Origin: Candidatus Saccharimonadota bacterium
GTDB lineage: Bacteria > Patescibacteriota > Saccharimonadia > Saccharimonadales > JAXHNE01
Length of the DNA: 64,000 nt
NCBI GenBank assembly: GCA_034520885.1
Contig: JAXHNE010000009.1
Coordinates: forward strand, 66,431-130,430
Direction of reading: 5' to 3'
In this document: piece after piece, positions 1 through 64,000 of the stretch
Layout of the letters: each line of letters starts with the position of its first letter
How positions within the stretch are numbered: the first letter of the stretch is position 1
Program-made: the position numbers and the translations under genes
Notes under the pieces: model-generated
Database searches by the model: none
Told to the model about the DNA's origin: nothing
What the model saw: the letters and a program-made list of their open reading frames with translations, nothing else

Positions 1-561
1 GGTATTTTGATCTTCAACGATCTCATTCTTACGGCCGCCCAACTGTTGTTTATTAATATTGTGACCGACGGGCTTCCCGCCGTGGCGCTGGGCTCGGATC
101 CGTCGCAGCGTAATATTCTCGCCTCCAAACCTAAGCGCTTCCAGGAAGCAATCCTTACCAAGCGGGTATGGGCGGAAATTATCATCTTTGGTTCGTTAAT
201 GAGCGTTCTGTTGATCGGGCAATTTTGGTACAACCAAAGCCGGGAAAGTTACTTCGCCGCGGTTTCGGCCGCCTTTGCCACCATGGTGGTGTACGAGCTC
301 GTTCGTTTGATCGACATCCGTACCGATTACAAAATTAAGTGGTTGTCCAATCCGTGGTTAACGATCGCGTTGATCTCCTCCTTCGCGCTGCAAATCGCGG
401 TGTTATACATGCCGTTTTTGGCGCATTACTTTTCCGTCGGCCCGTTGGAAGCTCACGACTGGGGAATCATGGCCGCCGGTTCTATCGTGTTGTTTATATC
501 CATGAAGTTATTAAATCCACTTCTTGATAAAACGATCCGACCAGAGCATGCACATAGCTAA
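1..561 (+). CDS. P-type cation-transporting ATPase, C-terminal fragment (5' end outside window)
   Basis: ORF open to window edge; TM motif NIVTDGLPAVALGSDP and C-terminal TM helices typical of P-type (Ca2+/cation) ATPases. Confidence 0.8.
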   Translation, partial: GILIFNDLILTAAQLLFINIVTDGLPAVALGSDPSQRNILASKPKRFQEAILTKRVWAEIIIFGSLMSVLLIGQFWYNQSRESYFAAVSAAFATMVVYELVRLIDIRTDYKIKWLSNPWLTIALISSFALQIAVLYMPFLAHYFSVGPLEAHDWGIMAAGSIVLFISMKLLNPLLDKTIRPEHAHS

Positions 562-812
562 CGATTTCTAATCTTTTCTATAAGTGTTCCCGCAATAAAT
601 CCAACAATAAGAACGATTACTGCGAAAATTCCAAAGAATACAAGTATGGTTTGTCTTCCACTATTGGGTGCCGAGTTCTCGAAAAAATAACTTAGAATAG
701 TCAACAGGATGAGCACTGCAGCGCCATAGTATAGAAATCGGCGTACCATGGTTAAGTATTGTAGCATTGACCAGTCAGTTCGTTCCCTAGTCAGTAACGG
801 TGAATTACCCAC
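558..812 (-). CDS. small membrane protein, hypothetical
   Basis: 84-aa ORF with two hydrophobic helices; start uncertain (GTG). Confidence 0.45.
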   Translation of the reverse strand: MGNSPLLTRERTDWSMLQYLTMVRRFLYYGAAVLILLTILSYFFENSAPNSGRQTILVFFGIFAVIVLIVGFIAGTLIEKIRNR

Positions 813-849
813 AAAGGAAAGTAGTAAGCCATAGGGCTATCAAGTAGTA

Positions 850-878
850 TTGACAGAAAAGCAAAAGCGCTTTATAAT
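850..878 (+). promoter_or_regulatory. consensus sigma70-type promoter (TTGACA-17-TATAAT)
   Basis: ttgaca 850-855, 17-nt spacer, tataat 873-878, read directly. Confidence 0.6.
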
Positions 879-956
879 ACAACAGTTACTTGAAAAGCTT
901 ATATAAAAAGCGATAAAATAAAAAGGTAACAACAAAAACAAAAAGAAAGGAAAAAC

Positions 957-1115
957 ATGTTAGGACTTGGAACGAAAGAAGAGCCCAAAGCAAAAAAGGA
1001 CGAAAAGAAAACCAGTAAAAAGTCGGGCAAATCATCCGCTCAGAGTGATGAGGCCAAGAAGGTGCTTGAGCAGATGGAGGCCAAGAAGGCCGACGGCGAC
1101 TGCGCATTCTGCTAG
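957..1115 (+). CDS. 52-aa Lys-rich small protein ending DGDCAFC, hypothetical
   Basis: ATG after aaaggaaaaac; downstream of the consensus promoter; below the ORF-track size cutoff; competes with a dubious antisense ORF 886-1239. Confidence 0.4.
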   Translation: MLGLGTKEEPKAKKDEKKTSKKSGKSSAQSDEAKKVLEQMEAKKADGDCAFC

Positions 1116-1255
1116 AGCTATGCACCGCGTGTCGCCCTGCCAATGAGCAAAGCTCATTACCCGGACGGCACTTTTGGCGCCTGAGCAACTTTTTCCCTGC
1201 GAGGCTCACGTCACCGCACCGCAAGTGCGGCTTGTTCACTTCTCGTGAAGAAAGT

Positions 1256-1282
1256 TACTCAGCCACCCAAATGCAAAACTCT
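1256..1282 (+). repeat. 27-nt direct repeat copy 1 (tactcagccaCccaaatgcaaaactct)
   Basis: 26/27 identical to 1425-1451; partial third copy at 1338-1353. Confidence 0.85.
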
Positions 1283-1424
1283 AGTTGGAAAATTAAGTTC
1301 GATTGCCGCGCCGGGCAAAATGTTTTTTACTCGGGCTGCTCACCACCCAAATTGGATAAAAACCAAGAATTAAATTCTTCGTTTTTTGTTTGAATACATA
1401 AAAACAGACGCTCGGAAAGAATGG

Positions 1425-1451
1425 TACTCAGCCATCCAAATGCAAAACTCT
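1425..1451 (+). repeat. 27-nt direct repeat copy 2
   Basis: 26/27 identical to 1256-1282; flanks also loosely similar over ~60 nt. Confidence 0.85.
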
Positions 1452-1559
1452 CGCTTGGGTGTTAGTTTGGGTCGCAACGAATCGAGAATAGATCACCTAC
1501 TAAGTGGTAGATTCGAGGTTTCGTTTTTACACTGCTCAGGCTCGTGAGATAATGGGGCT

Positions 1560-1853
1560 ATGTTACATTTTGCCAACACCAATGAAGTCACTCCGAACTT
1601 ATTAGCACAGATAACCGGGCAGCCGTTCTTGGTATCGTTGCTTTTAGTGAGCGCCATTTTATTCGCGGTGTATACGATTCTTCAAAAAATGGGGCTTAAA
1701 GCCCTACAAAGAGTTTTGGCTCTTATCCCCGTGCTAATGCTTTTGGCGGTCTTGTATTTCCAACACGGGCCATTAATGGCCACCTTGCTGCTTTCCACCG
1801 GGTTTTTACTTTCTTTTATTTTGGCATTCGCGCAGCTCATAGGGAAACAATGA
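1560..1853 (+). CDS. membrane protein, hypothetical
   Basis: 97-aa hydrophobic ORF; TGaGATAAT box 1545-1553 ends 6 nt before the ATG. Confidence 0.55.
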   Translation: MLHFANTNEVTPNLLAQITGQPFLVSLLLVSAILFAVYTILQKMGLKALQRVLALIPVLMLLAVLYFQHGPLMATLLLSTGFLLSFILAFAQLIGKQ

Positions 1854-2305
1854 AAGAAAAGTTTCGATCCGCGTTGGATGGCGCACTAAAGCACCTCAAG
1901 CAATTGCGAGACGTTCGCGTTCTCGGCCTGTACGTATTCATTGCCATCGCTTTGCTGGTTACCATTAACAGTGTGAGTGTTATTCAAAGTAACTACGAGT
2001 TGCAACAACGCGTCTCGCGCATTCAGCAGGAAAACGACGTACAAAGGCTGGAAAACGAAACATTGCGACTGAAAAATCAGTACTATGAAACCGATCAATA
2101 CCTGGAGTTAGCCGCTCGCCAGCAGTTCAATAAAGGGGAGCCCGGCGAAACTTTACTGCTCGTGCCGAGCGATGTCGCGATGTCGCACGCCGCCGAAGAA
2201 CTGCCGTTAGAGTCGCCGCAGGAATCCGCGCCCCAAAAGCCCGGGTACCAGCAAAATTTCGAAGCCTGGATGGAGTTTATTTTTCGCCGGGGCGCGGAGA
2301 TTTGA
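1850..2305 (+). CDS. FtsB/DivIC-like septum formation initiator family protein
   Basis: N-terminal TM helix + coiled coil (QQENDVQRLENETLRLKNQ) + YLELAARQQFNKGEPGE motif; ATGA overlap with upstream ORF. Confidence 0.6.
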   Translation: MKEKFRSALDGALKHLKQLRDVRVLGLYVFIAIALLVTINSVSVIQSNYELQQRVSRIQQENDVQRLENETLRLKNQYYETDQYLELAARQQFNKGEPGETLLLVPSDVAMSHAAEELPLESPQESAPQKPGYQQNFEAWMEFIFRRGAEI

Positions 2306-2666
2306 TTCTTAGTTTGAGCTGTTCATTTAGTTGTGTTTTTAGCTCTGTTAGAGTGTTGATTTTATCGAAGTCATTGGGGCTTACAAGGAGTGTTAAATTG
2401 TCGTCTTGTTGCAAGAAAACTGCGGGAGCATGAACCAGCTGCGATGGAAATGCAGCTTTGAAGGTGTCTGTGTAATAAAAGACGTGCTCTATGGGTAATT
2501 GGTCCAAAAAATCACGCCAAGCTCGTTTTTTTATCGCTCCACTGTAAGTAACGCTACATAGCTTGCATTGATAGGTCTCCGGCCGCACGGTTTTGTGCAG
2601 TAAATCGAAGGCTGCTTGCTTGGCGCCACTTGTAGAGTTATAGACAAAAACTAATTTTTGCGACAT
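2277..2666 (-). CDS. hypothetical protein (possible thioredoxin-fold)
   Basis: 129-aa ORF in a redox gene cluster; no motif I can name with confidence. Confidence 0.4.
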   Translation of the reverse strand: MSQKLVFVYNSTSGAKQAAFDLLHKTVRPETYQCKLCSVTYSGAIKKRAWRDFLDQLPIEHVFYYTDTFKAAFPSQLVHAPAVFLQQDDNLTLLVSPNDFDKINTLTELKTQLNEQLKLRIKSPRPGEK

Positions 2667-2669
2667 TAA

Positions 2670-2972
2670 CTATTCGGTTACTTCAACGCCGTGCCAAAAG
2701 GCTACGTGGTCGCGAAAATCTTTTTTGACTCGCTGGACTGCCATTTCTTTGGCGTCGGGATATTGGAACATGCCGTCCTCGGCGGTTTCGCCGTCTACCG
2801 TGACGTTGTAGTACTGTGCCTCGCCCTTCCAGGGGCAAGTGTAGGGAGTGTCGGTCTTTTCGTATACGCTTTCATCCACGCTGGACAAAGGGAAATACCA
2901 ATTACCCTCGATGTAAATCAAATCTTCCTTTGGCGCCTCGGCAATGGTCTTTCCGTTAAAAATGGCCCGCAT
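2670..2972 (-). CDS. DUF427 domain protein
   Basis: IEGNWYFP ... CPWKGEAQYY pattern characteristic of DUF427. Confidence 0.75.
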   Translation of the reverse strand: MRAIFNGKTIAEAPKEDLIYIEGNWYFPLSSVDESVYEKTDTPYTCPWKGEAQYYNVTVDGETAEDGMFQYPDAKEMAVQRVKKDFRDHVAFWHGVEVTE

Positions 2973-3226
2973 TATTTAATCTCCAGTGCACTATCGATCT
3001 TTTTGCGGTCGAACCCCAGAATATTTTCCTCTTTTCCGTCTTTTTCAATAACGGTAAAAGGGACGCCCAGTTGACCGCTTTTGTCGTAGAGTTCTTGGGC
3101 AATTTTAGGGTCTTGGTCGGCATGTTTTTCGTTATATTCAATGCCTTTGTCCTGCAAATAGCTTTTAAGCATTTTGCAAAAACCGCAGGTCGCGGTGCTG
3201 TAGATCGTTATATTGGCTGCTGACAT
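2972..3226 (-). CDS. glutaredoxin/NrdH-like redoxin
   Basis: 84 aa, CGFC active site near N-terminus, GVPFTVI motif. Confidence 0.85.
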   Translation of the reverse strand: MSAANITIYSTATCGFCKMLKSYLQDKGIEYNEKHADQDPKIAQELYDKSGQLGVPFTVIEKDGKEENILGFDRKKIDSALEIK

Positions 3227-3240
3227 AATACCTCCTTTAT

Positions 3241-3540
3241 TTATGTGATTAGTTCAGCGGGTTGATGAGCTTTCATTAAGTGTGCGACGGCCGCCACTGC
3301 CGGTTCTTCCAGCTGAGGCCGGTAACACATTTTCTGCCCGTTACGCTTTTTGCCGACCACTCCGGCCAGCTCCAGCATTCGAAAGTGTTGTGAAACGGCG
3401 GCGGTAGATATCCCCAAAAGGGAAGAAATTTCCGAAACGCAAAGGTTATCGCCCTCCAGTAAAATTTCAAAAATCTTGTATCGGGTTTCGTCGCCGAGTA
3501 GCTGCATGACTCGTTGCAGATGATTCGATTGATGTTCCAT
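3241..3540 (-). CDS. ArsR/SmtB family transcriptional regulator
   Basis: wHTH signature RYKIFEILLEG..LCVSEISSLLGISTAAVSQHFRMLELAGVV. Confidence 0.85.
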   Translation of the reverse strand: MEHQSNHLQRVMQLLGDETRYKIFEILLEGDNLCVSEISSLLGISTAAVSQHFRMLELAGVVGKKRNGQKMCYRPQLEEPAVAAVAHLMKAHQPAELIT

Positions 3541-3718
3541 ACTTCCCTATCTTTTAAGGTTTAAGTAACTACTTAATAATAACAAGGCCGCTAATTCGTG
3601 TCAAGCGAACGAACGGCCGGATTACCGAACGTCGCACAATATTTAGTTCTACAAAGTCGTTATTGCGGTACATAACTGGCCGGTAACCCCAAGTAATTGG
3701 TCGCGATGCACGCATGTT

Positions 3719-4078
3719 GTGGGTTCCGTGCCTATAGCTCACGGCAAAAACATGGCGATATTATGGTTAAATGGGTGCATGCCCTCATTACTACTTTTAC
3801 TGCATATTGCGTCGGCGGTAGCGCTTTGGGGATTCTCACTGAAGAGTTTTTTCGTAGTCCGTAAAGAACAAAATGCTTCGGTTTTAGTTCGGCGTAGAGC
3901 ACGGCTAGTACTGCTGATAATCGTGACTGCTATTTTAGGTTCTTTCACGGCGTTATCTTCGGGCGTTTTTACCGTGGCGGTGTGCACCAAGTTGGCGCTG
4001 TACCTCTTACCTTCATTCGTTGCGTTTTACTTTCTTCAAAAACGACTCATTAACATTAAAAAGACGATTCGCCAATGA
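3719..4078 (+). CDS. membrane protein, hypothetical
   Basis: 119-aa multi-TM ORF; start uncertain; overlaps next gene by ATGA. Confidence 0.5.
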   Translation: MGSVPIAHGKNMAILWLNGCMPSLLLLLHIASAVALWGFSLKSFFVVRKEQNASVLVRRRARLVLLIIVTAILGSFTALSSGVFTVAVCTKLALYLLPSFVAFYFLQKRLINIKKTIRQ

Positions 4079-5394
4079 AGCTCGCTCGTCGCAGGCAATT
4101 ATTTTACGCGCTATACTTTTTGCAAATTATTGGCATTTTCTTGGTGTGGCTCTCGAAAAGTACGCAACAACTTCAAGTCGGCGGCGGCGCGGCGTTGATC
4201 GCTATCGGGGCGCTAAGCGGGTTGTTGGCCGGATTTTTCTTTTTGTATCAGCTGATATTGATTAGCGGCACCAAACTCATTGAAAAACATTTCGGGCTTG
4301 ACCGTCTCGCGCGCATTCACCATGTAACCGGGCTTTTCGGGTACGGCTTTTTGATTACGCACGTTTTATTCATTGTCCTGGGATATTCATCGCTCACCGG
4401 CAACGGATTCATCGAGCAATATTTCGCTCTGCAGGACTTGGCCTACGTAACATTCGCCAGCGTATCGGTGTTTTTGCTGAGCGCGGTTATCGTTACTTCC
4501 ATTGTGATCGTGCGTCGCCGGCTTAAGTACGAGCTGTGGTATCTGGTCCACTTGCTAGTCTATGCCGCCGTGTTGCTCGCGCTGTTTCATCAGGTCAGTA
4601 ACGGGCAGAACCTTATGGGCAACGACTGGCTTCGCGCGTACTGGTACGGCCTATACGTCGTGGCCTTCACTTTGGTCTTGTGGCGGCGTTGGCTGATGCC
4701 GCTTTATCTGGAATATAAACACCGTTTTCGGGTAGAAAAGGTCGTAAAAGAAAACAGTGGCGTCACGTCGGTATACGTAACCGGTAAAAACCTGGATAAG
4801 TTTCACTATCAGGCCGGGCAATTCAACCTATGGCAGTTTATACAAAAGGACGTTCGCGGCATGCATCACCCGTTTACCATTTCTTCGAGTCCGAAAGATC
4901 CGTATCTGCAGCTATCCGCCAAAGCTGTCGGTGATTTTACGAAAAAACTTGATCAGTTGCGTCCGGGCGCACCGGCACTGATCAGCGGCCCGTACGGGCT
5001 ATTCACGCAAAAGGTCGCGACCGGCCGCCAGCGGCTCTTCATTGCCGGCGGAATTGGCGTAACGCCACTTCGTTCCATGTTGCGCGACGATGTGCGTGGC
5101 GACGACATACTTATTTACGCCACGCGGACCATGAAAGACGCGGTGTTCGCCGATGAATTTAAAAAATTAGAAAAACAAGGGCTGAAAGTCGTTCACGTAC
5201 TCAGTGACGAAAAACGAAAAGCTGCCCACCACGGGTATGTCAGCGCGGACATACTCACGAGTGAAGTAAACGATATAACCGAGCGCGATATTTGGCTTTG
5301 CGGCCCGCCGGTCATGATGCAAAAAGTCGAGGAAGCTCTCGCCGGGCTAAATGTACCCAAAAAACGGATTCACACCGAAAAATTCAAACTCTGA
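4075..5394 (+). CDS. ferric reductase / NOX-like flavocytochrome (TM heme domain + FAD + NAD(P) binding)
   Basis: N-terminal 6-TM region with spaced His, HPFTISS FAD motif, GGIGVTP nucleotide-binding motif, C-terminal CGPP. Confidence 0.8.
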   Translation: MKLARRRQLFYALYFLQIIGIFLVWLSKSTQQLQVGGGAALIAIGALSGLLAGFFFLYQLILISGTKLIEKHFGLDRLARIHHVTGLFGYGFLITHVLFIVLGYSSLTGNGFIEQYFALQDLAYVTFASVSVFLLSAVIVTSIVIVRRRLKYELWYLVHLLVYAAVLLALFHQVSNGQNLMGNDWLRAYWYGLYVVAFTLVLWRRWLMPLYLEYKHRFRVEKVVKENSGVTSVYVTGKNLDKFHYQAGQFNLWQFIQKDVRGMHHPFTISSSPKDPYLQLSAKAVGDFTKKLDQLRPGAPALISGPYGLFTQKVATGRQRLFIAGGIGVTPLRSMLRDDVRGDDILIYATRTMKDAVFADEFKKLEKQGLKVVHVLSDEKRKAAHHGYVSADILTSEVNDITERDIWLCGPPVMMQKVEEALAGLNVPKKRIHTEKFKL

Positions 5395-5643
5395 CTAGCG
5401 CGCGCGAGTACGGAGCCGCAAATTGGAAATATAGTGTTCCACGCTAATTTGCGGGTGGGTTCGCAAGTATTCCATGTGCTCGTCCACGAAAGGAATTACG
5501 CCGTCGGGATACTTTTCTTCGTTGGCGCTGAATCCGCTACGCGTGTTGAAGTCCTTATTTTTAACTAACGCCTTCAGTTTTTCACGTGCCGCTATGCCCT
5601 CTTCGGAGTCGAAGAAGTTCGAACGTTTTTTAGTGCTGGCCAT
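5395..5643 (-). CDS. hypothetical protein
   Basis: 82-aa ORF, no recognisable motif. Confidence 0.4.
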   Translation of the reverse strand: MASTKKRSNFFDSEEGIAAREKLKALVKNKDFNTRSGFSANEEKYPDGVIPFVDEHMEYLRTHPQISVEHYISNLRLRTRAR

Positions 5644-5808
5644 ATGTTAACCTCCCGGGTTAATTTTAAAGAGGAATGGGGGGGCGAAACGCCACCGTTG
5701 CATCCATTATAACATGCCGCTAAGGACACGGTGCTCTGGATTCGATCGTCACAATTCGCGTAAGACTGAAAACGTGAGATAATGTAATGTATAAACAAGG
5801 AATAAATC

Positions 5809-6315
5809 ATGAAAAAATTAAATGAACCGAATGCTTCCTCGTCCGAGACCAACAAGCGGATATTCGATTTTTTAAAGTCACATCCGGTCGGCGTATTGGC
5901 AACCGTTGACCCTAATAGTAATCCGCATGCGGCCGCGGTGTATTATGCCGTGGACAAGAACTTCAACGTCACATTCGTTACCAAGAAGGGCACAAAAAAA
6001 CACGATAATCTAAAACATAAAAATCACGTTATGATGATCGCTTACGAAGCCGAAACCCAAACTACCGCACAAATTACCGGAGTGGCCGAGGATATTAGCC
6101 ATTCCCAGAAAGAAGCGAACGAAGCTTTTCGCAATATGTTGGATGCTTCCATGGAAACCAGCGAAGCGGGGTTACCTCCCATTTCTAAACTGGAAGCCGG
6201 CAATTACGTAGCCCATAAACTTACACCCCGACAAATTCGCATGGCCGTTTTCTTGCGGCCGGACAAAGGCGGGTATGATATGTACGAAACAATTGACTTC
6301 CCAAAGAAAGCCTAA
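5809..6315 (+). CDS. pyridoxamine 5'-phosphate oxidase family protein
   Basis: HPVGVLATVDPNSNPHAAAVYY...FVTKKGTKKHDNL split-barrel pattern. Confidence 0.75.
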   Translation: MKKLNEPNASSSETNKRIFDFLKSHPVGVLATVDPNSNPHAAAVYYAVDKNFNVTFVTKKGTKKHDNLKHKNHVMMIAYEAETQTTAQITGVAEDISHSQKEANEAFRNMLDASMETSEAGLPPISKLEAGNYVAHKLTPRQIRMAVFLRPDKGGYDMYETIDFPKKA

Positions 6316-6464
6316 CCAGAGTTTAATCTTACCTTTGTCTACCTCAAAAATGAAAAAGAGGTTCACAATAACTATTTATGGTGTGTATCTGGTGATCGGA
6401 TAGATTTTTGCGGTTTTAGTTACTGATATAATAGTGCTAAATCAAATCGGAGGTACATTAAGCT

Positions 6465-7646
6465 ATGCGATCAAAACTTAAAACGTTCTTGTTAGTAGCG
6501 GGATTCTCGCTGTTTTTGTTGGCGGGGTATTCCACGGCAACCTCGGCGCACAGCGTTAAAAGCGGTGACATTGTTACCGTTGCCCAGTCGGAAACCATTA
6601 ACGAAACCGTGTTTTTGGCCGGACAAAACCTGCAGATTAACGGCACTATTAACGGCGACGTATTTTGTGCCGCGGAAACCATCAGCGTAAACGGTACGGT
6701 AAATGGTGACGTGATGTGCGCGGGTATGACCATGACCCTAAACGGCCACGTCAACGGGGATATGCGCGTTGCGGTGCAGACGATCGTTCAAAACGGCGAA
6801 GTCACGGGTAGCGTGACGTCCGGTTCACAGTCCTATAATTTGAATAACGATGGCCGGATTGGTCGCGATCTTACCGGCGCCGCGTCCAACGTAAGCATTT
6901 CCGGCGAGGTCGGCCGGGACGTTGGCCTGGGCGCGGAAACCGCCAATATAACCGGCACGATAGGCAGGAACGTTCAGGGTGAAATTCAGCAACTGACCCT
7001 TTCCGACGGGAGCGACATCGCCGGGGATATTACCTACACCAGCGTTAATGAGCTTTACCGCCCCGCGAACGCTACGGTCGGCGGGGAAGTAACCCGTTCC
7101 ACGCCGGAGGAAAGCCCTGATCAGCGCTTCTTTGGCCTGAGCCTGGGCGTCGTCGTTTATGGGCTGGCGGCCATGCTAATAACTTCACTGGTACTGGTAC
7201 TGCTTTTCCCTCGTATCTTTCAAAACGTCACCGATACCGTCCATGGGAGCGTAGCGAAAACACTGCTCGTTGGATTCATTGCCAGCGTGGTCGTTCCGGT
7301 CGGCTTGGTATTGCTGTTATTTACGATTGCGGGTATTCCGTTGGCGATGATATTCGGCTTTTCCTGGCTGGTGGCCGTCTTACTCAGTGGTCCGTTCACC
7401 GCCTACTACGTCGGCCGGCGCGTACTTTCGGGCGAAAACCGGGTGGTGCTAATTATGCTCGCGGGTTCGCTGCTGGCGTTGGTGTTGTATATTACGCCGA
7501 TCGTCTCACCGTTCGCACTGTTACTTTCTTACTGGCTGGGACTCGGTATGCTTTTGCGCGGCCTGGTGCGTTATGCTCCGAAGCCCACGTACGTGGTATC
7601 GGAAACGCCTTCCAAGAAATCCGCTAAAAAATCCACCAAAAAGTAA
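6465..7646 (+). CDS. membrane protein with bactofilin-like (NGxVxGDV) beta-helix repeats and polytopic C-terminal domain
   Basis: signal peptide, repeated INGTINGDV/VNGTVNGDV/LNGHVNGDM units, then ~5 TM helices; SD ggagg. Confidence 0.6.
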   Translation: MRSKLKTFLLVAGFSLFLLAGYSTATSAHSVKSGDIVTVAQSETINETVFLAGQNLQINGTINGDVFCAAETISVNGTVNGDVMCAGMTMTLNGHVNGDMRVAVQTIVQNGEVTGSVTSGSQSYNLNNDGRIGRDLTGAASNVSISGEVGRDVGLGAETANITGTIGRNVQGEIQQLTLSDGSDIAGDITYTSVNELYRPANATVGGEVTRSTPEESPDQRFFGLSLGVVVYGLAAMLITSLVLVLLFPRIFQNVTDTVHGSVAKTLLVGFIASVVVPVGLVLLLFTIAGIPLAMIFGFSWLVAVLLSGPFTAYYVGRRVLSGENRVVLIMLAGSLLALVLYITPIVSPFALLLSYWLGLGMLLRGLVRYAPKPTYVVSETPSKKSAKKSTKK

Positions 7647-7682
7647 CGCGTATCTACTTTTCCCGGGTGATAGGATAAAGCG

Positions 7683-7976
7683 GTGAGTAAAAACGAAATT
7701 CAGTTTCCTCCGAGTGGCAAGCGTCGCAACGACGCGTTAGTGGACGTGTGGAGCGTAGTGCACTTCGCGGTGGCCGCCGGACTCGCGGTTTTTATCGGGC
7801 CGCCGCTTGCTTTGTTGGTGACGTTGTTGTGGGAACCGGTGGAAATTTTGGTGCTTTCTCCTTTGCTCGGGAAATTTGGAATCGACTTCGGCCACGAGTC
7901 GCTACAAAATTCGCTTTCCGATATCGTATTTAACGTGTTGGGTATTTTGTTTGCCATCTACGCGCTCGGCGCTTAA
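7683..7976 (+). CDS. membrane protein, hypothetical
   Basis: 97-aa hydrophobic ORF, GTG start. Confidence 0.45.
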   Translation: MSKNEIQFPPSGKRRNDALVDVWSVVHFAVAAGLAVFIGPPLALLVTLLWEPVEILVLSPLLGKFGIDFGHESLQNSLSDIVFNVLGILFAIYALGA

Positions 7977-7987
7977 CATGAACCCAT

Positions 7988-8266
7988 ATGGACATTGAAA
8001 TATCACGGCAATCAGAGGACGAGAACGGTTTCACGTTCAAGGTATCGGTTGCCGGGCACACCTACGAAGTAACGCTGGGTAGAGAGTATTATCAAAAGTT
8101 AACGGATGGCAAAGTGGTGCCGGAGGAATTGCTGCGCAAATCCTTTGAATTTTTACTGGAAAGGGAAGGGCCGGGATCAATTTTACCGAGCTTCGACCTC
8201 CCGCTCATCAACACCTATTTCCCGGAGTACGAAAGCGAAGTAATAAACAATTTAAAAAGCGAATAA
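7988..8266 (+). CDS. hypothetical protein
   Basis: 92-aa ORF, no motif recognised. Confidence 0.45.
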   Translation: MDIEISRQSEDENGFTFKVSVAGHTYEVTLGREYYQKLTDGKVVPEELLRKSFEFLLEREGPGSILPSFDLPLINTYFPEYESEVINNLKSE

Positions 8267-8275
8267 TACGACTTT

Positions 8276-9178
8276 TTAAGAATTCCTTTCGACATATTTT
8301 CGAAGCGAGGCTTCCATAATATCAATGCGCATCACAACGAACGAACCGGCATTTAGTCGGGCAACCGGAGCGAGGCTACTTCCGATCGAGGTCTCTCGTG
8401 GCCGGTTGATTTTATGGAATATATTATTTTTCGTATCCTGATCAGTTTCAACGCTGGCCAATCCATTTATTTGCATAGTGGTAAGCTCGTATTTATCGAA
8501 AACCGTAAAGGCCACCTGTCCGTTAGTTCGTATATTTCGAGCCTTGGTGGTGTCCGATTTCGTGAGTACGTATATCGCTCCGTTCGGTTCAACTACGTAA
8601 CTAACGACCGCACCGTGGACGGTGCCTTCACGATCAATCGTGGAAAGCACCCCGACGTCATTTTTGCCCAAAAACTCAATATCTTCCTCGCCGATAACGT
8701 TGTGTTTTCTTTTTTCGCGAGGCGGTGCTTCGGGCGGTTTATCCATAGTACTTTGCCGTTGCGCATTGCTTGTGTCGCCAAGAAGTTCAATGCGTCTTTT
8801 TTCGATAAAGCTTTGAAACTTATTTAATGCCTTTTGGTTCACGTAACGAAAGGTATAATCACCCATGCGCGTATGCAAAGTGGCAGTCGTAATGATCATT
8901 CCGGTATTGTTGGAACGAAAACCGGAGACAATGTCATATGTGAGTTCGTCGGCGGTAAGAAACAAGGGCTTTTTGTCGATAAATAGAATGCGTCTATCGG
9001 TGGCCACCATCATGGCTGAGCCTTGATTCGTCTGTCCGTAAATGACTCCGCCAATATGTTCATCCTCATGAATGAATCGTGGCAGCTCTTTGGCGCTACG
9101 CTTTGTTAGGCCGTACTTGGTTGCGCCCGCTTCTTTTAACTCTTGGCGGATTCGCTCGCGATGTTTTGCGTCAGACAT
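8276..9178 (-). CDS. bacterial PH-domain (YokE-like) / PNPOx-like fusion protein, paralog 1
   Basis: ATDRRILFIDKKPLF..DELTYDIVSG N-domain; C-terminal GVLSTIDREGTVHGAVVSY split-barrel pattern; SD aaggag; paralog of 24239-25129. Confidence 0.7.
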   Translation of the reverse strand: MSDAKHRERIRQELKEAGATKYGLTKRSAKELPRFIHEDEHIGGVIYGQTNQGSAMMVATDRRILFIDKKPLFLTADELTYDIVSGFRSNNTGMIITTATLHTRMGDYTFRYVNQKALNKFQSFIEKRRIELLGDTSNAQRQSTMDKPPEAPPREKRKHNVIGEEDIEFLGKNDVGVLSTIDREGTVHGAVVSYVVEPNGAIYVLTKSDTTKARNIRTNGQVAFTVFDKYELTTMQINGLASVETDQDTKNNIFHKINRPRETSIGSSLAPVARLNAGSFVVMRIDIMEASLRKYVERNS

Positions 9179-9310
9179 ATCGCTCCTTCTAATCTTAATA
9201 ATAACAGACGGCTATTAGTTAACCTACACTGCTGATTTGCGGGTAGGTTAAGATAGCGCGCGTTCCTAACGACACCAACTTTGCCTCTTAAAAGGTGCTA
9301 TCATTTAAGC

Positions 9311-9844
9311 ATGCAAAATAATACCGAGTATGAAATAAAGATACTTAACGTTGATGTTAATGAACTTCGGGGTAAATTGTTGGCGAACGGATTTAAGGAA
9401 AAGCCGCGGGTGCTATTTAAACGGCGCGTATATGAACTTGATGACGGCGCCTGGTTACGGCTTAGAACCGACGGCAAGAAAACCACGCTGACGTATAAAA
9501 AATCGCACGGCAATGCAATTGACGGCATGGAAGAGGTGGAAACGGAAGTGTCCGACTTTGAAGCCACGCACCAAATTTTAGTTAAAGCCGGTATAGTTGC
9601 TAAGAACTACCAAGAAAACTACCGGACGGAATTTCGTAACGATGAAGTGGAGGTCACCATTGATGAGTGGCCAAAAATACCTCCGTACGCGGAGATAGAA
9701 GGCACTTCGGTTAAAGTCGTGGAAAAGTACTTACGGCAGCTGGACTTGCAAGACTACCAAACGACAAGCAAACCGACATCGCACGTCTACGAACTGGCAA
9801 ATATTGATATCGCCGCGATTAATCAGCTTACTTTTGAAGACTAA
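9311..9844 (+). CDS. CYTH-domain protein (class IV adenylate cyclase / triphosphate tunnel metalloenzyme family)
   Basis: EYEIKIL start motif, RLRTDGKKTTLTYKK, EVEVTIDEWP, YAEIEG; TGcTATCAT box ends 6 nt before ATG 9311. Confidence 0.75.
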   Translation: MQNNTEYEIKILNVDVNELRGKLLANGFKEKPRVLFKRRVYELDDGAWLRLRTDGKKTTLTYKKSHGNAIDGMEEVETEVSDFEATHQILVKAGIVAKNYQENYRTEFRNDEVEVTIDEWPKIPPYAEIEGTSVKVVEKYLRQLDLQDYQTTSKPTSHVYELANIDIAAINQLTFED

Positions 9845-9872
9845 ACGAAGCGTTTAATCAACTACGGGCCGG

Positions 9873-11084
9873 CTATTTTTCAACGAAGGTGAGGGCGTGG
9901 CCGACGCGTCCCGCGCGACCGGCTCGGCCTATTCGGTGTACGTAATCTTCGTATTCTTTGGGGATCGTGTAGTTAATCACGTGGGTTATGTCCGAAACGT
10001 CAATTCCACGGGCGGCCACGTCCGTCGCAATAAGTACGGCGACTTCGTTGCTTTTGAATTTCGCCAAGGCCCGTTTTCGCTGGCCTTGTGATTTGCCGCC
10101 GTGTATGGAATCCGAAGAAAAGCCGCGTTGGGCCAAGTCTTTGCTAAGTTTTTCAACGTTGCGCCGCGTTTCGTTAAAGATCAGGGTTTTTTCCACCCGG
10201 GAGTCGTCCAAAATTCCGTGAAGTTTTTCGATTTTCTCCGATGAAGCGCGGTAATGGACTACGTCTTGGTGAATGTTGTTGCTCGCGACGCTAGTCTTAA
10301 TTTGCACGGTTTGCGGTTCCCGGGCAAAATTATCTATCAGTCGGCGAACCCTATCGTCCATCGTCGCGGAGAAAAACAGCGACTGCCTGTTAGCGGATAC
10401 ATTACTGAGTATTTCGGTAACGTCGTTTACGAACCCCATGTCCAGCATTCGGTCGACTTCATCCAAAACAATTTTATTAAAAAAACCGAGTTTTAACGTT
10501 CGTCTTTGGATGTGGTCTTTGATCCTGCCCGGCGTGCCAATAACTATTCTTGGCCTTCGTTTTAGTTCGTTTATTTGTTTGCCCATGTTGCTGCCGCCGA
10601 TAAGTAGCGCGTCGTTGATCCGCGTATTTTTGGCGAACGAACGGAACTCACTGCGTATCTGTTCCGCGAGTTCACGGGTGGGCGCAACCACGAGTGCTTG
10701 CGTGGACGTGTCCGTAAGCATTTGGTTTAGAATCGGCAACGAAAACGCCGCCGTTTTACCCGTTCCCGTGCCGGCTATGCCGATAATATCTTTTCCGGTC
10801 ATTGCCAACGGAATGGCTTGGTCCTGAATCGGGGAGGGTTCTATGTACTTTTTTTCAATCAAGTTGGCGTTGATTACCGGCTCAAAACCAAAATCCATAA
10901 AACTATGTTTCGGCGTAAACTCCTCAACCTCCAAAGGCGTGGCGACATTGATAAATCGGCGCGGATCTATATACGATCCACGATTACTGTTATTTTTGCG
11001 GTGTTTGTTGCCGCCAAAACTGCGGGAACGGTTTCGCGCGCTACGGCGCCCTGACGTTCCATGTGAACGATATGCGTAAGGCAT
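9873..11084 (-). CDS. DEAD-box ATP-dependent RNA helicase
   Basis: Q-motif, AGTGTGKTAAF, DEVD, SAT, HRIGRAGRAG motifs; RG-rich N-terminus. Confidence 0.95.
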   Translation of the reverse strand: MPYAYRSHGTSGRRSARNRSRSFGGNKHRKNNSNRGSYIDPRRFINVATPLEVEEFTPKHSFMDFGFEPVINANLIEKKYIEPSPIQDQAIPLAMTGKDIIGIAGTGTGKTAAFSLPILNQMLTDTSTQALVVAPTRELAEQIRSEFRSFAKNTRINDALLIGGSNMGKQINELKRRPRIVIGTPGRIKDHIQRRTLKLGFFNKIVLDEVDRMLDMGFVNDVTEILSNVSANRQSLFFSATMDDRVRRLIDNFAREPQTVQIKTSVASNNIHQDVVHYRASSEKIEKLHGILDDSRVEKTLIFNETRRNVEKLSKDLAQRGFSSDSIHGGKSQGQRKRALAKFKSNEVAVLIATDVAARGIDVSDITHVINYTIPKEYEDYVHRIGRAGRAGRVGHALTFVEK

Positions 11085-11287
11085 TATTGAATCTTTCTTT
11101 TATGTAGTGATTGATTGCCCGATGAAGCCAATACAATTACTAGTAAATCGGATTCAATAAACAATTAAGTCAAATAATACCACCAATTTAACAAAATTCA
11201 AACCGGAAAGTACCGATTTTAATTTAATAACTCAGTCGGTTTTATAATCTTTCTTTTCAACTTTAATTTGCTACGATAAAGGTAAAT

Positions 11288-12199
11288 ATGAAAAGTAAAA
11301 CCGGTCTTTGGATATTCCTGCTTGCCTCTCCCGTACCTTTGTTGCTGCTCACGTTATTTATTACGAGCGGCGCCAGATCAACGGGTGAATCCGAGCAATC
11401 AATAATTACCGTTCTGGCTATGGTCGTCGGAATGTTCTCCGTTGTTTCCTTGTTGTTGTTTCCTTTGTGGGTCATCTTGTTGGTTAAATCGCTAAAGCAA
11501 CGTCCAGTTCCACGGGACCAAGTCTCTTACGCGCAAAATACGTCGCCTATTGAAGACGAGTTTTCCCAGCTGACCCCGCCAGAAATTCCAGAAGAGTCAC
11601 CCGACAAGTTGAACGGAAAGAAGATAGCCGTTTCTCTTTTGTTGGTCGTAATCGTACTGGTTGCTCTCGTAGGTTTGGGAAATATTTTTGTGAACATCTC
11701 TAGTAACACCGCGTCTTTCCCTGGATTTATTGATTCCAAAGAGACAACGGGAAGCAAAACGGATGAAGAAAACAACAATGAAACATCGTCAGCATCTCGT
11801 GAGAACAAAACCGACCTCTCGGATTTAAGTGAAGAAGACAAGAAGAAATGGGACTTGCATTACGGGCTGCAAGGTAGATTATTGGCACACGCAGCTAATA
11901 ACGGTTCATACCCAGGCGCATCAGCGTCGGGCTGGAACGCGTTTGTAGCTGAATCACGAGAAAACAGTAAGTCCAACGATCCCAACAATGAGTTAAGTAC
12001 CGAGGATCCTTTCATAGATCCGCACACTAACACCACCTATAAATTTACGACACAAACCCCTGGTTACGGGGAGATTCAATATCGTTCGCCTTCATCTTGT
12101 GTCCCCGGTGGTAGTGATTTTGCTAAAACCAAAACCGCTAATACCTATGCGTTTCGGCTAAAATATTCGGACGGAATTCGGTGCGCGACGAATATCTAA
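11288..12199 (+). CDS. secreted/membrane-anchored hypothetical protein
   Basis: 303-aa ORF with N-terminal TM helices and low-complexity linker. Confidence 0.5.
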   Translation: MKSKTGLWIFLLASPVPLLLLTLFITSGARSTGESEQSIITVLAMVVGMFSVVSLLLFPLWVILLVKSLKQRPVPRDQVSYAQNTSPIEDEFSQLTPPEIPEESPDKLNGKKIAVSLLLVVIVLVALVGLGNIFVNISSNTASFPGFIDSKETTGSKTDEENNNETSSASRENKTDLSDLSEEDKKKWDLHYGLQGRLLAHAANNGSYPGASASGWNAFVAESRENSKSNDPNNELSTEDPFIDPHTNTTYKFTTQTPGYGEIQYRSPSSCVPGGSDFAKTKTANTYAFRLKYSDGIRCATNI

Positions 12200-12249
12200 G
12201 CAGTATCCTCACCGTCGCTCGGGTTGTCGCGCGATAATCGGTGATTAGC

Positions 12250-13041
12250 TTAGCTTGAGTAAAGTTGTAAAACTCTGCTACCAATCGGCAACCAGTTGGC
12301 TTGCTCTGCTTTGTGGCGAATCATTTCACCAAACGTATCAACGAAACTTGCTCTATATTTTGTGGTCAGCTCATCTTTTTGTGCACCCAATTTATTAACA
12401 GTTTTGATTTCGGCGAAAAGATCATGGGTAGCCGCGGTGACATGAGCCGCGTCTTGGAAAAGGGGCTCGTTATCGGCGATGACTCGCGCAACGTTAGCTT
12501 CTTGGCCTCTCTGCAGCGCAATGGAATTTGCCGCAAATAAATTATGATCGAACTTACCAAGCCAAAATTTCAATAAGTCAGGATCTTTCGCGTCACCGGT
12601 TTTAAGTAAACCCTCTTCATAATAATTTGCGCCCGGGTTTACAAGCGGTTCCTTGCGAATAATATCACCTACAAGATACGGGTTAGTTATTCGAGCAACG
12701 GCCGATCTAGCATAAAAGAAATTGTCCCGCAGCAGCGGGCGCATGGCTTCATCGCGAACCCTTTCTTTAACGTCGTCACTGGCAGTATCGTAACTATTAG
12801 TCATGATATCCACCAGTCTCGCTCTCGACAAAGAATCGGGACCTCCCGTAAGGGAACGAACTTGGGTACTGTCTCCGGATGCGACCCGTTCAAGTTCTTC
12901 AGCAAACTCCGTATACCTATCCGTGGCAGCAACAATGTCACGATCAACAAGTTCCTGAAACTCGCTGACTACTTGCTCTTGCGACATCAAGCCTAGTTCC
13001 AGGCCGATCATAGTATCGTCGTTGTCCAAATACTCGCTCAT
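12250..13041 (-). CDS. hypothetical protein
   Basis: Long ORF; ATG 13041 preferred over TTG 13056 (-10-like gatact ends 6 nt upstream). Confidence 0.5.
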   Translation of the reverse strand: MSEYLDNDDTMIGLELGLMSQEQVVSEFQELVDRDIVAATDRYTEFAEELERVASGDSTQVRSLTGGPDSLSRARLVDIMTNSYDTASDDVKERVRDEAMRPLLRDNFFYARSAVARITNPYLVGDIIRKEPLVNPGANYYEEGLLKTGDAKDPDLLKFWLGKFDHNLFAANSIALQRGQEANVARVIADNEPLFQDAAHVTAATHDLFAEIKTVNKLGAQKDELTTKYRASFVDTFGEMIRHKAEQANWLPIGSRVLQLYSS

Positions 13042-13166
13042 GTTTTCAGTATCCAACTTCGTTAAATTTTAGGCAAGCATAAGAAGTAAAGAAGCCCGGT
13101 CTGGGAACCGGGACTTCTAAAGACCTAAAGGTCAAGCTTTTGATGAAAAGTTTATTGTATTGCGAA

Positions 13167-13739
13167 CTATTTGTCGGTTTTGTCGCTGCCTTTTACGGCT
13201 GACTCAATCACGTCACGCGGTAGTGAGGCAGTAGATAGTAGGGCATCACGAACCGTGTCCACGGCGTCGCCACCAACACTTGTAGCCGCGTCGAGTGCAC
13301 CGCCAACGGCTGACTTGGCTGCTTCTGATGTATCACCACCTACGTCGCCGGCCGCTTTAACGGCTCCTTGAACTGCCGAAACGGCAGCAGCGCCAATATC
13401 GCCACCGGTATCAGCGGTGCCTTTTACGATTCCTTCCGCGCCACCGCGGATCGCGCCAATTACATCTCCACCAACTTCGCTGGCGCCATTTACCACGCCA
13501 CTCATGGTGCTTGTCGCGGTATCGGTCAGCGATGCGCCGACTTCTCCCGCACCTTTAATTGCGCCAGCGGCAACTGAGGCGACTGACTCTACGGCGGTTC
13601 CGGCCACTTCGCCAGTGCCTTGTAGCACGTTTACTACTTGGTTCTTAACTGTCCCCGTAACCGCGCTTAAGATGTTATCTACACCCTTAACCGCTGATGC
13701 CACCGCATCGGTTGCTTCCTGTACTATTTTTGCTAACAT
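13167..13739 (-). CDS. Ala/Gly/Val/Asp-rich repeat protein, hypothetical
   Basis: iterated G-x-(E/D)-V-G-G-D-x3-A units; SD ggagga; overlapping same-region ORFs are compositional artefacts. Confidence 0.55.
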   Translation of the reverse strand: MLAKIVQEATDAVASAVKGVDNILSAVTGTVKNQVVNVLQGTGEVAGTAVESVASVAAGAIKGAGEVGASLTDTATSTMSGVVNGASEVGGDVIGAIRGGAEGIVKGTADTGGDIGAAAVSAVQGAVKAAGDVGGDTSEAAKSAVGGALDAATSVGGDAVDTVRDALLSTASLPRDVIESAVKGSDKTDK

Positions 13740-13957
13740 AATGTTTCCTCCATTTTAGTTGTACATACAGTTTAACATGCCACGCTACTCAGGAGGGGTT
13801 TTCTAGGCGATCGAGTAAGCACAGTCAGCTGCAAAAAAGCACCACCATTCTTTTTTAGTAGTACGAAGTCACCATCAAGCAGACCCTGAAATAATTTAAA
13901 AATTTGCTAGTTTTTGTCGAAGAATAGACGCCTTAAATAAGGATCAAACGTATAAAC

Positions 13958-14000
13958 GCACGAACTCCGAGTTAAATCGGAGTTAACTCGGAGTTCGTGC
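13958..14000. repeat. palindromic element copy 1 (18-bp perfect stem, 7-nt loop)
   Basis: gcacgaactccgagttaa-atcggag-ttaactcggagttcgtgc; core recurs at 55670-55702. Confidence 0.9.
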
Positions 14001-14081
14001 TTGCAGAACGGCAAAAAACGTAGTACACGCCTAAAAAATTAATTTTAGTGAACAGGTAAGTCAGTGTTAGGGCAGCCTATG

Positions 14082-14594
14082 CTATAAGCAGTAGCCTTGA
14101 TAGCCCGTCCCGGTGGTCGTCTCAAGAAAATAACCAACGCTGTAGGTTTGTTTTATGCCTGACTGTGCGGGTATGGTCGTGGGGCTGTCATGACACTCTA
14201 CACCAAATAGCCAATTAGGTTCGTCAATAGTTGGAATTACTTTATCGCCATCTCCGCCCGCTCCACCCGCTTTTCCGTAATGGAATCCCGTGTAGATCGA
14301 TAAGGTGTTAACGTCTAAGGGGATGTCATCCTCATGGTCGCAACTGGTTACGTTGTTAGCGTTATAAGTTAGACATTCGGCAACAGCGGTATGCAGTAAG
14401 CGTGCATCGTTTTTTCGTTGGTTGTTGCGCGCGTTTCGTTGCAGCGCAGGTACTGCCAAAAACACGATTAACAAAATGAGCCCGGCAATTGCAAGCACGA
14501 TTAATACTTCCACGATGGTAAAACCAGATGTTTGTTTGCCAGATTTGGTTATATTTGATCGCCGTTTTTTATGCATAACCACCACGTAGCTCAT
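14082..14594 (-). CDS. type IV pilin-like protein (prepilin N-terminal methylation motif)
   Basis: GFTIVEVLIVLAIAGLILLIV class-III signal/methylation motif. Confidence 0.8.
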   Translation of the reverse strand: MSYVVVMHKKRRSNITKSGKQTSGFTIVEVLIVLAIAGLILLIVFLAVPALQRNARNNQRKNDARLLHTAVAECLTYNANNVTSCDHEDDIPLDVNTLSIYTGFHYGKAGGAGGDGDKVIPTIDEPNWLFGVECHDSPTTIPAQSGIKQTYSVGYFLETTTGTGYQGYCL

Positions 14595-14699
14595 ATTTTA
14601 ATACGTTTTCACGATTATGCTTAATTTTACCAAAAGAAGGGCTATTTTATTTGCCGCAAAAGTTGTGACTTGGACTGGCGAATAGCCCCAAGCAGCTAC

Positions 14700-15083
14700 T
14701 TATAAACTGCTGACGTGTTTTCCACCCTGAGTAGATAGCTTTTTATCAAATGTTACGAGTTTATTGGCGTAGGCGTTGGCTTCTGATGCAGCGTAACAAT
14801 CTACTATCGAAAGCGACGGGCTACGTTCGTACAGTGCTAGGGTTTTTATCAAAAAATAGGGGTTATGGACAACGTTCGAAAAGCCCAAGAAATCTGTAAC
14901 TAACTTTGTGATGTCTTTACGTGGCAGTAGTATCACTTTTTCTAGTACGTAAATAGTCTCAACAACTACGACATCGGTTACATACACCTTGTTTTTGCTA
15001 ATAATATTCGTAGCTTTTTTGGTTTGCGTTGGAACATCATCAAGCAAAAATCGTAAAACTACGTTCGTGTCTAGGCTAATCAT
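14700..15083 (-). CDS. vapC: PIN-domain toxin VapC
   Basis: MISLDTNVVLRFLLDD N-terminal acidic PIN motif, 127 aa, overlaps upstream antitoxin by 8 nt. Confidence 0.8.
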   Translation of the reverse strand: MISLDTNVVLRFLLDDVPTQTKKATNIISKNKVYVTDVVVVETIYVLEKVILLPRKDITKLVTDFLGFSNVVHNPYFLIKTLALYERSPSLSIVDCYAASEANAYANKLVTFDKKLSTQGGKHVSSL

Positions 15084-15345
15084 CGTAGTCTGCTACCCAA
15101 GCCTTGGAGGCAGCTTGGCGCAGTGAATCACCGGAAAGACCCTTTAGGTGGTTGGGTATGTTGTTGGTAATTTTTGCTCTGGTGGCTTCAAAAGCTTTCA
15201 TATCTGTGCCAGCCTTTAGTACAATCTGGTTATCTTTATTTAACGCCACCTCAAGTTTTTGACCAGTTTTAAGCCCCAGTGCCTTACGCAATGGTGCAGC
15301 GATTGTAACGGTGCCTTTACTAGTAACAGTTGTGTTGTATGTCAT
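15076..15345 (-). CDS. vapB: AbrB/SpoVT-type antitoxin VapB
   Basis: KGTVTIAAPLRKALGLKTGQKLEV swapped-hairpin motif; 89 aa. Confidence 0.75.
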   Translation of the reverse strand: MTYNTTVTSKGTVTIAAPLRKALGLKTGQKLEVALNKDNQIVLKAGTDMKAFEATRAKITNNIPNHLKGLSGDSLRQAASKAWVADYDD

Positions 15346-15373
15346 GTATTACATTGTAACATATGTAATACAT
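15344..15373. promoter_or_regulatory. 11-bp perfect inverted repeat over the vapB start (putative autoregulatory operator)
   Basis: atgtattacat-N8-atgtaatacat read directly. Confidence 0.5.
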
Positions 15374-15474
15374 TTTTGAAACGTATTACGATTCTTTTGG
15401 AGAAGCTTACCAACAAGCTTTACTCAGAATGTCGCACAAACAGACCAAGATTCAATGACATCAGTTTTCCGAAA

Positions 15475-16677
15475 TCAGGAAACTTCTGTCACTAAGGTTT
15501 TCTCAAGAATCTTTTTATATGAGTCTTTTAGTTTCTCAAGAGCGTCTACAGGGATGTGTTCATTTGCCTCGTGGATACCCGCACCTTGAACACCAAGCTC
15601 AACAACATGAGCGCCAAGTGCAGCAATCACGCCCCCATCAGATGTGCCACCACCACCTGATAACTCCGGTACTAAACCGGTCATTTCCTTAACTGCACTA
15701 CTTACCAGTTTTACGAACGGAGAATTGCTAGGTGTCGCATACGGCTCACCGCTAAGTGACCAAGTGTATTCAAACCTGTCGCCATTCGGCATTCGTTCTT
15801 TTGCGACTACGTCATAGGTCTCATCTGCGATACGTTCAAACAATGACCTAATAGAATCTCCGGAACTTGCCGGGTTATTTCTCCAGTTTGCCCTAATGAC
15901 AGCTCGCCCGGACACCATATTTTCTAACTCAAAACCACCATCAATAGTCCATGATTTAAAACTAGTTCCTGGGAAACGCGGATCAGGGTCGTCATCCCAT
16001 GTTGTCATTGCTGCGTGACTTTGTAGTCGAAACGCAATTTCGCCGGCATCAATGCCATTATCTTTTGCTACATGTCCAACCAGACCATTAATTACCAACT
16101 CTTTTAAATGGAAAGAACCTCGCCGAGCTACATAGATCCTGTCGCCGACCTTTTCTACGCTTGAAGCTTCGCCAACTATTGCATAGTCAATAGTTTGATC
16201 CTCACGCCTTAACTCCTCGATAACGACTTGTGTGCCATCCGTTCTATCTGCCTCTTCATCACTTGTGATGAGAAAAGCGAGTCTACCCCGAAGCTCTTCA
16301 GGTTTATGTTCAGTAAGAAATTCTTGTGTTGCTACTACCATGGCAGCCAGTGAGCCTTTCATGTCGGCTACACCCCTACCATAAATTTGGCCATCTAGTT
16401 CTGTTAGGTCAAAAGGGTTTATCCTGACACCATTCATGCTCCAGTCTTCAAGGCTGCCGGGTTTCACAACGTCAGTGTGGCCAGCAAAAACGAGAGTCGG
16501 TCCTTCACCAAAATCTTTTTCCGCCCATGTATTCGAAGTGTTATTTCGTGAATGATCAACAATATTGAAGGACAAAGCGTCTAGGTGTGTATTGATAATG
16601 TCTTGACAACCCGCGTCGTCAGGACTCAAACTTTCCCGTTGTATCAAATCAGACGCGAGGTCGATAACTTCTGCCAT
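15475..16677 (-). CDS. M20 family metallopeptidase (DapE/ArgE-like)
   Basis: GHTDVV, GRGVADMKGSLAAM, ITSDEE motifs. Confidence 0.8.
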   Translation of the reverse strand: MAEVIDLASDLIQRESLSPDDAGCQDIINTHLDALSFNIVDHSRNNTSNTWAEKDFGEGPTLVFAGHTDVVKPGSLEDWSMNGVRINPFDLTELDGQIYGRGVADMKGSLAAMVVATQEFLTEHKPEELRGRLAFLITSDEEADRTDGTQVVIEELRREDQTIDYAIVGEASSVEKVGDRIYVARRGSFHLKELVINGLVGHVAKDNGIDAGEIAFRLQSHAAMTTWDDDPDPRFPGTSFKSWTIDGGFELENMVSGRAVIRANWRNNPASSGDSIRSLFERIADETYDVVAKERMPNGDRFEYTWSLSGEPYATPSNSPFVKLVSSAVKEMTGLVPELSGGGGTSDGGVIAALGAHVVELGVQGAGIHEANEHIPVDALEKLKDSYKKILEKTLVTEVS

Positions 16678-16747
16678 GCTACCTATAAAACACTAACATT
16701 TAGGATATAGCAAGCATGAGCAAAATAAAAAGAGTTTAGTCTTTGAG

Positions 16748-16774
16748 GTTGCAAAAGATATGACTTGGGCTAGG
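16748..16774. repeat. 27-nt perfect repeat copy 1 (gttgcaaaagatatgacttgggctagg)
   Basis: identical to 18456-18482; degenerate copy 14651-14678. Confidence 0.9.
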
Positions 16775-16897
16775 TAGCTAGGGGTCTTTTGTTATTAAAT
16801 AACTGTGCGACTAGTACTTTACCTGGAAGTATTTTATGGAACAAACAGCAAACTCTAGTAGCGAGAACCAATACAGAAATGACGTTGCTAGAGAGAC

Positions 16898-17632
16898 TTA
16901 GGCAATTCTAGATTCTTGGTCTAATACGTAACTTTTTGATTCATCCCCGCCGTCTGCTGAGATAACCGTACCATTAATATAGGCAGACTTTTCTGATAGC
17001 AGAAATTCAATAATATTTGCTATATCACCGTAATCTCCAAGCTTATTTAATGGATTATAGCTCTTGGCTATTTCAAGTACTTCTCTAGGCGCCTGCATCC
17101 CATCACCTATCCAACCCGGAGCGATAGCGTTGACCCTAATATCCCTCTGCGCCAAGCAGAGTGATAGGCTTCTTGTTAAGCTTTCAACAGTAGCTTTACT
17201 TGCCGCATAGCCCATGCCAGATGTAGAGCCAACCTTTGAGTCAGTGCTCGAGATGTTAACTATACTTGAACCATCTTTAAGCTGTCCCTGGAGTTTGCTT
17301 ACAAGGTAAAGAGGGGAAAATGCGTTAACCTTAAAATTTAATTCAAGCGCGTCGTATTTATAGGAGTTAAAATCAACTTCTTCAAATATTCCTGCTGAAT
17401 TAACTATTCCATCGAGTCTATTTTTTATGTTTGAGACTAATTTATCGACAGAACTATACTCCACCAAATCAAGCTGTACCATTTGCAAATTTTTATTACT
17501 TTTTTCGAGTTTAGCAGCTTTCTCAGAATTACCGTTGTATGTCCCGATTACTTGGTGGCCATTTTCAAGAAGAATTAACGTGGTCGCAAGGCCTATTCCG
17601 CGTGACGCGCCAGTTACAAGATAAGTATTCAT
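16898..17632 (-). CDS. short-chain dehydrogenase/reductase (SDR)
   Basis: TGASRGIG cofactor motif and YAASKA catalytic motif. Confidence 0.9.
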   Translation of the reverse strand: MNTYLVTGASRGIGLATTLILLENGHQVIGTYNGNSEKAAKLEKSNKNLQMVQLDLVEYSSVDKLVSNIKNRLDGIVNSAGIFEEVDFNSYKYDALELNFKVNAFSPLYLVSKLQGQLKDGSSIVNISSTDSKVGSTSGMGYAASKATVESLTRSLSLCLAQRDIRVNAIAPGWIGDGMQAPREVLEIAKSYNPLNKLGDYGDIANIIEFLLSEKSAYINGTVISADGGDESKSYVLDQESRIA

Positions 17633-17752
17633 TACTTAATCATAACATCAAACAAAAAAAGACTTCAGTCTCTGTTAATTATACTGCCTATGCTTGGTAG
17701 AGCATATCGGTCTGTGCTTTCAGTTGCTTCGCTAAGGAAGCTTGTATTACAA

Positions 17753-18319
17753 CTACTTTATTAGCTTTTCTTGAAGTGCTTCAAAAACAGTGTCAATTTC
17801 ACCTTCGCAGTCAAAGTTAAATGAGATAACTTTTGTAGTTGTGCTGTCTTTGCCAACAACTGCATCTTCAGGGAAGTATTCCTTGTAAGATGAGCTTGAG
17901 TATTTGCCCAAAGTAGAGGATGGCAGGTCAAAGTCCCAATTCGAAGTGTCGGTCACAAAGCTAGTTATTTGACCAATAGCCTGTTCAGCAGTTTGGTTAC
18001 CCAATCCAGACGATGAGGCCAACACAACGTTGACAGAATTAGCCATGTAACCCCCTAATCCTGCGGTATTTTTCGATGTTATTGATGCCTCAATACTCTC
18101 TATATCGCTACTGGTAGGTGCAGTGCAGTTTTCTTCAGTTTCAGTGGTTAAGTTGTTTTCATCAGATTTTGTGTCTACACTAACCTCTTCTGTTGAAGTA
18201 GTAATGTCTTCAGCATTATTCTCATTCCAAACATAGTATGCTCCGAAGCCAAGAACCAATATGGCAACTACTACTAACAAACCCTCTACTAAACTAAATC
18301 CTTTTTCATTTTTATACAT
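17753..18319 (-). CDS. prepilin-type N-terminal motif protein (pilin-like)
   Basis: MYKNEKGFSLVEGLLVVVAILVLG; start moved to ATG 18319 (track ORF extends upstream through non-coding sequence). Confidence 0.65.
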   Translation of the reverse strand: MYKNEKGFSLVEGLLVVVAILVLGFGAYYVWNENNAEDITTSTEEVSVDTKSDENNLTTETEENCTAPTSSDIESIEASITSKNTAGLGGYMANSVNVVLASSSGLGNQTAEQAIGQITSFVTDTSNWDFDLPSSTLGKYSSSSYKEYFPEDAVVGKDSTTTKVISFNFDCEGEIDTVFEALQEKLIK

Positions 18320-18455
18320 AAAAATAGTCCTATTTACATTTAGGGCTACTATAGCATACTGCTTATGCTTGGTGGCGTGTGTAAAATCGTTCGCTGGACA
18401 GCGAATGGAGCCTAAGTCCGCAAAAGAGCTTAATAAATGGAAAGCCGTTTTATCC

Positions 18456-18482
18456 GTTGCAAAAGATATGACTTGGGCTAGG
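18456..18482. repeat. 27-nt perfect repeat copy 2
   Basis: identical to 16748-16774. Confidence 0.9.
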
Positions 18483-18559
18483 GCGCAGGGCTGGAACTGG
18501 GTGATGAATGGTATATAATTAGTCTTATCAACAATAGCTGGTGGGGCTGAGGAGTAAAA

Positions 18560-19237
18560 ATGTCTAATGCGGTTCTGCCAGAAGAGCGTCAATTTGAAAT
18601 AGCAATGCACTTGCATAATGAAGGAATGTTTGGGGTGTACGAAGACCCGAACGATTTTATAACGCTTAAAAGTGAACGCGTATCACCACACTATCTAAAT
18701 CTGCGGCCAGGCATAGCAAGCACAGAAACTCGTCATATTATTGCCAGGGGCATGCTTGACCTTGCTAGTATGGATGGTAGTGAGTTTGAGCATATAGTCG
18801 GTACGCCCGAAGCATTTACTTCTTATGCTACAACCATGGCAGATATTTCCGGAACAAGTTTACTTCAACCTAGAGTAGCAAAAAAAGAAAGTGGCAATAA
18901 AGTTCCAATTCTTGGAAAATTTACTCCTGAAGACAGGGTCGCGCTATTTGATGATGTAGTGACAGACGGAAGAACAAAGATCGATACAATAAGTGGCTTG
19001 GGCGCGGCAGGTTTAAACGTAACTGGTTATTTTGTCGTAATGGATAGGCAAGAAGGAGGCGCTCCTCAAGTTGCAGAAGAAACAGGTATTAATATCCAGT
19101 CCGTTTTACGTGTAGCAAACGTAGTACGAATGCTAAGAGCTGAAAACGTATACTCAGTAACTCAGTTTGATAACGTCAGGGAGTATTTGGAGCGATACGG
19201 CGACTCTGATGCACTTGAGTCCATGGGTACAGCCTAG
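18560..19237 (+). CDS. pyrE: orotate phosphoribosyltransferase-like PRTase
   Basis: LKSERVSPHYLNLR and PRPP motif VALFDDVVTDGRTK; SD gaggag. Confidence 0.7.
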   Translation: MSNAVLPEERQFEIAMHLHNEGMFGVYEDPNDFITLKSERVSPHYLNLRPGIASTETRHIIARGMLDLASMDGSEFEHIVGTPEAFTSYATTMADISGTSLLQPRVAKKESGNKVPILGKFTPEDRVALFDDVVTDGRTKIDTISGLGAAGLNVTGYFVVMDRQEGGAPQVAEETGINIQSVLRVANVVRMLRAENVYSVTQFDNVREYLERYGDSDALESMGTA

Positions 19238-19273
19238 TTCCATTAATAAAATGAGTTAATATAAGGAGCGATA

Positions 19274-20032
19274 ATGTTAAAAGCAAATGTAGCAGAACTT
19301 TCACCAGACCAAAGAATAATAATTGCTTATGATGGTATGAGCCTTGATGAGGCTGCCACAATGCACACTGAATTTAACGAAGCTGGTTTTCATCCAGTAG
19401 CGAAAGCTAATTCACTTGCAACTCGCCCAGGGCTTGATGCAGTTATGCGTACATTTTCAAAGCTTGATTCCCAGGTTATGTTTGACCCAAAACATCACGA
19501 TACTGACAATACGATGTTTAATTACATCACAGAAGATGTAAGCGCAGAGCCCCAGCCACCTCTCATGGTTACACTTCATGCTTCTAACGGCTCAACGGCA
19601 TTAACTGAAGCAGTTCGGGGCAGGAATGAATCCGTACCAAATTCGAATACCTTAAACTTGTTAGGTATTACTGTGCTTACGAGTCTTAAAGAAGAGGTTT
19701 CAAGCATATATGGGGATGGTGAAACTGCAGAGAGTAAATTTGTTGACTTCGCCCACCGCGCACAGGAGGCTGGCTTACAGGGACTAGTTTCATCAGGAGA
19801 AGAGTTAATAAAAGGCTACGAGTACAAACAGCTAGACGGTCTCTTGAGAGTTATTCCCGGAATAAAACTTCCAGACACTGCGGACACCGCAGGACAAAAA
19901 AGACTATATACACCTGATGTTGCTATCGGTGAAGGTGCAGATTTTGTTGTTATAGGGAGAGCTATAACTAACGCGGAATCACCAGTCGCAGCACTTGAAA
20001 TCGCTACAGATTTAGTCGACAAAGCTGCCTAG
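19274..20032 (+). CDS. pyrF: orotidine 5'-phosphate decarboxylase-like
   Basis: IIIAYDG, DPKHHDTDNT, TLHASNG, VIPGI, GADFVVIGRAIT motifs; SD aaggag. Confidence 0.75.
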   Translation: MLKANVAELSPDQRIIIAYDGMSLDEAATMHTEFNEAGFHPVAKANSLATRPGLDAVMRTFSKLDSQVMFDPKHHDTDNTMFNYITEDVSAEPQPPLMVTLHASNGSTALTEAVRGRNESVPNSNTLNLLGITVLTSLKEEVSSIYGDGETAESKFVDFAHRAQEAGLQGLVSSGEELIKGYEYKQLDGLLRVIPGIKLPDTADTAGQKRLYTPDVAIGEGADFVVIGRAITNAESPVAALEIATDLVDKAA

Positions 20033-20153
20033 TAAATAAAAATGGCCTTTTCTCGGAGGTCATGGTTCTTCCGCCGGAAGGCAGGGAGGTTTGATTGGTG
20101 GTGTGCGTAAAAATATGGTGATTGGCTTGTTTTTTGGGATTGGCGAATTAAAG

Positions 20154-20723
20154 TTATGAATTTAACACTTCATCTAATAACTCAGGAAACTCGTCTGTTC
20201 CCATGCTCCTAAAAGTAAAATGCCCAAGATGAAACTCTCGGTATTTTATATTTTCAATGCTATCTCGAATTTCTTTGACGGACTTTTGTATCCCCTCTCC
20301 ATCGTTATCCGAGTGAAAAATGGTTATGCCATTCGTACGCTTGGCGAGCCCCGGATCAATTATAAAATCCCCGAAATAATGGTCATCGCTGTAGTGCCAT
20401 CCCAGTGATGGGGCAACCAAGACAACTTTACCTACAGTGATATCTTTATTATCGCTTAGATATCGCAACCAAAATTCTCCACCACGACTATGACCAACAA
20501 TAATTGTGTTTGAGTTAATATCAAAACGTTCAACTTCCTGTTTCCATAAATCCCAATCTGGGTGGAATGCATTCGGGACTTCTGGGGTTGCAGCAGCAAT
20601 ATCATTCTTTAACAACTGTGCTTGCAGCCACGCAATCCAGTGAGCATTACTCATGCTTGGGCGTTCTGGGTCGTAGTATTCTTCTTTGCCGGGTTGACCG
20701 TGCAGAATAATTGCGTTTTTCAT
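20154..20723 (-). CDS. alpha/beta serine hydrolase (YdeN/RBBP9-like)
   Basis: ILHGQPG..HW..WL, GHSRGG nucleophile elbow, LVAP. Confidence 0.7.
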   Translation of the reverse strand: MKNAIILHGQPGKEEYYDPERPSMSNAHWIAWLQAQLLKNDIAAATPEVPNAFHPDWDLWKQEVERFDINSNTIIVGHSRGGEFWLRYLSDNKDITVGKVVLVAPSLGWHYSDDHYFGDFIIDPGLAKRTNGITIFHSDNDGEGIQKSVKEIRDSIENIKYREFHLGHFTFRSMGTDEFPELLDEVLNS

Positions 20724-20831
20724 GTATGTATCATATCAGAAAAATAATAATGACCCCTGATTTAGGGGTTATATCTTTATGCTTGGTAGACGCGACTGGA
20801 TTCTCACGACCTCTGATGGCATAATCAGGGT

Positions 20832-21290
20832 ATGTTTGATAACTGTGAAGTATGCAAAGTTTTACCGCAGAACAATCCTATTTTTGAAACCGATAAATGG
20901 GTGGCGACTCTTGCGTTTGACCAAGGATATCTCGGTAGGGCATATATAACGCTCAAAGAGCACAAAGGCGACCTGAAGGATTTGAGCGAAGAAGAGTGGC
21001 TAGAATTCTCTAAAGTGCTTAAAAAGTACGAAGCTGGCGTCCGCAAGGCCTTTAATGCTGAGATGTTCAATTGGACCTGCTTAATGAATAATGCCTATCA
21101 AACACAGCCTTCTCAGCCCCATATACACTGGCATGTGAGACCTCGATATTCAACAGAGATAGAATTTAAAGGTAAAACATATAGCGACCCGGAATTTGCT
21201 CATCACTATGATCGAAACCAGAAGAATTTAGTTAATAGTGGAGTATTGGACGCTATTAACGAAGAAATAAAGAGCTGTTTGTCTGATTAG
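20832..21290 (+). CDS. HIT (histidine triad) family protein
   Basis: HIHWHVRPRY histidine triad; TGgCATAAT box ends 6 nt before ATG. Confidence 0.8.
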   Translation: MFDNCEVCKVLPQNNPIFETDKWVATLAFDQGYLGRAYITLKEHKGDLKDLSEEEWLEFSKVLKKYEAGVRKAFNAEMFNWTCLMNNAYQTQPSQPHIHWHVRPRYSTEIEFKGKTYSDPEFAHHYDRNQKNLVNSGVLDAINEEIKSCLSD

Positions 21291-21389
21291 TCGCGGTTCT
21301 ATGTACAAATCTGTAGATTTGACAGAATTCGCCCCACCGACCTACGCCCAGCAAAGCTGTGCGGGTCGGCGGTTCGAGGACTCACCAGC

Positions 21390-21429
21390 AAGATAAAAGA
21401 CCCAATCTTTCGACTGGGTCTTTTATCTT
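21390..21429. terminator. 15-bp perfect hairpin with flanking A/T runs (bidirectional terminator-like)
   Basis: aagataaaagaccca-N10-tgggtcttttatctt. Confidence 0.7.
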
Positions 21430-21537
21430 GGTAGAGCAGACAGGTCTGGAACCCCTAACAGGGGTTAATGAGACAAATGAGACACCTAAAAATGGAGTCT
21501 CAAAAACTACTGATTAACTGTCCTCAGGTTGGTATTA

Positions 21538-21546
21538 TGGTATAAT
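21538..21546 (+). promoter_or_regulatory. extended -10 promoter TGgTATAAT of the RT leader
   Basis: consensus box; 6 nt downstream begins repeat R1 (21553). Confidence 0.6.
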
Positions 21547-21552
21547 ATAATA

Positions 21553-21712
21553 GTCATCAATGGCATCGGCTCTTGCTTAATGCACCAGCCGGTAAGCAGT
21601 TTCATTACTGCGCCAATTGAGGTGGCGCTGACCTACGCTAAGATGCTGGTAGCGAACATAAAGGCATTAACCTTACTGTTTGTACTAACCTTTAACCTTA
21701 GTTGTAGTCCAC
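21553..21712 (+). repeat. RT-leader direct repeat R1 (160 nt)
   Basis: 155/160 identical to R2; mismatches at 21624, 21628, 21632, 21633, 21670. Confidence 0.95.
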
Positions 21713-21936
21713 TCCCGCTTGGAGGCACCGTTAACGGTACAACTCAAATCTCTTGGGTTAACGGATTACAAATGTTTAAAAGCGATGGAAAAGAACAGGG
21801 CGAAACTTCATTTATGATGATAATTTCACAACAATCTCAATGCTCCTGCAGTGGTTGCGCACTGGTACTCTTGCGAAAGCGAGTAAACCTAGAAAATACC
21901 AACCTAAATATGCAGATTGACATAAGTGGAAACTAT

Positions 21937-22096
21937 GTCATCAATGGCATCGGCTCTTGCTTAATGCACCAGCCGGTAAGCAGTTTCATTACTGCGCCAA
22001 TTGAGGTAGCGTTGAGTTACGCTAAGATGCTGGTAGCGAACATAAAGGCATTAGCCTTACTGTTTGTACTAACCTTTAACCTTAGTTGTAGTCCAC
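21937..22096 (+). repeat. RT-leader direct repeat R2 (160 nt)
   Basis: offset exactly 384 nt from R1. Confidence 0.95.
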
Positions 22097-22157
22097 CAAC
22101 GCCTTTGTTAATATAGCGGACCCGAAGTTGATTCGCCGAGAGACTATTTGGCATCAT

Positions 22158-23408
22158 ATGAAATTAATTGAAAAAATTTCGACCCCAGCGCAAATGAAAA
22201 AAGCCTGGAGAAAGTTATCGAAAAACCCTACTTCAAGAGGTCTAGACAGACTGACGATAGCTGAATTCGGTGGAAATTTTGATGAACATTCAAGAAGAAT
22301 AAGAAAACAGTTAAGGTCTGGTACTTATAAATTCGAGCCCTTGAAAGGTGTTGTTATTCCAAGGGCTGGTAACAAAACTCGTTTAATAAAAATATCTACA
22401 GTGAGTGATCGGCTGGTTCAGAAATCGATTCAACTTACAATTCAGTCGAAACTCCAAAAGAAGTATGAACTAAAAAACCCTGCAAGTTATGCATATCTTG
22501 AAAAGCGTGGAATTTCTGATGCAGTTGAAAAGATAAGAGAGTTTTACTCGGCTAATCAGCGTTTTGTACTTGAGGCAGACATTAAAAGCTTTTTTGATGA
22601 AGTTAATAGAGATAAACTTCTTGAAGAGATGATCTTCCCGACCTTGCCCGATGATTCCATAAATGACTTAATTAAAGATGCTATTTCTTCAGAGCTTGGA
22701 AACAAGAAAGATCTTATTGAAGCCAATAAATGGGAAAGGTATTTCCCGGATGAATTGAGCGGCATACCTCAGGGCAGTATACTTTCACCTCTTTTTTCAA
22801 ACGTATATCTAAGTTCACTTGATAAAGCGATGTTAGATAATGAGTTTAATTTAGTAAGGTATGCGGATGACTTTATTGTTCTGTGTGAATCGAAGGACAT
22901 TGCAATCGACGCCTACAAATTGGCCGTAGACACACTAAGTAAACTTGAGCTTGAAATGCACGATCTTTATGTATCGATACGGCGGAAGGCTAAGCCGGAT
23001 AAGTATAGTGAGGTCACTCACTTTACAAAAGGTTTTAATTTCATTGGGCTAAGATTTATCGGAAGCAAAATTTATCCATCCCCCAAAGCCATCAACAGAA
23101 TGAATGATGTAATGGAATCCTTTCCTGGGGAAGCTACGTTTCTTGATGACCTTCATGCAATTAATAGAAAAGTTAATACTTGGGGCTCAACCTATAGGTT
23201 TACAAACTATAATAAAAAACATATCTATGAACCTCTTAATAGAAAGCTGACTGAAGCATTCAAAAGGACTATAGACAAATATGGACTACAGCTAAAAAAA
23301 CCTAGCGACAAGTTCAGTCTTATGCAAAAAATTGGGATTAAAACTTTCGATGAATCTTACACCTACCATCAGAGCAATTATCTTAACCGGAAGAGCGACG
23401 AGAAATAG
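22158..23408 (+). CDS. reverse transcriptase, group-II-intron-like, no endonuclease domain
   Basis: RT blocks IPRAGNKTRLIKISTVSDRLVQ / ADIKSFFDEV / GIPQGSILSPLFSNVYL / RYADDFIVL / FNFIGLRF / NTWGSTYRF; alternative TTG start 22128. Confidence 0.9.
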   Translation: MKLIEKISTPAQMKKAWRKLSKNPTSRGLDRLTIAEFGGNFDEHSRRIRKQLRSGTYKFEPLKGVVIPRAGNKTRLIKISTVSDRLVQKSIQLTIQSKLQKKYELKNPASYAYLEKRGISDAVEKIREFYSANQRFVLEADIKSFFDEVNRDKLLEEMIFPTLPDDSINDLIKDAISSELGNKKDLIEANKWERYFPDELSGIPQGSILSPLFSNVYLSSLDKAMLDNEFNLVRYADDFIVLCESKDIAIDAYKLAVDTLSKLELEMHDLYVSIRRKAKPDKYSEVTHFTKGFNFIGLRFIGSKIYPSPKAINRMNDVMESFPGEATFLDDLHAINRKVNTWGSTYRFTNYNKKHIYEPLNRKLTEAFKRTIDKYGLQLKKPSDKFSLMQKIGIKTFDESYTYHQSNYLNRKSDEK

Positions 23409-23537
23409 CTTTTAGAGTTTTCTTTTAAGTACTAGTTTTTTTATTTCCTCCTCACTTTCGTGAGCGCGCTTGCCGATGTACCCCCCGCCTTCCTCTTTAG
23501 TTCTTCTGTTTATGTACTTAGTGCTCACACAAAATCA

Positions 23538-23780
23538 TCAATCATCTAAGCTATTATCGTGGTATAATTCTTCCTGCCTATCCGACAATTCATTGTCCTT
23601 TCCCTGCTGATAAATGTAGTACCACCATACAGAAATAAAACTCGCTGCAAATAATGTCCAGCCCCCATCTGTTTGACGAAGATAATAAACAAAAAACCCC
23701 AAGAGTATAATCGTTGCTAGAAGACACGACAAAGAGTTTATTCCATGCAGTCTGTCTCTGGTTTTTTTATGACTCTTCAC
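23538..23780 (-). CDS. 2-TM small membrane protein, hypothetical
   Basis: GTG start 5 nt after ggaggt SD; two hydrophobic helices; convergent with RT. Confidence 0.55.
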   Translation of the reverse strand: MKSHKKTRDRLHGINSLSCLLATIILLGFFVYYLRQTDGGWTLFAASFISVWWYYIYQQGKDNELSDRQEELYHDNSLDD

Positions 23781-24063
23781 CTGTACCTCCTAAATAAGAT
23801 AGTGTGTAGTCTTACAGCTACGCTTTTCTATACTCACTGTAAGTATACTATCATCTGTTACATAAAGTGTAGCTGGATTAAGAGATTGTATTTAGATGTG
23901 TTAATTTATGGCAGTTTGCGGGGGAAGACTTCCGCCGCCGTTTCACACCTTACAGTAATCTGATTGCAGACTACTGAAAAGTGGAAACTTTGGCGGACCT
24001 TGCTTCTCGTCCTCCCTCCGTAAAAAGAACAAAAGCCCAGGATTGAACCTGAGCTTTTCTTCT

Positions 24064-24138
24064 TGGTAGCGGGGGGAGGACTCGAACCTCCGACCTTGTG
24101 GTTATGAGCCACACGAGCTGCCGCTGCTCTACCCCGCG
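24064..24138 (-). tRNA. tRNA-Met (CAT), initiator-like
   Basis: cloverleaf read by hand; anticodon loop CTCATAA; C1xU72 mismatch and A11:U24 resemble bacterial initiator tRNA; encoded CCA. Confidence 0.85.
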
Positions 24139-24238
24139 TTATCGGCTTGTAGATAATTCTACAAAAGCAGTCTATAACGTAACAGATGAGGCGCCGGTGG
24201 TCAAGTGACAATTAAGGTATAATAAAGTCGGAGGGCGA

Positions 24239-25129
24239 ATGGCATCCAAGAAACATGTTGCCCGTGTACGTCGCGAATTAAAAGCAGCCGGTGTAACGCC
24301 ATACGGGTTTTTAAAACTGAGCACTCGTTACGTCCCCGAAGTCGTGCAGCTGGACGAGCGGATAGGTGGCGCGGTGTATGGCTGGGGAATAGTGGGCGGC
24401 TCCGCCGTGTTGATTGCGACCGATCGCCGAATTTTATTCATAGACAAAAAGCCGTTTTTTCAAACCACCGACGAACTGACGTACGATATCGTTTCCGGCG
24501 TAAAAATCCATACCGGCGGCCCGTTTTGTACGGTGATTTTGCACACCAGGCGCAACGACTACCGTTTGCGCTATGTCAACGAAGACTGTGCCCGCAACTT
24601 TGTTAAATTTATTGAACAGCGCCGCATCCACCCCGGGCGTTACGATCACCAGAGCGGGGAATTTACGCACGCGGAGCAAGAGCAAGATCAACCGGGCCAA
24701 CAAACGGCCGCCCACAGTGAAAACGCCGCGTCGTTCATTAACGCGCATCACGTAGGGATTCTTTCCACCGTGAATCATCGCCGGCCGCACGGATCTGTCG
24801 TGCAGTACATGGTGGATGAAAATGGCTACATTTACCTGGCCACCACGCCGGACAGCCGTAAAGTACAAAATGTCGTAAGTAATCCGCAGGTTTCACTCAC
24901 GGTGTTTGAGCTGGAAACGGAGATGACCGCCCGGCTGGAAGGCCACGCCAGTATCGAGCAAAACCATAACAAGATTATGGAGGTCACCAACGAACTGTAT
25001 AAACATAAAACCGCGCAGTACGAACGCTTTACGCAGAACGTGTCCATGCACCAGCAAGACCTGGTGATTATCAGGATTGATCCGTCCCGGATGGAGCTGA
25101 CCAACTACCGTAAAAAGCAAAACCATTAG
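24239..25129 (+). CDS. bacterial PH-domain / PNPOx-like fusion protein, paralog 2
   Basis: ATDRRILFIDKKPFF..DELTYDIVSG; colinear with 8276-9178; SD ggaggg. Confidence 0.7.
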   Translation: MASKKHVARVRRELKAAGVTPYGFLKLSTRYVPEVVQLDERIGGAVYGWGIVGGSAVLIATDRRILFIDKKPFFQTTDELTYDIVSGVKIHTGGPFCTVILHTRRNDYRLRYVNEDCARNFVKFIEQRRIHPGRYDHQSGEFTHAEQEQDQPGQQTAAHSENAASFINAHHVGILSTVNHRRPHGSVVQYMVDENGYIYLATTPDSRKVQNVVSNPQVSLTVFELETEMTARLEGHASIEQNHNKIMEVTNELYKHKTAQYERFTQNVSMHQQDLVIIRIDPSRMELTNYRKKQNH

Positions 25130-25139
25130 TAAAAAGTAA

Positions 25140-25167
25140 TTGACAAAAAGTAAAAATTATGTATAAT
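25140..25167 (+). promoter_or_regulatory. near-consensus promoter TTGACA-16-TATAAT
   Basis: read directly. Confidence 0.55.
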
Positions 25168-25246
25168 CGTAGGTGTTGCTAGCAAAACAAACAGTACAAA
25201 ATAAACGCCCTCATTGAGGAACAAAAACAAGAAAGGGAAGCCTCAT

Positions 25247-25330
25247 ATGCCGCTTAAATTAGCGTTTGAATTCGTGCCAACGAAAAATCAAGACATGCGC
25301 AAAATCGATAAAATGATCAGTCGATTGTAA
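25247..25330 (+). CDS. 27-aa small ORF (MPLKLAFEFVPTKNQDMRKIDKMISRL), hypothetical
   Basis: SD gaaaggga; sits between the promoter and a terminator. Confidence 0.3.
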   Translation: MPLKLAFEFVPTKNQDMRKIDKMISRL

Positions 25331-25354
25331 AAGTAAAAGACAAAAAGTCTTAAT

Positions 25355-25382
25355 AAAAAACCCGGGGACGCCCGGGTTTTTT
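25355..25382. terminator. bidirectional intrinsic terminator
   Basis: aaaaaa-cccggg-gacg-cccggg-tttttt. Confidence 0.8.
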
Positions 25383-25420
25383 AGATTTCATTACTTACCA
25401 AATAAACAATGAAGATGTTT

Positions 25421-27415
25421 TTATTCGCCTTCAGTGGAGCCGAACGGTTTATGGGTGGCATCAATGGCAATACGGGCAATGCCACGCATTTTTAGTAATT
25501 CGGGGACAAGTTCTTGCCAGGAAGCATTAATTTCCGAGCGGTCACTTGGTAACACGGCGGCTCCTTGCAAGAATGCTGCCTTTGGTGAGGTAGTAAACGG
25601 TCTTACGAACGCACTTCGAGCTCCGGGACTGTCGAGCGCCGTAGGCAATAGGCCGATAGGGATTTGCGCGGTGACGTCCAGGGTTAGTGCTCCATGACGT
25701 TTAAAAATTTGATTGGCCTTATCATCTATCCGTTGTAGTTGCGAGACGGTTTCCGGGGTGACGCTGGTTTTCGTCATATTTTGCGGCGTCACTACTCCCT
25801 CGACCCGCACACCGGTCACGAACAGTACACGGTTAAATACGTCGCGGAAGTTCTTGCCCACTATTTGTGTGATATTTTCTATTTGCTCCCAGGCTTCATC
25901 ATTTGGCTCCTCATGGCTAGTGAGTAAAACCGGGTGCGCGTAAGATCGGCCATCGCCTTGTTGCCCGACGGTTCGGAAATCTGCCGTTGCTACGGCGAAA
26001 TCATCACTATCAATCAGTTCTTGAAGTCTCTCAAGTTGCATCTCGGCGTCCGGTGGCAAAACGGGTGTGCCGTCGTAACCGATTATTCGTGTGACGAGCC
26101 CCGGTCCCGGAAAAGGTTGGCGTTGATGTTCGGCTTCGGAAAATCCTCTTTTTTCGCCGATTTGGCGCATATCGGTTTTGAAAAGTTTGCGCGCCGGATT
26201 AAGAATTTTACCTTCGCGTTCCAGCTTAACGAAAAACGGACCCAGGTTGTGGTGCGTCTTGACGCGACCTTTACCGATACTTTCAATAACATCAGGATAA
26301 AGTGTGCCTTGAGCGATTAAGGTATTTTCGGGATCAAGCCCAAGTTTTTCGATGTGCGCTGAAAAGGCGTTTCCGTAAAGTTGCGAAAAAACTTTTCGTT
26401 TCATCTCGGCGTCCACTTGCTCCGCGAGCGTGTAGGTTCCGAGTGATTGGCCGTCTTCGTCGAAAAGTTCAACCGGTTCGTAGCATACTTTCTCCAGGGG
26501 TATTTTAATGTAATCGGGCTTCAGCCCGGTGCGCTCGGTAAATCGTTGAAGCAAAATGTCAGATTCTGTAATACCGTTCTCGGTACGGTTAATCCCCATA
26601 TCTATATGAATAATGTGAAGATTTTCCGCTGGTACGTCACTGGCTACGAGGACTTCGGCAATGGCGTTGGAGTCTATGCCGCCACTAAAGCCAAGGAGTA
26701 CATCTTTGCCGCGCGCCTGTTCATTAACTTCGGCTACCATTTTTTCAAATTGGTCAATTGCTTCGGGTCGTAGGTCGAGCTCATACACGTCGCCAAGTAG
26801 CTTCCTGACCAGTCCATATCCAACTACATCGCTTAGCTCAGGATGGAACTGTATGCCAATATTTTCCTGCGGGTCGCGGAACATTGCGACGTGTTGGTTA
26901 TCGCCATCGCCGGTAGTGGCTAGTATTTCAAAACCTTCCGGCAACCCATGGGGGCTAATGAAGTCACCGTTACTATGAATCATTTTAGCGCCCGAGAATT
27001 CTTCCAACCCGAGTTTTTCGCCTGCCTCTGTTACCGTGATCTCAACCGGCCCGTATCGTCCCTCGCCCGAAGTGTCCTTGGCGTTTACGATCGTTCCACC
27101 TTGTTGATAAACCATGTCTTGCGCCGCATAGCAAATACCGATCATTCTCGCGGGGTAATCAGAATCGAAAATTTTTGCGTCAAGATGCGGCGAACCTTCC
27201 TCGTAAACGCTATCAGAACCGCCAGTCGCAAACACAAAATCGTGTTCAGCTAAAACTGCCGCGGGCGTGTCATGTGCAAGCAGCGGAGCTTCAGCACCGA
27301 GTTCTTCGTTCATGCTAGCGATGGCTTGCTCGCTTTGAGAGCCAAATTGCAGTACCGGAGTGCATGGCCGCGCGAGTTGCGGTTCGCGTTCTCCCTGATC
27401 CCCGATTGTTTCCAT
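25421..27415 (-). CDS. guaA: GMP synthase (glutamine-hydrolysing), long form
   Basis: GATase GICYAAQ / QFHPE, PP-loop FSGGIDS, C-terminal GMP synthase domain. Confidence 0.85.
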   Translation of the reverse strand: METIGDQGEREPQLARPCTPVLQFGSQSEQAIASMNEELGAEAPLLAHDTPAAVLAEHDFVFATGGSDSVYEEGSPHLDAKIFDSDYPARMIGICYAAQDMVYQQGGTIVNAKDTSGEGRYGPVEITVTEAGEKLGLEEFSGAKMIHSNGDFISPHGLPEGFEILATTGDGDNQHVAMFRDPQENIGIQFHPELSDVVGYGLVRKLLGDVYELDLRPEAIDQFEKMVAEVNEQARGKDVLLGFSGGIDSNAIAEVLVASDVPAENLHIIHIDMGINRTENGITESDILLQRFTERTGLKPDYIKIPLEKVCYEPVELFDEDGQSLGTYTLAEQVDAEMKRKVFSQLYGNAFSAHIEKLGLDPENTLIAQGTLYPDVIESIGKGRVKTHHNLGPFFVKLEREGKILNPARKLFKTDMRQIGEKRGFSEAEHQRQPFPGPGLVTRIIGYDGTPVLPPDAEMQLERLQELIDSDDFAVATADFRTVGQQGDGRSYAHPVLLTSHEEPNDEAWEQIENITQIVGKNFRDVFNRVLFVTGVRVEGVVTPQNMTKTSVTPETVSQLQRIDDKANQIFKRHGALTLDVTAQIPIGLLPTALDSPGARSAFVRPFTTSPKAAFLQGAAVLPSDRSEINASWQELVPELLKMRGIARIAIDATHKPFGSTEGE

Positions 27416-27607
27416 GGGAAAATTATAGTCAAAATTTTATAGTTGAGCAAAAAATCGCATACGATGGCGTGAGACTTTATTAACCAGTAACAAGGTTAGA
27501 GATCGAACGAACGTAGGCTTATAAAACTATATTTGCAATGTACCCGAAACTGAAGAAAGGGTTTTTTGCGTACGTCTTTTATATGTGAGTCCTCATTTTG
27601 TATCTTT

Positions 27608-27684
27608 TGGTAGCGGTGACTGGATTTGAACCAGTGACCCCAGGCTTATGAGTCCTGTGCTCTAACCAACTGAGCTACACCGCC
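27608..27684 (-). tRNA. tRNA-Met (CAT), elongator-like
   Basis: GGCGGTGTAGCTCAGTTGGTTAGAGCAC...CTCATAA...GGTTCAAATCC...CACCGCTACCA; could alternatively be Ile2 (tilS is present). Confidence 0.85.
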
Positions 27685-27804
27685 ACGAAAAGGTACAAAA
27701 TTCTTGAAATGCCCCGTTCCGGCTGAGCTACCCTGCCATGCTGTTGTTACAGAGGTAAAATATAGCAGAAAACAGGTGGTATGTACAGGGGCGTCTTGAG
27801 TTTG

Positions 27805-27813
27805 TGCTATAAT
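27805..27813 (+). promoter_or_regulatory. extended -10 promoter TGcTATAAT
   Basis: read directly. Confidence 0.5.
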
Positions 27814-27856
27814 CGAGACTTAGGATGAAAATCAACAAAACAATAATGTAAGTAAA

Positions 27857-27880
27857 GCGGCCCGGCGGGGTCGCTTTTTT
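27857..27880 (+). terminator. intrinsic terminator-like hairpin + T6 inside the 5' leader of 27899 (attenuator candidate)
   Basis: gcggccc-ggc-ggggtcgc followed by tttttt, 18 nt before the ATG. Confidence 0.55.
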
Positions 27881-27898
27881 AGTAAAAAGGAGAGAGTT

Positions 27899-28540
27899 AT
27901 GAGTGTTATCGGTCAAGAAACCCGGAGCGGGATAGAAGCGGTACAAACTTTTGAAGCCGAAAAAATCGACCTGCTCACGTTCGGGAAAGACGAACAAAGC
28001 GCGGTCATGTGCGGACAATTCGTTTTAAACCACGAAGGCGATCTGTTCGATATCAGCGACCAAGAAAAACCCGATGCCGGGAAAACGATAACCTTGAAAC
28101 ACGATGTCAGCGACGAGGAGGTTATTTGGCAGACAGCAAGTGTCGGCAGGGGCGTTATGTTCGGGGATAGAAACTTTACGAGCACCATTACGGTGCTTGA
28201 TGCTCATGGCGCCGAAGGGTTCATCAAACATTTGGACAATGCCGGCGGAACTCCCGGCCGAATCAAATCGGATGCCTATTGGGCTCGCATGGAAAAAGAA
28301 GGAGTCCTCGAAAGCATCGACTTCATAGCCTCGCTGCTAAATTCCGAGGTGTTCGATCAACAAGTTGCCAGGAAGCGGAAAGCAATAAAAGGCTTCTGCG
28401 AAAAACGCCAAGAATTGGAAGCGGAGCTAAAGGACGCCGCTACTCCCAAAAAATTAAAAGACATGAAACGTATGAAGCAACAAGTTCCCAAGCTCGGCTT
28501 CCCGGACACGCAACTTTACCCGGCGTTTAGAAACAGCTAG
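27899..28540 (+). CDS. hypothetical protein
   Basis: 213-aa ORF; SD aaaggagag. Confidence 0.55.
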   Translation: MSVIGQETRSGIEAVQTFEAEKIDLLTFGKDEQSAVMCGQFVLNHEGDLFDISDQEKPDAGKTITLKHDVSDEEVIWQTASVGRGVMFGDRNFTSTITVLDAHGAEGFIKHLDNAGGTPGRIKSDAYWARMEKEGVLESIDFIASLLNSEVFDQQVARKRKAIKGFCEKRQELEAELKDAATPKKLKDMKRMKQQVPKLGFPDTQLYPAFRNS

Positions 28541-29058
28541 TTAGCGGCGTACCACAGTAAAATTTCACTGTTTTGGATCTTTTCCCGGTAACTAAAAGGT
28601 TTTTCTTTGATGAGTATGCTACGAAGCGCCCGTCCATAAGAACCGTGACCAACAATCAATACGGTTTCTCCGGGTAATGTTTCCAACCACTTCAACGAAA
28701 GATGGGCGCGCTCAATTAACGAATCCACGGTTTCGATATCCGAAAATCCGTCCAGGTTTAAGTCCGGAGCGTATGGATGGCCTTCCGCTTCGCCGAAATC
28801 GCGTTCCAGTAGCAGTTTGCTTACATGGATTTGATTGATCGGGTAGCCGATCTCTTTGGCGATTATTTCCGCGGTTTCTTTGGCCCGTGAAAGCGGGGAA
28901 GTGGCAATCGTGTCAATACCGAGCTCTTTGGCTTGTCGTCCCGCTTTAACCGCTTGGTCGCGCCCTTCTTCAATAAGCGGCGTATCGGTGGTTCCGGCGA
29001 TATGACCGGACTTGTTCATCCGGCTCAAGCCGTGCCGACAAAAGTAAATTTTTTTCAT
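28537..29058 (-). CDS. histidine phosphatase (phosphoglycerate mutase-like) family protein
   Basis: RHG catalytic motif (CRHGLSRMN), later GHG. Confidence 0.85.
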   Translation of the reverse strand: MKKIYFCRHGLSRMNKSGHIAGTTDTPLIEEGRDQAVKAGRQAKELGIDTIATSPLSRAKETAEIIAKEIGYPINQIHVSKLLLERDFGEAEGHPYAPDLNLDGFSDIETVDSLIERAHLSLKWLETLPGETVLIVGHGSYGRALRSILIKEKPFSYREKIQNSEILLWYAAN

Positions 29059-29079
29059 GATACGTTACTATTATACGGG

Positions 29080-29973
29080 ATGAAAATTAACGTTGAGCCC
29101 GGGAAATACATCGTTGCCGTGTCCGGCGGCGTGGATTCGGTGGTGTTGCTAGATTTGTTGCTTACCACCTACCACCTACCATCTTCTGACTTCCAGTTCA
29201 TTGTGGCGCATTTTGATCACGGTATTCGGCAAAATTCGGCGGAAGATCGCGAATTCGCACAAAAACTGGCCGAAAAGTACGGGTTGAAGTTCGTGTATGA
29301 TCGCGCCGACCTCGGCAAAAACGCCAGCGAAGAACGAGCTCGGAAAGGCCGGTATAAGTTTTTGCGATCCGTAAAAAAAGAACATGACGCCACGGCGATC
29401 ATTACCGCCCACCACCAGGATGACGTTATTGAAACCATGATGATCAATTTACTGCGGGGCACCGACCGCAAAGGCCTGAGTTCACTAAAAAGCACCGAGC
29501 ACATTTACCGCCCGTTGCTCGCATACCCAAAAGCCGACATTAAAACGTACGCTCACGCCCGGGGGCTTACGTGGCGGGAGGACGAAACTAACCGGGACAC
29601 GACGATACTACGCAATAGATTGCGAAACATCATCCAAGAAAACATGACAAGTGAAGATCGGCAAAAATGGATTGGGATTTATCAAAAAATGCTGGCACAA
29701 AACCACGAAATCGATCAAGAAGTTAAGAACGTATCGCAAAATCCCGAACACATTGTAAGGAGTTGGTTCATCGGATTGCCACACCGGGTCGCACGCGAGG
29801 TGCTCGCGGCTTTTCTGCGCGAACATTCAATTTCGCCGTCCCGGCAAAAAATTGAGCGGGCGGTTATTTTTTGTAAAGTCGGAAAGCCGCATACGCGGCA
29901 CCACCTGGATAAAACACATTCGCTTATCGCCAAGCAAAAGACCGTTGTCCTGCGGACCGAGCGCGAAAAATAA
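29080..29973 (+). CDS. tilS: tRNA(Ile)-lysidine synthase
   Basis: PP-loop VAVSGGVDS, HFDHGIR, TAHHQDD motifs; start moved to ATG 29080. Confidence 0.8.
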   Translation: MKINVEPGKYIVAVSGGVDSVVLLDLLLTTYHLPSSDFQFIVAHFDHGIRQNSAEDREFAQKLAEKYGLKFVYDRADLGKNASEERARKGRYKFLRSVKKEHDATAIITAHHQDDVIETMMINLLRGTDRKGLSSLKSTEHIYRPLLAYPKADIKTYAHARGLTWREDETNRDTTILRNRLRNIIQENMTSEDRQKWIGIYQKMLAQNHEIDQEVKNVSQNPEHIVRSWFIGLPHRVAREVLAAFLREHSISPSRQKIERAVIFCKVGKPHTRHHLDKTHSLIAKQKTVVLRTEREK

Positions 29974-30054
29974 AGGACGCTCGCCGGCGCCCATTAGCTA
30001 TTCGTGGATTTCCCGACTGGTAAAAGTGGCACTTGATCAGTATAATTGTGCTTC

Positions 30055-31929
30055 ATGGATAAAAAGTCATTTCAGAAGAATCCGGGCGGACCGGATAATA
30101 AACGAAAAAACACCAAGAACGTTATTTTCATAGCGCTACTCGTTCTGTTCGGTTTAATTATTTTTGCCGCGCAAGGGCAACCCAAGGATCTGGAAGAAGT
30201 GCCCCTTTCCCAAGTCGTTGATCGGGCCAATGAAGGCGAGATCAGCCGGCTTGCGATTACCGGCGACAAAGTAGAAATAACCCCCGAAGGCCAAGAAGAG
30301 CCAACGCAAGTAAGTTATAAAGAATCCGGTTCGAGTATTTACGACCAAGGATTGGAAAAAAACGTGGAAGGATTGGTGGTCGCTCCGCAAGAGGACACTT
30401 CCGGTAACTCCACGTGGGTAGATATCGGTATTAGCCTGTTGCCGGTTCTGGTTATAGGATTCATTTTGTTCTTCATGCTGCGCAGCGCCCAAGGTCAGGG
30501 TAACCAGGCTTTGAGTTTCGGCAAAAGCAAAGCCCGGCTTTACGGAAATGAAAAGCAAAAAGTCTACTTTAAGGACATTGCCGGAAACCAAGAATCCAAG
30601 CAGGATCTTAAAGAGGTCGTCGACTTTCTAAAACATCCGAAGAAGTTCGAAGCCGTCGGAGCGAAAATCCCCAAAGGCGTTATGTTGGTCGGCGCGCCGG
30701 GAACCGGTAAAACCATGTTGGCCCGCGCGGTAGCCGGGGAAGCCAACGTACCGTTCTTTAGCATATCCGGTTCGGAGTTCGTGGAGATGTTCGTTGGCGT
30801 GGGTGCCTCGAGAGTTCGCGATTTATTCGCAAAAGCCAAAAAGAATGCCCCATGCATTATTTTCATTGACGAAATTGACGCCGTCGGACGTCGCCGGGGA
30901 TCCGGTATGGGCGGTGGCCACGATGAGCGCGAACAAACGCTTAACCAAATTTTGGTAGAAATGGACGGCTTTGAACAAGGCACGAACGTAATCGTTTTGG
31001 CGGCGACCAACCGCTCCGACGTGCTCGACCCCGCGCTTTTGCGACCGGGTCGTTTTGACCGCCGCGTAAGTATCAACTTGCCGGATCGAAAAGCCCGCGA
31101 GGAAATTTTGCGGCTTCACTTCGACGAAAAACCAATGGACAGTAAAGTTAATATTGACGCTTTGGCGGCCAAGACCGCCGGATCTTCCGGTGCCGATTTG
31201 GCCAATATCGCTAACGAGGCCGCGATCGTGGCCGCCCGGCACAACAAGAAAACGATCAATGACGATCACGTGACCGAAGCTTTCGAACGCGTGGCTATCG
31301 GTCCGGAGCGTAAAAGCAAGATCATGAGCGACAAAGAAAAAGAGTTGACCGCCTATCACGAAGCCGGGCACGCGATCGTCGGGCACGTGCTCCCCGATAG
31401 CGACCCGATTCACAAAGTAACCATTATCCCGCGCGGTGGTACCGGAGGTGTTACATGGTCTATCCCACAGGAAGATAAAAACTACCACAGTATCATTGAA
31501 TACAAAGACGTATTGGCCCGGGCGCTGGGCGGACGCATTGCCGAGGAAATTAAATACGGCAAAGACCGGGTAACCACCGGCGCGGGGAACGACCTACAAA
31601 TGGCGGCGGATCTGGCCCGGGATATGATCATTAACCAGGGTATGGGAACGAAATTGCGCGATCAGGTGTTCCACATTGAAAAGGGCATGATGCTGGAGCG
31701 CATGGTGCAGGAAAAGCAGTACTCCGACGAAACCGCCAAGATCATTGACGACGAAGTCGAAGATCTTATCACCGAAGCCGCCAAAAGGGCACGCAGCGTA
31801 CTCAAGGCCAACATGAACAAGCTGGAAACTCTTAAAAATCGTTTGCTGGCCAAAGAAACGCTGCAAGAAAAAGAGGTCATCGAAATTCTGGAAGGTTCCA
31901 CGATGCCCAAAGACGCCGCGCTCTACTAA
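30055..31929 (+). CDS. ftsH: ATP-dependent zinc metalloprotease FtsH
   Basis: GAPGTGKT Walker [22 protein letters not shown] zinc site; TATAAT ends 8 nt before ATG 30055. Confidence 0.97.
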
Positions 31930-32072
31930 AAAATTTGAATTTTGGCTCGCACCAGGGCGCACTTCGCTTTATACTGGACGTAAATGTTGAGCATAACCGT
32001 AAAACTACCCCGTTTTGAAATAACTTTTCTCACGAGCCGGTCGTGGACGTTGGCGTTTAGGAGTCGTGGCGT

Positions 32073-33665
32073 ATGAAAAATCGTTTCATGCGGCGCACCA
32101 GAAAAAAAGTTTCGCTCGGCAGTGCCGCGACGCTGCTTATCGTTATGGCGCTGTCCGGCCAAATACTAGGCTTTTTACGAAATCGCTTAATTAGCACCAA
32201 CTTTACCGTGGTTGACCCGGGAAGCTCGGACGCGTTATTCGCGGCTTTCGTTATTCCCGACTTTTTCTTTTACACCATTGCCGCCGGCGCGCTCGGCGTG
32301 GCTTTTATTCCGTTTTTGTCCGACAAAATCGAGTCTTCGGACAAAAAAGGAGCCTGGGATCTCGCCTCCAGCTTGTTGAATTTACTGACCATCGTCATGG
32401 GCTTCGTGGCGGTGATTATTTTGATATTCGCCGAACCGCTCATGGGATTGATCGCGCCGAACCTTCCGCCCGACCACTTCCAAGAAGCCGTTATGATTAT
32501 GCGCCTGCTGTCGCTCAACCCTTTGCTTTTCACGGTTTCCGGTTTATTAACCGCCGTGCAGCAAACCTTCGGCAGGTTTTTCTTTTACGCCATCGCGCCG
32601 CTTACGTACAACGCGGTGATCATCATGAGTATTTATCTGTTCCGGGACACTATCGGCATCGTGGGCCTTGGCGTCGGCGCGCTGATCGGCGGATTATTGC
32701 AGCTGAGTATTTCGCTTATCGGGTTGTACGGGCTCGGATTCCGCTACAAGCCGGTTATTCTGTGGCGTAAAAAGCAGTTCCGTGAGGTGTTGAAAAATCT
32801 TCCGCCCCGTTCGTTGGACCAAGGCATTGACCAAGTAAATAACGTCGTGGAAATCAACCGGGCGCAAACGCTGGGAATCGGAGCGGTGAGTTCTTACAGT
32901 TTCGCGCTAACACTTATGCACGTACCGATTATTTTACTGGGGAACTCCATTGCCATCGCGGCGTTTCCCCGCTTTACCGAACGCTTATCGCAGAACCGGC
33001 CGGATTTGTTCAGAAAGGATTTTCTGGAAGTATTGCGCACGATTATTTGGGTGACCATGCCGGTGATCGTGGTGTGTTACTTTGCGCGCGCCTATCTGGC
33101 GCGTTTGATTTTCGGTGACGTTGCTCCCCAAGTGGCCTTGATTTTCGGGTTCCTGGTAGTGGCCATTTTCTTCAGGATTATTTATGCCATGATTTCGCGC
33201 TACTTTTACGCCTATAAAGACACCAAAACCCCGTTGTTCGTTTCCATATTCGCCATTGGGTTCAACATTTTCCTGGCGTTTACGCTTTCCCGTCCGGAAG
33301 CCTACGGTATTGCCGGTTTGGCGATCGCCCAATCAATCGTGGCCACCAGCGAAGTAGTGATACTATCCGGCATTATGTTGTATCGGGATCGTAAAATGTT
33401 CCAGCCCTCATTCGTGGCCAGCGTATTTAAAATTATATCGGTGACCGGATTTACGCTCGTCGCGACTTTTATCATGCTTTCGATTTTGCCTTTGAACGCG
33501 AGCGATAGGGGCTTTGTAACCCTGGGCGGCAAACTGGCCTTAATAAGCTCCGTCACCATGCTGACCCACTTAGTGGTTTCGCGGATTTTCGATTTGAGTG
33601 AAGCCCACCTTGTTATTAACAAGGCATACAATATTATCATGAAGCCGATCCGGGTGGACGTCTAA
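32073..33665 (+). CDS. murJ: lipid II flippase MurJ/MviN family
   Basis: 530-aa 14-TM MOP-superfamily pattern; SD aggag. Confidence 0.75.
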   Translation: MKNRFMRRTRKKVSLGSAATLLIVMALSGQILGFLRNRLISTNFTVVDPGSSDALFAAFVIPDFFFYTIAAGALGVAFIPFLSDKIESSDKKGAWDLASSLLNLLTIVMGFVAVIILIFAEPLMGLIAPNLPPDHFQEAVMIMRLLSLNPLLFTVSGLLTAVQQTFGRFFFYAIAPLTYNAVIIMSIYLFRDTIGIVGLGVGALIGGLLQLSISLIGLYGLGFRYKPVILWRKKQFREVLKNLPPRSLDQGIDQVNNVVEINRAQTLGIGAVSSYSFALTLMHVPIILLGNSIAIAAFPRFTERLSQNRPDLFRKDFLEVLRTIIWVTMPVIVVCYFARAYLARLIFGDVAPQVALIFGFLVVAIFFRIIYAMISRYFYAYKDTKTPLFVSIFAIGFNIFLAFTLSRPEAYGIAGLAIAQSIVATSEVVILSGIMLYRDRKMFQPSFVASVFKIISVTGFTLVATFIMLSILPLNASDRGFVTLGGKLALISSVTMLTHLVVSRIFDLSEAHLVINKAYNIIMKPIRVDV

Positions 33666-33703
33666 CTGGTAACTTGCTAACAGAGGTGCTACACTGGTAG
33701 CTC

Positions 33704-35578
33704 ATGAAAAGAATGACCGATCAATCAATGATTCGTAATTTTTGTATTATCGCGCACATCGATCACGGTAAATCCACGCTGGCCGACCGTCTTTTGGAAC
33801 TTACCCAAACCGTGGAAAAACGGGCCATGAAAGAACAGCTGCTGGACAAAATGGACTTGGAGCGCGAAAAGGGAATTACTATCAAGTTGGCACCAGTGAG
33901 AATGGTGTATAATCCGAAGCACGAAATCCGAAGCACGAAAATTGAAACAAATACGAAACCAGAAACGTCTAAACGTTCAGAATTTGATCAAGCTGATTTT
34001 GAGCTGAATTTGATTGACACCCCGGGACACGTGGATTTCAGTTACGAAGTTTCCCGTAGCCTACAGGCCTGCGAAGGCGCCATTTTGGTAATTGATGCCT
34101 CGCAAGGCGTTCAGGCCCAAACCTTGGCCAACGTTTATTTGGCAATGGAAGCCGATCTTAAAATCATCCCCGTACTTAACAAAATTGATCTTCCGGCCGC
34201 GGACGTGGATCGCGTCGGGGCGGAAGTAGTCAGCTTGCTAGGATGCGAGCCCTCGGAAATCATGCATATTTCCGCCAAAAACGGGCAAGGAATCCAGCGG
34301 GTGCTTGATCGTATCGTGAGCGACGTGCCGCCGCCCAAAAGCGATCATCCGTCCGAAACGCGGGCACTTATTTTTGACAGCTATTACGATGATTACCGCG
34401 GCGTGGTGCTATATGTCCGCATCGTGGACGGGAGAATTCGCAAAAATGACGAAGTTTTAATGAAAGCGACCGGGGCCGATGGAATTGCCCTGGAGGTCGG
34501 ATCTTTGAGTCCGGACATGAAGCCGGCCAACGCGCTGGAAAGCGGGGAGATCGGCTATATCGTGACTAATTTACGCAGTACGCGCGAAGCCAAAGTGGGA
34601 GACACCATAACGCTTAAAAAACACCCCGCGACACATGCGTTACCCGGGTACAAAGACGTGAAACCGTTCGTCTACGCCGGGATTTTTCCCGATACCAACG
34701 ATAACTACCAGGCACTCAAAGACGCCATTGAAAAACTGAGCATGAGTGATTCGGCGCTGCAGTTTTCCCCGGAAAACTCCCCGGTGCTCGGCTTTGGCGT
34801 GCGCGTGGGATTTTTGGGACTTTTGCATATGGATATCGTGCGGGAGCGCCTGGAGCGCGAGTACGGGCTGGAAGTAGTGGTCACTAACCCGTCAACCGAC
34901 TATGAAATCACTACGGTAAATGGCGACGAAACCACGATTCGCAGTGCGACCGAACTTCCCGATCCGGCTACCATTGCCGAAATTCGCGAGCCGTGGATTA
35001 AGGGTGAAATTGTCGTACCAAAAGAGTACGTCGGGGCGGTCATCCAACTGATTACCAGTAAGCGTGGCGTGCAAAATAACGTCAGTTTCGTGGACGCGGA
35101 ACTCGCGTTGGTTAGTTTTGACGCGCCGCTGGCTAACCTGCTCACTGATTTTTATGACCAGCTAAAAAGTGTCACCAGCGGATTCGGCTCTTTCAATTAC
35201 GAACTCGGCAAATACCACGCGGAGGATTTGGTACGGGTGGATTTTTACGTGGCCGGAAAAATGGTCGACGCGCTGAGCGTGATGGTGCACTGTAGCGAAT
35301 CGCAAAGCTTGGGGCGTGAAACGGTTAAAAAACTCAAAGACATCATTCCCCGCCAAAACTTTCAGGTACCGCTGCAGGCGGCAATCGGCGGCAAATTCAT
35401 TGCCCGGGAAAACCTGAGTGCCTTTCGTAAGGATGTGACTAGCGGATTATACGGCGGTGACGTATCACGAAAGAAAAAAGTATTAGCCAAACAAAAGAAA
35501 GGAAAATCACGCCTGAAACGGTTCGGTAAAGTGGACATTCCCACCGAAGCGTTTACCGTCTTGATTAAGCGAGATTAG
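33704..35578 (+). CDS. lepA: elongation factor 4 (LepA)
   Basis: IRNFCIIAHIDHGKST, DTPGHVDF, NKID, LepA C-terminal domain; carries a ~22-aa G-domain insertion. Confidence 0.95.
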   Translation: MKRMTDQSMIRNFCIIAHIDHGKSTLADRLLELTQTVEKRAMKEQLLDKMDLEREKGITIKLAPVRMVYNPKHEIRSTKIETNTKPETSKRSEFDQADFELNLIDTPGHVDFSYEVSRSLQACEGAILVIDASQGVQAQTLANVYLAMEADLKIIPVLNKIDLPAADVDRVGAEVVSLLGCEPSEIMHISAKNGQGIQRVLDRIVSDVPPPKSDHPSETRALIFDSYYDDYRGVVLYVRIVDGRIRKNDEVLMKATGADGIALEVGSLSPDMKPANALESGEIGYIVTNLRSTREAKVGDTITLKKHPATHALPGYKDVKPFVYAGIFPDTNDNYQALKDAIEKLSMSDSALQFSPENSPVLGFGVRVGFLGLLHMDIVRERLEREYGLEVVVTNPSTDYEITTVNGDETTIRSATELPDPATIAEIREPWIKGEIVVPKEYVGAVIQLITSKRGVQNNVSFVDAELALVSFDAPLANLLTDFYDQLKSVTSGFGSFNYELGKYHAEDLVRVDFYVAGKMVDALSVMVHCSESQSLGRETVKKLKDIIPRQNFQVPLQAAIGGKFIARENLSAFRKDVTSGLYGGDVSRKKKVLAKQKKGKSRLKRFGKVDIPTEAFTVLIKRD

Positions 35579-36179
35579 CTAATTTACTAAGGATTTCTTT
35601 GGCAACCAGGTCTTTTTCTTGCATCCCGTTAATGTCAATAACCAGATTTTTTTGTCGATAGGTCTCAAGTACGGGCACCGTTTTTGTATTGTATTCCTGA
35701 AGCCGTACTTCAAGTTTGTGATGCGCGTCATCATCGGCCCGGGTGCCTCGATCACCCGAACCTCGCGAGGCTCGCCATCGCCGTTCAATTTCTTCGTCAT
35801 CAATTACGATATTTAGCACGGCTTTTATGGGATGACCGACATCTTTCGTGGCTTTCAAAACGCCACGTTCCTCCCCGCTCCACCTTCCGACCGAACTAAG
35901 CACCAATGGGGAGTCGGCGAATTTATCCTGGGCAAAGTAGGGCATCATAATACCGAGGTATTTTTCCGTGGGCGCCAGTTTCCCGGCGTCTATGTCTTCT
36001 TTGATTTCCGGGTCAGTAGAAGCCCGCATAATATCTCCCCCGCCAATTAGTCTAGCGTCTAGCTCGTAGGCAAGCTCCCTGGCGTGCGTATCCTTTCCGG
36101 CAAAAGGCTTCCCGAAAATATTAATCGAGCCTTTTTGCAGCCAATCTTTAATAGCGGATATTTGTTTTTCTCTGTCCAT
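35565..36179 (-). CDS. adenylate-kinase-like nucleotide kinase
   Basis: P-loop-like GKPFAGKDT, LIGGGDIMR; start moved to ATG 36179. Confidence 0.5.
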   Translation of the reverse strand: MDREKQISAIKDWLQKGSINIFGKPFAGKDTHARELAYELDARLIGGGDIMRASTDPEIKEDIDAGKLAPTEKYLGIMMPYFAQDKFADSPLVLSSVGRWSGEERGVLKATKDVGHPIKAVLNIVIDDEEIERRWRASRGSGDRGTRADDDAHHKLEVRLQEYNTKTVPVLETYRQKNLVIDINGMQEKDLVAKEILSKLANLA

Positions 36180-36216
36180 TGTCGAATTATAAAACAACGA
36201 ATACGGATCTTCAATA

Positions 36217-36243
36217 CTGGCACTCTTGATCTTTGAGTGCCAG
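36217..36243. promoter_or_regulatory. CIRCE-like operator upstream of hrcA
   Basis: ctGGCACTC-N9-GAGTGCCag perfect IR, overlapping TTGATC-17-TATAAT. Confidence 0.7.
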
Positions 36244-36264
36244 AAAGCTATAATGCAATGCAAT

Positions 36265-36972
36265 ATGACAGAGCGTCAAGCAAACATTCTCAAGGCGATT
36301 GTGGAGCAATACGCCGAAGTGGCCAGCCCCGTGGGGTCGAGTTTGCTTGCCAAGGTGTTCAATGTTTCTTCGGCGACGGTTCGTTCGGAGATGGCCGAAC
36401 TGGAACGACGGGGCTTTATTAAGCAACCGCACACCAGCGCGGGACGCATTCCTACCGACAAAGGATATCGCCACTACGTGAACGTGCTGGGCGAATCCAA
36501 AGAAGAAACGCACGATATTCGCGGCGAACGCGCACTGACCGCACGGGTGGAAAGCGCCGGAATGCCGGAACGCACTATCCGCAACGCGGTGGATACGCTC
36601 GTGGAGCTTACGCACAATTTGGGACTGGCGACTATCGGCAACCAGCTTTACATTAGCGGACTTTCCAACTTATTCGGCCAGCCGGAATTTATGCATAGCG
36701 GGCAGGTACAACAGGTCGCGAACTTACTTGATAATCTGGAACCGTGGTTACGAGAAGCCGCGCCGAATAAGCCGCTAAGTGTCTACATCGGAAGGGAAAA
36801 CCCCATTGGTCGCAGCGCTGGCTGCAGCCTGATTATCAGCCGGTTCCATAGCCCGTTTTCCGATCGAAGCTACATTGGGGTGCTCGGCCCCACCCGGCAA
36901 AGTTATCGTGACGTTATGAGTTTGGTAAAATACGCTGGGACAACCTTGGAGGAAGCTTTGTATGAGCAATGA
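36265..36972 (+). CDS. hrcA: heat-inducible transcription repressor HrcA (short form)
   Basis: MTERQANILKAIVEQY..VGSSLL..SSATVRSEMAELE wHTH; operon context with grpE/dnaK and CIRCE. Confidence 0.85.
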   Translation: MTERQANILKAIVEQYAEVASPVGSSLLAKVFNVSSATVRSEMAELERRGFIKQPHTSAGRIPTDKGYRHYVNVLGESKEETHDIRGERALTARVESAGMPERTIRNAVDTLVELTHNLGLATIGNQLYISGLSNLFGQPEFMHSGQVQQVANLLDNLEPWLREAAPNKPLSVYIGRENPIGRSAGCSLIISRFHSPFSDRSYIGVLGPTRQSYRDVMSLVKYAGTTLEEALYEQ

Positions 36973-37462
36973 CGGTAAAAAGCAAAAGGAAAAAGGCAAA
37001 AAGCGAGGCGATCAACGCGTTGAAGAGCTAGAACAACAGGTCGCGGAACTGACCGAAGCTCTGCAGCGGGAACGGGCCGACGCGGATAATGTCCGCCGCC
37101 GCGCCGAAGCCGATCGATCAAGCATGGCCGATTATCATAAATCCAAGGTCATCGAGCAGTTATTGCCAATCATTGATAATTTTGAACGTGCCCTAAAACA
37201 TACGCCAAACGATCTGAAAGGCAGCGACTATGTTAAAGGCGTGCAAGGTATCGTCAAGCAATTCGAAGCTACGCTCAAAGCCATTGGCGTAACGCGGATT
37301 GAAACGGTAGGCCAAGAATTTAACCCCGAGCTACACGAAGCCGTCAGCATGGAAGAAGGCGAGGGAGATAAAGAGGTCGTTAGTGAAGAACTGCAATCCG
37401 GATATCGTTTACATGATCAGGTGGTTCGCCCCGCAATGGTAAAGGTGAAACCAATAAAGTAA
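36962..37462 (+). CDS. grpE: nucleotide exchange factor GrpE
   Basis: coiled-coil N-terminus, LLPIIDNFERAL, HEAV..., RPAMVKV. Confidence 0.9.
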   Translation: MSNDGKKQKEKGKKRGDQRVEELEQQVAELTEALQRERADADNVRRRAEADRSSMADYHKSKVIEQLLPIIDNFERALKHTPNDLKGSDYVKGVQGIVKQFEATLKAIGVTRIETVGQEFNPELHEAVSMEEGEGDKEVVSEELQSGYRLHDQVVRPAMVKVKPIK

Positions 37463-37782
37463 TGCAACGCTTTTTAATGAGAATAAACCAAGAAACCTTC
37501 TCTCCGTGCGAAGGCTGTGCCATGGGAGAGTATTGCACGGACGTGGGCGAAGCTGAATCAAGGGATATTCACATTGCCGTAGGCAAAATGATGACAGCGG
37601 CCGCAAATGATCCCACTCTTCGCAAGAAGGGTAATGAATTTCATCCGCAAGTAAGGCGGATGACGGAAAACCATGATTTGCCCGTAGAAATTTCGGGAAA
37701 GCTGTGGAAATGCGCAACCGAAAGACTCAGGGATCCGACTTCTTGCGATTCCGTTCACACGGTTAATTCGGATTTGGTTTAA
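37462..37782 (+). CDS. hypothetical Cys-containing protein in the heat-shock operon
   Basis: 106-aa ORF, TAATG overlap with the grpE stop. Confidence 0.45.
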   Translation: MQRFLMRINQETFSPCEGCAMGEYCTDVGEAESRDIHIAVGKMMTAAANDPTLRKKGNEFHPQVRRMTENHDLPVEISGKLWKCATERLRDPTSCDSVHTVNSDLV

Positions 37783-37795
37783 TAAACCAAATTTA

Positions 37796-37822
37796 TTAGC
37801 ACTCTTGACACTAGACTGCTAA
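37796..37822. promoter_or_regulatory. CIRCE operator 1 upstream of dnaK
   Basis: TTAGCACTC-N9-GACTGCTAA (1 mismatch); TTGACA inside the spacer. Confidence 0.8.
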
Positions 37823-37843
37823 TTTAGATATGCTACAATTGTT

Positions 37844-37870
37844 CTAGCACTCACCAAACAACAGTGCTAA
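37844..37870. promoter_or_regulatory. CIRCE operator 2 upstream of dnaK
   Basis: cTAGCACTC-N9-cAGTGCTAA. Confidence 0.75.
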
Positions 37871-37919
37871 TTTACGGAATATAATCATTAAAAATTAGTC
37901 TTAATGTCATCGCAGATGT

Positions 37920-38017
37920 TTGCATCTGGATGCAGCGCAAGGAAAAGTGCGCCTCGAAGCGAGATGTATTACTGATACATTGAGCGAGAAGCGTAAACTT
38001 TGACGCAGCGATGCGCC
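37920..38017 (+). repeat. dnaK 5'-leader element, paralog of 53815-53912
   Basis: blocks ttgcatctggatgcagc and tgacgcagcgatgcgcc at the same 81-nt spacing as in the yebC leader. Confidence 0.6.
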
Positions 38018-38091
38018 AGAAGCAATTTGTGGGGTTATTTGTCCTCACGAATAAGCAGACAAATTGCGGTGCGGACATCTGGAGGATAAAA

Positions 38092-40032
38092 GTGGGTAAA
38101 ATCATAGGAATTGACTTAGGTACTACTAACTCGGCCATGGCCGTCATGCAATCCGGCCAAGCGGAAATTATTGCCAATAAAGAGGGCAACCGAACTACGC
38201 CGAGCGTGGTCGCGCTTAATAAAAACAACGAACGCTTGGTCGGGCAGGTCGCGCGCCGCCAACAGGTAACTAACCCGACGAACACCATTTATGAGGTCAA
38301 ACGGCTTATCGGACGCGACTTTAAAGACGAAGAAGTGCAACGTGACATAAAACTTATGGGGTACGACATTGTCAAAAGCGGCCAGGGCGTAAAGGTAAAG
38401 ATGGGCGACAAACAATACAGCCCCGAAGAAATCAGCGCCATGATACTTGGTAAGCTAAAAGCCGATGCCGAGGCTTTCCTGGGTGACAAGGTGACCGAAG
38501 CGGTAATCACCGTGCCGGCCTATTTTGACGATTCGCAGCGCCAGGCCACCAAAGACGCCGGTAAAATTGCCGGATTGGAAGTAAAACGTATTATTAACGA
38601 ACCGACCGCCGCCGCGCTGGCATACGGTTTGGACAAAGAAAAGGCCGATGAAAAAATCGCGGTGTTCGACCTTGGTGGCGGTACCTTCGATATCTCCATC
38701 CTGGAACTCGGTGACGGCGTGTTCGAGGTTAAAAGCACCAACGGTGATACTCACTTAGGTGGTGCGGACTTTGACCGCGTATTGGTCAACCACTTTGCCG
38801 ACGAGTTCAAAAAAGAACACGGCTTGGATATTTCCGACGACAAAGCGGCCATGCAGCGTTTGCGCGATGAAGCCGAAAAAGCCAAGATTGAGCTGTCCAC
38901 CGCACAAGAAGTTGACGTGAACCTCCCGTTCTTGACCGCGGATGCCGACGGCCCGAAACACTTCGAATACAAACTGACCCGTGCCAAACTGGAAGGTTTG
39001 GTCGGAGAACTGGTTGATAAAACCGCCGGTCCGTGCGAAAAGGCGCTCAAAGACGCCGGCGTAAAATCCAGTGACATTGACGCGGTGGTGTTGGTCGGTG
39101 GTATGACCCGCATGCCCGCCGTACAGGAAAAGGTAAAGAAGATTTTTGGCAAAGACCCCATGCAGGGGGTTAACCCGGACGAGGTCGTGGCCATTGGCGC
39201 GGCCATTCAAGGGGGCGTATTGCAGGGTGACGTTAAAGACGTGCTGCTGCTGGACGTAACACCGCTTTCTTTGGGTATCGAAACGCTTGGCAGTGTTACC
39301 AATAAGCTGATTGAACGCAACACCACCATCCCGACCAGTAAGAGCCAAATCTACTCCACGGCCGCGGACAATCAGTCCCAAGTGGAAATTCACGTACTGC
39401 AAGGAGAACGCGAAATGGTGGCCGACAACAAGTCGCTCGGCCGGTTCGTGCTGGACGGTATTCCGCCTGCCCCGCGCGGTGTCCCGCAGATTGAAGTCAC
39501 CTTTAACCTTGACGCCAACGGTATTTTGAACGTTTCGGCTAAGGACAAGGGGTCCGGCAAAGAACAATCCATTACCATTCAAAACAGCGGTAATTTGGAC
39601 AAGAATGAGGTGGAAAAGATGGCCAAGGACGCCGAAGCCCACGCCGAAGAAGACAAGAGAAAGCGTGAAGCCATTGAAGCCCGCAACCAGCTCGACAGCG
39701 CCGTGTACCAAGCCGAAAAGCTGAAAAGTGATAGCAAAGACAAGCTCAGCGACGAAGACCAAAAGACTATCGACGAAGCCGCTGAGGCGGCCAAGAAGGT
39801 CGTCGCTGACGACAAAGCCGACAAAGAGGCGTTGGAAGCGGCCGCCAAGGAGCTTAACGATAAGATTATGCCTATCGGTGCCAAACTTTATGAATCGGCA
39901 TCCGCTGATTCGGAGCAAGGAGAGAACGCCAAAACCAACGGCGAGGAAGACACCCAAGAAGGTGAAGTCGTCGACGATGACTCCGATAAGAATTCCGAGA
40001 GTTCTGACGGGGCAAGCGACAAGAAAAAATAG
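38092..40032 (+). CDS. dnaK: molecular chaperone DnaK (Hsp70)
   Basis: [21 protein letters not shown], full Hsp70 colinearity; GTG start after ggagga. Confidence 0.97.
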
Positions 40033-40053
40033 CTCCTCAGTGGCTACCGCTAG

Positions 40054-40095
40054 CAACCCGCGCTACGCATAGGTAGCGTGGGTTGTTTCTTTGGG
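40054..40095 (+). terminator. intrinsic terminator after dnaK
   Basis: 13-bp stem caacccgcgctac/gtagcgtgggttg then T-rich tail. Confidence 0.8.
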
Positions 40096-40234
40096 TTTTA
40101 TTAGTTGCTTTTAATAAGCGGCCTTAAGGCGCCGTGTAACCGTATTTATATAACTTCTTATTAAAAATTTAATTTAAATTTAATTTAAATTAAATTTTCA
40201 CATTCCGCGGTGCGTAAGCGCTATACTACTTGGT

Positions 40235-41770
40235 ATGACGCAGCGCCAAGCACTCGCAATTTTGGACGGAGGATACTCCGTATTTTTAACCGGTCCGGCC
40301 GGGTCGGGGAAAACCCACGTATTGCGTGAATTCATTCGGGAGGCGCGTGATAACGGCAAGTCGGTGGCGGTAACCGCTTCTACCGGTTTGGCGGCCACGC
40401 ACTTAAGCGGCAACACCATTCACTCCTGGGCGGGTATCGGAATCGCTGACGAGCTGCAAACCCGAACCGTTCGTGACATGAGCAAATCTCGCCGGGAACA
40501 AATCAACAAAGCCGACGTGTTAATCATTGACGAAGTCTCCATGCTGCATGACTTTCGTTTGGATATGGTGGATCAAGTCTGCCAAAAAATTCGGGAAAGC
40601 CAGGAGCCTTTCGGGGGCTTGCAAGTGGTACTGTCCGGGGATTTTTATCAACTGCCTCCCGTTAATAGGTCCGAGGCAAAACACGGCGGATTCGTGGTGG
40701 AATCCGAGGCCTGGGATGCTTTGGAGCCCGTGGTGTGCTATCTTTCCGAACAACACAGGCAGCGTGATGACCCCCTCCTGGAAATTTTATCCGCATTGCG
40801 GGCAAATGATTTACGCCGCCGCCATGCGGAAGCGTTGCTGGCCCGAAAAACGGCCCGTACTCCGTTTGACGACCCGGTCACCGAGCTTTACACCAAAAAC
40901 ATCAACGTGGACAGCGTGAACCGATCCAGGCTGGAAGCCATGGACGGCGAGGTGCACGAATACGAAATGACGAGCACGGGACGAAAAGGCGGCGTAGAGT
41001 CGCTGAAAAAATCCTGTCTCGCTCCGGAAACACTGCGGCTAAAACAAGGAGCGTTCGTGATGTTCGTAAAAAATTCCCAGAACAAAACGTACGTGAACGG
41101 CACACTCGGCACGGTTGTGGGTTTTGAGGACGACGAAGACGAGCTCCCTATCGTAGAAACCAAAAACGGCCGGAAAATAACCGTGGAACCCGACACTTGG
41201 GAACTGCGCGACGGTGAAAAAAAGATCGCGAGTATTTCGCAGCTACCCCTAAGATTAGCTTGGGCGATTACCGTTCATAAAAGCCAAGGCATGACCCTGG
41301 ATGCCGCCCACATTGATCTGGGCAACGCTTTTGTGCCGGGCATGGGCTACGTGGCGCTTTCACGCGTGAAGAGCTTGGATACGCTGACCCTGGCCGGATT
41401 GAATAAAGTAGCCCTACAGCTGGACGAAGCCGCTCACCGTATTGATGAAGACTTGCGGAAACGATCCAAAACGCACCAAGAACGGCACGCCCACCTGGAA
41501 GAAGCGTACGAGAAAAAACGAGCAAAAAAGGCCAAAAAACCAAAGAAAAAGAGCGCAAGCTGGCAAGAAAAAATTGAAAAAATGCGCCAAGAATACCCCA
41601 ATGCCTATAAACCCTGGAAAAAGTTGGAAGACAAAACGTTACTAGAAGCGTGGGCGGAAGGCAAGACGGTCAAGCAGTTGAGTGCGCAAATGGGGCGGCA
41701 CACCGGATCCATCCGCGCCCGCCTAAAAAAGCATTTGGGTGACGACCTTTTCGCAAAAAATGGGAGGTAG
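40235..41770 (+). CDS. PIF1/RecD-family ATP-dependent DNA helicase with basic C-terminal tail
   Basis: GPAGSGKTHVL, IDEVSML, LSGDFYQLPPV, ITVHKSQGMTLD; TATACT ends 7 nt before ATG. Confidence 0.88.
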   Translation: MTQRQALAILDGGYSVFLTGPAGSGKTHVLREFIREARDNGKSVAVTASTGLAATHLSGNTIHSWAGIGIADELQTRTVRDMSKSRREQINKADVLIIDEVSMLHDFRLDMVDQVCQKIRESQEPFGGLQVVLSGDFYQLPPVNRSEAKHGGFVVESEAWDALEPVVCYLSEQHRQRDDPLLEILSALRANDLRRRHAEALLARKTARTPFDDPVTELYTKNINVDSVNRSRLEAMDGEVHEYEMTSTGRKGGVESLKKSCLAPETLRLKQGAFVMFVKNSQNKTYVNGTLGTVVGFEDDEDELPIVETKNGRKITVEPDTWELRDGEKKIASISQLPLRLAWAITVHKSQGMTLDAAHIDLGNAFVPGMGYVALSRVKSLDTLTLAGLNKVALQLDEAAHRIDEDLRKRSKTHQERHAHLEEAYEKKRAKKAKKPKKKSASWQEKIEKMRQEYPNAYKPWKKLEDKTLLEAWAEGKTVKQLSAQMGRHTGSIRARLKKHLGDDLFAKNGR

Positions 41771-41919
41771 GACCAGTATTTAGTAAGGGCTAAATGTATC
41801 TGGTATGCGGCAAGCGGATTCTATGAGCGAATCTCGAAGAGATGCGTAAACCGATCCAGGCTTGCTTCCGAATACGAGGTACGATCCACGAGACGAAAAA
41901 AGATCTACTATGAGAGTGC

Positions 41920-42969
41920 TTGGGTGTCTCCAAAGACGCCAGCGCCGATGAGCTAAAAAAGGCTTATCGAAAACAGGCGGTAAAATACCACCCCGACAAA
42001 GAAGGCGGTGACGAAGCCAAGTTCAAAGAAGCCAGCGAAGCCTACGAAGTCTTAAAAGACCCCGGTAAACGACAGCGTTACGACCAATTCGGCCACGCCG
42101 GCGTTGGCGGAAACGGCGGCGGTGGTGGCAATCCGTTCGAAGGATTCAGTGGTTTTGGCGGCCAAGGCCAAAACGTCAATTTTGATTTCGGCGATCTAGG
42201 CTTAGGCGACATTTTCGACAGTTTTTTCGGTGGTGGCCGATCACAAAAACGTTCCTCTAAGGGGCGGGACGTGGAAACCGACGTGGAGATCAGCTTTGAA
42301 GAGGCGGTGTTCGGCACGGAAATAGACGTCAAGCTGAACTTGCATGACCAATGCTCGCACTGCAACGGATCTACCGCTGAACCCGGACATGAGCTGAAGA
42401 CGTGCGACCAGTGCAAAGGAAGCGGACAGGTGGTAAAAGTGATGCGCACTGTTTTCGGTAATATCCAACAGGCCGCGGTATGCCCCAAATGTGACGGAAA
42501 AGGCAAGATTCCGGAAAAAGTCTGTAGTAACTGCAAGGGCAGTGGCACGGAACGTAAAAAACAAGCCATTGGCTTAAAAATTCCCGCCGGCATTGACGAC
42601 GGCGCGACCATTCGCCTGCGCGAACACGGCGAAGCCATCGCCAACGGCCCGAAAGGCGATTTGTACGTGAACGTACGCGTGAAAGCCCACAAAAAATTCA
42701 CGCGCGAAGGGGATTTAATTTTATCCGAAGAACACGTGGACATGATTGAAGCGGCACTCGGCACGGAAATAGAAGTAGAAACCGTGGACGGGCCGGTTAC
42801 CATGAAAGTCCCCGCCGGCACGCAAAGCGGAACTGATTTTAAACTGAGTGGTCACGGCGTGACGCATATGCGCCGCGATACGCGCGGAGCGCATATCGTT
42901 ACCATCGTGGTGGATACTCCGACCAAACTCACCAAAAAACAGAAGAAACTGCTCCAAGAATTTAAGTGA
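41920..42969 (+). CDS. dnaJ: molecular chaperone DnaJ (5' end eroded; TTG start gives a J domain lacking the DYYEVL segment)
   Basis: HPD J-domain, G/F region, four CxxCxGxG zinc repeats, C-terminal domains. Confidence 0.85.
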
Positions 42970-43002
42970 ACATATATTCATAACTGCTAAAATAGGGTGG
43001 AA

Positions 43003-43137
43003 ATGAAAAAAAGAAACTACTCCCCGATTACGAATGACCGAAGTGGGTTCGTTACCTTGGTCATCGCGTTGTTGGTTCTGTTGGTAGCCGCAGTTATTTT
43101 CGTTTTTTTACGGATCCAAGGGGCGCAGGGGTTGTAA
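43003..43137 (+). CDS. 44-aa single-TM small protein, hypothetical
   Basis: MKKRNYSPITNDRSGFVTLVIALLVLLVAAVIFVFLRIQGAQGL; below the ORF-track cutoff. Confidence 0.4.
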   Translation: MKKRNYSPITNDRSGFVTLVIALLVLLVAAVIFVFLRIQGAQGL

Positions 43138-43169
43138 AAATAACATAGTGGTGGTATAATTTATTTATT

Positions 43170-43607
43170 ATGGGCAAGAAGACCATTCTCGTTGACGAGA
43201 CGAAAATTCTGGGATCGACCGAAATCGTAAGTTTTCCGGGATTTCAGGCCATTGGCGAAATTGAGGCCAAGATCGACACCGGTGCTTATACCGGCGCTTT
43301 GCATTGTACCGAGATACACCTGGCGGACGACGAAGACGGCAAAGAAGAGTTGCGTTTTTCGCCATTCGATCACCCGGAAATCGAGATGAAGACCGATGAT
43401 TTTACCACCGGAGCGGATGCCGAAAGCAGCAACGGCGAAGAACAAGAGCGGTTTTTCATTAATACGCGCATTAATATTGGCGGCCGAACACTGCCGATCA
43501 CCCTCACGCTTGCCAACAGGGCCGAAATGACCCGGGACGTACTGATAGGCAGGCGTTTTTTGGCGGAATACGGTTTTTTAGTTGACGTTAGCAAGGGCGG
43601 ACAGTAA
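43170..43607 (+). CDS. RimB-like retropepsin-type putative protease (DUF785)
   Basis: EAKIDTGAYTGALH motif, position directly upstream of rimK. Confidence 0.75.
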   Translation: MGKKTILVDETKILGSTEIVSFPGFQAIGEIEAKIDTGAYTGALHCTEIHLADDEDGKEELRFSPFDHPEIEMKTDDFTTGADAESSNGEEQERFFINTRINIGGRTLPITLTLANRAEMTRDVLIGRRFLAEYGFLVDVSKGGQ

Positions 43608-43616
43608 GGTGACGTT

Positions 43617-44531
43617 ATGCGAGTAGTAATTCTTTCCAAGGGACCGGGTAATTATTCCACCAAGCGCTTAAAAGAAGAAGCGTTGAATCGCGGCCATGAA
43701 GTGGAGGTCGTGGATTACAGCAAGTGTTTCGCCACGATTGAAAAAAATAACCCGGTAGTAAATCACGAAGGAAAAGACTTGAACAAAGTTGACGTGATTA
43801 TTCCTCGTATCGGGTCTTCCTACACCAGGTACGGAAGCGCTATCGTGCGCCAGTTCGAAATGCGCGGGGTGTATACCACCACCAGCTCCATCGCGCTGGT
43901 ACGCTCACGAGACAAGCTGCGTAGTTTGCAGTTGTTATCAAGAGCCGGTATTGGAATCCCCAAAACCGTGTTTTCCCGTGGCGTCACCGACAGCCTGGAC
44001 GATTTGATTGAAGACCTTGGCGGGACGCCGGTCGTCATAAAATTAGCCCGTGGTACGCATGGGAACGGGGTGGTTCTGGCCGAAACCAAGAAATCCACCA
44101 AGTCGGTACTGCAATCGTTTTACGTCATGGATGATGACGGCACCAACATTTTACTGCAGGAATTCATAAAAGAGTCGGCCGGCGAGGACGTGCGAGCTTT
44201 CGTGGTCGGCGGTAAAGTGGTGGCCAGCATGAAGCGCCAAAGCCTGGATGATGATTTTCGCTCCAACTTGCATCAAGGTGGCGAAGGAACGGTTGTTAAA
44301 TTAACTGATGAAGAACGAAAAACCGCGACCCGGGCGGCAAAAGCCATGGGACTTTCCATTTGCGGTGTGGACATGATGCGTTCCAGGCGCGGTCCGCTCA
44401 TATTGGAAGTGAACGCCAGCCCGGGATTCGGCATTGAAAAGGTGACCGGTCGTAACGTGGCGGGCAAAATTTTGGATTACGTGGAACAAAATGCCAAGGG
44501 CAAGCGTAAAAAAGACCGTGTCGGCGCGTAA
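43617..44531 (+). CDS. rimK: RimK family alpha-L-glutamate ligase (ATP-grasp)
   Basis: ATP-grasp pattern incl. VVIKLARGTHGNGV, LLQEFI, EVNASPG. Confidence 0.88.
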   Translation: MRVVILSKGPGNYSTKRLKEEALNRGHEVEVVDYSKCFATIEKNNPVVNHEGKDLNKVDVIIPRIGSSYTRYGSAIVRQFEMRGVYTTTSSIALVRSRDKLRSLQLLSRAGIGIPKTVFSRGVTDSLDDLIEDLGGTPVVIKLARGTHGNGVVLAETKKSTKSVLQSFYVMDDDGTNILLQEFIKESAGEDVRAFVVGGKVVASMKRQSLDDDFRSNLHQGGEGTVVKLTDEERKTATRAAKAMGLSICGVDMMRSRRGPLILEVNASPGFGIEKVTGRNVAGKILDYVEQNAKGKRKKDRVGA

Positions 44532-44970
44532 AGCGGCACTCGTATTCGGAACATTCTGCGCGGTCGTTATTTTGGGCGTCTCCGCCTACGTATCGGTCAG
44601 TAAGGCCCCGCGGTCCGAACTGCGCACCCAATTTATTACGTTCGGCGGCAAACGCTTCCAGGTCGCGGTGGCCGACACCAACAAGGCGCGAGCCAAAGGT
44701 CTGGGCGATTATGAATCGCTGGCTAATGACGAAGGGATGTTATTCGTGTTCGAACGCCCCGGCAAACATTGTTTCTGGATGAAAGACGTGGAGTTCCCCA
44801 TTGGTATCTTTTGGCTTGACGAAGAACGACGGGTCGTCAAATCAATCGATTCGCTTTCTCCGGACACCTATCCGGAGTTATTTTGTCCCGAAGAACCGGT
44901 AAACTACGTGTTGGAAATTGCCGGTGGGCAAGCCCAAAATTTGCAAAAACCGCTCAAGCTTGAATTATAG
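44491..44970 (+). CDS. DUF192 domain protein
   Basis: VAVADTNKARAKGLGD..GMLFVF..FWMKDVEFPIGIFWLD pattern; start uncertain. Confidence 0.75.
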   Translation: MPRASVKKTVSARKAALVFGTFCAVVILGVSAYVSVSKAPRSELRTQFITFGGKRFQVAVADTNKARAKGLGDYESLANDEGMLFVFERPGKHCFWMKDVEFPIGIFWLDEERRVVKSIDSLSPDTYPELFCPEEPVNYVLEIAGGQAQNLQKPLKLEL

Positions 44971-44987
44971 TCTGCTATTATGGCGTC

Positions 44988-45479
44988 ATGACCGGATATA
45001 TTATTCTCGGATCCATCGTCGGTTTGCCGCTCGTGCTGGGGTTGTTGTGGCGCGTAAACTCTTCCTTCTTATTTTTTAGCGTTATGGCGGGCGAACTTTT
45101 GGGGCGTTATTTCGGTGACGATGCGGAGTTGGTAGTTAAAACATTCAGTAACCGGGAATGGATGACCCACTATGCCGAGGCGGTCGTAATACTCTTGCCG
45201 GTAATTTTTACCGCCTGGTTTTTAAAACGCACCATCGATAAAGCCAAATTATTCTATTTGTGGGTGCCGTTTTTGGTCACCGGAGTGGTTTTGGCGGCCT
45301 TCGCCCTGCCGACTTTGCCAAGCCAGGTTATAGCGGAAGTCACCTCCACGGAGATCGGTTCCCAGCTTTATGACACGAGTGACTTTATTATTGGCGTAGT
45401 AGTGGCGTTCCAGCTGTTGTCGTTATGGCTGCTTAATAAACACAGCGGTCATAAGCCGAAAAAACGCTCAAAACACTAG
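44988..45479 (+). CDS. membrane protein, hypothetical
   Basis: 163-aa 4-5 TM ORF; TGcTATTAT ends 6 nt before ATG. Confidence 0.55.
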   Translation: MTGYIILGSIVGLPLVLGLLWRVNSSFLFFSVMAGELLGRYFGDDAELVVKTFSNREWMTHYAEAVVILLPVIFTAWFLKRTIDKAKLFYLWVPFLVTGVVLAAFALPTLPSQVIAEVTSTEIGSQLYDTSDFIIGVVVAFQLLSLWLLNKHSGHKPKKRSKH

Positions 45480-45685
45480 TCTTGGTTTTTGTCCGATTTA
45501 TTTCCCGCAATTGCGCCAACGGCAATAAAGGCCAGGGTGACAACGCCGATTACCAGGATTGCTTTGGTGCCAGAATCCTGAAGGGTGTCGGCCTCCCCAA
45601 TGCCAACAATATAGCCGATAAGCAAGCTGGCAATGACCACGATCACTGCCAAAACGCCCAGTTTAATAGTGTTAGAAAATTTCAT
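45476..45685 (-). CDS. small 2-TM membrane protein
   Basis: start moved to ATG 45685 behind SD gagga. Confidence 0.5.
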   Translation of the reverse strand: MKFSNTIKLGVLAVIVVIASLLIGYIVGIGEADTLQDSGTKAILVIGVVTLAFIAVGAIAGNKSDKNQD

Positions 45686-45921
45686 ATGCCGTTTTCCTCG
45701 TTTAGTTTCCTTTATACAATAGCGCATTTTTAAGGACGAAACCAGAAACCCAGATTGACAAATCAGGGAAAATAACGATAATGTAAGGAGTTAAATTTCA
45801 AGCATGTGTTTGGTTTTTTATGCGCCAAAACTAGCGAAGGGGCCCGCCCGGAAGTGAGCTTTCGTTAGTGCGCTTGGCGCACAGGCTTCAGTTTTACTGA
45901 AGCGAACGAAAGTCTACTTCC

Positions 45922-45999
45922 GGGCCCGTAGCTCAGTCTGGTTAGAGCACCTGCCTTTTAAGCAGGGTGTCGTGGGTTCAAGTCCCACCGGGCCCTCCA
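45922..45999 (+). tRNA. tRNA-Lys (TTT)
   Basis: GGGCCCGTAGCTCAG...CTTTTAA anticodon loop...GGTTCAAGTCCCAC CGGGCCC T CCA. Confidence 0.9.
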
Positions 46000-46016
46000 C
46001 ACTTCGCCAAGGCTAC

Positions 46017-46050
46017 GTGTGGCAGGCCATCAGGCCGGCCACACTTTTTA
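46017..46050 (+). terminator. intrinsic terminator after tRNA-Lys
   Basis: gtgtggc..ggcc-atca-ggcc..gccacac then ttttta. Confidence 0.75.
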
Positions 46051-46147
46051 TTAACTTGAAGTGTGCCCCTCGAAACTTTAGTGAAGTGGGGCTAAAATAA
46101 GTCCATGTACTATGTTTACCTGTTAAGGTTATCCACCGGCGGAACTT

Positions 46148-46199
46148 GTGACCAAGTCTTACCGGCATGCTCACCGAAGCTTCAGTGAAGGAGAGGCCC
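46148..46199 (+). repeat. tRNA-Lys-3'-end-derived direct repeat, copy A
   Basis: ~90% identical to 47239-47294. Confidence 0.85.
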
Positions 46200-46207
46200 A
46201 ATCCGTG

Positions 46208-46250
46208 TATACTTAAACAGAGGGTTTTGCCTCTGTTTTTGATATTATAG
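46208..46250 (+). promoter_or_regulatory. junction element copy 1 (hairpin + T-run + TGaTATTAT, ATG 7 nt later)
   Basis: tatacttaaacagagg-gttttg-cctctgtttttgatattatag. Confidence 0.6.
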
Positions 46251-46255
46251 ACTTA

Positions 46256-47101
46256 ATGAACTCTGCAATAATTCTTGCGATTATAGCTCACATTTTCTGG
46301 GCCTCGGGTAATTTGGCTAACGTTAAACTTTCTCGAACTATTACTCCACTACAAACAATTACGTGGCAAACAATATTGTTGATACCATTGCTGCTGCTGT
46401 TTATTATAAGCGAACCACTAGCTGTTGATGTTTGGGTGATTGCATATACTGCGCTATTGTCCACTACACTATATGCCGGCTCACTGATGTTTTATACAGC
46501 ATTAAAAAAAGGCTCGGCGCAGATTAGCGGTGCTATTATCGCAACCGTACCTGCTTTCGTCACCTTACTTAGCATTATATTTTTAGGTGCAAGTCTAAGT
46601 ATTTTTGGTATTTTATTGATTACAATTATTACAATAGGGCTCGTAATAACTTCACTGCCTAACAAAAATAATAAGATTGATAACGGTATAATTTATGCAT
46701 TTGCAGCAGTGGTTCTTTGGGCGGTTTATTTTACTTTTATCTCAAAAAGTGTCGAAGTGCTGGGACCATATTGGAGTAGTTACATTGCAATATTAGCTGG
46801 TTCAGTAATGCTAGTTGTATACAGCATAATTAAAAGAGAGCATAAGATTAAAAAAGTAAGTTGTGGTTTGACAGCACTACTTGCCTTATCTGCACTATTT
46901 GTCGGAGGAGCACCTTTGGCATACAACATAGCGCTTGAGCAATCAAACCCTGCGATAATAGCGCCTATCGCAGGATCATATGCACCGTTATTCATTATCA
47001 CATCATCAATTATTTATAAAGATAAAGTAACCAAAAAACAGTGGTTAGGTATTGCTATTACAATAACTGCGGTAATTGTTTTTAGTGTAATAGTTAATTA
47101 G
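46256..47101 (+). CDS. EamA/DMT family transporter
   Basis: 281 aa, 10 TM, duplicated EamA-like halves. Confidence 0.75.
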   Translation: MNSAIILAIIAHIFWASGNLANVKLSRTITPLQTITWQTILLIPLLLLFIISEPLAVDVWVIAYTALLSTTLYAGSLMFYTALKKGSAQISGAIIATVPAFVTLLSIIFLGASLSIFGILLITIITIGLVITSLPNKNNKIDNGIIYAFAAVVLWAVYFTFISKSVEVLGPYWSSYIAILAGSVMLVVYSIIKREHKIKKVSCGLTALLALSALFVGGAPLAYNIALEQSNPAIIAPIAGSYAPLFIITSSIIYKDKVTKKQWLGIAITITAVIVFSVIVN

Positions 47102-47238
47102 ATATACTTAGCTGCAACAAGAAGTACAGTGTCCCTCCATCCTCCGTCGCAGACCCTTTTAGGGTCAGCTATGGAGGATTTTAGTTTTTAGTTAGATTTT
47201 TGAATTAACGGCACATAAAAATGGTGTCGCGAGAGACT

Positions 47239-47294
47239 GTGACCAAGTCCCACCGGCCTGCTCACCGAAGCTTTAGCGAAGGAGAGGCCCTCCA
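47239..47294 (+). repeat. tRNA-Lys-3'-end-derived direct repeat, copy B
   Basis: caagtcccaccgg + 29-nt insert + ggccctcca; both flanks identical to the tRNA-Lys 3' end. Confidence 0.85.
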
Positions 47295-47356
47295 AAAATT
47301 TTTAACAACACCTAGACTCACTTGCAAGGAAATCTTTCTAGCGACATACTAAGTAT

Positions 47357-47629
47357 ATGGATGATCTGCCCGTTGGCTGGAAGAAAGGTGCTACGAGCAC
47401 TGAAAATGATTCTTTGTTTAAGGTTTATAAAACGGGGAATATAGATACCGCGTTTGATTATCTATATCGCATAAAACAAACCGTTCTTGATAGCGATTTT
47501 AGGGGTTGCACGTTCATAACTCTTAGCAGTGATTTCTTGACTATTACCATAAACGATCTTGGTGACAAAAAACCACTAGAAGCGATTATTGCGTTTGCTA
47601 AGGACATAGACTTACTGATTGAAGTTTAG
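47357..47629 (+). CDS. hypothetical protein (weak PCD/DCoH-like pattern)
   Basis: 90 aa; GW...F..A..Y layout but no HHP motif. Confidence 0.4.
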   Translation: MDDLPVGWKKGATSTENDSLFKVYKTGNIDTAFDYLYRIKQTVLDSDFRGCTFITLSSDFLTITINDLGDKKPLEAIIAFAKDIDLLIEV

Positions 47630-47664
47630 TTTCAATAGCCTCTACTGATGGTCTTCTATTACGC

Positions 47665-47708
47665 ATATGCTTAAACAGAGGTATTTAGCCACTGGTTTTT
47701 GATATAGT
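47665..47708 (+). promoter_or_regulatory. junction element copy 2
   Basis: atatgcttaaacagagg...ggtttttgatatagt, ATG 6 nt later. Confidence 0.6.
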
Positions 47709-47714
47709 TAGACC

Positions 47715-48368
47715 ATGAAATTATTTGTATGGGATCTACACGGGACCTTAGAACAAGGTAACGAAGATGCAGTCGTTGAATTATCTAACATCATTCTTGA
47801 AAAATATGGATACAGCGAAAGGCTAGATATAAAGCTTGGCAAGAAACTCTATGGTCTTAGGTGGCACGAATATTTTGAATATCTGTTGCCAAATGAACCG
47901 CACGAGAGGCATTTAGAGCTGCAGGCGACCTCTTTCGACCTATCAAACTTACCTGAAGGAACAAAAATAATTGCGTCTTACATCAAGCCTTCAAGAAATG
48001 CGTTGCAGGTTTTGAAAGCGGTCGAAGACAAACATCATCAAATCGTTCTCTCAAATACGGTACCTGAATCCTTACCGATGTTCTTGAAAGCATTAAATAT
48101 GCTTGAGTTCTTTGATAATAATCGTGCCTTAGCAGTTAATCAGCATACGCGTGAATCTAAACGAACTAAAGTTGATGTGCTCGCAGAATATACAGCGGAG
48201 AAAAACTTTGAAGAAATTGTGGTTATTGGCGATTCAGAAAGCGATATGGCTCTAGCTGATGCATTTAATGCGAAGGCATATCTGTACGCTCATAACGGTA
48301 CTCCTTTTAGAAGCGAGAAAGGACATTATAAGATTAACGACCTTGCGGAGCTTCTATCCGAAATTTAG
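47715..48368 (+). CDS. HAD superfamily hydrolase
   Basis: motif I VWDLHGTL, motif IV GDSESD. Confidence 0.8.
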   Translation: MKLFVWDLHGTLEQGNEDAVVELSNIILEKYGYSERLDIKLGKKLYGLRWHEYFEYLLPNEPHERHLELQATSFDLSNLPEGTKIIASYIKPSRNALQVLKAVEDKHHQIVLSNTVPESLPMFLKALNMLEFFDNNRALAVNQHTRESKRTKVDVLAEYTAEKNFEEIVVIGDSESDMALADAFNAKAYLYAHNGTPFRSEKGHYKINDLAELLSEI

Positions 48369-48427
48369 TCGCAACAAGAAGCACGATACCCCTCAACTCC
48401 GACTACATCGAGAAGTTTTTTATTGCT

Positions 48428-49171
48428 ATGATGAAAGCAATGAAGGCCATAAAACATAACATCGAGCACTACTATCAACCAACATCGAGTACTTGTGGAT
48501 ATGCCGCTTTAGCAATCCTGCTATCTCATCGCAGAAGTGAACTTACACCTAACGACGTTATAAAGTCGGTACCACAGCCAAAAGATGAAGAAGGTAACCC
48601 TACAGGAAGCATTACGGCACAGCTTGCAGTCTGGTGCCTGAACAATGGGTATAATTTAGATTTTTACTCCTTTGACTGTCAAATACTAGATTTATCTTGG
48701 CATGGGTTCACCGAGGAGAACTTAATTGAACGCCTAGAAGCTGTTAGGGATTCACGCCACGTGTTAAATCTAGGAGATAAATACTGGTCTAAGGTGTATG
48801 TAGAAGCTTATATTCAAATGCTAAAAGCGGGAGGTAAACTTTACATAAATCCGCACATTACTAGCAGCAAGTTATATGAATTACTTGTAAATGGACCAGT
48901 CTTTGCGAATGTATGCTCGGCTACTTTAAGCAATAAAGGCCACCAAACATACCCTAAACCCAATGAGCGAGTATCTGTCCCTGATGATATAGATGGAAAG
49001 GCGGGAACTCATAGTATTGTCATTTACGGTAACGACGAACAGGGAAATTACTTAGTTGCAGACCCCTGGGAGGGATTGGGCGTTATAAAGCCTGAAACGA
49101 TGATTTGTAGTATAACTGCCGCCCAAATTGAATGTGATAACCAGTGTTTTCAAATTACCAATTCAGCTTAG
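48428..49171 (+). CDS. papain-like (C39-like) cysteine peptidase domain protein
   Basis: QPTSSTCGYAALAILL nucleophile context, later H; probable true start ATG 48440 (TGcTATGAT ends 7 nt upstream). Confidence 0.55.
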   Translation: MMKAMKAIKHNIEHYYQPTSSTCGYAALAILLSHRRSELTPNDVIKSVPQPKDEEGNPTGSITAQLAVWCLNNGYNLDFYSFDCQILDLSWHGFTEENLIERLEAVRDSRHVLNLGDKYWSKVYVEAYIQMLKAGGKLYINPHITSSKLYELLVNGPVFANVCSATLSNKGHQTYPKPNERVSVPDDIDGKAGTHSIVIYGNDEQGNYLVADPWEGLGVIKPETMICSITAAQIECDNQCFQITNSA

Positions 49172-49284
49172 AGATATACTTGGTTGAAGTTCAACCGGGC
49201 TTGAACCCAATGCGGTTGGATAAGCCCCCGCCAACTTATTGGCAGACGGGCGGACTATACACCAGTAGTCCCAGATAGATCTCA

Positions 49285-49333
49285 ATATGCTTATTTTTAG
49301 AACAGAAATGAATGCCTCTGTTTTTGCTATAGT
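49285..49333 (+). promoter_or_regulatory. junction element copy 3
   Basis: atatgctta...gcctctgtttttgctatagt, ATG 6 nt later. Confidence 0.6.
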
Positions 49334-49339
49334 GTATTT

Positions 49340-50046
49340 ATGAGCGTTATTGAAATAAAAAACGTGAGTGTGCGGATTGGCGACAACGCAGTTCTTGATA
49401 ACGTCCAAGTTGATGTAGCAAAAGGTAGAATTACGGGGTTACTTGGTCCCTCCGGCGCCGGAAAGACGACATTATACAAAGCGATCCTAGGCCTCAGAAA
49501 GATAACGTCTGGCGATATAGTAGTACTCGGAAAAGATTCAAGTGACAAAAGCTTGCATGAGAATGTGGGTTACATGACGCAATCACCTTCCGTTTACTAC
49601 GATTTGACCGTAAACGAAAATCTAAAGTACTTTTCCCAAGTAAGCGGAGCTTCGAAGGGTCAAGTTGCAGAGTTAGTTGATGTCGTTGATCTAAGCCACC
49701 GGCAAAACACTCTTATTAAAAACCTTTCAGGTGGAGAAAAACTCGTGTTTCGTTAATAACCGCATTGCTAGGCAATCCAAAGATACTTTTGCTTGATGAG
49801 CCAACGGTAGGACTAGACCCAGTGCTTCGGGAAAAGCTATGGGCGCTGTTTAGGAAGTATGTAAGCAACGGCAAAACCATCGTGGTCACTAGCCATATGA
49901 TGGATGAAGCAAATAACTGTGACGAGATTATTTTTATTCGAAATGGCGCATTAATTGCTCATGGCACAAAAGAAAATGTACTGAGGCAAGGACGGGCCGA
50001 TAGCATGGAGGATGCATTCCTTCATCTCGCTCGAGGTGAGTCATGA
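49340..50046 (+). pseudogene. ABC transporter ATP-binding protein, frameshifted in an A5 run
   Basis: Walker A GPSGAGKTT, then LSGGEK|frameshift at 49737-49741|TRVSLITALLGNPKILLLDEPT continues in another frame. Confidence 0.75.
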
Positions 50047-50774
50047 ATATCAAGTTAGTGCTTTACACTGCTCTAAGAGTTTTACGCCAGCTTAAACATG
50101 ACCCGCGTTCAATCGCGTTAGTGCTTTTGGTGCCCACTGTTTTGCTCGTCATTTTATATTTCGTTTTTTATGAAAACTTTACGCTGTATAACTCGGTCAC
50201 GCCTTTGCTTCTTGGCCTAATTCCATTTACTATTATGTTCATTTTTACTTCCGTAGCTATGCTTCGGGAAAGGACTGGCGGCACCTTGGAGCGTCTACTG
50301 GTTTCACGGCTATCAAGAATAGATATTTTACTTGGGTACGCCCTGGCCTTCGGGATTTTAGCCTTTTTCCAGTCTGTATTAGCGACGTTCGTCGTGTTGA
50401 ATGTATTTGACGTAGCAATTGCGGGTGATGTGCCAATTCTTATTTTGGTAGCCGTAATTTCGGGAATAACGGGGATGGCGTTGGGCTTATTTTTCAGTGC
50501 ATTTGCCAAAAACGAGTTTCAAGCAGTTCAGTTTATGCCCGCTTTTGTATTACCGCAGTTTCTTATGTGTGGATTGTTTATTGTACGCGATCAGATGGTA
50601 GACGGATTGTATATTGTGTCTGGCTTTATGCCCCTGTCATACATAGTCGAAGCTATGCGCTCAGTGCAGCTTAATCAATCCTGGACAGGAGAAATTACTA
50701 CGGACCTGTTTATTCTTATTGCATTTACGGTAGTCTCGCTTTTTCTGGGCGCACTAACGCTCCGTACCGGTTAA
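50043..50774 (+). CDS. ABC-2 type transporter permease
   Basis: 243 aa, 6 TM, overlaps the ATPase stop. Confidence 0.8.
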   Translation: MNIKLVLYTALRVLRQLKHDPRSIALVLLVPTVLLVILYFVFYENFTLYNSVTPLLLGLIPFTIMFIFTSVAMLRERTGGTLERLLVSRLSRIDILLGYALAFGILAFFQSVLATFVVLNVFDVAIAGDVPILILVAVISGITGMALGLFFSAFAKNEFQAVQFMPAFVLPQFLMCGLFIVRDQMVDGLYIVSGFMPLSYIVEAMRSVQLNQSWTGEITTDLFILIAFTVVSLFLGALTLRTG

Positions 50775-50855
50775 ATATAGTTTCAACGGGACAGCAGCCC
50801 TCCATAATAGTTGATGTAAAACTTTTCTATTTAAAGACTTTGTTATTATGTTTGC

Positions 50856-51269
50856 ATGTCAAAGCCCAAAGCCGTTAAATTCGTTGAATCGCAAAAAAGT
50901 TTACGTCTTTACGAAAGTATACGTGAAGCATTCGTTGATGTTCTTAGTAAACTGACTGACAGACAGCTCGAAACTGCAACAAGCAATCTTATTATTATGG
51001 CGTTTCATGACGGCATGAACGGCCAGGTTATGCACTTTGAACCAAAGGAAGATAATTTTGCGGTAATGCAACTCTATATTCCAAAAAATATGCCGAGTGA
51101 TGTCCTGCGCTGGGTCGTTGCGCATGAACTGGGTCACGTCCTACAAGGAAGAAACTGGGAGGAGTCGGACGGCATGAGCCTGGAAGATGACGCCACGGAA
51201 TTCGCCAAGAAAATTGGCTACCCCAAAACCGAAGCAGTCAGTGAGTGGTTAGCTGCCAAACCTTCTTGA
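50856..51269 (+). CDS. putative HExxH zinc metallopeptidase-like protein
   Basis: VVAHELGHVLQG motif. Confidence 0.45.
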   Translation: MSKPKAVKFVESQKSLRLYESIREAFVDVLSKLTDRQLETATSNLIIMAFHDGMNGQVMHFEPKEDNFAVMQLYIPKNMPSDVLRWVVAHELGHVLQGRNWEESDGMSLEDDATEFAKKIGYPKTEAVSEWLAAKPS

Positions 51270-51355
51270 TTTCAATTTCAAAAACTATTAAGAACTCAGA
51301 GTTATATTTAAACTTGAAGTTAAATTTTTATATTTTGTTTTGGTATGATTGCTAT

Positions 51356-52225
51356 ATGGATTTTAATGAGATTGCCGAAAAGTTTTCATCGGCGAAATTG
51401 CTAGGTGTTGGTGAGTCATCCCATGGTACGCATGAGTTTTTTGAATTTAAAACAATACTTTTTAAAGAACTGGTAATGAACCACGGTTTTAATACGTTAT
51501 TTTTTGAAGATCAGCCCAAAACGTGTGATGCAATTAACGAATTTATAGCTAGCGGTACGGGTAATGTTGATAAACTTACGGGACAGCTATACCCCATTTG
51601 GCGCACGGAAGAGTTAAAGCAACTTTTTCTATGGCTGAGAAAAATCAACCCCAAGCACGGCGTTAAGTTCGTTGGTTTTGATATAGAACAAACAGACGAG
51701 AATATGCCAAAGCGCGATGAACTTATGGCCAAAAACATCAAAAAATACGTTGATGCTCATCCAAAAACCAAAGGTTTAGTTTGGGCACACAACAGCCACC
51801 TGCAAAAAGTCGGGAGTAACTTTAACCCAAAACCTACCGGTCTATTTTTACGTAAATACTTTGGAGATGATTATGCCGCTGTCGCTCTTTTATTTGGCGT
51901 GGGAACTTTAAGTGCTACTAAGCTCAAAGAAGATGTACCTCCAGGGAGAGATAGGAGGCTAAGCGCGATAAAAGTAGACACGATTCCACCAAATATCACG
52001 GAGTTTTCACTGCATAAACTAAAAGGTGATTCTGAACCCTTCTTTCTTTCCAAAGAAAGTCCAGAATTCGCTGAACTCAACAACACGAATTTTGTTAGAT
52101 CAATCGGGTGGGGCGTAATCCCGGAATTAATTAATGAAGTAATTGAAAAGACAAACATAAAAAAATCGTTCGACGGAATTATGTACTTTCCGAAAGCCAG
52201 TCACAGCCAATCTTTATCTGAATAA
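51356..52225 (+). CDS. erythromycin esterase family protein
   Basis: LLGVGESSHGTHEFFEFKTILFKELV...FFED pattern; start moved to ATG 51356 (TGgTATGAT ends 6 nt upstream). Confidence 0.65.
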   Translation: MDFNEIAEKFSSAKLLGVGESSHGTHEFFEFKTILFKELVMNHGFNTLFFEDQPKTCDAINEFIASGTGNVDKLTGQLYPIWRTEELKQLFLWLRKINPKHGVKFVGFDIEQTDENMPKRDELMAKNIKKYVDAHPKTKGLVWAHNSHLQKVGSNFNPKPTGLFLRKYFGDDYAAVALLFGVGTLSATKLKEDVPPGRDRRLSAIKVDTIPPNITEFSLHKLKGDSEPFFLSKESPEFAELNNTNFVRSIGWGVIPELINEVIEKTNIKKSFDGIMYFPKASHSQSLSE

Positions 52226-52324
52226 AATGAAGCAAAGATAACCACGAGACACTCACCACGCGATACATCGAGTTTTTGTGATCTTTTTGATAGCGAATAA
52301 CGAACACTATATTATAATTTCAGT

Positions 52325-52579
52325 ATGGCTAAAGATACTCAACGAAAATTATCCGGCAAACAAATCGCGCAAAAAGTCGGACAGCGGCGTAAAGCGGTGT
52401 TTGAGCGCTTTCCGTTAGTGTTTACCATGCTCGGAGCTTTCGGATTGGCGGCGACTATTTACGGGTTCGAGGGGATTCTTGATGAAGTTGATCTGTTTGC
52501 GGACAACCCGTGGATTTTACTCGGAACGGGTATTATCACCCTGGCTTTTACCGGTACGCTGTATAAAAGATTGCAGTAA
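52325..52579 (+). CDS. small membrane protein, hypothetical
   Basis: 84 aa, 2 TM; TATAAT ends 6 nt before ATG. Confidence 0.5.
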   Translation: MAKDTQRKLSGKQIAQKVGQRRKAVFERFPLVFTMLGAFGLAATIYGFEGILDEVDLFADNPWILLGTGIITLAFTGTLYKRLQ

Positions 52580-52652
52580 AACCAAAAACTCCCTGGCCAG
52601 GAGAGTTTCTGGACTATTTTTGATTAGTTATTGTTATAGTTGTTCAATGCGT

Positions 52653-53531
52653 TCATAGTAATCCTCCTTTCCGTAGAGCGTTTATTAATCGCGTTACCCC
52701 GATCCCGCCTCCGGAGCGTGGGATAAAGGGCAAGTCAAGAAACTGGTTCAGTTCAGCTTCTACTCGGTCTTTACCGAATAAATCAAACAGTTTTTGGGCA
52801 TATTTACCTTCTGATATGGTGTAGAATTCGTGCTTCATTTCTTTGACGCTACTGCTGCGTTCGGCGCTGCCGATGGTTTCGTGCCCGTGTAAGATGACGT
52901 CAATTTTATGGGCATGGTCTTTGTCGCTGAGCTTCATGTTCCAAAACGGTGAAGTATAAACCGGAAAGTTTTCCAAGAATAGTACCGGCCCGAAATCATG
53001 CTGCATTTTATTTTCGTGCTTATGGGTAAGTTCGTCAGTTTCGTAAAAGGAGGCAAGGTCATCGTAAGATTGGTAGTGGAAGTCACTTTGATATCCGAAC
53101 CCAAGGTATACAAGGAGTTCGGTTTCGAAAGCGCGAAGCTCCTTTATGCCTCCTTGTATTTCAAACTCGAACATGGGGAAGATGAGTTTATGACGCCCGG
53201 GAACCGGGTCCGGCTCGTTACGATAGCTGGTACTGACACAGAATACTCCGGGTAGGTCTGGTTGTGTCAGAAGTTCGTATTCCAGCCACATTTGGCCGGT
53301 TTGCGGCAGAGGCCAGGTTTCGTCCATATATTCGTAAGTGGCCACAGTTTCCGGATCTTCGCAAGCCGCTAAGATGCTTAGGCGATCTTGGGTGTGCGCT
53401 TCGACGAAGCCCTTATCCAGGCAAAACCGCCGTAGTTTATTTATGACTTTACTAAAAGCGGGCGTATCTTCTACGCCGCGGTAGTTTTCTACCATATCTA
53501 CCTCCTTGGTTGTTAATTGTTTTTGATGCAT
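52653..53531 (-). CDS. class II aminoacyl-tRNA-synthetase catalytic-core paralog (AsnA/AsnRS-like or EpmA-like)
   Basis: motif 1 FCLDKGFVEAHT, motif 2 YRNEPDPVPGRHKLIFPMFEFE, motif 3 GGGIGVTRL; no anticodon-binding domain. Confidence 0.7.
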   Translation of the reverse strand: MHQKQLTTKEVDMVENYRGVEDTPAFSKVINKLRRFCLDKGFVEAHTQDRLSILAACEDPETVATYEYMDETWPLPQTGQMWLEYELLTQPDLPGVFCVSTSYRNEPDPVPGRHKLIFPMFEFEIQGGIKELRAFETELLVYLGFGYQSDFHYQSYDDLASFYETDELTHKHENKMQHDFGPVLFLENFPVYTSPFWNMKLSDKDHAHKIDVILHGHETIGSAERSSSVKEMKHEFYTISEGKYAQKLFDLFGKDRVEAELNQFLDLPFIPRSGGGIGVTRLINALRKGGLL

Positions 53532-53814
53532 AAAAAAACGACCCCGGAGGGCCGTTTCTTATAAAAAAGAGCTTCCCGCTCTTCATGTCAGGAAGCCTTT
53601 ATATTTATACATCTCGGTATACTTTAGCACAAGCGAATCACTTTGCAAGTTTTTACGATTTTTAGCGTGTATGAATTCAACTACTTTGCTTCGGTTACTA
53701 CCGTTCAACTTACGCGTTGCTCATCGTAGTTCCGGCACTATATTATGCCAAAATGCCAAAATAAGCTAAAATAACAGAGAGAAATATCATTGAATAACTG
53801 GTGTTTCCTGGACT

Positions 53815-53912
53815 TTGCATTAGGATGCAGCACGCGGAAGAAGCGAGCAACGCAGTAAGCCGTATATTAATACGGTGCACGAGTAGCACAGCTTCTGACA
53901 AAGTGATGCGCC
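53815..53912 (+). repeat. yebC 5'-leader element, paralog of 37920-38017
   Basis: ttgcattaggatgcagc ... tgacaaagtgatgcgcc, 81-nt spacing. Confidence 0.6.
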
Positions 53913-53975
53913 TAAAGCGCTTGCGGAGCTTTTGGCTCTGCCGAAAGCCAGGCAAACGCGGTGCAAAGGATCAGG

Positions 53976-54677
53976 ATGGCCGGACACAATAAATGGAGCA
54001 AAATTAAGCGTGGCAAAGCGGTAGAAGACGCCAAACGCGGCGCCGTATTCACCAAACTGGGCAATCAAATTGCCTTGGCGGCACGCAATGGATCCGATCC
54101 GGACATGAACCCTTCGTTGGCTTTGGCCATTGAAAAAGCCAAAAAAGCCAACATGCCCAAAAACAATATTGAACGTTCCATCGCGCGCGTGAGTGACAAA
54201 AATGCCGCCCAGTTGCAGGAGGTGATGTACGAAGGATACGGGCCGGGCGGAGTGGCGATCATCGTGGAATGCGCCACCGATAATTTAAATCGTACGTATC
54301 CGGAAGTGCGTACCGTGTTTTCCAAGCGTGGCGGGAACATCGCGGAAAAAGGCGCGGTAGCCTTTCAGTTCGACCGCAAAGGCGTTATCCGGGTAAAAGC
54401 CACGGGCGAAGAAGCCATGCTCACCGTGATTGATGCCGGCGCGGAAGACGCCTACGAGGACGACGGGGAAATGACGGTGATTACCGACCCCAAACAGCTC
54501 GCCCAGGTGCGAGACGGAATCAAAGACGCCGGGCTGGAAGTTATTGACGCTGAACTATCCTACGAACCGAACATGACCGTGGATTTGGATGACGACCAGC
54601 AACAAAAAGTAGTAAACCTGCTGGAAGACTTGGAAGACCTGGACGACGTAGTGAATACCTATACGAACTTGGCATGA
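53976..54677 (+). CDS. yebC: YebC/PmpR family DNA-binding regulator
   Basis: MAGHNKWSKIKRGKA start and full family colinearity. Confidence 0.93.
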   Translation: MAGHNKWSKIKRGKAVEDAKRGAVFTKLGNQIALAARNGSDPDMNPSLALAIEKAKKANMPKNNIERSIARVSDKNAAQLQEVMYEGYGPGGVAIIVECATDNLNRTYPEVRTVFSKRGGNIAEKGAVAFQFDRKGVIRVKATGEEAMLTVIDAGAEDAYEDDGEMTVITDPKQLAQVRDGIKDAGLEVIDAELSYEPNMTVDLDDDQQQKVVNLLEDLEDLDDVVNTYTNLA

Positions 54678-55199
54678 GTACCGAAGAAGAATTCGAGCTA
54701 ACGTTTCTTGCCTCTCGACTTCCGAGTGAAATAAAAAATAAAGATGCCGTCGAATACTCGGATATATATATCCCTGAAGATGCCGACTTTCCGGTTTTGC
54801 GTTTGCGGAAGAAGGGCGAAAACTTTGAGCTAACCAAAAAAGTGCCGATCGTAGAAGGTGATTATTCAAAACATGTCGAGGACACGATAGTGCTTAGTAA
54901 ATCTGAATTCCAATCACTCAAAAAGAGCAGCAACAGGAAAGTTGAAAAGTTGAGATATAGTTTCCAGAACCACGGTATCTTGCATGGAGGTTGACGTGTT
55001 TCAAGCGGAGCTCAAGGGGTTAGTGCTTATTGACTTTGAATTTAACCCAAAAACAGATATTAAAAAATTTTCTCCCCCCGAATTTTGTTTGGCAAACGTC
55101 ACCCAAGAAAGAACAATTCTGGGAGGACAATTAGCCGGTAAAAGCTATGAAGATCTGGAAACGTGGCTAGAAAAGTATAATTACAAAAAAATAGTATGA
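54674..55199 (+). pseudogene. CYTH-domain protein, frameshifted (two ORFs 54674-54994 and 54984-55199)
   Basis: EFELTFL start motif; KLRYSF...|shift|...EVDVFQAELKGLVLIDFEF continues the same domain. Confidence 0.6.
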
Positions 55200-55666
55200 A
55201 AGTCTTAGGGATTGATCCGGGGAGCGGGATTATCGGGTTTGGACTGGTGCAAAAGAACAAAAACCCGAAAATGCTTGACGCCGGAGTAATTAAAACCACC
55301 ATTGGGGATGACGTTGGCGCGCGCTTAAAAGAACTGCATGAGTCCATGCGCGAGCTGTGCGAGGAGCTAAAGCCGGATGTCGCCAGCGTGGAAAAGTTGT
55401 TTTTCGCGCAAAACGTGACCACCGGCATGGAGGTCGCCCAGGCCAGGGGCGTCATTTTGCTGGCTTTGCAGGAATCGAACGTTCCGATATACGAGTACAC
55501 ACCACTGCAGATAAAAATGGCCATGACTGGGTACGGCCGGGCAACCAAAGCGCAAATACAGGAAATGGTGCGCGTGCAACTTAATTTAAAAGCCAAACCC
55601 AAACCCGACGATTGCGCCGACGCCCTAGCCGCCGCGCTTACCTACGTTGCGACAATAAAGTCATAG
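55196..55666 (+). CDS. ruvC: crossover junction endodeoxyribonuclease RuvC
   Basis: VLGIDPGSGIIGFG, EYTPLQIK, DDCADALAAAL. Confidence 0.92.
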   Translation: MKVLGIDPGSGIIGFGLVQKNKNPKMLDAGVIKTTIGDDVGARLKELHESMRELCEELKPDVASVEKLFFAQNVTTGMEVAQARGVILLALQESNVPIYEYTPLQIKMAMTGYGRATKAQIQEMVRVQLNLKAKPKPDDCADALAAALTYVATIKS

Positions 55667-55669
55667 GTT

Positions 55670-55702
55670 AACTCCGAGTTAAATCCGAGTTAACTCGGAG
55701 TT
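55670..55702. repeat. palindromic element copy 2 (13-bp stem, 7-nt loop)
   Basis: aactccgagttaa-atccgag-ttaactcggagtt; same core as 13958-14000. Confidence 0.9.
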
Positions 55703-55770
55703 CATAAAAAGCCGGGCGTTTGGAACGGCTCACTACTCAGGCAAGGTGATTTAAGGTACAATACGCCTAC

Positions 55771-56346
55771 ATGATTGCACGTATTCACGGGGACGTAATT
55801 GAACATGACGGGTCGCACATAATCGTGGATTGCGGCGGCGTTGGTTATGGAATAGAAGTTGCCGTGGACGAGCAATCCACCCTGCCCGTTGGCACGAAGG
55901 CCAATCTCTACATTGCCGAAAACATTAAAGAGGACGCACACGAACTATTCGGATTCGCTAAAAAAACCCGCAAGCTTTTATTTGATTTACTAATCAGCGT
56001 TAATGGGGTCGGCCCAAAAGCGGCCATGGCCATAATGAATATTGGAAGCGAAGGACAGGTGAGGGGGGCGATCGCGAACGGTGATACCAAATTTATTACG
56101 GCGGCCAAAGGCATAGGCAAACGGGTGGCCGAACGAATAGTGGTCGATCTGAAAAACAAAGTCGGGCTGGAAGCCACGGATTCCGCGACCGACTTCCTGA
56201 GCCAAACCACCGCCAGTGACGAAGCCGTGCAAGCGCTGGTATCGCTGGGGTATACCAGCCAGGACGCCGTAGAGCGGCTGCGTGGCGTCGACCGCGAACT
56301 CCCCACCAGTGACCGCATAAAACAAGCATTGAAAGGTCATTCATGA
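55771..56346 (+). CDS. ruvA: Holliday junction DNA helicase subunit RuvA
   Basis: MIARIHG..., HhH motifs VNGVGPKAAMAIM / AKGIGKRVAERI. Confidence 0.9.
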   Translation: MIARIHGDVIEHDGSHIIVDCGGVGYGIEVAVDEQSTLPVGTKANLYIAENIKEDAHELFGFAKKTRKLLFDLLISVNGVGPKAAMAIMNIGSEGQVRGAIANGDTKFITAAKGIGKRVAERIVVDLKNKVGLEATDSATDFLSQTTASDEAVQALVSLGYTSQDAVERLRGVDRELPTSDRIKQALKGHS

Positions 56347-56864
56347 AGACTATTCTTTTTATGGCAATTTCACCCAACGGGTTAATCGCAAGAGAAAACG
56401 GAGATGAAGATTGGCTTCTTTCGGAAAATTGGGATGATTTTCTTATAGTTGCCAAGCAGTGTGGAAACATTGTTATGGGTAGAGAAACATATGAGATCGT
56501 GACTCGTATGTACAAAAACTATAATTTTGATTCTGTAGACGTAGATACAAAACTCATCGTGACCACTAATTCAAAGTTTCAGGTACCTGCAGGTTATAAA
56601 ATAGTTGTCAGTCCCGAGGAGGCCAGAGATTTTGTTAAAAGTAAAAATTTTGACAACTTACTCTTATTGGGTGGGGGTAAACTAAATAGTTCGTTCATGA
56701 AAAAAGGACTCGTTGATAAGATTCACCTAACAATCAACCCCTACGTGTTGGGTAAAGGCCGACCCTTTTTATGGCCAGAAAATTTTGAGTATGAGCTAAA
56801 ATTAGAAAGCTGTGAGAATACTTCAAAAGATAGAGTATCTTTAAAGTACGAGGTTATTAAATAA
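56343..56864 (+). CDS. dihydrofolate reductase family (RibD C-terminal-like) protein
   Basis: AISPNGLIA, VMGRETYE, LLGGGKLN, LVDKIHLTINPYVLGKG. Confidence 0.75.
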   Translation: MKTILFMAISPNGLIARENGDEDWLLSENWDDFLIVAKQCGNIVMGRETYEIVTRMYKNYNFDSVDVDTKLIVTTNSKFQVPAGYKIVVSPEEARDFVKSKNFDNLLLLGGGKLNSSFMKKGLVDKIHLTINPYVLGKGRPFLWPENFEYELKLESCENTSKDRVSLKYEVIK

Positions 56865-57196
56865 TGCAATTCGTAATCATTGGTTTAGACGGGACAGATA
56901 ATGAAGCGCCCGCTCGTCGTCAGAAAGTAAGACAAGACCATATCAAAAAAGGTGACGAATTGCTTGCATCTGGTAATTTGTGGTATGGAGCCGCACTTTT
57001 GCACGATGACGGGAGTATGAAGGGCTCGATGTACGTTATGTACTTTGATAATCAAGAAGACTTTGATGACTACCTCAAAACCGAACCCTATGTCGTTGGA
57101 GATGTTTGGAAAGATATTACTGTACATAAATCGAACACAAGAGATCCTTGGCAGTTCAACAGAAGTGAAGAGTGGTTTAAGGAGACTGAAAAATAA
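56864..57196 (+). CDS. YciI-like protein
   Basis: 110 aa; R..HI..G..L..G....G...GS.....F.......DPY pattern. Confidence 0.7.
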
Positions 57197-58239
57197 TGGC
57201 GATTGAGCGAATTGTTGACCCGAGCCAAAACGATGACCAAGCTGATCAGGACGAGCAACGCATTGAAAATGTGCTGCGCCCGAAAGACTTTAAAAACTAC
57301 ATCGGTCAAGAGAAAATTAAGAAAAATTTGCAAGTTGCCATTGCCGCCGCCAAAAAGCGCGGCGAACCGATTGATCACGTGCTTTTATACGGTCCGCCCG
57401 GACTTGGTAAAACCACGCTGGCCAGTATTATCGCAAATGAAATGGGCGCGCAAATCCGCGTGACCAGCGGTCCGGCCATTGATCGCGCGGCGGATTTGGC
57501 CAGTATTCTGACTAACCTGGGCGATGGTGACGTGTTATTCATTGATGAAATACACCGCCTGAACCGCAGCGTGGAAGAAGTGCTGTATTCCGCCATGGAA
57601 GATTACGCCATTGATATTATGCTCGGCAAAGGGCCGAGTGCCCGGAGCTTACGGCTGGACGTACCGAAATTTACCTTGATCGGCGCGACCACCAGAACCG
57701 GCGCGTTGGCGGCGCCACTGCGTGATCGGTTCGGTATGTTGCATCGTTTGGAATACTACACGCCGGAGGAAATTGCAAAAATTGTGCAAAGATCGGCAAA
57801 ACTGCTTGAAGCCCACCTGAAACCCGAGGCCGCGGACTTGCTTTCCACGCGATCACGCCTTACGCCACGAGTGGCCAACCGGCTCCTCAAGCGCGTCCGT
57901 GATTATGCCGACGTCAACGGTGATGGCATAATCGATAATCACATCAGCGAAAAAGCGTTGGAGTTACTGGAGGTCGACGCTCATGGCCTGGACGCCGCCG
58001 ACCGAATGTTGATTAACGCGATCATTGATAATCACGGGGGCGGCCCGGTCGGGTTGAATACGCTGGCCGCAATGCTGGGCGATGAAATCAGCACCGTAGA
58101 AGATTTTTACGAACCGTATCTTTTACAAATTGGCTTTTTGGAACGAACACCGCGCGGCCGGAAAGTAACCCACAAAGCTTATAAACATGTCGGTAAAACT
58201 AAACAAAAAGACGGCAGCGACCAAGAATCTTTGTTGTAA
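57196..58239 (+). CDS. ruvB: Holliday junction DNA helicase RuvB
   Basis: [29 protein letters not shown], full colinearity. Confidence 0.95.
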
Positions 58240-58324
58240 TACGAAGCTAAGTAGAGAAACGAGCGCAATTGGTGGAGCATACCAAGAAAAGTCGAGAAAC
58301 ACGGTAGTAGTTAGCTAATTTTTG

Positions 58325-58618
58325 CTATTCGTCGAATGGGTTGTTGCGGGTTTCTTCGTAAAGTGCCCGGACGTCAACGTTTTCTTCGGTGAGTTCCCTC
58401 ATGCGATCCAGCGCTTGTTGGTCCAAATCCAACCGTTTAACGGTTTCTAATTCGTCTTCTACCGCGCCGGAAGCGGGTTGCTTGGTATTCAAGCCGTTTA
58501 TGTAAAATAATAGATAAACGTAAATGACGGCGAAAAGTAGCAAGAACAGAACGAGCCGGAAACGGCGGACAAAGGCGAGAATTTTATCGGTGGGGAGTTT
58601 GTTAAGTTGTATTTTCAT
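58325..58618 (-). CDS. small membrane protein in the pilus operon, hypothetical
   Basis: 97 aa, one TM, overlaps the pilO-like stop/start. Confidence 0.5.
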   Translation of the reverse strand: MKIQLNKLPTDKILAFVRRFRLVLFLLLFAVIYVYLLFYINGLNTKQPASGAVEDELETVKRLDLDQQALDRMRELTEENVDVRALYEETRNNPFDE

Positions 58619-59202
58619 GACTTAATAAATACCAAAATGTTTAGATTCGCTTTGAGTAACCTTTCGGAACCTTCTTCTTGGGGGGTGATCGTGATGGAGG
58701 AAATCGCGGAAGTTCGGCGGTTGTTTTCCAGCCCGTCCAAAAAGCTTACCAGTGATTCGTAAGTTATGGCGTTATCGATGGCGACATTTAATTCCAGTTG
58801 GGATATACCCGGTATCCCTGGCACCGATTCGAGCTGTGTTTTGTTGATATCGGTAGTATCTTTTTCGCCCAGTGAGGAGCTCGGGAAGGCGATACTGGAA
58901 ATACTGGTGCCGGTTTGCCCGGCAATGGAAACGATCTCACGGATGGTGCGCGCTTGGTCCTTTTCTTGCGGAACGATTGATTCGGCAACGGCTCGTAAGG
59001 ATTTATACTCGTCGATTTCTTTTTTGGCTTCCGCGAGAGAACGTTCTTGCTCTTCGAGCGCCGTATTTTTTACTTTGAGCTCATCCAGCTCCGAGGTTTT
59101 GGTGGCCAATAACGAGCGCCCGAAGTACACGCTGGCAACGCCTGATACAACGAGCAGTAAAACAACGACTAATAACACGGCATGGAATCGCTTGCTATTC
59201 AT
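58615..59202 (-). CDS. pilO: PilO-like pilus assembly protein
   Basis: N-terminal TM + coiled coil, position after pilN. Confidence 0.55.
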   Translation of the reverse strand: MNSKRFHAVLLVVVLLLVVSGVASVYFGRSLLATKTSELDELKVKNTALEEQERSLAEAKKEIDEYKSLRAVAESIVPQEKDQARTIREIVSIAGQTGTSISSIAFPSSSLGEKDTTDINKTQLESVPGIPGISQLELNVAIDNAITYESLVSFLDGLENNRRTSAISSITITPQEEGSERLLKANLNILVFIKS

Positions 59203-59791
59203 CGGCTTGCTCCACGGTTTGGTTTATGAATAAGAACTGGCTGTCGTCATCGAATAAAGCACGCAGGTTTACGGTACACGGGTATTCGTTCTCCGGTGTG
59301 TTGCAATTAATACTGGTAATGTCGGCGTCGGTAAACACGCCGTTTTCCGGATCGGCCAAGTTGACCTGTATCTGCGTAGCCGATTCGTAGTTTTTGGCCT
59401 TGGCGGTGAGGTCGATACCACCGTCAAATTCTTCAATGCTAACGCCCTCCAGAACGGCATCTTCCGGAATGACCGCCCCGATTTTTTGTAATAGATCGGA
59501 GAACAACACTTTCCGCTCGAGCGCTTTAATGGCCAGCTGGATACTGGTGTCGATTTCTTCGGTTTGGGTTTGTACGCCGTCCAGGTCTTGCTCTTTCAGC
59601 CGTTGCTGGGCATCGGCTATGTTTTGTTCTTGGATCGTTACGGAGCGTTCCAGCTGATAGTAGCCAAAACCAACAATCGCCCAAATGCCGACGATCCCAA
59701 TAATGAGGGCGATGATCCAGCGCACCAATGCCCGGTTTTTTAACCCATAGGAGTTGGCCTGCTTGTGTTCGGTGGGGAGTAAGTTAATCAT
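59195..59791 (-). CDS. pilN: PilN-like fimbrial assembly protein
   Basis: MINLLP start motif, TM, coiled coil. Confidence 0.75.
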   Translation of the reverse strand: MINLLPTEHKQANSYGLKNRALVRWIIALIIGIVGIWAIVGFGYYQLERSVTIQEQNIADAQQRLKEQDLDGVQTQTEEIDTSIQLAIKALERKVLFSDLLQKIGAVIPEDAVLEGVSIEEFDGGIDLTAKAKNYESATQIQVNLADPENGVFTDADITSINCNTPENEYPCTVNLRALFDDDSQFLFINQTVEQADE

Positions 59792-60855
59792 GCCTCATAC
59801 ACCTTACGGGGATCCATTAATGCCAATCCTGCCGCGGTAATGTACATGGACTTAAGTGCGGAGTTCGGGGGTTGTAATTTGCCGAAAGTGAGCACTTGCC
59901 ACGGGTCGCATAAACGAACTGGTAAACGAAGCGCGCTGGTCATGTAATCGGACAAACCCGGCATATTGGCGCCACCGCCCAATACCACGATTTGGCCGAT
60001 TTTTTTACCTTGTTCGGAGCGTTCTTCGTAGTAGCGCATAACCCGCCGGACTTCTTTAATAATTTGCGCCAGAATCGGCTCCAGACTCTCGTTGATTTCT
60101 TTTTGTTTTTTACTGAGACTCAGGCCGTACTTGGTTTTAATGATATCGGCTTCTCGCTCGCTCACGCCGAGTTTTTTAGCGATCAAGTCGGTAAACGTAT
60201 CGCCTCCCCCCGGAACGGTCCCGGTAACCACCAGGCTTTTATCGTAAATGGTGATGTCCGATGAAATTGAGCCGAAATCAATCAACACCGTGGGAATATC
60301 GTTGTCTTCGGCCTCGAAAAACAGGCGGCCATCCGCGGCAATGGTGGTTTCGATGCTGGCGACCTCAAAACCGACCAAGTGGGCAAAATCCATGTAAGAA
60401 TCCACGATCTTTCTCGGGGAAGCCACAATCAGTATGTCGGTGCCGTCAGACCTTTCGCTTAAAATTTCATGGTCGATGTAAAGTTCATCACTGGGCATAG
60501 GGATGTATTGGTCGACCTCGCTGTTAATGGCGCTTTGTAGATCCTTTTTGGAAAGCTTTGGCAGGGTAACGGCGCGGTTGTAGACTCTGGAAGCCGGTAT
60601 GGCAATGGCCGCCCGGTCGGTATTTATTTCCCCGACGATACCGTTTCTGAAAAAATTTTGCGTAACTTTGGCCAATTGAATGGGGTCTTCAATCACCCCG
60701 TCGTTAATAATTTTTTTATCGAACTTCGTGACCCCGTAGCCGGTCACCAACACCTTATTTTTACTGGCGCGTTCCAACTGCATGACTTTCAGGCTACTGA
60801 AGCCGATATCCAGTCCGAACAAGGGTTTATTTTTATAGAGTAGGGCTTTGGACAT
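59788..60855 (-). CDS. pilM: type IV pilus assembly protein PilM (actin-like ATPase fold)
   Basis: GLDIGFSSLKV, later GGGANMPGL; operon context. Confidence 0.85.
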   Translation of the reverse strand: MSKALLYKNKPLFGLDIGFSSLKVMQLERASKNKVLVTGYGVTKFDKKIINDGVIEDPIQLAKVTQNFFRNGIVGEINTDRAAIAIPASRVYNRAVTLPKLSKKDLQSAINSEVDQYIPMPSDELYIDHEILSERSDGTDILIVASPRKIVDSYMDFAHLVGFEVASIETTIAADGRLFFEAEDNDIPTVLIDFGSISSDITIYDKSLVVTGTVPGGGDTFTDLIAKKLGVSEREADIIKTKYGLSLSKKQKEINESLEPILAQIIKEVRRVMRYYEERSEQGKKIGQIVVLGGGANMPGLSDYMTSALRLPVRLCDPWQVLTFGKLQPPNSALKSMYITAAGLALMDPRKVYEA

Positions 60856-60978
60856 AGTTTGTTTTAAGCATAACCTTTATCGGTAGTAGTATAGCAGAGA
60901 CGGAGTGAAATTTCTCCCTAAACGAAAAGAGCTGCCGTTTTTTATGACAGCTCTTTTTCTTAGGCTTTTGGCGTTCGA

Positions 60979-61473
60979 TTATTCGTTGGCCAAGCCGATT
61001 TCGATGACATAGTTGTTACCGTCATCTTGCGCTTGCTCGGTGTAGGTGCCAAGCACGTAACCGGTACAATCATTCGTGCAGCCGGTTGGGTATGCGGCAT
61101 ACGCATAAGCCGCTGTGCCATCAGTATCATCGGTCACTGCGCCCGTAACGGCCGTTTCGGCGGCAGCTTCATCGGCAACGGCAGCGAGAATTTCGATGGA
61201 ATCACTACCACGTGGGTCTTCCAAAGCATCCTCTTCCGCATTAATGTCCGATGCGGTGAAGGTTTGTGGATACGCGTTATTGTCGTTGTGATAGACCTCG
61301 AGCTGCGTTCGGATACTACCGATATTTTGAATTCGTGCCGAGTCACGGGCTTGTGCCTGTGCTCCCTGGATGTTGGTTAGTACCAACCCTGCCAAAATGA
61401 CTATAATGGCGATTACGATCAAGAGTTCGATGATCGTGAAACCTTTCTTAACTTGTTTTAGTGACGTAAGCAT
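60979..61473 (-). CDS. type IV pilin (probable major pilin)
   Basis: KKGFTIIELLIVIAIIVILAGLV prepilin motif. Confidence 0.9.
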   Translation of the reverse strand: MLTSLKQVKKGFTIIELLIVIAIIVILAGLVLTNIQGAQAQARDSARIQNIGSIRTQLEVYHNDNNAYPQTFTASDINAEEDALEDPRGSDSIEILAAVADEAAAETAVTGAVTDDTDGTAAYAYAAYPTGCTNDCTGYVLGTYTEQAQDDGNNYVIEIGLANE

Positions 61474-61583
61474 GGGATGCCCACCCTCCTTATTGTTATG
61501 TGTTATGAAAACGTGAAGTCAGTTTTTGACTTATACCCATAGATTACCATAAGCATTACATTGTGCAAGTCATTTTTACGAGG

Positions 61584-62798
61584 TTAGATTTGCGAGGTAA
61601 GATTACTGATCGGCCCGATGACGCTTACGGCGATCAAAGCCACCATGCCGCCCATGATGACGATCATTATCGGCTCCAGAATGGAACTTAAGCTGTCCAC
61701 GACCGTGTCGACCTCCTCTTCGTAAAAATCGGCGACTTTTATAAGGATTTGATCGGTTTCTCCGGTTTCTTCACCGATGGCCATCATTTGGCTGACAATC
61801 GGGGGGAAAATTTTGCTGTCCTTTAGTGGCTCGGAAAGCTGTTTCCCGTTTTTCACTTGCTTAATGGCTTCGTTAAGTTCGTCCTCCACGACGGCATTAC
61901 CCACGGCCTTGGAGGTGGTTTCCAGGGTTTCGATAACCGTAACACCGGCCGTCATCAAAGAGGCGAAAATACGCGCGAAACGGGCGACGGACACCTTGAC
62001 CACTATCGTACCGAGCACCGGAATTTTTAATAAAAACTGATCCTTGCGCCGCCGGCCGGCTTCGGTTTTGATATAACGCCGTAGTGAGACAAAACCAACG
62101 AACAGACCGCCGATGATGAATATCCAATAATCCACCATGAACCCGCTTAAGGCCAGCATGACTTGCGTAAGTTGGGGGAGCTGAGCGTCCTCACCGGCCA
62201 AGTCGGTAATAATGCTACCGATCTTAGGCATGGCGATCAACATTAACCCCATGAATACCGCGAAGGTAATGGTGAGCAAAATGGCCGGATAAGTCATTGC
62301 CCCTTTGAATTTACTTCTTATTCTGGCGTCCTTTTCTTGTTGGATTGCCAGTTTTTTCAAGATTTCATCCAAAATACCACCGGCTTCACCGGCCCGTACC
62401 ATGTTGATATATATCAACGAAAAAGTGTCGGGGTGTTTTTCCAGCGCGTCAGCGAAAGAAATACCACCTTCGACCTCCTTGGTCACTTCGTTAATTTGCT
62501 CCCTAAGTGTGGGGTTATCGGTTTGTTCGGCCAGTGTGGCCAAAGAACGCACCAAGGGAACGCCGGCGTTAATCATGGTTGACAGTTGCCGGGTGAATAT
62601 CACCAAGTCTTTCAGTTTAATTTTTGGTTTGCCCAAGTGGAGGTTATTTAAATCCCACCCCTTCTTTTTGGGTTTTACTACCAGCGGGTGCAGGCCTTTA
62701 CGTTCCAGGGCCTGTCTGGCCGATTCTTCGTCGGAGGCGTCGATATCACCGGTAATACGTTTGTTGTCTTTGGAGATGGCGGTGTACGTATAAAGCAT
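61584..62798 (-). CDS. pilC: type IV pilus platform protein PilC (GspF family)
   Basis: duplicated T2SSF domains, 404 aa. Confidence 0.92.
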   Translation of the reverse strand: MLYTYTAISKDNKRITGDIDASDEESARQALERKGLHPLVVKPKKKGWDLNNLHLGKPKIKLKDLVIFTRQLSTMINAGVPLVRSLATLAEQTDNPTLREQINEVTKEVEGGISFADALEKHPDTFSLIYINMVRAGEAGGILDEILKKLAIQQEKDARIRSKFKGAMTYPAILLTITFAVFMGLMLIAMPKIGSIITDLAGEDAQLPQLTQVMLALSGFMVDYWIFIIGGLFVGFVSLRRYIKTEAGRRRKDQFLLKIPVLGTIVVKVSVARFARIFASLMTAGVTVIETLETTSKAVGNAVVEDELNEAIKQVKNGKQLSEPLKDSKIFPPIVSQMMAIGEETGETDQILIKVADFYEEEVDTVVDSLSSILEPIMIVIMGGMVALIAVSVIGPISNLTSQI

Positions 62799-62799
62799 A

Positions 62800-64000
62800 T
62801 TATTCCCTGGTGACCCGTAATATTTCCTCGATACTGGTCATGCCGATAGCGGCCTTGACCAGCCCGTCAACGTGCATGGTCACCATACCGTCCTTAATGG
62901 CCTGTTCCTGAATTTGATCGCTGGTGCCGTTGGCGACGATCAGTTTTTCGACTTCACTGGACACGTCCAGCACTTCGTAAATTCCCATACGGCCGCGGTA
63001 CCCGGTGTGGCTGTCCTTTAGGTCGTCTTTGGGTTTCCAAAAAGTGAGTTTTGAAGATTTGGGTTTATCGAAGGCTTTTCGCGCGTCGTCAATAGTGGCC
63101 ATAATCTTTTTCCAGTTATCGTCGTTTTTTATGCCGAAAGTCCGTTCTATCTCTTCCTTTTCCTTGGCGTCGGGTTCGTATTCTTCGCATTCTTCGGGGA
63201 CGATACGGCGTACCAGGCGTTGGCCGACCACTACGCGCACCACGGATGAAATTAAAAACGGCTCGATATTCATGTCCAAAAGTCGCGGCAAACAGGTGGC
63301 GGCGTTGTTGGTGTGCAGGGTGGAGAATACCAGGTGTCCGGTGAGCGCGGCCTGCACGCCCAGTCCGGCGGTTTCGCCGTCGCGAATCTCACCGACCATA
63401 ATGATGTTGGGGTCTTGGCGCAACAGCGCGCGCAAGCCGTTCACGAAGGTCATCCCGGCTTTGACGTTCACCTGGGTTTGGTTCACGCCCTCCAGGCGGT
63501 ATTCCACCGGATCTTCCACGGTAGAAATGTTAACATCCGGCTTATTCAAAATATTGAGCACACTGTGCAGCGTCGTGGACTTACCCGACCCCGTCGGACC
63601 GGTCACCAAAATCATGCCGTGCGGTTCCTTGATGGCTTTTTGAATGTTTTCCAACGCCAATCCCCAAAATCCGAGTTGCTCCAGGCTGAGCGGTTCGCTG
63701 GATTCGTCAAGGACGCGCATGACTACCTTTTCGCCGTCCTGAACGGGGAGGGTGGACACGCGAAACGCGAAAATTCGGCCGTTCATGGTGATTTTGAACC
63801 GTCCGTCCTGTGGGGCGCGGCGTTCGTCAATTTTTAAGTTGGACAAAATTTTAATGCGTGACACCAACGCGGCCAGCGTTTTCTTGGGTAACTTATTGGC
63901 TTCCCGTAAAACGCCGTCAATCCGGTAGCGAATTTGCACGTTGCCGTCCCGCGGTTCTATGTGAATGTCGCTGGCGTTGGATTTAATGGCGTATTCGATA
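62800..64000 (-). CDS. pilB: type IV pilus assembly ATPase PilB/GspE family (N-terminus outside window)
   Basis: ASDIHIEP (read upstream of the track ORF), VTGPTGSGKSTTL, Asp/His boxes; frame open to window edge. Confidence 0.92.
   Translation of the reverse strand, partial: IEYAIKSNASDIHIEPRDGNVQIRYRIDGVLREANKLPKKTLAALVSRIKILSNLKIDERRAPQDGRFKITMNGRIFAFRVSTLPVQDGEKVVMRVLDESSEPLSLEQLGFWGLALENIQKAIKEPHGMILVTGPTGSGKSTTLHSVLNILNKPDVNISTVEDPVEYRLEGVNQTQVNVKAGMTFVNGLRALLRQDPNIIMVGEIRDGETAGLGVQAALTGHLVFSTLHTNNAATCLPRLLDMNIEPFLISSVVRVVVGQRLVRRIVPEECEEYEPDAKEKEEIERTFGIKNDDNWKKIMATIDDARKAFDKPKSSKLTFWKPKDDLKDSHTGYRGRMGIYEVLDVSSEVEKLIVANGTSDQIQEQAIKDGMVTMHVDGLVKAAIGMTSIEEILRVTRE

What the first reader, a model, noticed from the sequence alone, without database searches (positions are those of the whole stretch)
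21538..23408. Free-standing group-II-intron-like reverse transcriptase behind a leader built from two 160-nt direct repeats (candidate undescribed RT + ncRNA system)
**The RT.** CDS 22158-23408 carries the RT blocks in canonical order: IPRAGNKTRLIKISTVSDRLVQ, ADIKSFFDEV, GIPQGSILSPLFSNVYL, RYADDFIVL, FNFIGLRF, and a thumb/X-like NTWGSTYRF. It has no endonuclease domain. There is no Cas gene, retron-type effector or DGR target gene beside it.

**The leader.** A consensus extended -10 (TGgTATAAT, 21538-21546) sits 6 nt before 21553. That position is exactly the first base of repeat R1 (21553-21712). R2 (21937-22096) is 155/160 identical, offset exactly 384 nt, and ends 30-60 nt before the RT start. 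The 5' 71 nt and 3' 42 nt of the two repeats are identical, and all 5 mismatches cluster at 21624-21670. Local hairpins occur in the repeat (gcagt-ttcatt-actgc, 21596-21611) and in the spacer (accgttaacggt, 21727-21738; cttgc-GAAA-gcgag, 21870-21883).

**Interpretation.** A promoter, then a structured RNA, then an RT with nothing else is the logic of ncRNA-templated defence RTs (retrons, DRT2-type UG RTs). I cannot place the long R-spacer-R layout in any class I know. The locus is the tRNA-proximal module of an AT-rich island.
Basis: partly seen in the sequence, partly recalled or inferred. Interest (0 to 1): 0.9.

Follow-up and report, generated by a model that had tools for sequence, protein, structure and literature searches.

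The report
Reverse transcriptase with a permuted hidden gene
A lone reverse transcriptase in a Saccharibacteria genome sits behind a structured leader RNA whose two 160-base repeats frame a 384-base unit that reads as an endless protein-coding frame once joined head to tail, so the enzyme probably assembles a gene the chromosome holds only in scrambled form, a trick known so far from one unrelated enzyme family.

Summary

The R1+spacer unit is stop-free in one sense frame only (0.2% of shuffles).

The repeat-spacer-repeat leader recurs directly upstream of the RT in 13 further loci. These are Patescibacteria and Bacteroidota, with RTs 32-40% identical and leader sequences that do not align between the two phyla. 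It occurs in none of about 210 other RT loci.

In every locus the circularised unit carries a sense ORF of 0.85 unit or more:
- It is endless in 5 loci, and in 2 more after one slip in an A-run.
- In L008, ATG to TAA fills 321 of 322 nt.

Some spacers hold an in-frame SD-ATG or a Bacteroidota promoter followed by ATG. In two loci R2 carries a private stop.

A stem just 3' of R1 covaries. R1 and R2 evolve in concert.

The RT is group-II-intron-like (closest to G2L4 and GsI-IIC), not DRT2. No intron RNA is present.

Best reading (about 0.5): cDNA runs to the RNA 5' end, transfers from R1 to R2, and builds multimers or circles that encode a small hydrophobic protein. No cDNA, protein or phenotype has been shown. 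I found no published description.

The parts
21389..21430 (.). Terminator-like hairpin after the upstream HIT-family gene; marks the left border of the module
   Evidence: 19-nt arms, 95% complementary (I1). The HIT domain gene is at 20832-21290.
21538..21546 (+). Leader promoter P1, extended -10 TGGTATAAT; the predicted transcription start falls at about the first base of R1
   Evidence: Sequence. The motif is enriched in the window, 6 found against 1.8 expected. A -10 or -7 box ends 6-14 nt before R1 in most of the 13 loci compared, the clearest being 6-7 nt in the window, L166 and L226. The scan that requires two hexamers does not list it, because there is no -35.
21553..21712 (+). R1, the 5' copy of the terminal repeat; proposed donor end for cDNA strand transfer. 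It encodes the hydrophobic segment of the ORF
   Evidence: The hydrophobic 19-mer MLVANIKALTLLFVLTFNL has a Kyte-Doolittle mean of 1.82.
21713..21936 (+). Spacer (S); together with R1 it makes the 384-nt (128-codon) unit
   Evidence: The unit is stop-free in one + frame only; the other five frames have 4-14 stops. Only 0.2% of 5000 shuffles have any open frame; 0 of 1000 dinucleotide shuffles do.
21728..21764 (+). Conserved stem P1 just 3' of R1: CCGTTAAC (21728-21735) pairs with GTTAACGG (21757-21764). Candidate RT-binding or initiation element
   Evidence: The same stem sits at the same place in 13 loci. 95% of cells are paired, 4 of 7 pairs show compensatory changes, 0 of 500 shuffles reach the covariation score, and slid controls pair at 32-48%.
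21772..21774 (+). Best candidate start codon of the permuted ORF in the window (in frame, 7 nt after the stem); weak
   Evidence: It is in frame with 21553 (219 nt = 73 codons). It is positionally equivalent to the in-frame SD-ATG of L166 and L226. It has no good SD of its own.
21870..21883 (+). CTTGC-GAAA-GCGAG hairpin in the spacer
   Evidence: Sequence. Conservation was not tested.
21937..22096 (+). R2, the 3' copy of the terminal repeat; proposed acceptor for cDNA strand transfer
   Evidence: The Logan contig L004 (RT 98% identical) starts exactly 30 nt inside the R2 end, as a k=31 assembly graph breaks at a repeat.
21514..22116 (+). Continuous stop-free sense frame through R1-S-R2, ending at TAG 22114-22116; this is the genomic footprint of the circularly permuted 'endless' ORF
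22097..22157 (+). Linker between R2 and the RT, with hairpin CGAA-GTTGA-TTCG (22123-22135) and GCCGAGAG (22135-22142); both are conserved in the 54%-identical homologue L001
   Evidence: L001 has CGAGG-TATAAT-CTTCG at the same place.
22158..23408 (+). Group-II-intron-like (G2L-type) reverse transcriptase, 416 aa, YADD, with an RT0-type N-terminus, thumb and C-terminal helical domain. No endonuclease domain and no GIIM hit
   Evidence: The AlphaFold2 model has pLDDT 89.5. The best Foldseek hits are G2L4 RT 9d4s and GsI-IIC RT 7k9y, both at TM 0.71.

Best explanation
The locus is a two-component retroelement: a roughly 600-nt structured leader RNA and a G2L-type RT, probably on one transcript.

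Transcription from the extended -10 starts at about the first base of R1. The RNA is therefore terminally redundant: 5'-R1-spacer-R2-linker-RT.

I propose these steps:
1. The RT copies the leader towards its 5' end.
2. It runs off at R1.
3. The 160-nt homology lets the nascent cDNA end re-anneal on R2. This resembles the first strand transfer of retroviruses and pararetroviruses.
4. Repetition, or circularisation, gives head-to-tail multimers or circles of the 384-nt unit.

Only in that product are spacer tail, R and spacer head contiguous. That yields a sense-strand ORF with no stop codon, made of 128-codon repeats and carrying a hydrophobic helix in each unit. In Bacteroidota relatives the equivalent ORF is finite but fills almost the whole circle, and it has its own promoter and ATG.

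After second-strand synthesis, expression of this small membrane-type protein would arrest the cell. This is the DRT2/Neo logic, reached by a different RT lineage and a different jumping device.

Shown: the anatomy, its conservation, the open frame, the covarying stem, concerted evolution of R, and the RT class. Inferred: cDNA synthesis, the strand transfer, expression of the ORF, toxicity, and an antiviral role.
For: **Window.** The offset is 384 = 128 codons. One sense frame is stop-free. None of 1000 dinucleotide shuffles reaches this.

**Architecture is conserved while sequence is not.** R-S-R lies directly upstream of the RT in L002, L166 and L226 (Patescibacteria-type) and in L018, L167, L227, L168, L028, L087, L086, L225, L008 and L006 (Bacteroidota). 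Of 227 fetched RT loci, 15 have a repeat of at least 60 nt at 200-1200 spacing. Thirteen of these are this leader; the other two are a CRISPR array and an intron duplication.

**Circular-unit ORF.**
- It is endless in the window, L002, L166, L226 and L018.
- It covers 0.85-1.23 unit in the other eight loci. Per-locus shuffle p values are 0.000-0.054, except L006 at 0.158.
- Empedobacter proteins P0122 and P0123 are stop-free across R1-S-R2 with a 390-nt period.

**Gene signals placed as a permuted gene needs.**
- An in-frame AAAGGAGGcaaaATG (L166) and AAGGAGagcgacATG (L226) lie in the spacer.
- A Bacteroidota promoter (-33 TTG at 21-22 nt, then a -7 TAnnTTTG box) is followed by an ATG 5-6 nt later in 7 of the 10 Bacteroidota loci; one of them (L086) lacks the -33 TTG.
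- In L008, ATG to TAA fills 321 of 322 nt (TAA-G-ATG).
- The predicted products align from Met1 without gaps.

**Silencing of the chromosomal copy.** In L002 and L166, R2 carries a private indel or stop, so only the R1 version reads through.

**Other support.**
- R1 starts at the predicted 5' end of the RNA.
- R1 equals R2 100% within Chryseobacterium G0201 and within W4I1, although R differs between the two strains. This shows concerted evolution.
- A stem 3' of R1 covaries. The leader folds with a z-score of -5.1.
- The RT is full length with YADD. It is structurally closest to G2L4 and to the template-switching complex of GsI-IIC RT.
- The ORF family has no Pfam domain. Only 8 relatives exist among 5.8 billion proteins, and all those with a traceable source lie in such leaders.
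- Every product has an R-encoded hydrophobic 19-mer with a Kyte-Doolittle mean of 1.6-2.6.
- The DRT2 papers establish the precedent of a permuted stop-less gene assembled by an RT (PMC11100668, PMC12039810).
Against: - No experimental or read-level evidence of cDNA, multimers or protein was available.
- Signals of protein-level selection are weak. Codon-position mismatches are 0.43/0.36/0.45. Between two Chryseobacterium loci pN/pS is 0.57 in frame against 0.72 and 0.78 out of frame. The leader is much more conserved than the RT at synonymous sites (pS 0.13 against 0.56), so RNA constraints dominate.
- The window's own unit has no convincing SD, start codon or internal sigma-70 promoter.
- Five Bacteroidota loci need a -1 shift or +1 A in an A6-7 run to join the ATG frame to the R frame (and my reading). 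L006 has an in-frame stop.
- In the window, R2 is also open. A 114-aa version could therefore be made from the chromosome without any RT.
- In Chryseobacterium G0201 the complete ORF sits in the chromosome as 2.3 units. The product therefore cannot be unconditionally lethal.
- The ORF is in the sense of the leader, unlike Neo, so the analogy is not exact.
- Three RTs in the clade lack the repeat pair (L005, L007, L223).
- The defence context is thin. Only L166 has Abi-type neighbours.
Confidence: 0.5

Rival explanations
1. RNA-templated DNA product with no protein. The RT uses the R-S-R leader to make single-unit or tandem cDNA that itself acts as a sensor, decoy or antitoxin, as in retrons, DRT9 or DRT10. 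The open frame is a by-product of RNA constraints.
For: The leader is constrained mainly at nucleotide level (pS 0.13 against 0.56 for the RT) and codon periodicity is weak. A covarying stem and strong folding are present. The window has no clear start codon. L006 is interrupted.
Against: - One sense frame is open over 0.85 unit or more in 13 of 13 loci, far above shuffles.
- SD-ATG or promoter-ATG signals lie in frame.
- L008 shows an exact TAA-G-ATG wrap.
- All indels are in phase.
- L002 and L166 carry R2-specific stops.
Confidence: 0.2
2. A conventional small upstream gene or uORF. The ORF from the spacer ATG through R2 is simply translated from the chromosome, perhaps coupling to RT translation. 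R1 is a duplicated 5' UTR piece used for RNA-level regulation. The RT does something unrelated, such as repair, as G2L4 does.
For: In L226 the leader ORF overlaps the RT ATG by 11 nt. In the window and most loci the S-to-R2 ORF is intact and ends shortly before the RT. G2L4 is the closest solved relative.
Against: - This reading does not explain why R1 plus spacer head stay open in the same frame without a start codon.
- It does not explain why the period is a multiple of 3 in 9 of 14 loci (11 of 14 after one A-run slip).
- It does not explain why L002 and L166 disable R2 but keep R1 open.
- It does not explain why R1 begins at the transcription start, or why R1 and R2 are kept identical.
Confidence: 0.1
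3. DNA-level switch. Recombination or slippage between R1 and R2 excises a circle or amplifies the unit in the chromosome, acting as a phase variation that turns the ORF on. A-run length changes add a second switch. The RT is accessory, or only repairs or homogenises the repeats.
For: Chryseobacterium G0201 has 2.3 units against 1.3 in W4I1. A relative of L087 (P0124) has the ATG and R frames already in phase. The repeats are 97-100% identical.
Against: The strict linkage of the leader to one RT clade across phyla and the start of R1 at the RNA 5' end both point to an RNA intermediate. A recombination switch needs neither.
Confidence: 0.08
4. A selfish retroelement whose terminal redundancy serves its own replication or mobility, as an LTR-like or pararetrovirus-like minimal element, with no host function.
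For: R at both ends of a transcript is the hallmark of retroviral and pararetroviral pregenomes (established knowledge). Chromosomal contexts vary, and some loci sit next to a tRNA or a recombinase.
Against: - The RT gene lies outside the R-flanked unit, so the unit cannot carry its own enzyme.
- There is a single copy per genome in every complete genome seen.
- There are no relatives on phages or plasmids.
Confidence: 0.06
5. A degenerate mobile group II intron, a DGR or a retron that was mis-recognised.
For: The RT scores 200 bits on the group II RT/maturase model. Direct repeats near an RT recall the DGR TR/VR pair.
Against: - Group II intron: the score is below the 300-bit cutoff. There is no intron domain V/VI or any other Rfam family, even at E = 5. 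There is no endonuclease or GIIM domain.
- DGR: only 1 of the 5 R1/R2 mismatches involves an A in either copy. R1 is at an RNA 5' end, not at the 3' end of a target gene.
- Retron: retron models score 54 bits or less. There are no flanking inverted repeats.
Confidence: 0.03

Closest known systems
DRT2 (UG2 RT + ncRNA) making the never-ending ORF neo (Tang et al. 2024, PMC11100668; Wilkinson et al. 2024, PMC12039810)
   Same: - A single RT gene is preceded by a structured RNA expressed from one promoter.
- The template unit reads as a stop-less ORF only after head-to-tail joining.
- The gene is hidden in permuted form.
- There is no separate effector gene.
   Different: - RT lineage: the Drt2 models score 63-66 bits against a 390-bit cutoff, and DRT2 RT ranks 46th in Foldseek at 14% identity.
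- Unit size: 285-474 nt here against 120 nt.
- Jumping device: here it would be 92-233-nt terminal direct repeats, not 3-nt ACA motifs brought together by a stem.
- Polarity: the ORF is in the sense of the leader, whereas neo mRNA is antisense to the ncRNA.
- Several members encode a finite full-circle ORF with its own promoter.
- Host range is Patescibacteria and Bacteroidota.
G2L4 and other group-II-intron-like RTs (Simon and Zimmerly 2008, PMC2602772; PDB 9d4s, 9d5x)
   Same: A free-standing RT of about 410 aa of the group II type, without intron RNA. G2L4 is the best sequence hit (112 bits) and best fold hit (TM 0.71).
   Different: Only 23% identical. It has YADD, whereas G2L4 has YIDD (my own knowledge, not tested here). 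No repeat-bearing leader or associated RNA is described for G2L3-5. G2L4 works in DNA repair.
Terminally redundant pregenomic RNAs of retroviruses, hepadnaviruses and caulimoviruses (R regions)
   Same: A transcript begins exactly at one copy of a direct repeat and contains a second copy downstream. The homology allows the nascent cDNA to transfer after reaching the RNA 5' end (established knowledge).
   Different: The host is bacterial. The RT gene lies outside the repeat-flanked unit. There are no LTRs, integrase or capsid. The unit is 0.3-0.5 kb.
DRT10 / UG17 (ncRNA + SLATT + RT; 7-nt tandem-repeat DNA)
   Same: It is the best-scoring named DRT profile in PADLOC, at 141 bits over the RT core only. 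It synthesises repetitive DNA from an RNA template.
   Different: No SLATT gene is nearby. The match is partial (profile positions 5-288 of 429). DRT10 uses a telomerase-like 7-nt template, whereas this unit is hundreds of nt.
Retrons and DGRs
   Same: An RT next to a dedicated non-coding template, with repeats involved.
   Different: - Retrons use inverted repeats and a branched msDNA.
- DGRs use a TR/VR pair with adenine mutagenesis in a target gene.
- Neither pattern is present here.

Membership tests
DRT2 / Neo system | RT belongs to the UG2/Drt2 family | tested here: not met
   NCBIfam Drt2 scores 63 bits against a 390-bit cutoff. PADLOC Drt2 scores 66 and 50 bits, palm region only. DRT2 RT 9c0i ranks 46th in Foldseek at 14% identity.
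DRT2 / Neo system | Structured ncRNA directly upstream of the RT on the same strand | tested here: met
   The leader at 21553-22157 folds with a z-score of -5.1. A stem covaries across 13 loci.
DRT2 / Neo system | The head-to-tail joined template unit keeps one frame free of stop codons | tested here: met
   This holds for the window unit of 384 nt. It also holds in 4 other loci directly and in 2 more after an A-run slip.
DRT2 / Neo system | About 120-nt template bounded by ACA triplets at a stem; ORF antisense to the ncRNA; promoter formed across the junction | tested here: not met
   The unit is 384 nt, bounded by 160-nt direct repeats. The ORF is in the sense strand. No junction-specific promoter was found in the window.
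DRT2 / Neo system | RT-dependent concatemeric cDNA and a toxic protein product | not testable with these tools
   This needs cDNA sequencing and expression assays.
Mobile group II intron | Ribozyme domains (especially V/VI) flanking the ORF | tested here: not met
   There is no Rfam hit at gathering score over the whole window, or at E up to 5 in 21300-23800.
Mobile group II intron | RT/maturase reaches the family cutoff and has maturase (GIIM) and usually En domains | tested here: not met
   TIGR04416 scores 200.9 bits against a 300-bit cutoff. Pfam finds RVT_1 only.
G2L (group-II-intron-like, intron-less) RTs, broad sense | Group II-type RT fold and motifs (RT0, thumb, C-terminal domain) without intron RNA | tested here: met
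   (TM 0.71 to G2L4 and GsI-IIC).
G2L4 specifically | Close sequence relationship and the YIDD active-site variant | tested here: not met
   23% identity. The window has RYADDF. The YIDD criterion rests on my own knowledge.
DRT10 / UG17 | Tripartite ncRNA + SLATT + RT | tested here: not met
   The neighbours have no SLATT or other effector domain. RT_UG17 matches only partially, at 141 bits.
Retron | Retron-clade RT, msr/msd with flanking inverted repeats | tested here: not met
   Retron models score 54 bits or less against cutoffs of 235 or more. No suitable inverted repeats are present. There is no Rfam retron hit.
DGR | TR/VR pair differing at TR adenines; VR at the 3' end of a target gene | tested here: not met
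   Only 1 of 5 mismatches involves an A in either copy. R1 sits at a promoter, not in a gene.
CRISPR-associated RT | Adjacent cas1/cas genes or a CRISPR array | tested here: not met
   None is present within 17-29 kb of the window. CRISPR-linked RTs form a separate branch.

The most novel reading that the evidence does not exclude
A second, evolutionarily independent RT lineage (group-II-intron-like, in Saccharibacteria/Patescibacteria and Bacteroidota) manufactures a gene that the chromosome stores only in circularly permuted form.

It would do so by a retrovirus-style strand transfer between long terminal repeats of its leader RNA. The resulting multimeric or circular DNA would encode an endless or full-circle sense ORF for a small membrane protein.

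Two extra safety catches would exist in some members: stops private to R2, and an A-run frameshift.
Probability: 0.45. Interest if true: 0.92.

Novelty: new variant of a known kind. Interest (0 to 1): 0.85.

Why it matters
RNA-templated assembly of a gene that is absent from the linear genome is known from a single family, DRT2/Neo. This locus would show the idea arose at least twice. It uses a different polymerase lineage and a different jumping device: long terminal redundancy, the principle behind retroviral strand transfer.

- That would link bacterial G2L enzymes mechanistically to retrovirus-like replication.
- It would give the long-orphan G2L-type RTs a testable function.
- It would show that hidden permuted genes exist in ultra-small CPR genomes and in culturable Bacteroidota (Chryseobacterium, Imperialibacter, Mucilaginibacter, Empedobacter). 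That makes experiments easy.
- It supplies a simple search rule for more such genes: a repeat pair starting at a transcription start site, with a unit that stays open when circularised.

Tried and rejected
- **Group II intron:** rejected. There are no ribozyme domains at gathering score or at E up to 5. The RT is below the family cutoff and has no GIIM or En domain.
- **DGR:** rejected. The mismatches are not adenine-specific and R1 is at a promoter.
- **Retron, CRISPR RT, DRT10:** rejected on profile scores and neighbours.
- **Self-cleaving ribozymes in R (retrozyme-like circular RNA):** nothing was found in Rfam. A new ribozyme cannot be excluded.
- **Internal sigma-70 promoter in the window spacer:** TTGACA (21917-21922) + 17 nt + ATCAAT is not accepted by the scan, so I dropped it as evidence.
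- **Phage and plasmid collections and IMG/VR:** they hold only RTs at or below about 31% identity, mostly annotated group II intron RTs.
- **Short-read contigs:** L001, L003, L004, L165, L224 and L085 end in or near the repeat and could not be scored for the full unit.
- **Codon-position and pN/pS tests:** they gave only weak support for protein-level selection.
- **Non-templated +1 nt at each jump, as in DRT2:** considered, but it does not fit the loci whose period is already a multiple of 3.
- **Minerva preprint (10.64898/2026.09.22.753630):** it could not be opened. Term counts show 0 mentions of 'group II intron-like', 'template jumping' or 'Chryseobacterium'.


Full report
**1.

R1 (21553-21712) and R2 (21937-22096) are 155/160 identical and 384 nt apart. 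The five mismatches lie at 21624, 21628, 21632, 21633 and 21670. Neither copy extends further on either side.

A perfect extended -10, TGGTATAAT (21538-21546), ends 6 nt before R1. The motif occurs 6 times in the window against 1.8 expected.

Pfam finds RVT_1 only.

The window comes from a Candidatus Saccharibacteria MAG. A neighbouring 664-aa protein is 100% identical to NCBI U5L95_04855. The flanking genes are housekeeping. There is no cas, SLATT, retron effector or DGR target gene. The 'AT-rich island' is only a modest GC dip. tRNA-Met lies 656 nt downstream on the other strand.

**2.

384 nt is 128 codons. The frame that starts at 21553 has no stop codon from 21514 to 22116, so it runs through R1, the spacer and R2.

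Treated as a circle, the R1+spacer unit has 0 stops in that sense frame and 4-14 stops in the other five. Only 0.2% of 5000 shuffles have any open frame. None of 1000 dinucleotide-preserving shuffles does.

**3. The RT**

- The best PADLOC match is a generic group-II-type RT model at 224 bits. RT_UG17 scores 141 bits over the core only, and Drt2 scores 66 bits.
- In NCBIfam, group_II_RT_mat scores 200.9 bits, below its 300-bit cutoff. Drt2 scores 63 bits against a 390-bit cutoff. Retron models score 54 bits or less.
- Among solved structures, the best sequence hit is G2L4 RT at 112 bits, followed by group II intron RTs.
- An AlphaFold2 model (pLDDT 89.5) superposes best on G2L4 RT (9d4s) and on the template-switching complex of GsI-IIC RT (7k9y), both at TM 0.71. 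DRT2 RT ranks 46th.
- Rfam finds no group II domain, ribozyme or retron RNA at gathering score or at E up to 5.

The enzyme is therefore a free-standing group-II-intron-like (G2L-type) RT and not a mobile intron.

**4. The family**

The RT is rare. One relative is 98% identical, two are 53-54% identical, and the rest are 40% or less. No close relatives occur on plasmids, phages or IMG/VR contigs.

Wherever the upstream DNA of a relative at or above about 32% identity is fully assembled, the same layout appears: promoter, R1, spacer, R2, a 39-112-nt linker, then the RT.

| Locus | Source | Repeat period (nt) |
|---|---|---|
| L002 | CPR bacterium CG10_37_50 | 339/340 |
| L166 | Saccharimonadales MAG | 333/331 |
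| L226 | metagenome | 285 |
| L018 | Bacteroidota MAG | 474 |
| L167 | Chryseobacterium sp. G0201 | 390 (2.3 units) |
| L227 | Chryseobacterium sp. W4I1 | 390 |
| L168 | Imperialibacter roseus | 369 |
| L028 | Bacteroidota MAG | 363 |
| L087 | metagenome | 363 |
| L086 | metagenome | 389 |
| L225 | metagenome | 380 |
| L008 | Sphingobacteriales MAG | 322 |
| L006 | Mucilaginibacter galii | 335 |

- The leader sequences of the Patescibacteria-type and Bacteroidota groups do not align, apart from one stem.
- Among all 227 RT loci fetched, 15 have a direct repeat of at least 60 nt at 200-1200 spacing. Thirteen of these are this leader. The other two are a CRISPR array (L150) and a long duplication (L076).
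- In a rough neighbour-joining tree, the leader-bearing RTs form one clade, apart from intron RTs and CRISPR RTs.
- Three clade members lack the pair. L007 keeps a single R plus linker and looks decayed. L223 and L005 show nothing.
- Short-read contigs break in or near the repeat. L004 (98% identical RT, k = 31) starts exactly 30 nt inside R2.

**5. The permuted ORF is a family trait**

On the circularised unit, the longest sense stop-free path is:
- endless in the window, L002, L166, L226 and L018;
- 0.85-1.23 unit in the other eight loci.

Per-locus p values from 1000 dinucleotide shuffles are 0.000-0.054, except L006 at 0.158. Two Empedobacter-type 'hypothetical proteins' (P0122, P0123) are stop-free across R1-S-R2 with a 390-nt period.

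Gene signals sit where a permuted gene needs them:
- L166 has AAAGGAGGcaaaATG and L226 has AAGGAGagcgacATG, both in the open frame inside the spacer.
- Seven of the ten Bacteroidota loci have a Bacteroidota-type promoter in the spacer: a -7 box TAnnTTTG, with a -33 TTG 21-22 nt upstream in six of them (L086 lacks it), followed 5-6 nt later by an ATG.
- In L008, ATG to TAA takes 321 of the 322 nt (TAA-G-ATG) and gives a 106-aa ORF that wraps the circle.
- In the two Chryseobacterium loci the ORF is 122 codons plus TAA within a 130-codon unit.
- In L225, L086, L168, L028 and L087 the ATG opens a 17-codon frame ending in an A6-7 run. One extra A, or a -1 ribosomal shift, joins it to the frame that runs through R. 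With that shift, L225 (380 to 381 nt) and L086 (389 to 390 nt) become endless (and my reading).
- With these joins, all seven predicted products align from Met1 without gaps.
- A soil protein-level assembly (P0124) is a relative of L087 in which the two frames are already in phase.
- In L002 and L166, R2 carries a private indel that creates a stop 11-18 codons into the repeat, while R1 reads through. The chromosome can therefore give only a truncated peptide there.
- Every product has an R-encoded hydrophobic 19-mer with a Kyte-Doolittle mean of 1.6-2.6.
- The ORF family has no Pfam domain and only 8 relatives among 5.8 billion proteins. All are unannotated or 'hypothetical', and those I could place lie in such leaders.

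**6. It is also a structured RNA**

- The 605-nt window leader folds with a z-score of -5.1.
- A stem immediately 3' of R1 (window 21728-21735 with 21757-21764) is present in 13 loci. 95% of cells are paired, 4 of 7 pairs show compensatory changes, and 0 of 500 shuffles reach the covariation score. Slid controls pair at 32-48% for five of the six offsets (the +3 slide, counted on only 4 pairs, reaches 89%), all with lower covariation scores.
- The linker hairpin and the GCCGAGAG motif are shared with the 54%-identical L001. Bacteroidota linkers share a GACA-N-TGTC hairpin.
- Between the two Chryseobacterium loci the leader is 92% identical (pS 0.13), while the RT has pS 0.56. pN/pS is 0.57 in frame against 0.72 and 0.78 out of frame. 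Codon-position mismatches are 0.43/0.36/0.45.
- RNA constraints therefore dominate. The case for coding rests on frame openness, phase-preserving indels, and the placement of starts and stops, not on amino-acid conservation.

**7. Clues to mechanism**

- R1 begins at or a few nt after the predicted transcription start in most of the 13 loci compared. The -10 box ends 6-7 nt before R1 in the window, L166 and L226. A -7-like box ends 6-17 nt before R1 in most Bacteroidota loci, including AGTTCTTTG 9-12 nt before it in four of them.
- R1 and R2 are 97-100% identical within a genome, although R differs between sister genomes. This is concerted evolution, or selection for identity.
- The RT fold is that of enzymes known for end-to-end template switching (the biochemistry is established knowledge on GsI-IIC and G2L4).
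- A transcript that starts at one copy of a repeat and carries a second copy downstream is the design of retroviral and pararetroviral pregenomes. There, cDNA that reaches the 5' end transfers to the downstream copy (established knowledge).
- Applied here, repeated transfer or circularisation gives (R1-S)n. Only in that product are spacer tail, R and spacer head contiguous.
- The 2.3-unit array in Chryseobacterium G0201, with one SNP between units, shows that unit-wise expansion happens.
- The priming site, second-strand synthesis, expression and phenotype are all inferred.

**8. Comparison with known systems**

The closest in function is DRT2/Neo. Both have one RT, an upstream structured RNA, and a permuted stop-less ORF assembled by programmed template jumping. 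Membership fails on several defining features:
- the RT family;
- the 120-nt unit bounded by ACA motifs;
- the antisense polarity of neo;
- the junction-formed promoter.

G2L4 is the closest protein, but it is only 23% identical and is not known to use an RNA of this kind. DRT10/UG17, retrons, DGRs, CRISPR RTs and mobile introns fail tested defining features (see the membership table).

Ten full-text searches found no description of a G2L-type RT with a repeat-spacer-repeat leader or a sense permuted ORF. One 2026 preprint could not be opened. Its term counts give no hint of this system.

**9. Weak points**

- No cDNA, protein or phenotype data exist.
- The window's own unit lacks a convincing SD, start codon or internal promoter.
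- In the window, R2 is open, so a 114-aa form could be made without the RT.
- G0201 tolerates a chromosomal full-length ORF.
- Five loci need a frameshift, and L006 is interrupted.
- The defence context is thin. Only L166 has AbiJ or HEPN_AbiV neighbours.

**10. Verdict**

The finding is real and is more interesting than first described. It is a conserved, undescribed RT + leader family in Patescibacteria and Bacteroidota, and its leader is a circularly permuted ORF.

- Conserved functional RT-RNA module: about 0.9.
- RT-driven assembly of the permuted gene by R-mediated strand transfer: about 0.5.
- Antiviral role: about 0.4.

I rate it a new variant of a known kind: gene assembly by an RT, with DRT2/Neo as the only precedent. 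It uses an independent enzyme lineage and a different jumping device.

Noticed in passing
window 25421-27415 (- strand): The 664-aa GATase/GuaA-like protein is 100% identical to 'MAG: hypothetical protein U5L95_04855 [Candidatus Saccharibacteria bacterium]' on a 203-kb contig. The window is therefore from a Saccharibacteria (CPR) genome. The RT itself has no 100% match in the protein collection; the best is 98%, from a Logan assembly.
   Followed up: partly
window 21533-21546, 23555-23568, 24210-24223: Three copies of a 14-mer ending in GGTATAAT (TATTATGGTATAAT and two variants at 86% identity). TGNTATAAT occurs 6 times in the window against 1.8 expected. This is probably the local extended -10 promoter consensus. 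One copy lies just downstream of the RT.
   Followed up: partly
window 21698-21711 / 22082-22095 versus 23282-23295: The 3' end of each R copy (TTAGTTGTAGTCCA) is 93% complementary to a 14-mer inside the 3' part of the RT coding region. By my rough estimate this is about what chance gives in 4 kb, but it could be a long-range pairing or a priming site.
   Followed up: no
L167 1543-2436 (Chryseobacterium sp. G0201, CP033917): The leader holds 2.3 tandem 390-nt units with one SNP between units. The complete 122-aa permuted ORF therefore exists in the chromosome and is annotated (EG348_18045). Sister strain W4I1 (L227) has the usual 1.3 units.
   Followed up: partly
P0124 (SRC, ERR1035437 soil protein-level assembly): A 110-aa protein equals the predicted frame-joined, permuted product of an L087-like locus, with 3 residue differences. 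It reflects either an A7 variant joined through the repeat by the protein assembler, or reads from concatemeric DNA.
   Followed up: partly
L225 ~2258, L086 ~2246, L168 ~2260, L028 ~2746, L087 ~2252 (A6-7 run, 17 codons after the spacer ATG): A conserved A6-7 run sits where a -1 shift or one extra A merges the ATG frame with the frame through R. Loci without the run (L167, L227, L008) have the ATG already in frame. This may be programmed slippage or a phase-variable tract.
   Followed up: partly
L226 2501-2511: The leader ORF overlaps the RT start codon by 11 nt (…CGATATGAGTGGTAG), which suggests translational coupling between the genomic leader ORF and the RT.
   Followed up: no
L166 4394-6185; L223 2200-5088: The Saccharimonadales locus L166 lies next to AbiJ_NTD3 and HEPN_AbiV genes, a defence neighbourhood. 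L223, a clade member without the repeat pair, sits between a tRNA gene and a serine recombinase.
   Followed up: no
L007 2770-2968 (Pedobacter sp. Hv1): Only one R-like copy plus the conserved linker remains upstream of the RT, so the leader looks decayed. A GC-rich, repeat-like structured stretch lies further upstream (2440-2700).
   Followed up: no
window 24064-24138 and 27608-27684 (- strand): Two tRNA-Met (CAT) genes lie 3.5 kb apart. The first is 656 nt downstream of the RT stop, with an unannotated 80-aa ORF (23538-23780, - strand) in between. That ORF is also present next to the 98%-identical RT in L004.
   Followed up: no

Follow-up and report, generated by a model that had tools for sequence, protein, structure and literature searches.

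A reverse transcriptase (RT) gene of a Candidatus Saccharimonadota bacterium lies shortly behind a leader in which two almost identical direct repeats, R1 and R2, enclose a spacer, and in which one reading frame stays open through all three parts. The question raised by this locus is whether the leader is simply a small gene in front of another one, or whether it may be the template from which the RT would build a longer, repetitive gene that exists only after reverse transcription. We have approached it from the 64,000-nucleotide stretch of DNA that carries the locus (hereafter, the window) and from a comparison with related loci, designated below by L numbers. The window belongs to a metagenome-assembled genome, and the protein encoded by its pyrF gene matches an NCBI entry with 100% identity.

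The leader and its reverse transcriptase

The elements of the locus follow each other on the plus strand, beginning with the hairpin terminator (21389-21430) that comes after a HIT-family gene. R1, the upstream copy of a 160-nt direct repeat (21553-21712), begins where the 5' end of the RNA is predicted and is followed by a spacer of 224 nt (21713-21936), by R2 (21937-22096) and by a linker of 61 nt (22097-22157) that leads to the RT gene. R1 and the spacer together make a unit of 384 nt, i.e. 128 codons, free of stops in the frame of 21553, and the leader amounts to 1.4 copies of it. A repeat search finds 155 of the 160 bases of R1 and R2 equal (97%) and their starts 384 nt apart, which is the period (3 x 128) that had been given in the initial annotation. 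The five mismatches, located by script at offsets 71, 75, 79, 80 and 117 (G/A, C/T, C/G, C/T and A/G), produce the codon pairs that it had listed: GTG/GTA (Val), CTG/TTG (Leu), ACC/AGT (Thr-Ser) and ACC/GCC (Thr-Ala). Equally sound is its claim that a single frame, starting on the codon boundary at 21553, stays open and in phase from R1 across the spacer to the end of R2: this sense frame (21553-22116) has 187 codons and ends with a TAG at 22114-22116, the ORF 21529-22116 is the sole long one of the leader region, and the five remaining frames hold 8 to 28 stops per two units (4 to 11 per unit in the antisense frames).

In the shuffling check that had been proposed for this frame, the 384-nt unit was randomised 20,000 times with its dinucleotides preserved; an open sense frame arose in 14 of these sequences and an open frame of any kind in 30, with an extra factor of 1/3 for a period divisible by three. 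The linker holds TAGCGGAC at 22114-22121, a motif which includes the stop of the ORF and is present after R2 in L008, L256 and L258 too. No second copy of the leader was found elsewhere in the window. The leader as a whole folds better than shuffled sequence (z of -3.4, from only 20 shuffles), and folding downstream of R2 gives no signal of structure (z from -0.6 to +0.8).

Transcription probably starts at the first base of R1. Indeed, R1 begins 7 nt past an extended -10 element, TGgTATAAT (21538-21546, plus strand), which predicts a transcript start at about 21553. GGTATAAT occurs seven times in the window against 1.85 expected, a count reached in none of 100 shuffles, and one of these copies precedes a clear gene start at 24239. 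A -10 element of the TGGTATAAT type likewise ends 4-9 nt before R1 here and in L008, L172, L256, L258, L260 and L004 (in the last of these as the variant TGGTATAAG, TATAAG). By contrast, no promoter-like site was found within 21553-22116. As the initial annotation had pointed out, the TTG at 21529 lies upstream of the predicted transcript start (it overlaps the extended -10 element), and no Shine-Dalgarno sequence (SD) precedes the ATG at 21580; the latter observation is correct, but an SD is visible at only about 28-44% of the long ORFs in the window.

The RT gene (22158-23408, plus strand) encodes 416 amino acids from an ATG whose position, corrected here to 22158, is 61 nt past R2; a TTG at 22128 is an alternative start. 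Its only Pfam match is RVT_1. Against the NCBIfam model of group II intron RT/maturases (TIGR04416) it scores 200.9 bits over positions 3-347 of 353 (cut-off 300), and against that of Drt2 (NF041746) 63.2 bits over residues 201-323 only (cut-off 390). With PADLOC, the best-scoring named DRT profile is UG17 (6e-42), the match covering positions 4-289 of 429 and thus the RT domain only, and Drt2 (7e-19) falls far below the RT and UG17 profiles. The YADD motif is intact, and invariant in an alignment of this RT with 31 homologues. A search of 20500-24500 for intron RNA gave no Rfam match at E<=1, and none was detected in 12 repeat-bearing loci, whereas domain V (RF00029) was found in all six distant controls. 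G2L RTs are defined as intron-like RTs that lack intron RNA (PMC8632793), and judged from its sequence the protein is one of them, a group-II-intron-like RT without intron RNA whose active site is intact. Membership of DRT2 is ruled out by the profile scores (63 against 390 bits) and a group II intron by the negative Rfam searches with their six positive controls out of six. A retron was also rejected (54 bits with the St85 model, for a cut-off of 235, and no inverted-repeat pair flanking the leader), as was a DRT10 (UG17) system with SLATT, the UG17 match being partial and SLATT being called neither at this locus nor in its relatives. The neighbouring ORFs code for the HIT protein and for 80 amino acids without a Pfam match. 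Among viruses of IMG/VR, plasmids and phages, no RT exceeds 32% identity.

It is very improbable, in our opinion, that the locus is a decayed mobile element, be it what is left of a group II intron or of a diversity-generating retroelement (DGR). The intron model does align with the RT from end to end at 200.9 bits, but an intron RNA domain is missing here and from the 12 related loci under conditions in which every control intron was recovered. DGRs too have two direct repeats, of roughly 100-150 nt, adjoining an RT; their RTs, however, carry an SQ-type motif where the present one reads SPLFSN, and R1 lies at the start of the transcript, not at a target gene's 3' end. The mismatch spectrum of R1 and R2 rules out a DGR: adenine accounts, in either direction, for only one of the five differences, and the copies are 100% identical in several loci.

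Repeats, periods and frames in related loci

We looked for direct repeats of at least 80 nt ending no more than 130 nt before the start of an RT gene. Such a repeat is present at 13 of the 16 loci of the close clade (11 distinct ones, L004/L005 and L256/L257 each being one locus in two assemblies), versus one of the 183 loci with more distant RTs, and this lone positive, L025, groups with the repeat family in a rough tree. The 12 loci related to the Saccharimonadota one share an R-spacer-R leader that ends 40-75 nt before the RT gene, with R of 92-234 nt and a period of 273-474 nt; a metagenome scan contributed at least one usable extra locus (L088) among the matches listed. The layout is thus specific to this RT clade, and we argue that the RT is involved, given that these repeats lie beside it and that 182 of 183 other RT loci lack them.

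All these loci come from metagenome assemblies, in which repeats are open to misassembly: L005 and L004 differ in R1, and L006 carries an N gap. Short Logan contigs begin within R2, about 30 nt from its end (L001), or else some 90 nt ahead of the RT (L169, L170 and L259), which is the expected signature of an assembly graph broken by a repeat. The number of copies never exceeds 1.4-1.5 per locus, the long-read assembly of L025 included.

In the initial annotation, it had been suggested to check whether homologous leaders keep a period divisible by three and one open frame. This holds for nine of 13 loci, in seven lineages, where the unit is a multiple of three and stop-free in the sense frame: 384 nt at the Saccharimonadota locus, 315 nt in L168, 354 nt in L172, 288 nt in L260, 273 nt in each of L008, L256 and L258, 339 nt in L004, and 474 nt in L025, whose genomic copy has 262 open codons. 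It does not hold for L036 (363 nt), L088 (389 nt), L171 (322 nt) and L010 (335 nt), in which the frame is closed or out of phase. Apparent periods of 340/341 nt in L004/L005, 297 nt in L006 and 473 nt in L025 were artefacts (of a 1-nt patch present only in R2, of the N gap, and of an indel of 1 nt close to the 5' end of R) and were corrected by alignment. Depending on the unit, an open sense frame appears in 14 to 1048 of 20,000 shuffles, and it is very unlikely that open, in-phase units would have arisen by chance in seven lineages. A single locus with five mismatches cannot alone demonstrate selection, and one might imagine a recent duplication that fell, by luck, 384 nt apart and open in one frame. 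We find this scarcely credible, the shuffle frequency being 7e-4 for the Saccharimonadota locus alone and the trait recurring in six further lineages with unrelated sequences.

The four loci with closed frames are of a Bacteroidota type. They keep the repeats, and their sense strand encodes a complete, homologous small protein that terminates at a stop of its own within the spacer; after a hydrophobic stretch in R come SVxISFE..V[Y/H] and then KKxAKxRKN. Since these relatives retain the repeats without the open frame, the common denominator of the family is the repeat architecture, and the endless frame is a trait of one large part of it.

The repeats do not evolve independently of each other. 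R1 and R2 are 98-99% identical inside each of L008, L256 and L258, whereas R is only 70-75% identical between these loci, which share the period of 273 nt, and this indicates that the R copies are being homogenised within loci (within-locus identity is 95.6-100% in the others, and 100% in several). A second observation comes from L004 and L172. Their R2, but not their R1, carries a small patch by which the Cys codon of a Trp-Cys pair just ahead of the helix becomes TAA or TAG; R1 and the spacer are still open there, and R2 past the stop is nearly identical to R1 (97-99%).

Could the chromosome itself, rather than the RT, multiply the unit? Recombination or slippage between R1 and R2 would change the copy number of the 384-bp unit behind its native promoter and yield a length-variable, repetitive membrane protein, the RT being dispensable. 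Recombination can act on direct repeats of 92-234 bp that are separated by about 150-240 bp, and assemblies of the same population do differ inside the leader, but 0.4 or 2.4 copies occur in no assembly, not even in the long-read one of L025. An open, in-phase unit would matter equally under this hypothesis, and the native promoter would solve the problem of expression. It does not, however, require R1 to be at the transcript start, nor R2 to lie always 40-75 nt before an RT gene, with repeats missing at 182 of 183 other RT loci. We consider it improbable.

What the leader may encode and how it may be expressed

Each open unit encodes one 19-residue hydrophobic window (Kyte-Doolittle value of 1.65-2.05), always within R, and a hydrophilic spacer part; at the Saccharimonadota locus these windows are encoded at 21643-21699 and 22027-22083. 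The R sequences are unrelated between most lineages, yet the hydrophobic window is common to the open units. An AlphaFold2 model of the 187-residue product, from the single sequence, has helices over both R parts (pLDDT of about 70); its overall pLDDT is 47, with a mostly unstructured linker of low confidence, and it is usable only for the R helices. The initial annotation had named, as one outcome that would go against it, that this ORF might be a conserved conventional protein. We found no homologue of the product at E<=0.01 among 5.8 billion proteins, and no match to it in Pfam, NCBIfam or PADLOC.

Codon usage in this frame is similar to that of the RT gene and marginally above a stop-free null of the same composition (P=0.04), which is not decisive. 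Substitutions between L008, L256 and L258 show a modest excess at third positions in R and little codon-position signal elsewhere in the unit, and in the helix region the replacements are conservative and many changes synonymous. L256 has a compensated 1-nt shift that alters the peptide and keeps both the nucleotide motif AAAATTTACAACAA and the period of 273 nt, and in L260 the two R copies differ by an in-frame indel of 3 nt. Selection seems to act on openness, phase and the hydrophobic segment, and also on some RNA or DNA motifs, including TAGCGGAC.

How would such a frame be translated from the genomic copy? In five loci (L172, L260, L008, L256 and L258) the best SD with an in-frame start is in the spacer, at a distance of 195-231 nt from the first base of R1, with an SD duplex of -7 to -12 kcal/mol that is at least as strong as those of their own RT genes. 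Translated from there, the genomic RNA would yield a small protein whose helix is C-terminal. No clear equivalent was found at the Saccharimonadota locus, in L168 or in L004. With a strong SD and an in-frame start in the spacer of several relatives, it is likely that a one-helix protein is translated in the ordinary way from the genomic copy, and the earlier view that the genomic copy may not be a normal gene was too strong.

These observations bring us to the hypothesis of an ordinary operon, composed of a small membrane-protein gene and an RT gene, in which gene conversion keeps the R copies alike and no multi-unit gene is ever made. Translation would run from the spacer start through R2 or, in a variant, from a start in R1 to R2, and the RT would use the RNA in another way, e.g. 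for single-pass cDNA, antisense regulatory cDNA or autoregulation. Several data agree with it: the strong SD and in-frame starts some 195-231 nt into the unit recur in three lineages, the ORFs that they open stop 3-50 nt before the RT start or overlap the RT gene, and gene callers give ORFs of 125-143 amino acids at these sites; the small protein of the Bacteroidota-type relatives is complete and homologous, and has a stop of its own; R has its third-position excess, and L260 its in-frame indel; there is no internal promoter; and an ORF from R1 to R2 makes the period divisible by three automatically.

We nevertheless think that an ordinary operon, though a serious rival to the reading given below, is on the whole less likely than not. 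In loci with a spacer SD, the 22-30 codons between the end of R1 and the SD-led start are also open and in phase, and this goes beyond what an ordinary gene requires, because an ORF that begins at the SD has no need of that stretch; such an open, in-phase spacer upstream of the start is seen in all lineages of the open class, with a chance of about 0.1 per lineage on a rough estimate. Likewise left unexplained are a helix-coding copy placed exactly at the transcript start, the 97-99% identity of R2 to R1 past the premature stops of L004 and L172, and the upkeep of an out-of-frame R2 in the Bacteroidota-type loci. No usable start is present at the 5' end of R1 at the Saccharimonadota locus, in L168, L172 or L004. 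An ordinary protein would also have to be one without a homologue among the billions of sequences searched. In short, the hypothesis accounts for the SD-led starts and the closed-frame relatives, and not for the position of R1, the kept R2 copies and the upstream openness.

The reading that we prefer, although we would put it only just short of an even chance, is that homology-guided template switching produces tandem cDNA coding for a repetitive membrane protein. The leader has an A-B-A' layout, formed by R1, spacer and R2, that stops some 60 nt short of the RT gene, and leader and RT would form one unit, a G2L RT with its own template RNA, a part of this reading to which we give the same near-even standing. 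The RT would copy the leader RNA towards its 5' end; the cDNA of R1 would then re-pair with the identical R2, by run-off or copy-choice, and synthesis would resume through the spacer and R1, giving a head-to-tail (R-spacer)n cDNA with a unit of 384 nt. Each unit would contribute, in phase, one hydrophobic helix (from R) and one hydrophilic linker (from the spacer), and a product of more than one unit would be a longer, repetitive membrane protein, ending at the stop in or just after R2. Its putative role, by analogy with DRT2 and DRT10, is that of a conditional toxic or defence effector. We count in support of this reading that an A-B-A' template has a precedent in DRT10 and that repeat-unit ORFs have one in DRT2. 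We also count for it the restriction of the layout to this RT clade, the lack of intron RNA, the position of R1 at the predicted transcript start, the concerted evolution of the R copies, the open and in-phase units with their openness ahead of the SD-led starts, the stops confined to R2 in L004 and L172, and the hydrophobic window that recurs without similarity of sequence.

The expression of a sense-strand concatemer is unexplained, as the unit has no promoter-like site and concatenation creates no new junction. An RNase H domain that could free the cDNA is missing from the RT, and this counts against a tandem cDNA. So do the closed frames of the Bacteroidota type, the SD-led starts in the spacer, a codon-position signal that is modest in R and absent from most of the spacer, the ceiling of 1.4-1.5 copies per locus, and the risk of misassembled repeats in metagenome data.

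A broader proposal seems plausible to us, while falling somewhat short of an even chance: that this is a second, independent origin of gene building by an RT, achieved by G2L RTs with a giant A-B-A' leader in Saccharibacteria, other Patescibacteria and some Bacteroidota, where a 273-474-nt unit with its own ribosome-binding site and a stop-free, in-phase frame for one membrane helix would give rise to a polymeric membrane toxin, of which the genome keeps only 1.4 units, the stop confined to R2 acting as a safety catch in two lineages.

If template switching into tandem cDNA is correct, RT-driven synthesis of repeat genes would not be peculiar to DRT2, but would recur in another lineage of RTs, in which the template works differently (by long homology versus ACA) and the other strand is coding. 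It would also offer a natural enzyme for copying a template of several hundred nucleotides into long and precise tandem arrays. To our knowledge, G2L RTs have no known function, and we know of few recognised defence or toxin systems in Patescibacteria. One 2026 preprint (Minerva) aside, the literature that we searched does not describe any G2L RT preceded by a coding leader with flanking repeats. Even if the locus were an ordinary operon, an R-spacer-R leader undergoing concerted evolution would still be a conserved element, of RNA or of DNA, linked to an RT, of which we found no description.

Comparison with known systems

The RTs that are closest in kind are the other G2Ls, among which G2L4 is linked to DNA break repair. 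Like those described in PMC8632793, the RT studied here is chromosomal and encoded by a stand-alone gene; neither that paper nor the literature searched mentions a repeat-flanked leader or an embedded ORF for G2L RTs. The leader itself recalls the R region of retroviruses, as a direct repeat at the 5' end of the RNA has a second, downstream copy that can accept the nascent cDNA (strong-stop transfer). The retroviral second R is, however, at the 3' end of the genome, and a single transfer leads to LTRs, not to tandem arrays.

DRT2/Neo, which was reportedly also treated by Tang et al. in 2024, is the system to which the initial annotation had likened the locus, and this parallel stands in part. 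In DRT2, a UG2 RT is associated with a non-coding RNA, and repeat-unit ORFs have been established experimentally (Wilkinson et al. 2024, PMC12039810). [quoted passage not shown] The parallel fails for the RT, which is a G2L and not a DRT2 enzyme, for the strand, the ORF having here the same sense as the RNA and neo running antisense to the ncRNA (PMC12039810), and for the promoter, none being rebuilt across the junction here. The unit is also longer (273-474 nt against 111-129 nt), the homology for the jump is 92-234 nt against ACA trinucleotides, and 1.4 copies with every junction are already genomic. A pseudoknotted ncRNA, finally, is a feature of DRT2, whereas the present system is known from sequence alone.

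DRT10 (UG17, formerly G2L3) offers the other precedent, for there an A-B-A' template has been shown experimentally to drive the synthesis of tandem-repeat cDNA (PMC12632851). The scale is very different: A measures 4 nt and the unit about 9 nt in DRT10, whereas the sizes at our locus are 160 and 384 nt (some 40-fold larger). DRT10 is also protein-primed, has a separate SLATT gene and makes non-coding repeat DNA. Three likenesses can be set beside these differences: UG17 is the best-scoring named DRT profile of our RT (in the RT domain only), a membrane protein is the partner in both cases (SLATT in DRT10, the product of a helix-coding ORF here), and the leader has, by its layout, the A-B-A' arrangement of DRT10 and of telomerase, in which a downstream A' re-aligns the cDNA that was made on A, and which is in concept also that of the DRT2 template with its flanking ACA.

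Motifs, open frames and stops in the repeat leader

Some of the sequence in the leader is kept irrespective of the reading frame. The motif TAGCGGAC lies shortly 3' of R2, the downstream direct-repeat copy, both in our stretch (window 22114-22121) and in the related reverse transcriptase (RT) loci L008, L256 and L258, and it is kept across lineages whose RTs share just ~36% identity. It provides the stop of the open frame in the window, L256 and L258, but falls in a different frame in L008. A second motif, AAAATTTACAACAA, occurs in the spacer between the copies in L008 and L256, and in a form 1 base shorter in L258; it too is kept whatever the frame. As for the frames themselves, the repeat unit (R1, the upstream copy, plus spacer) of L256 (2546-2818, 273 nt) is stop-free in three frames, two sense and one antisense, and that of L260 (2546-2833) in one frame on each strand, in both cases more open frames than expected.

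Comparison of the two copies in L004 and L172, which belong to two different RT subclades, revealed a small patch, consisting of an indel and a substitution, that is confined to R2 (L004, 381-390 in R1 versus 720-730 in R2; L172, 2100-2115 versus 2455-2470). As a result of the patch, R2 has TAA or TAG where R1 retains TGC, the Cys codon of a Trp-Cys pair that closely precedes the hydrophobic helix. In L005, a second assembly of the L004 locus, the patch is present in R1 too, which reflects a swap in the assembly or, alternatively, a conversion variant.

Genomic setting of the RT loci

The neighbours of the RT in the window are housekeeping genes. Shortly downstream, on the opposite strand, lies an 80-aa hydrophobic ORF (window 23538-23780, minus strand), and a promoter-like element, GGTATAAT (window 23561-23568, plus strand), is directed antisense into it. 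An ORF of 80 aa is also called at the equivalent position, again on the opposite strand, in the contig of a 98%-identical strain (L001, 1466-1708). The interval from the upstream terminator to the leader promoter contains a short tRNA-3'-end-like sequence, TGGTAGAGCAGACAGGTCTGGAACC (window 21428-21470), with a related stretch at 20774-20799. ARAGORN called neither fragment, and a full tRNA-Met is located at 24064-24138 (minus strand). These fragments could mark an old integration site.

The flanks of the related loci L004, L174 and L260 carry serine recombinases, GIY-YIG, PIN/MazG or zeta-toxin-like genes and a rolling-circle Rep, and a LOOT RNA is found in L004 (7900-8015, minus strand), which together suggests that these loci reside in mobile or accessory islands.

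Loci without a detectable repeat or a complete leader

Within the close RT clade, three loci (L009, L011 and L174) have no detectable repeat upstream of the RT; in L174 a tRNA gene occupies its place. The single-run contigs L001 (1-82), L169, L170 and L259 either start within R2, ~30 nt from its end, or ~90 nt upstream of the RT, indicating that these assemblies were broken by the repeat. For many members of this RT family the leader will be absent from public contigs.

A small protein in the Bacteroidota-type relatives

The Bacteroidota-type loci share a homologous small protein whose coding sequence begins within or close to R1 and finishes in the spacer (L036, 3426-3695; L088, 2428-2802; L171, 3543-3752; L010, 3476-3733), with a hydrophobic stretch followed by the motifs SVxISFE..V[Y/H] and KKxAKxRKN. 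In L171 and L010 the start codon and helix recur in R2, which would yield a truncated peptide of ~30 aa.
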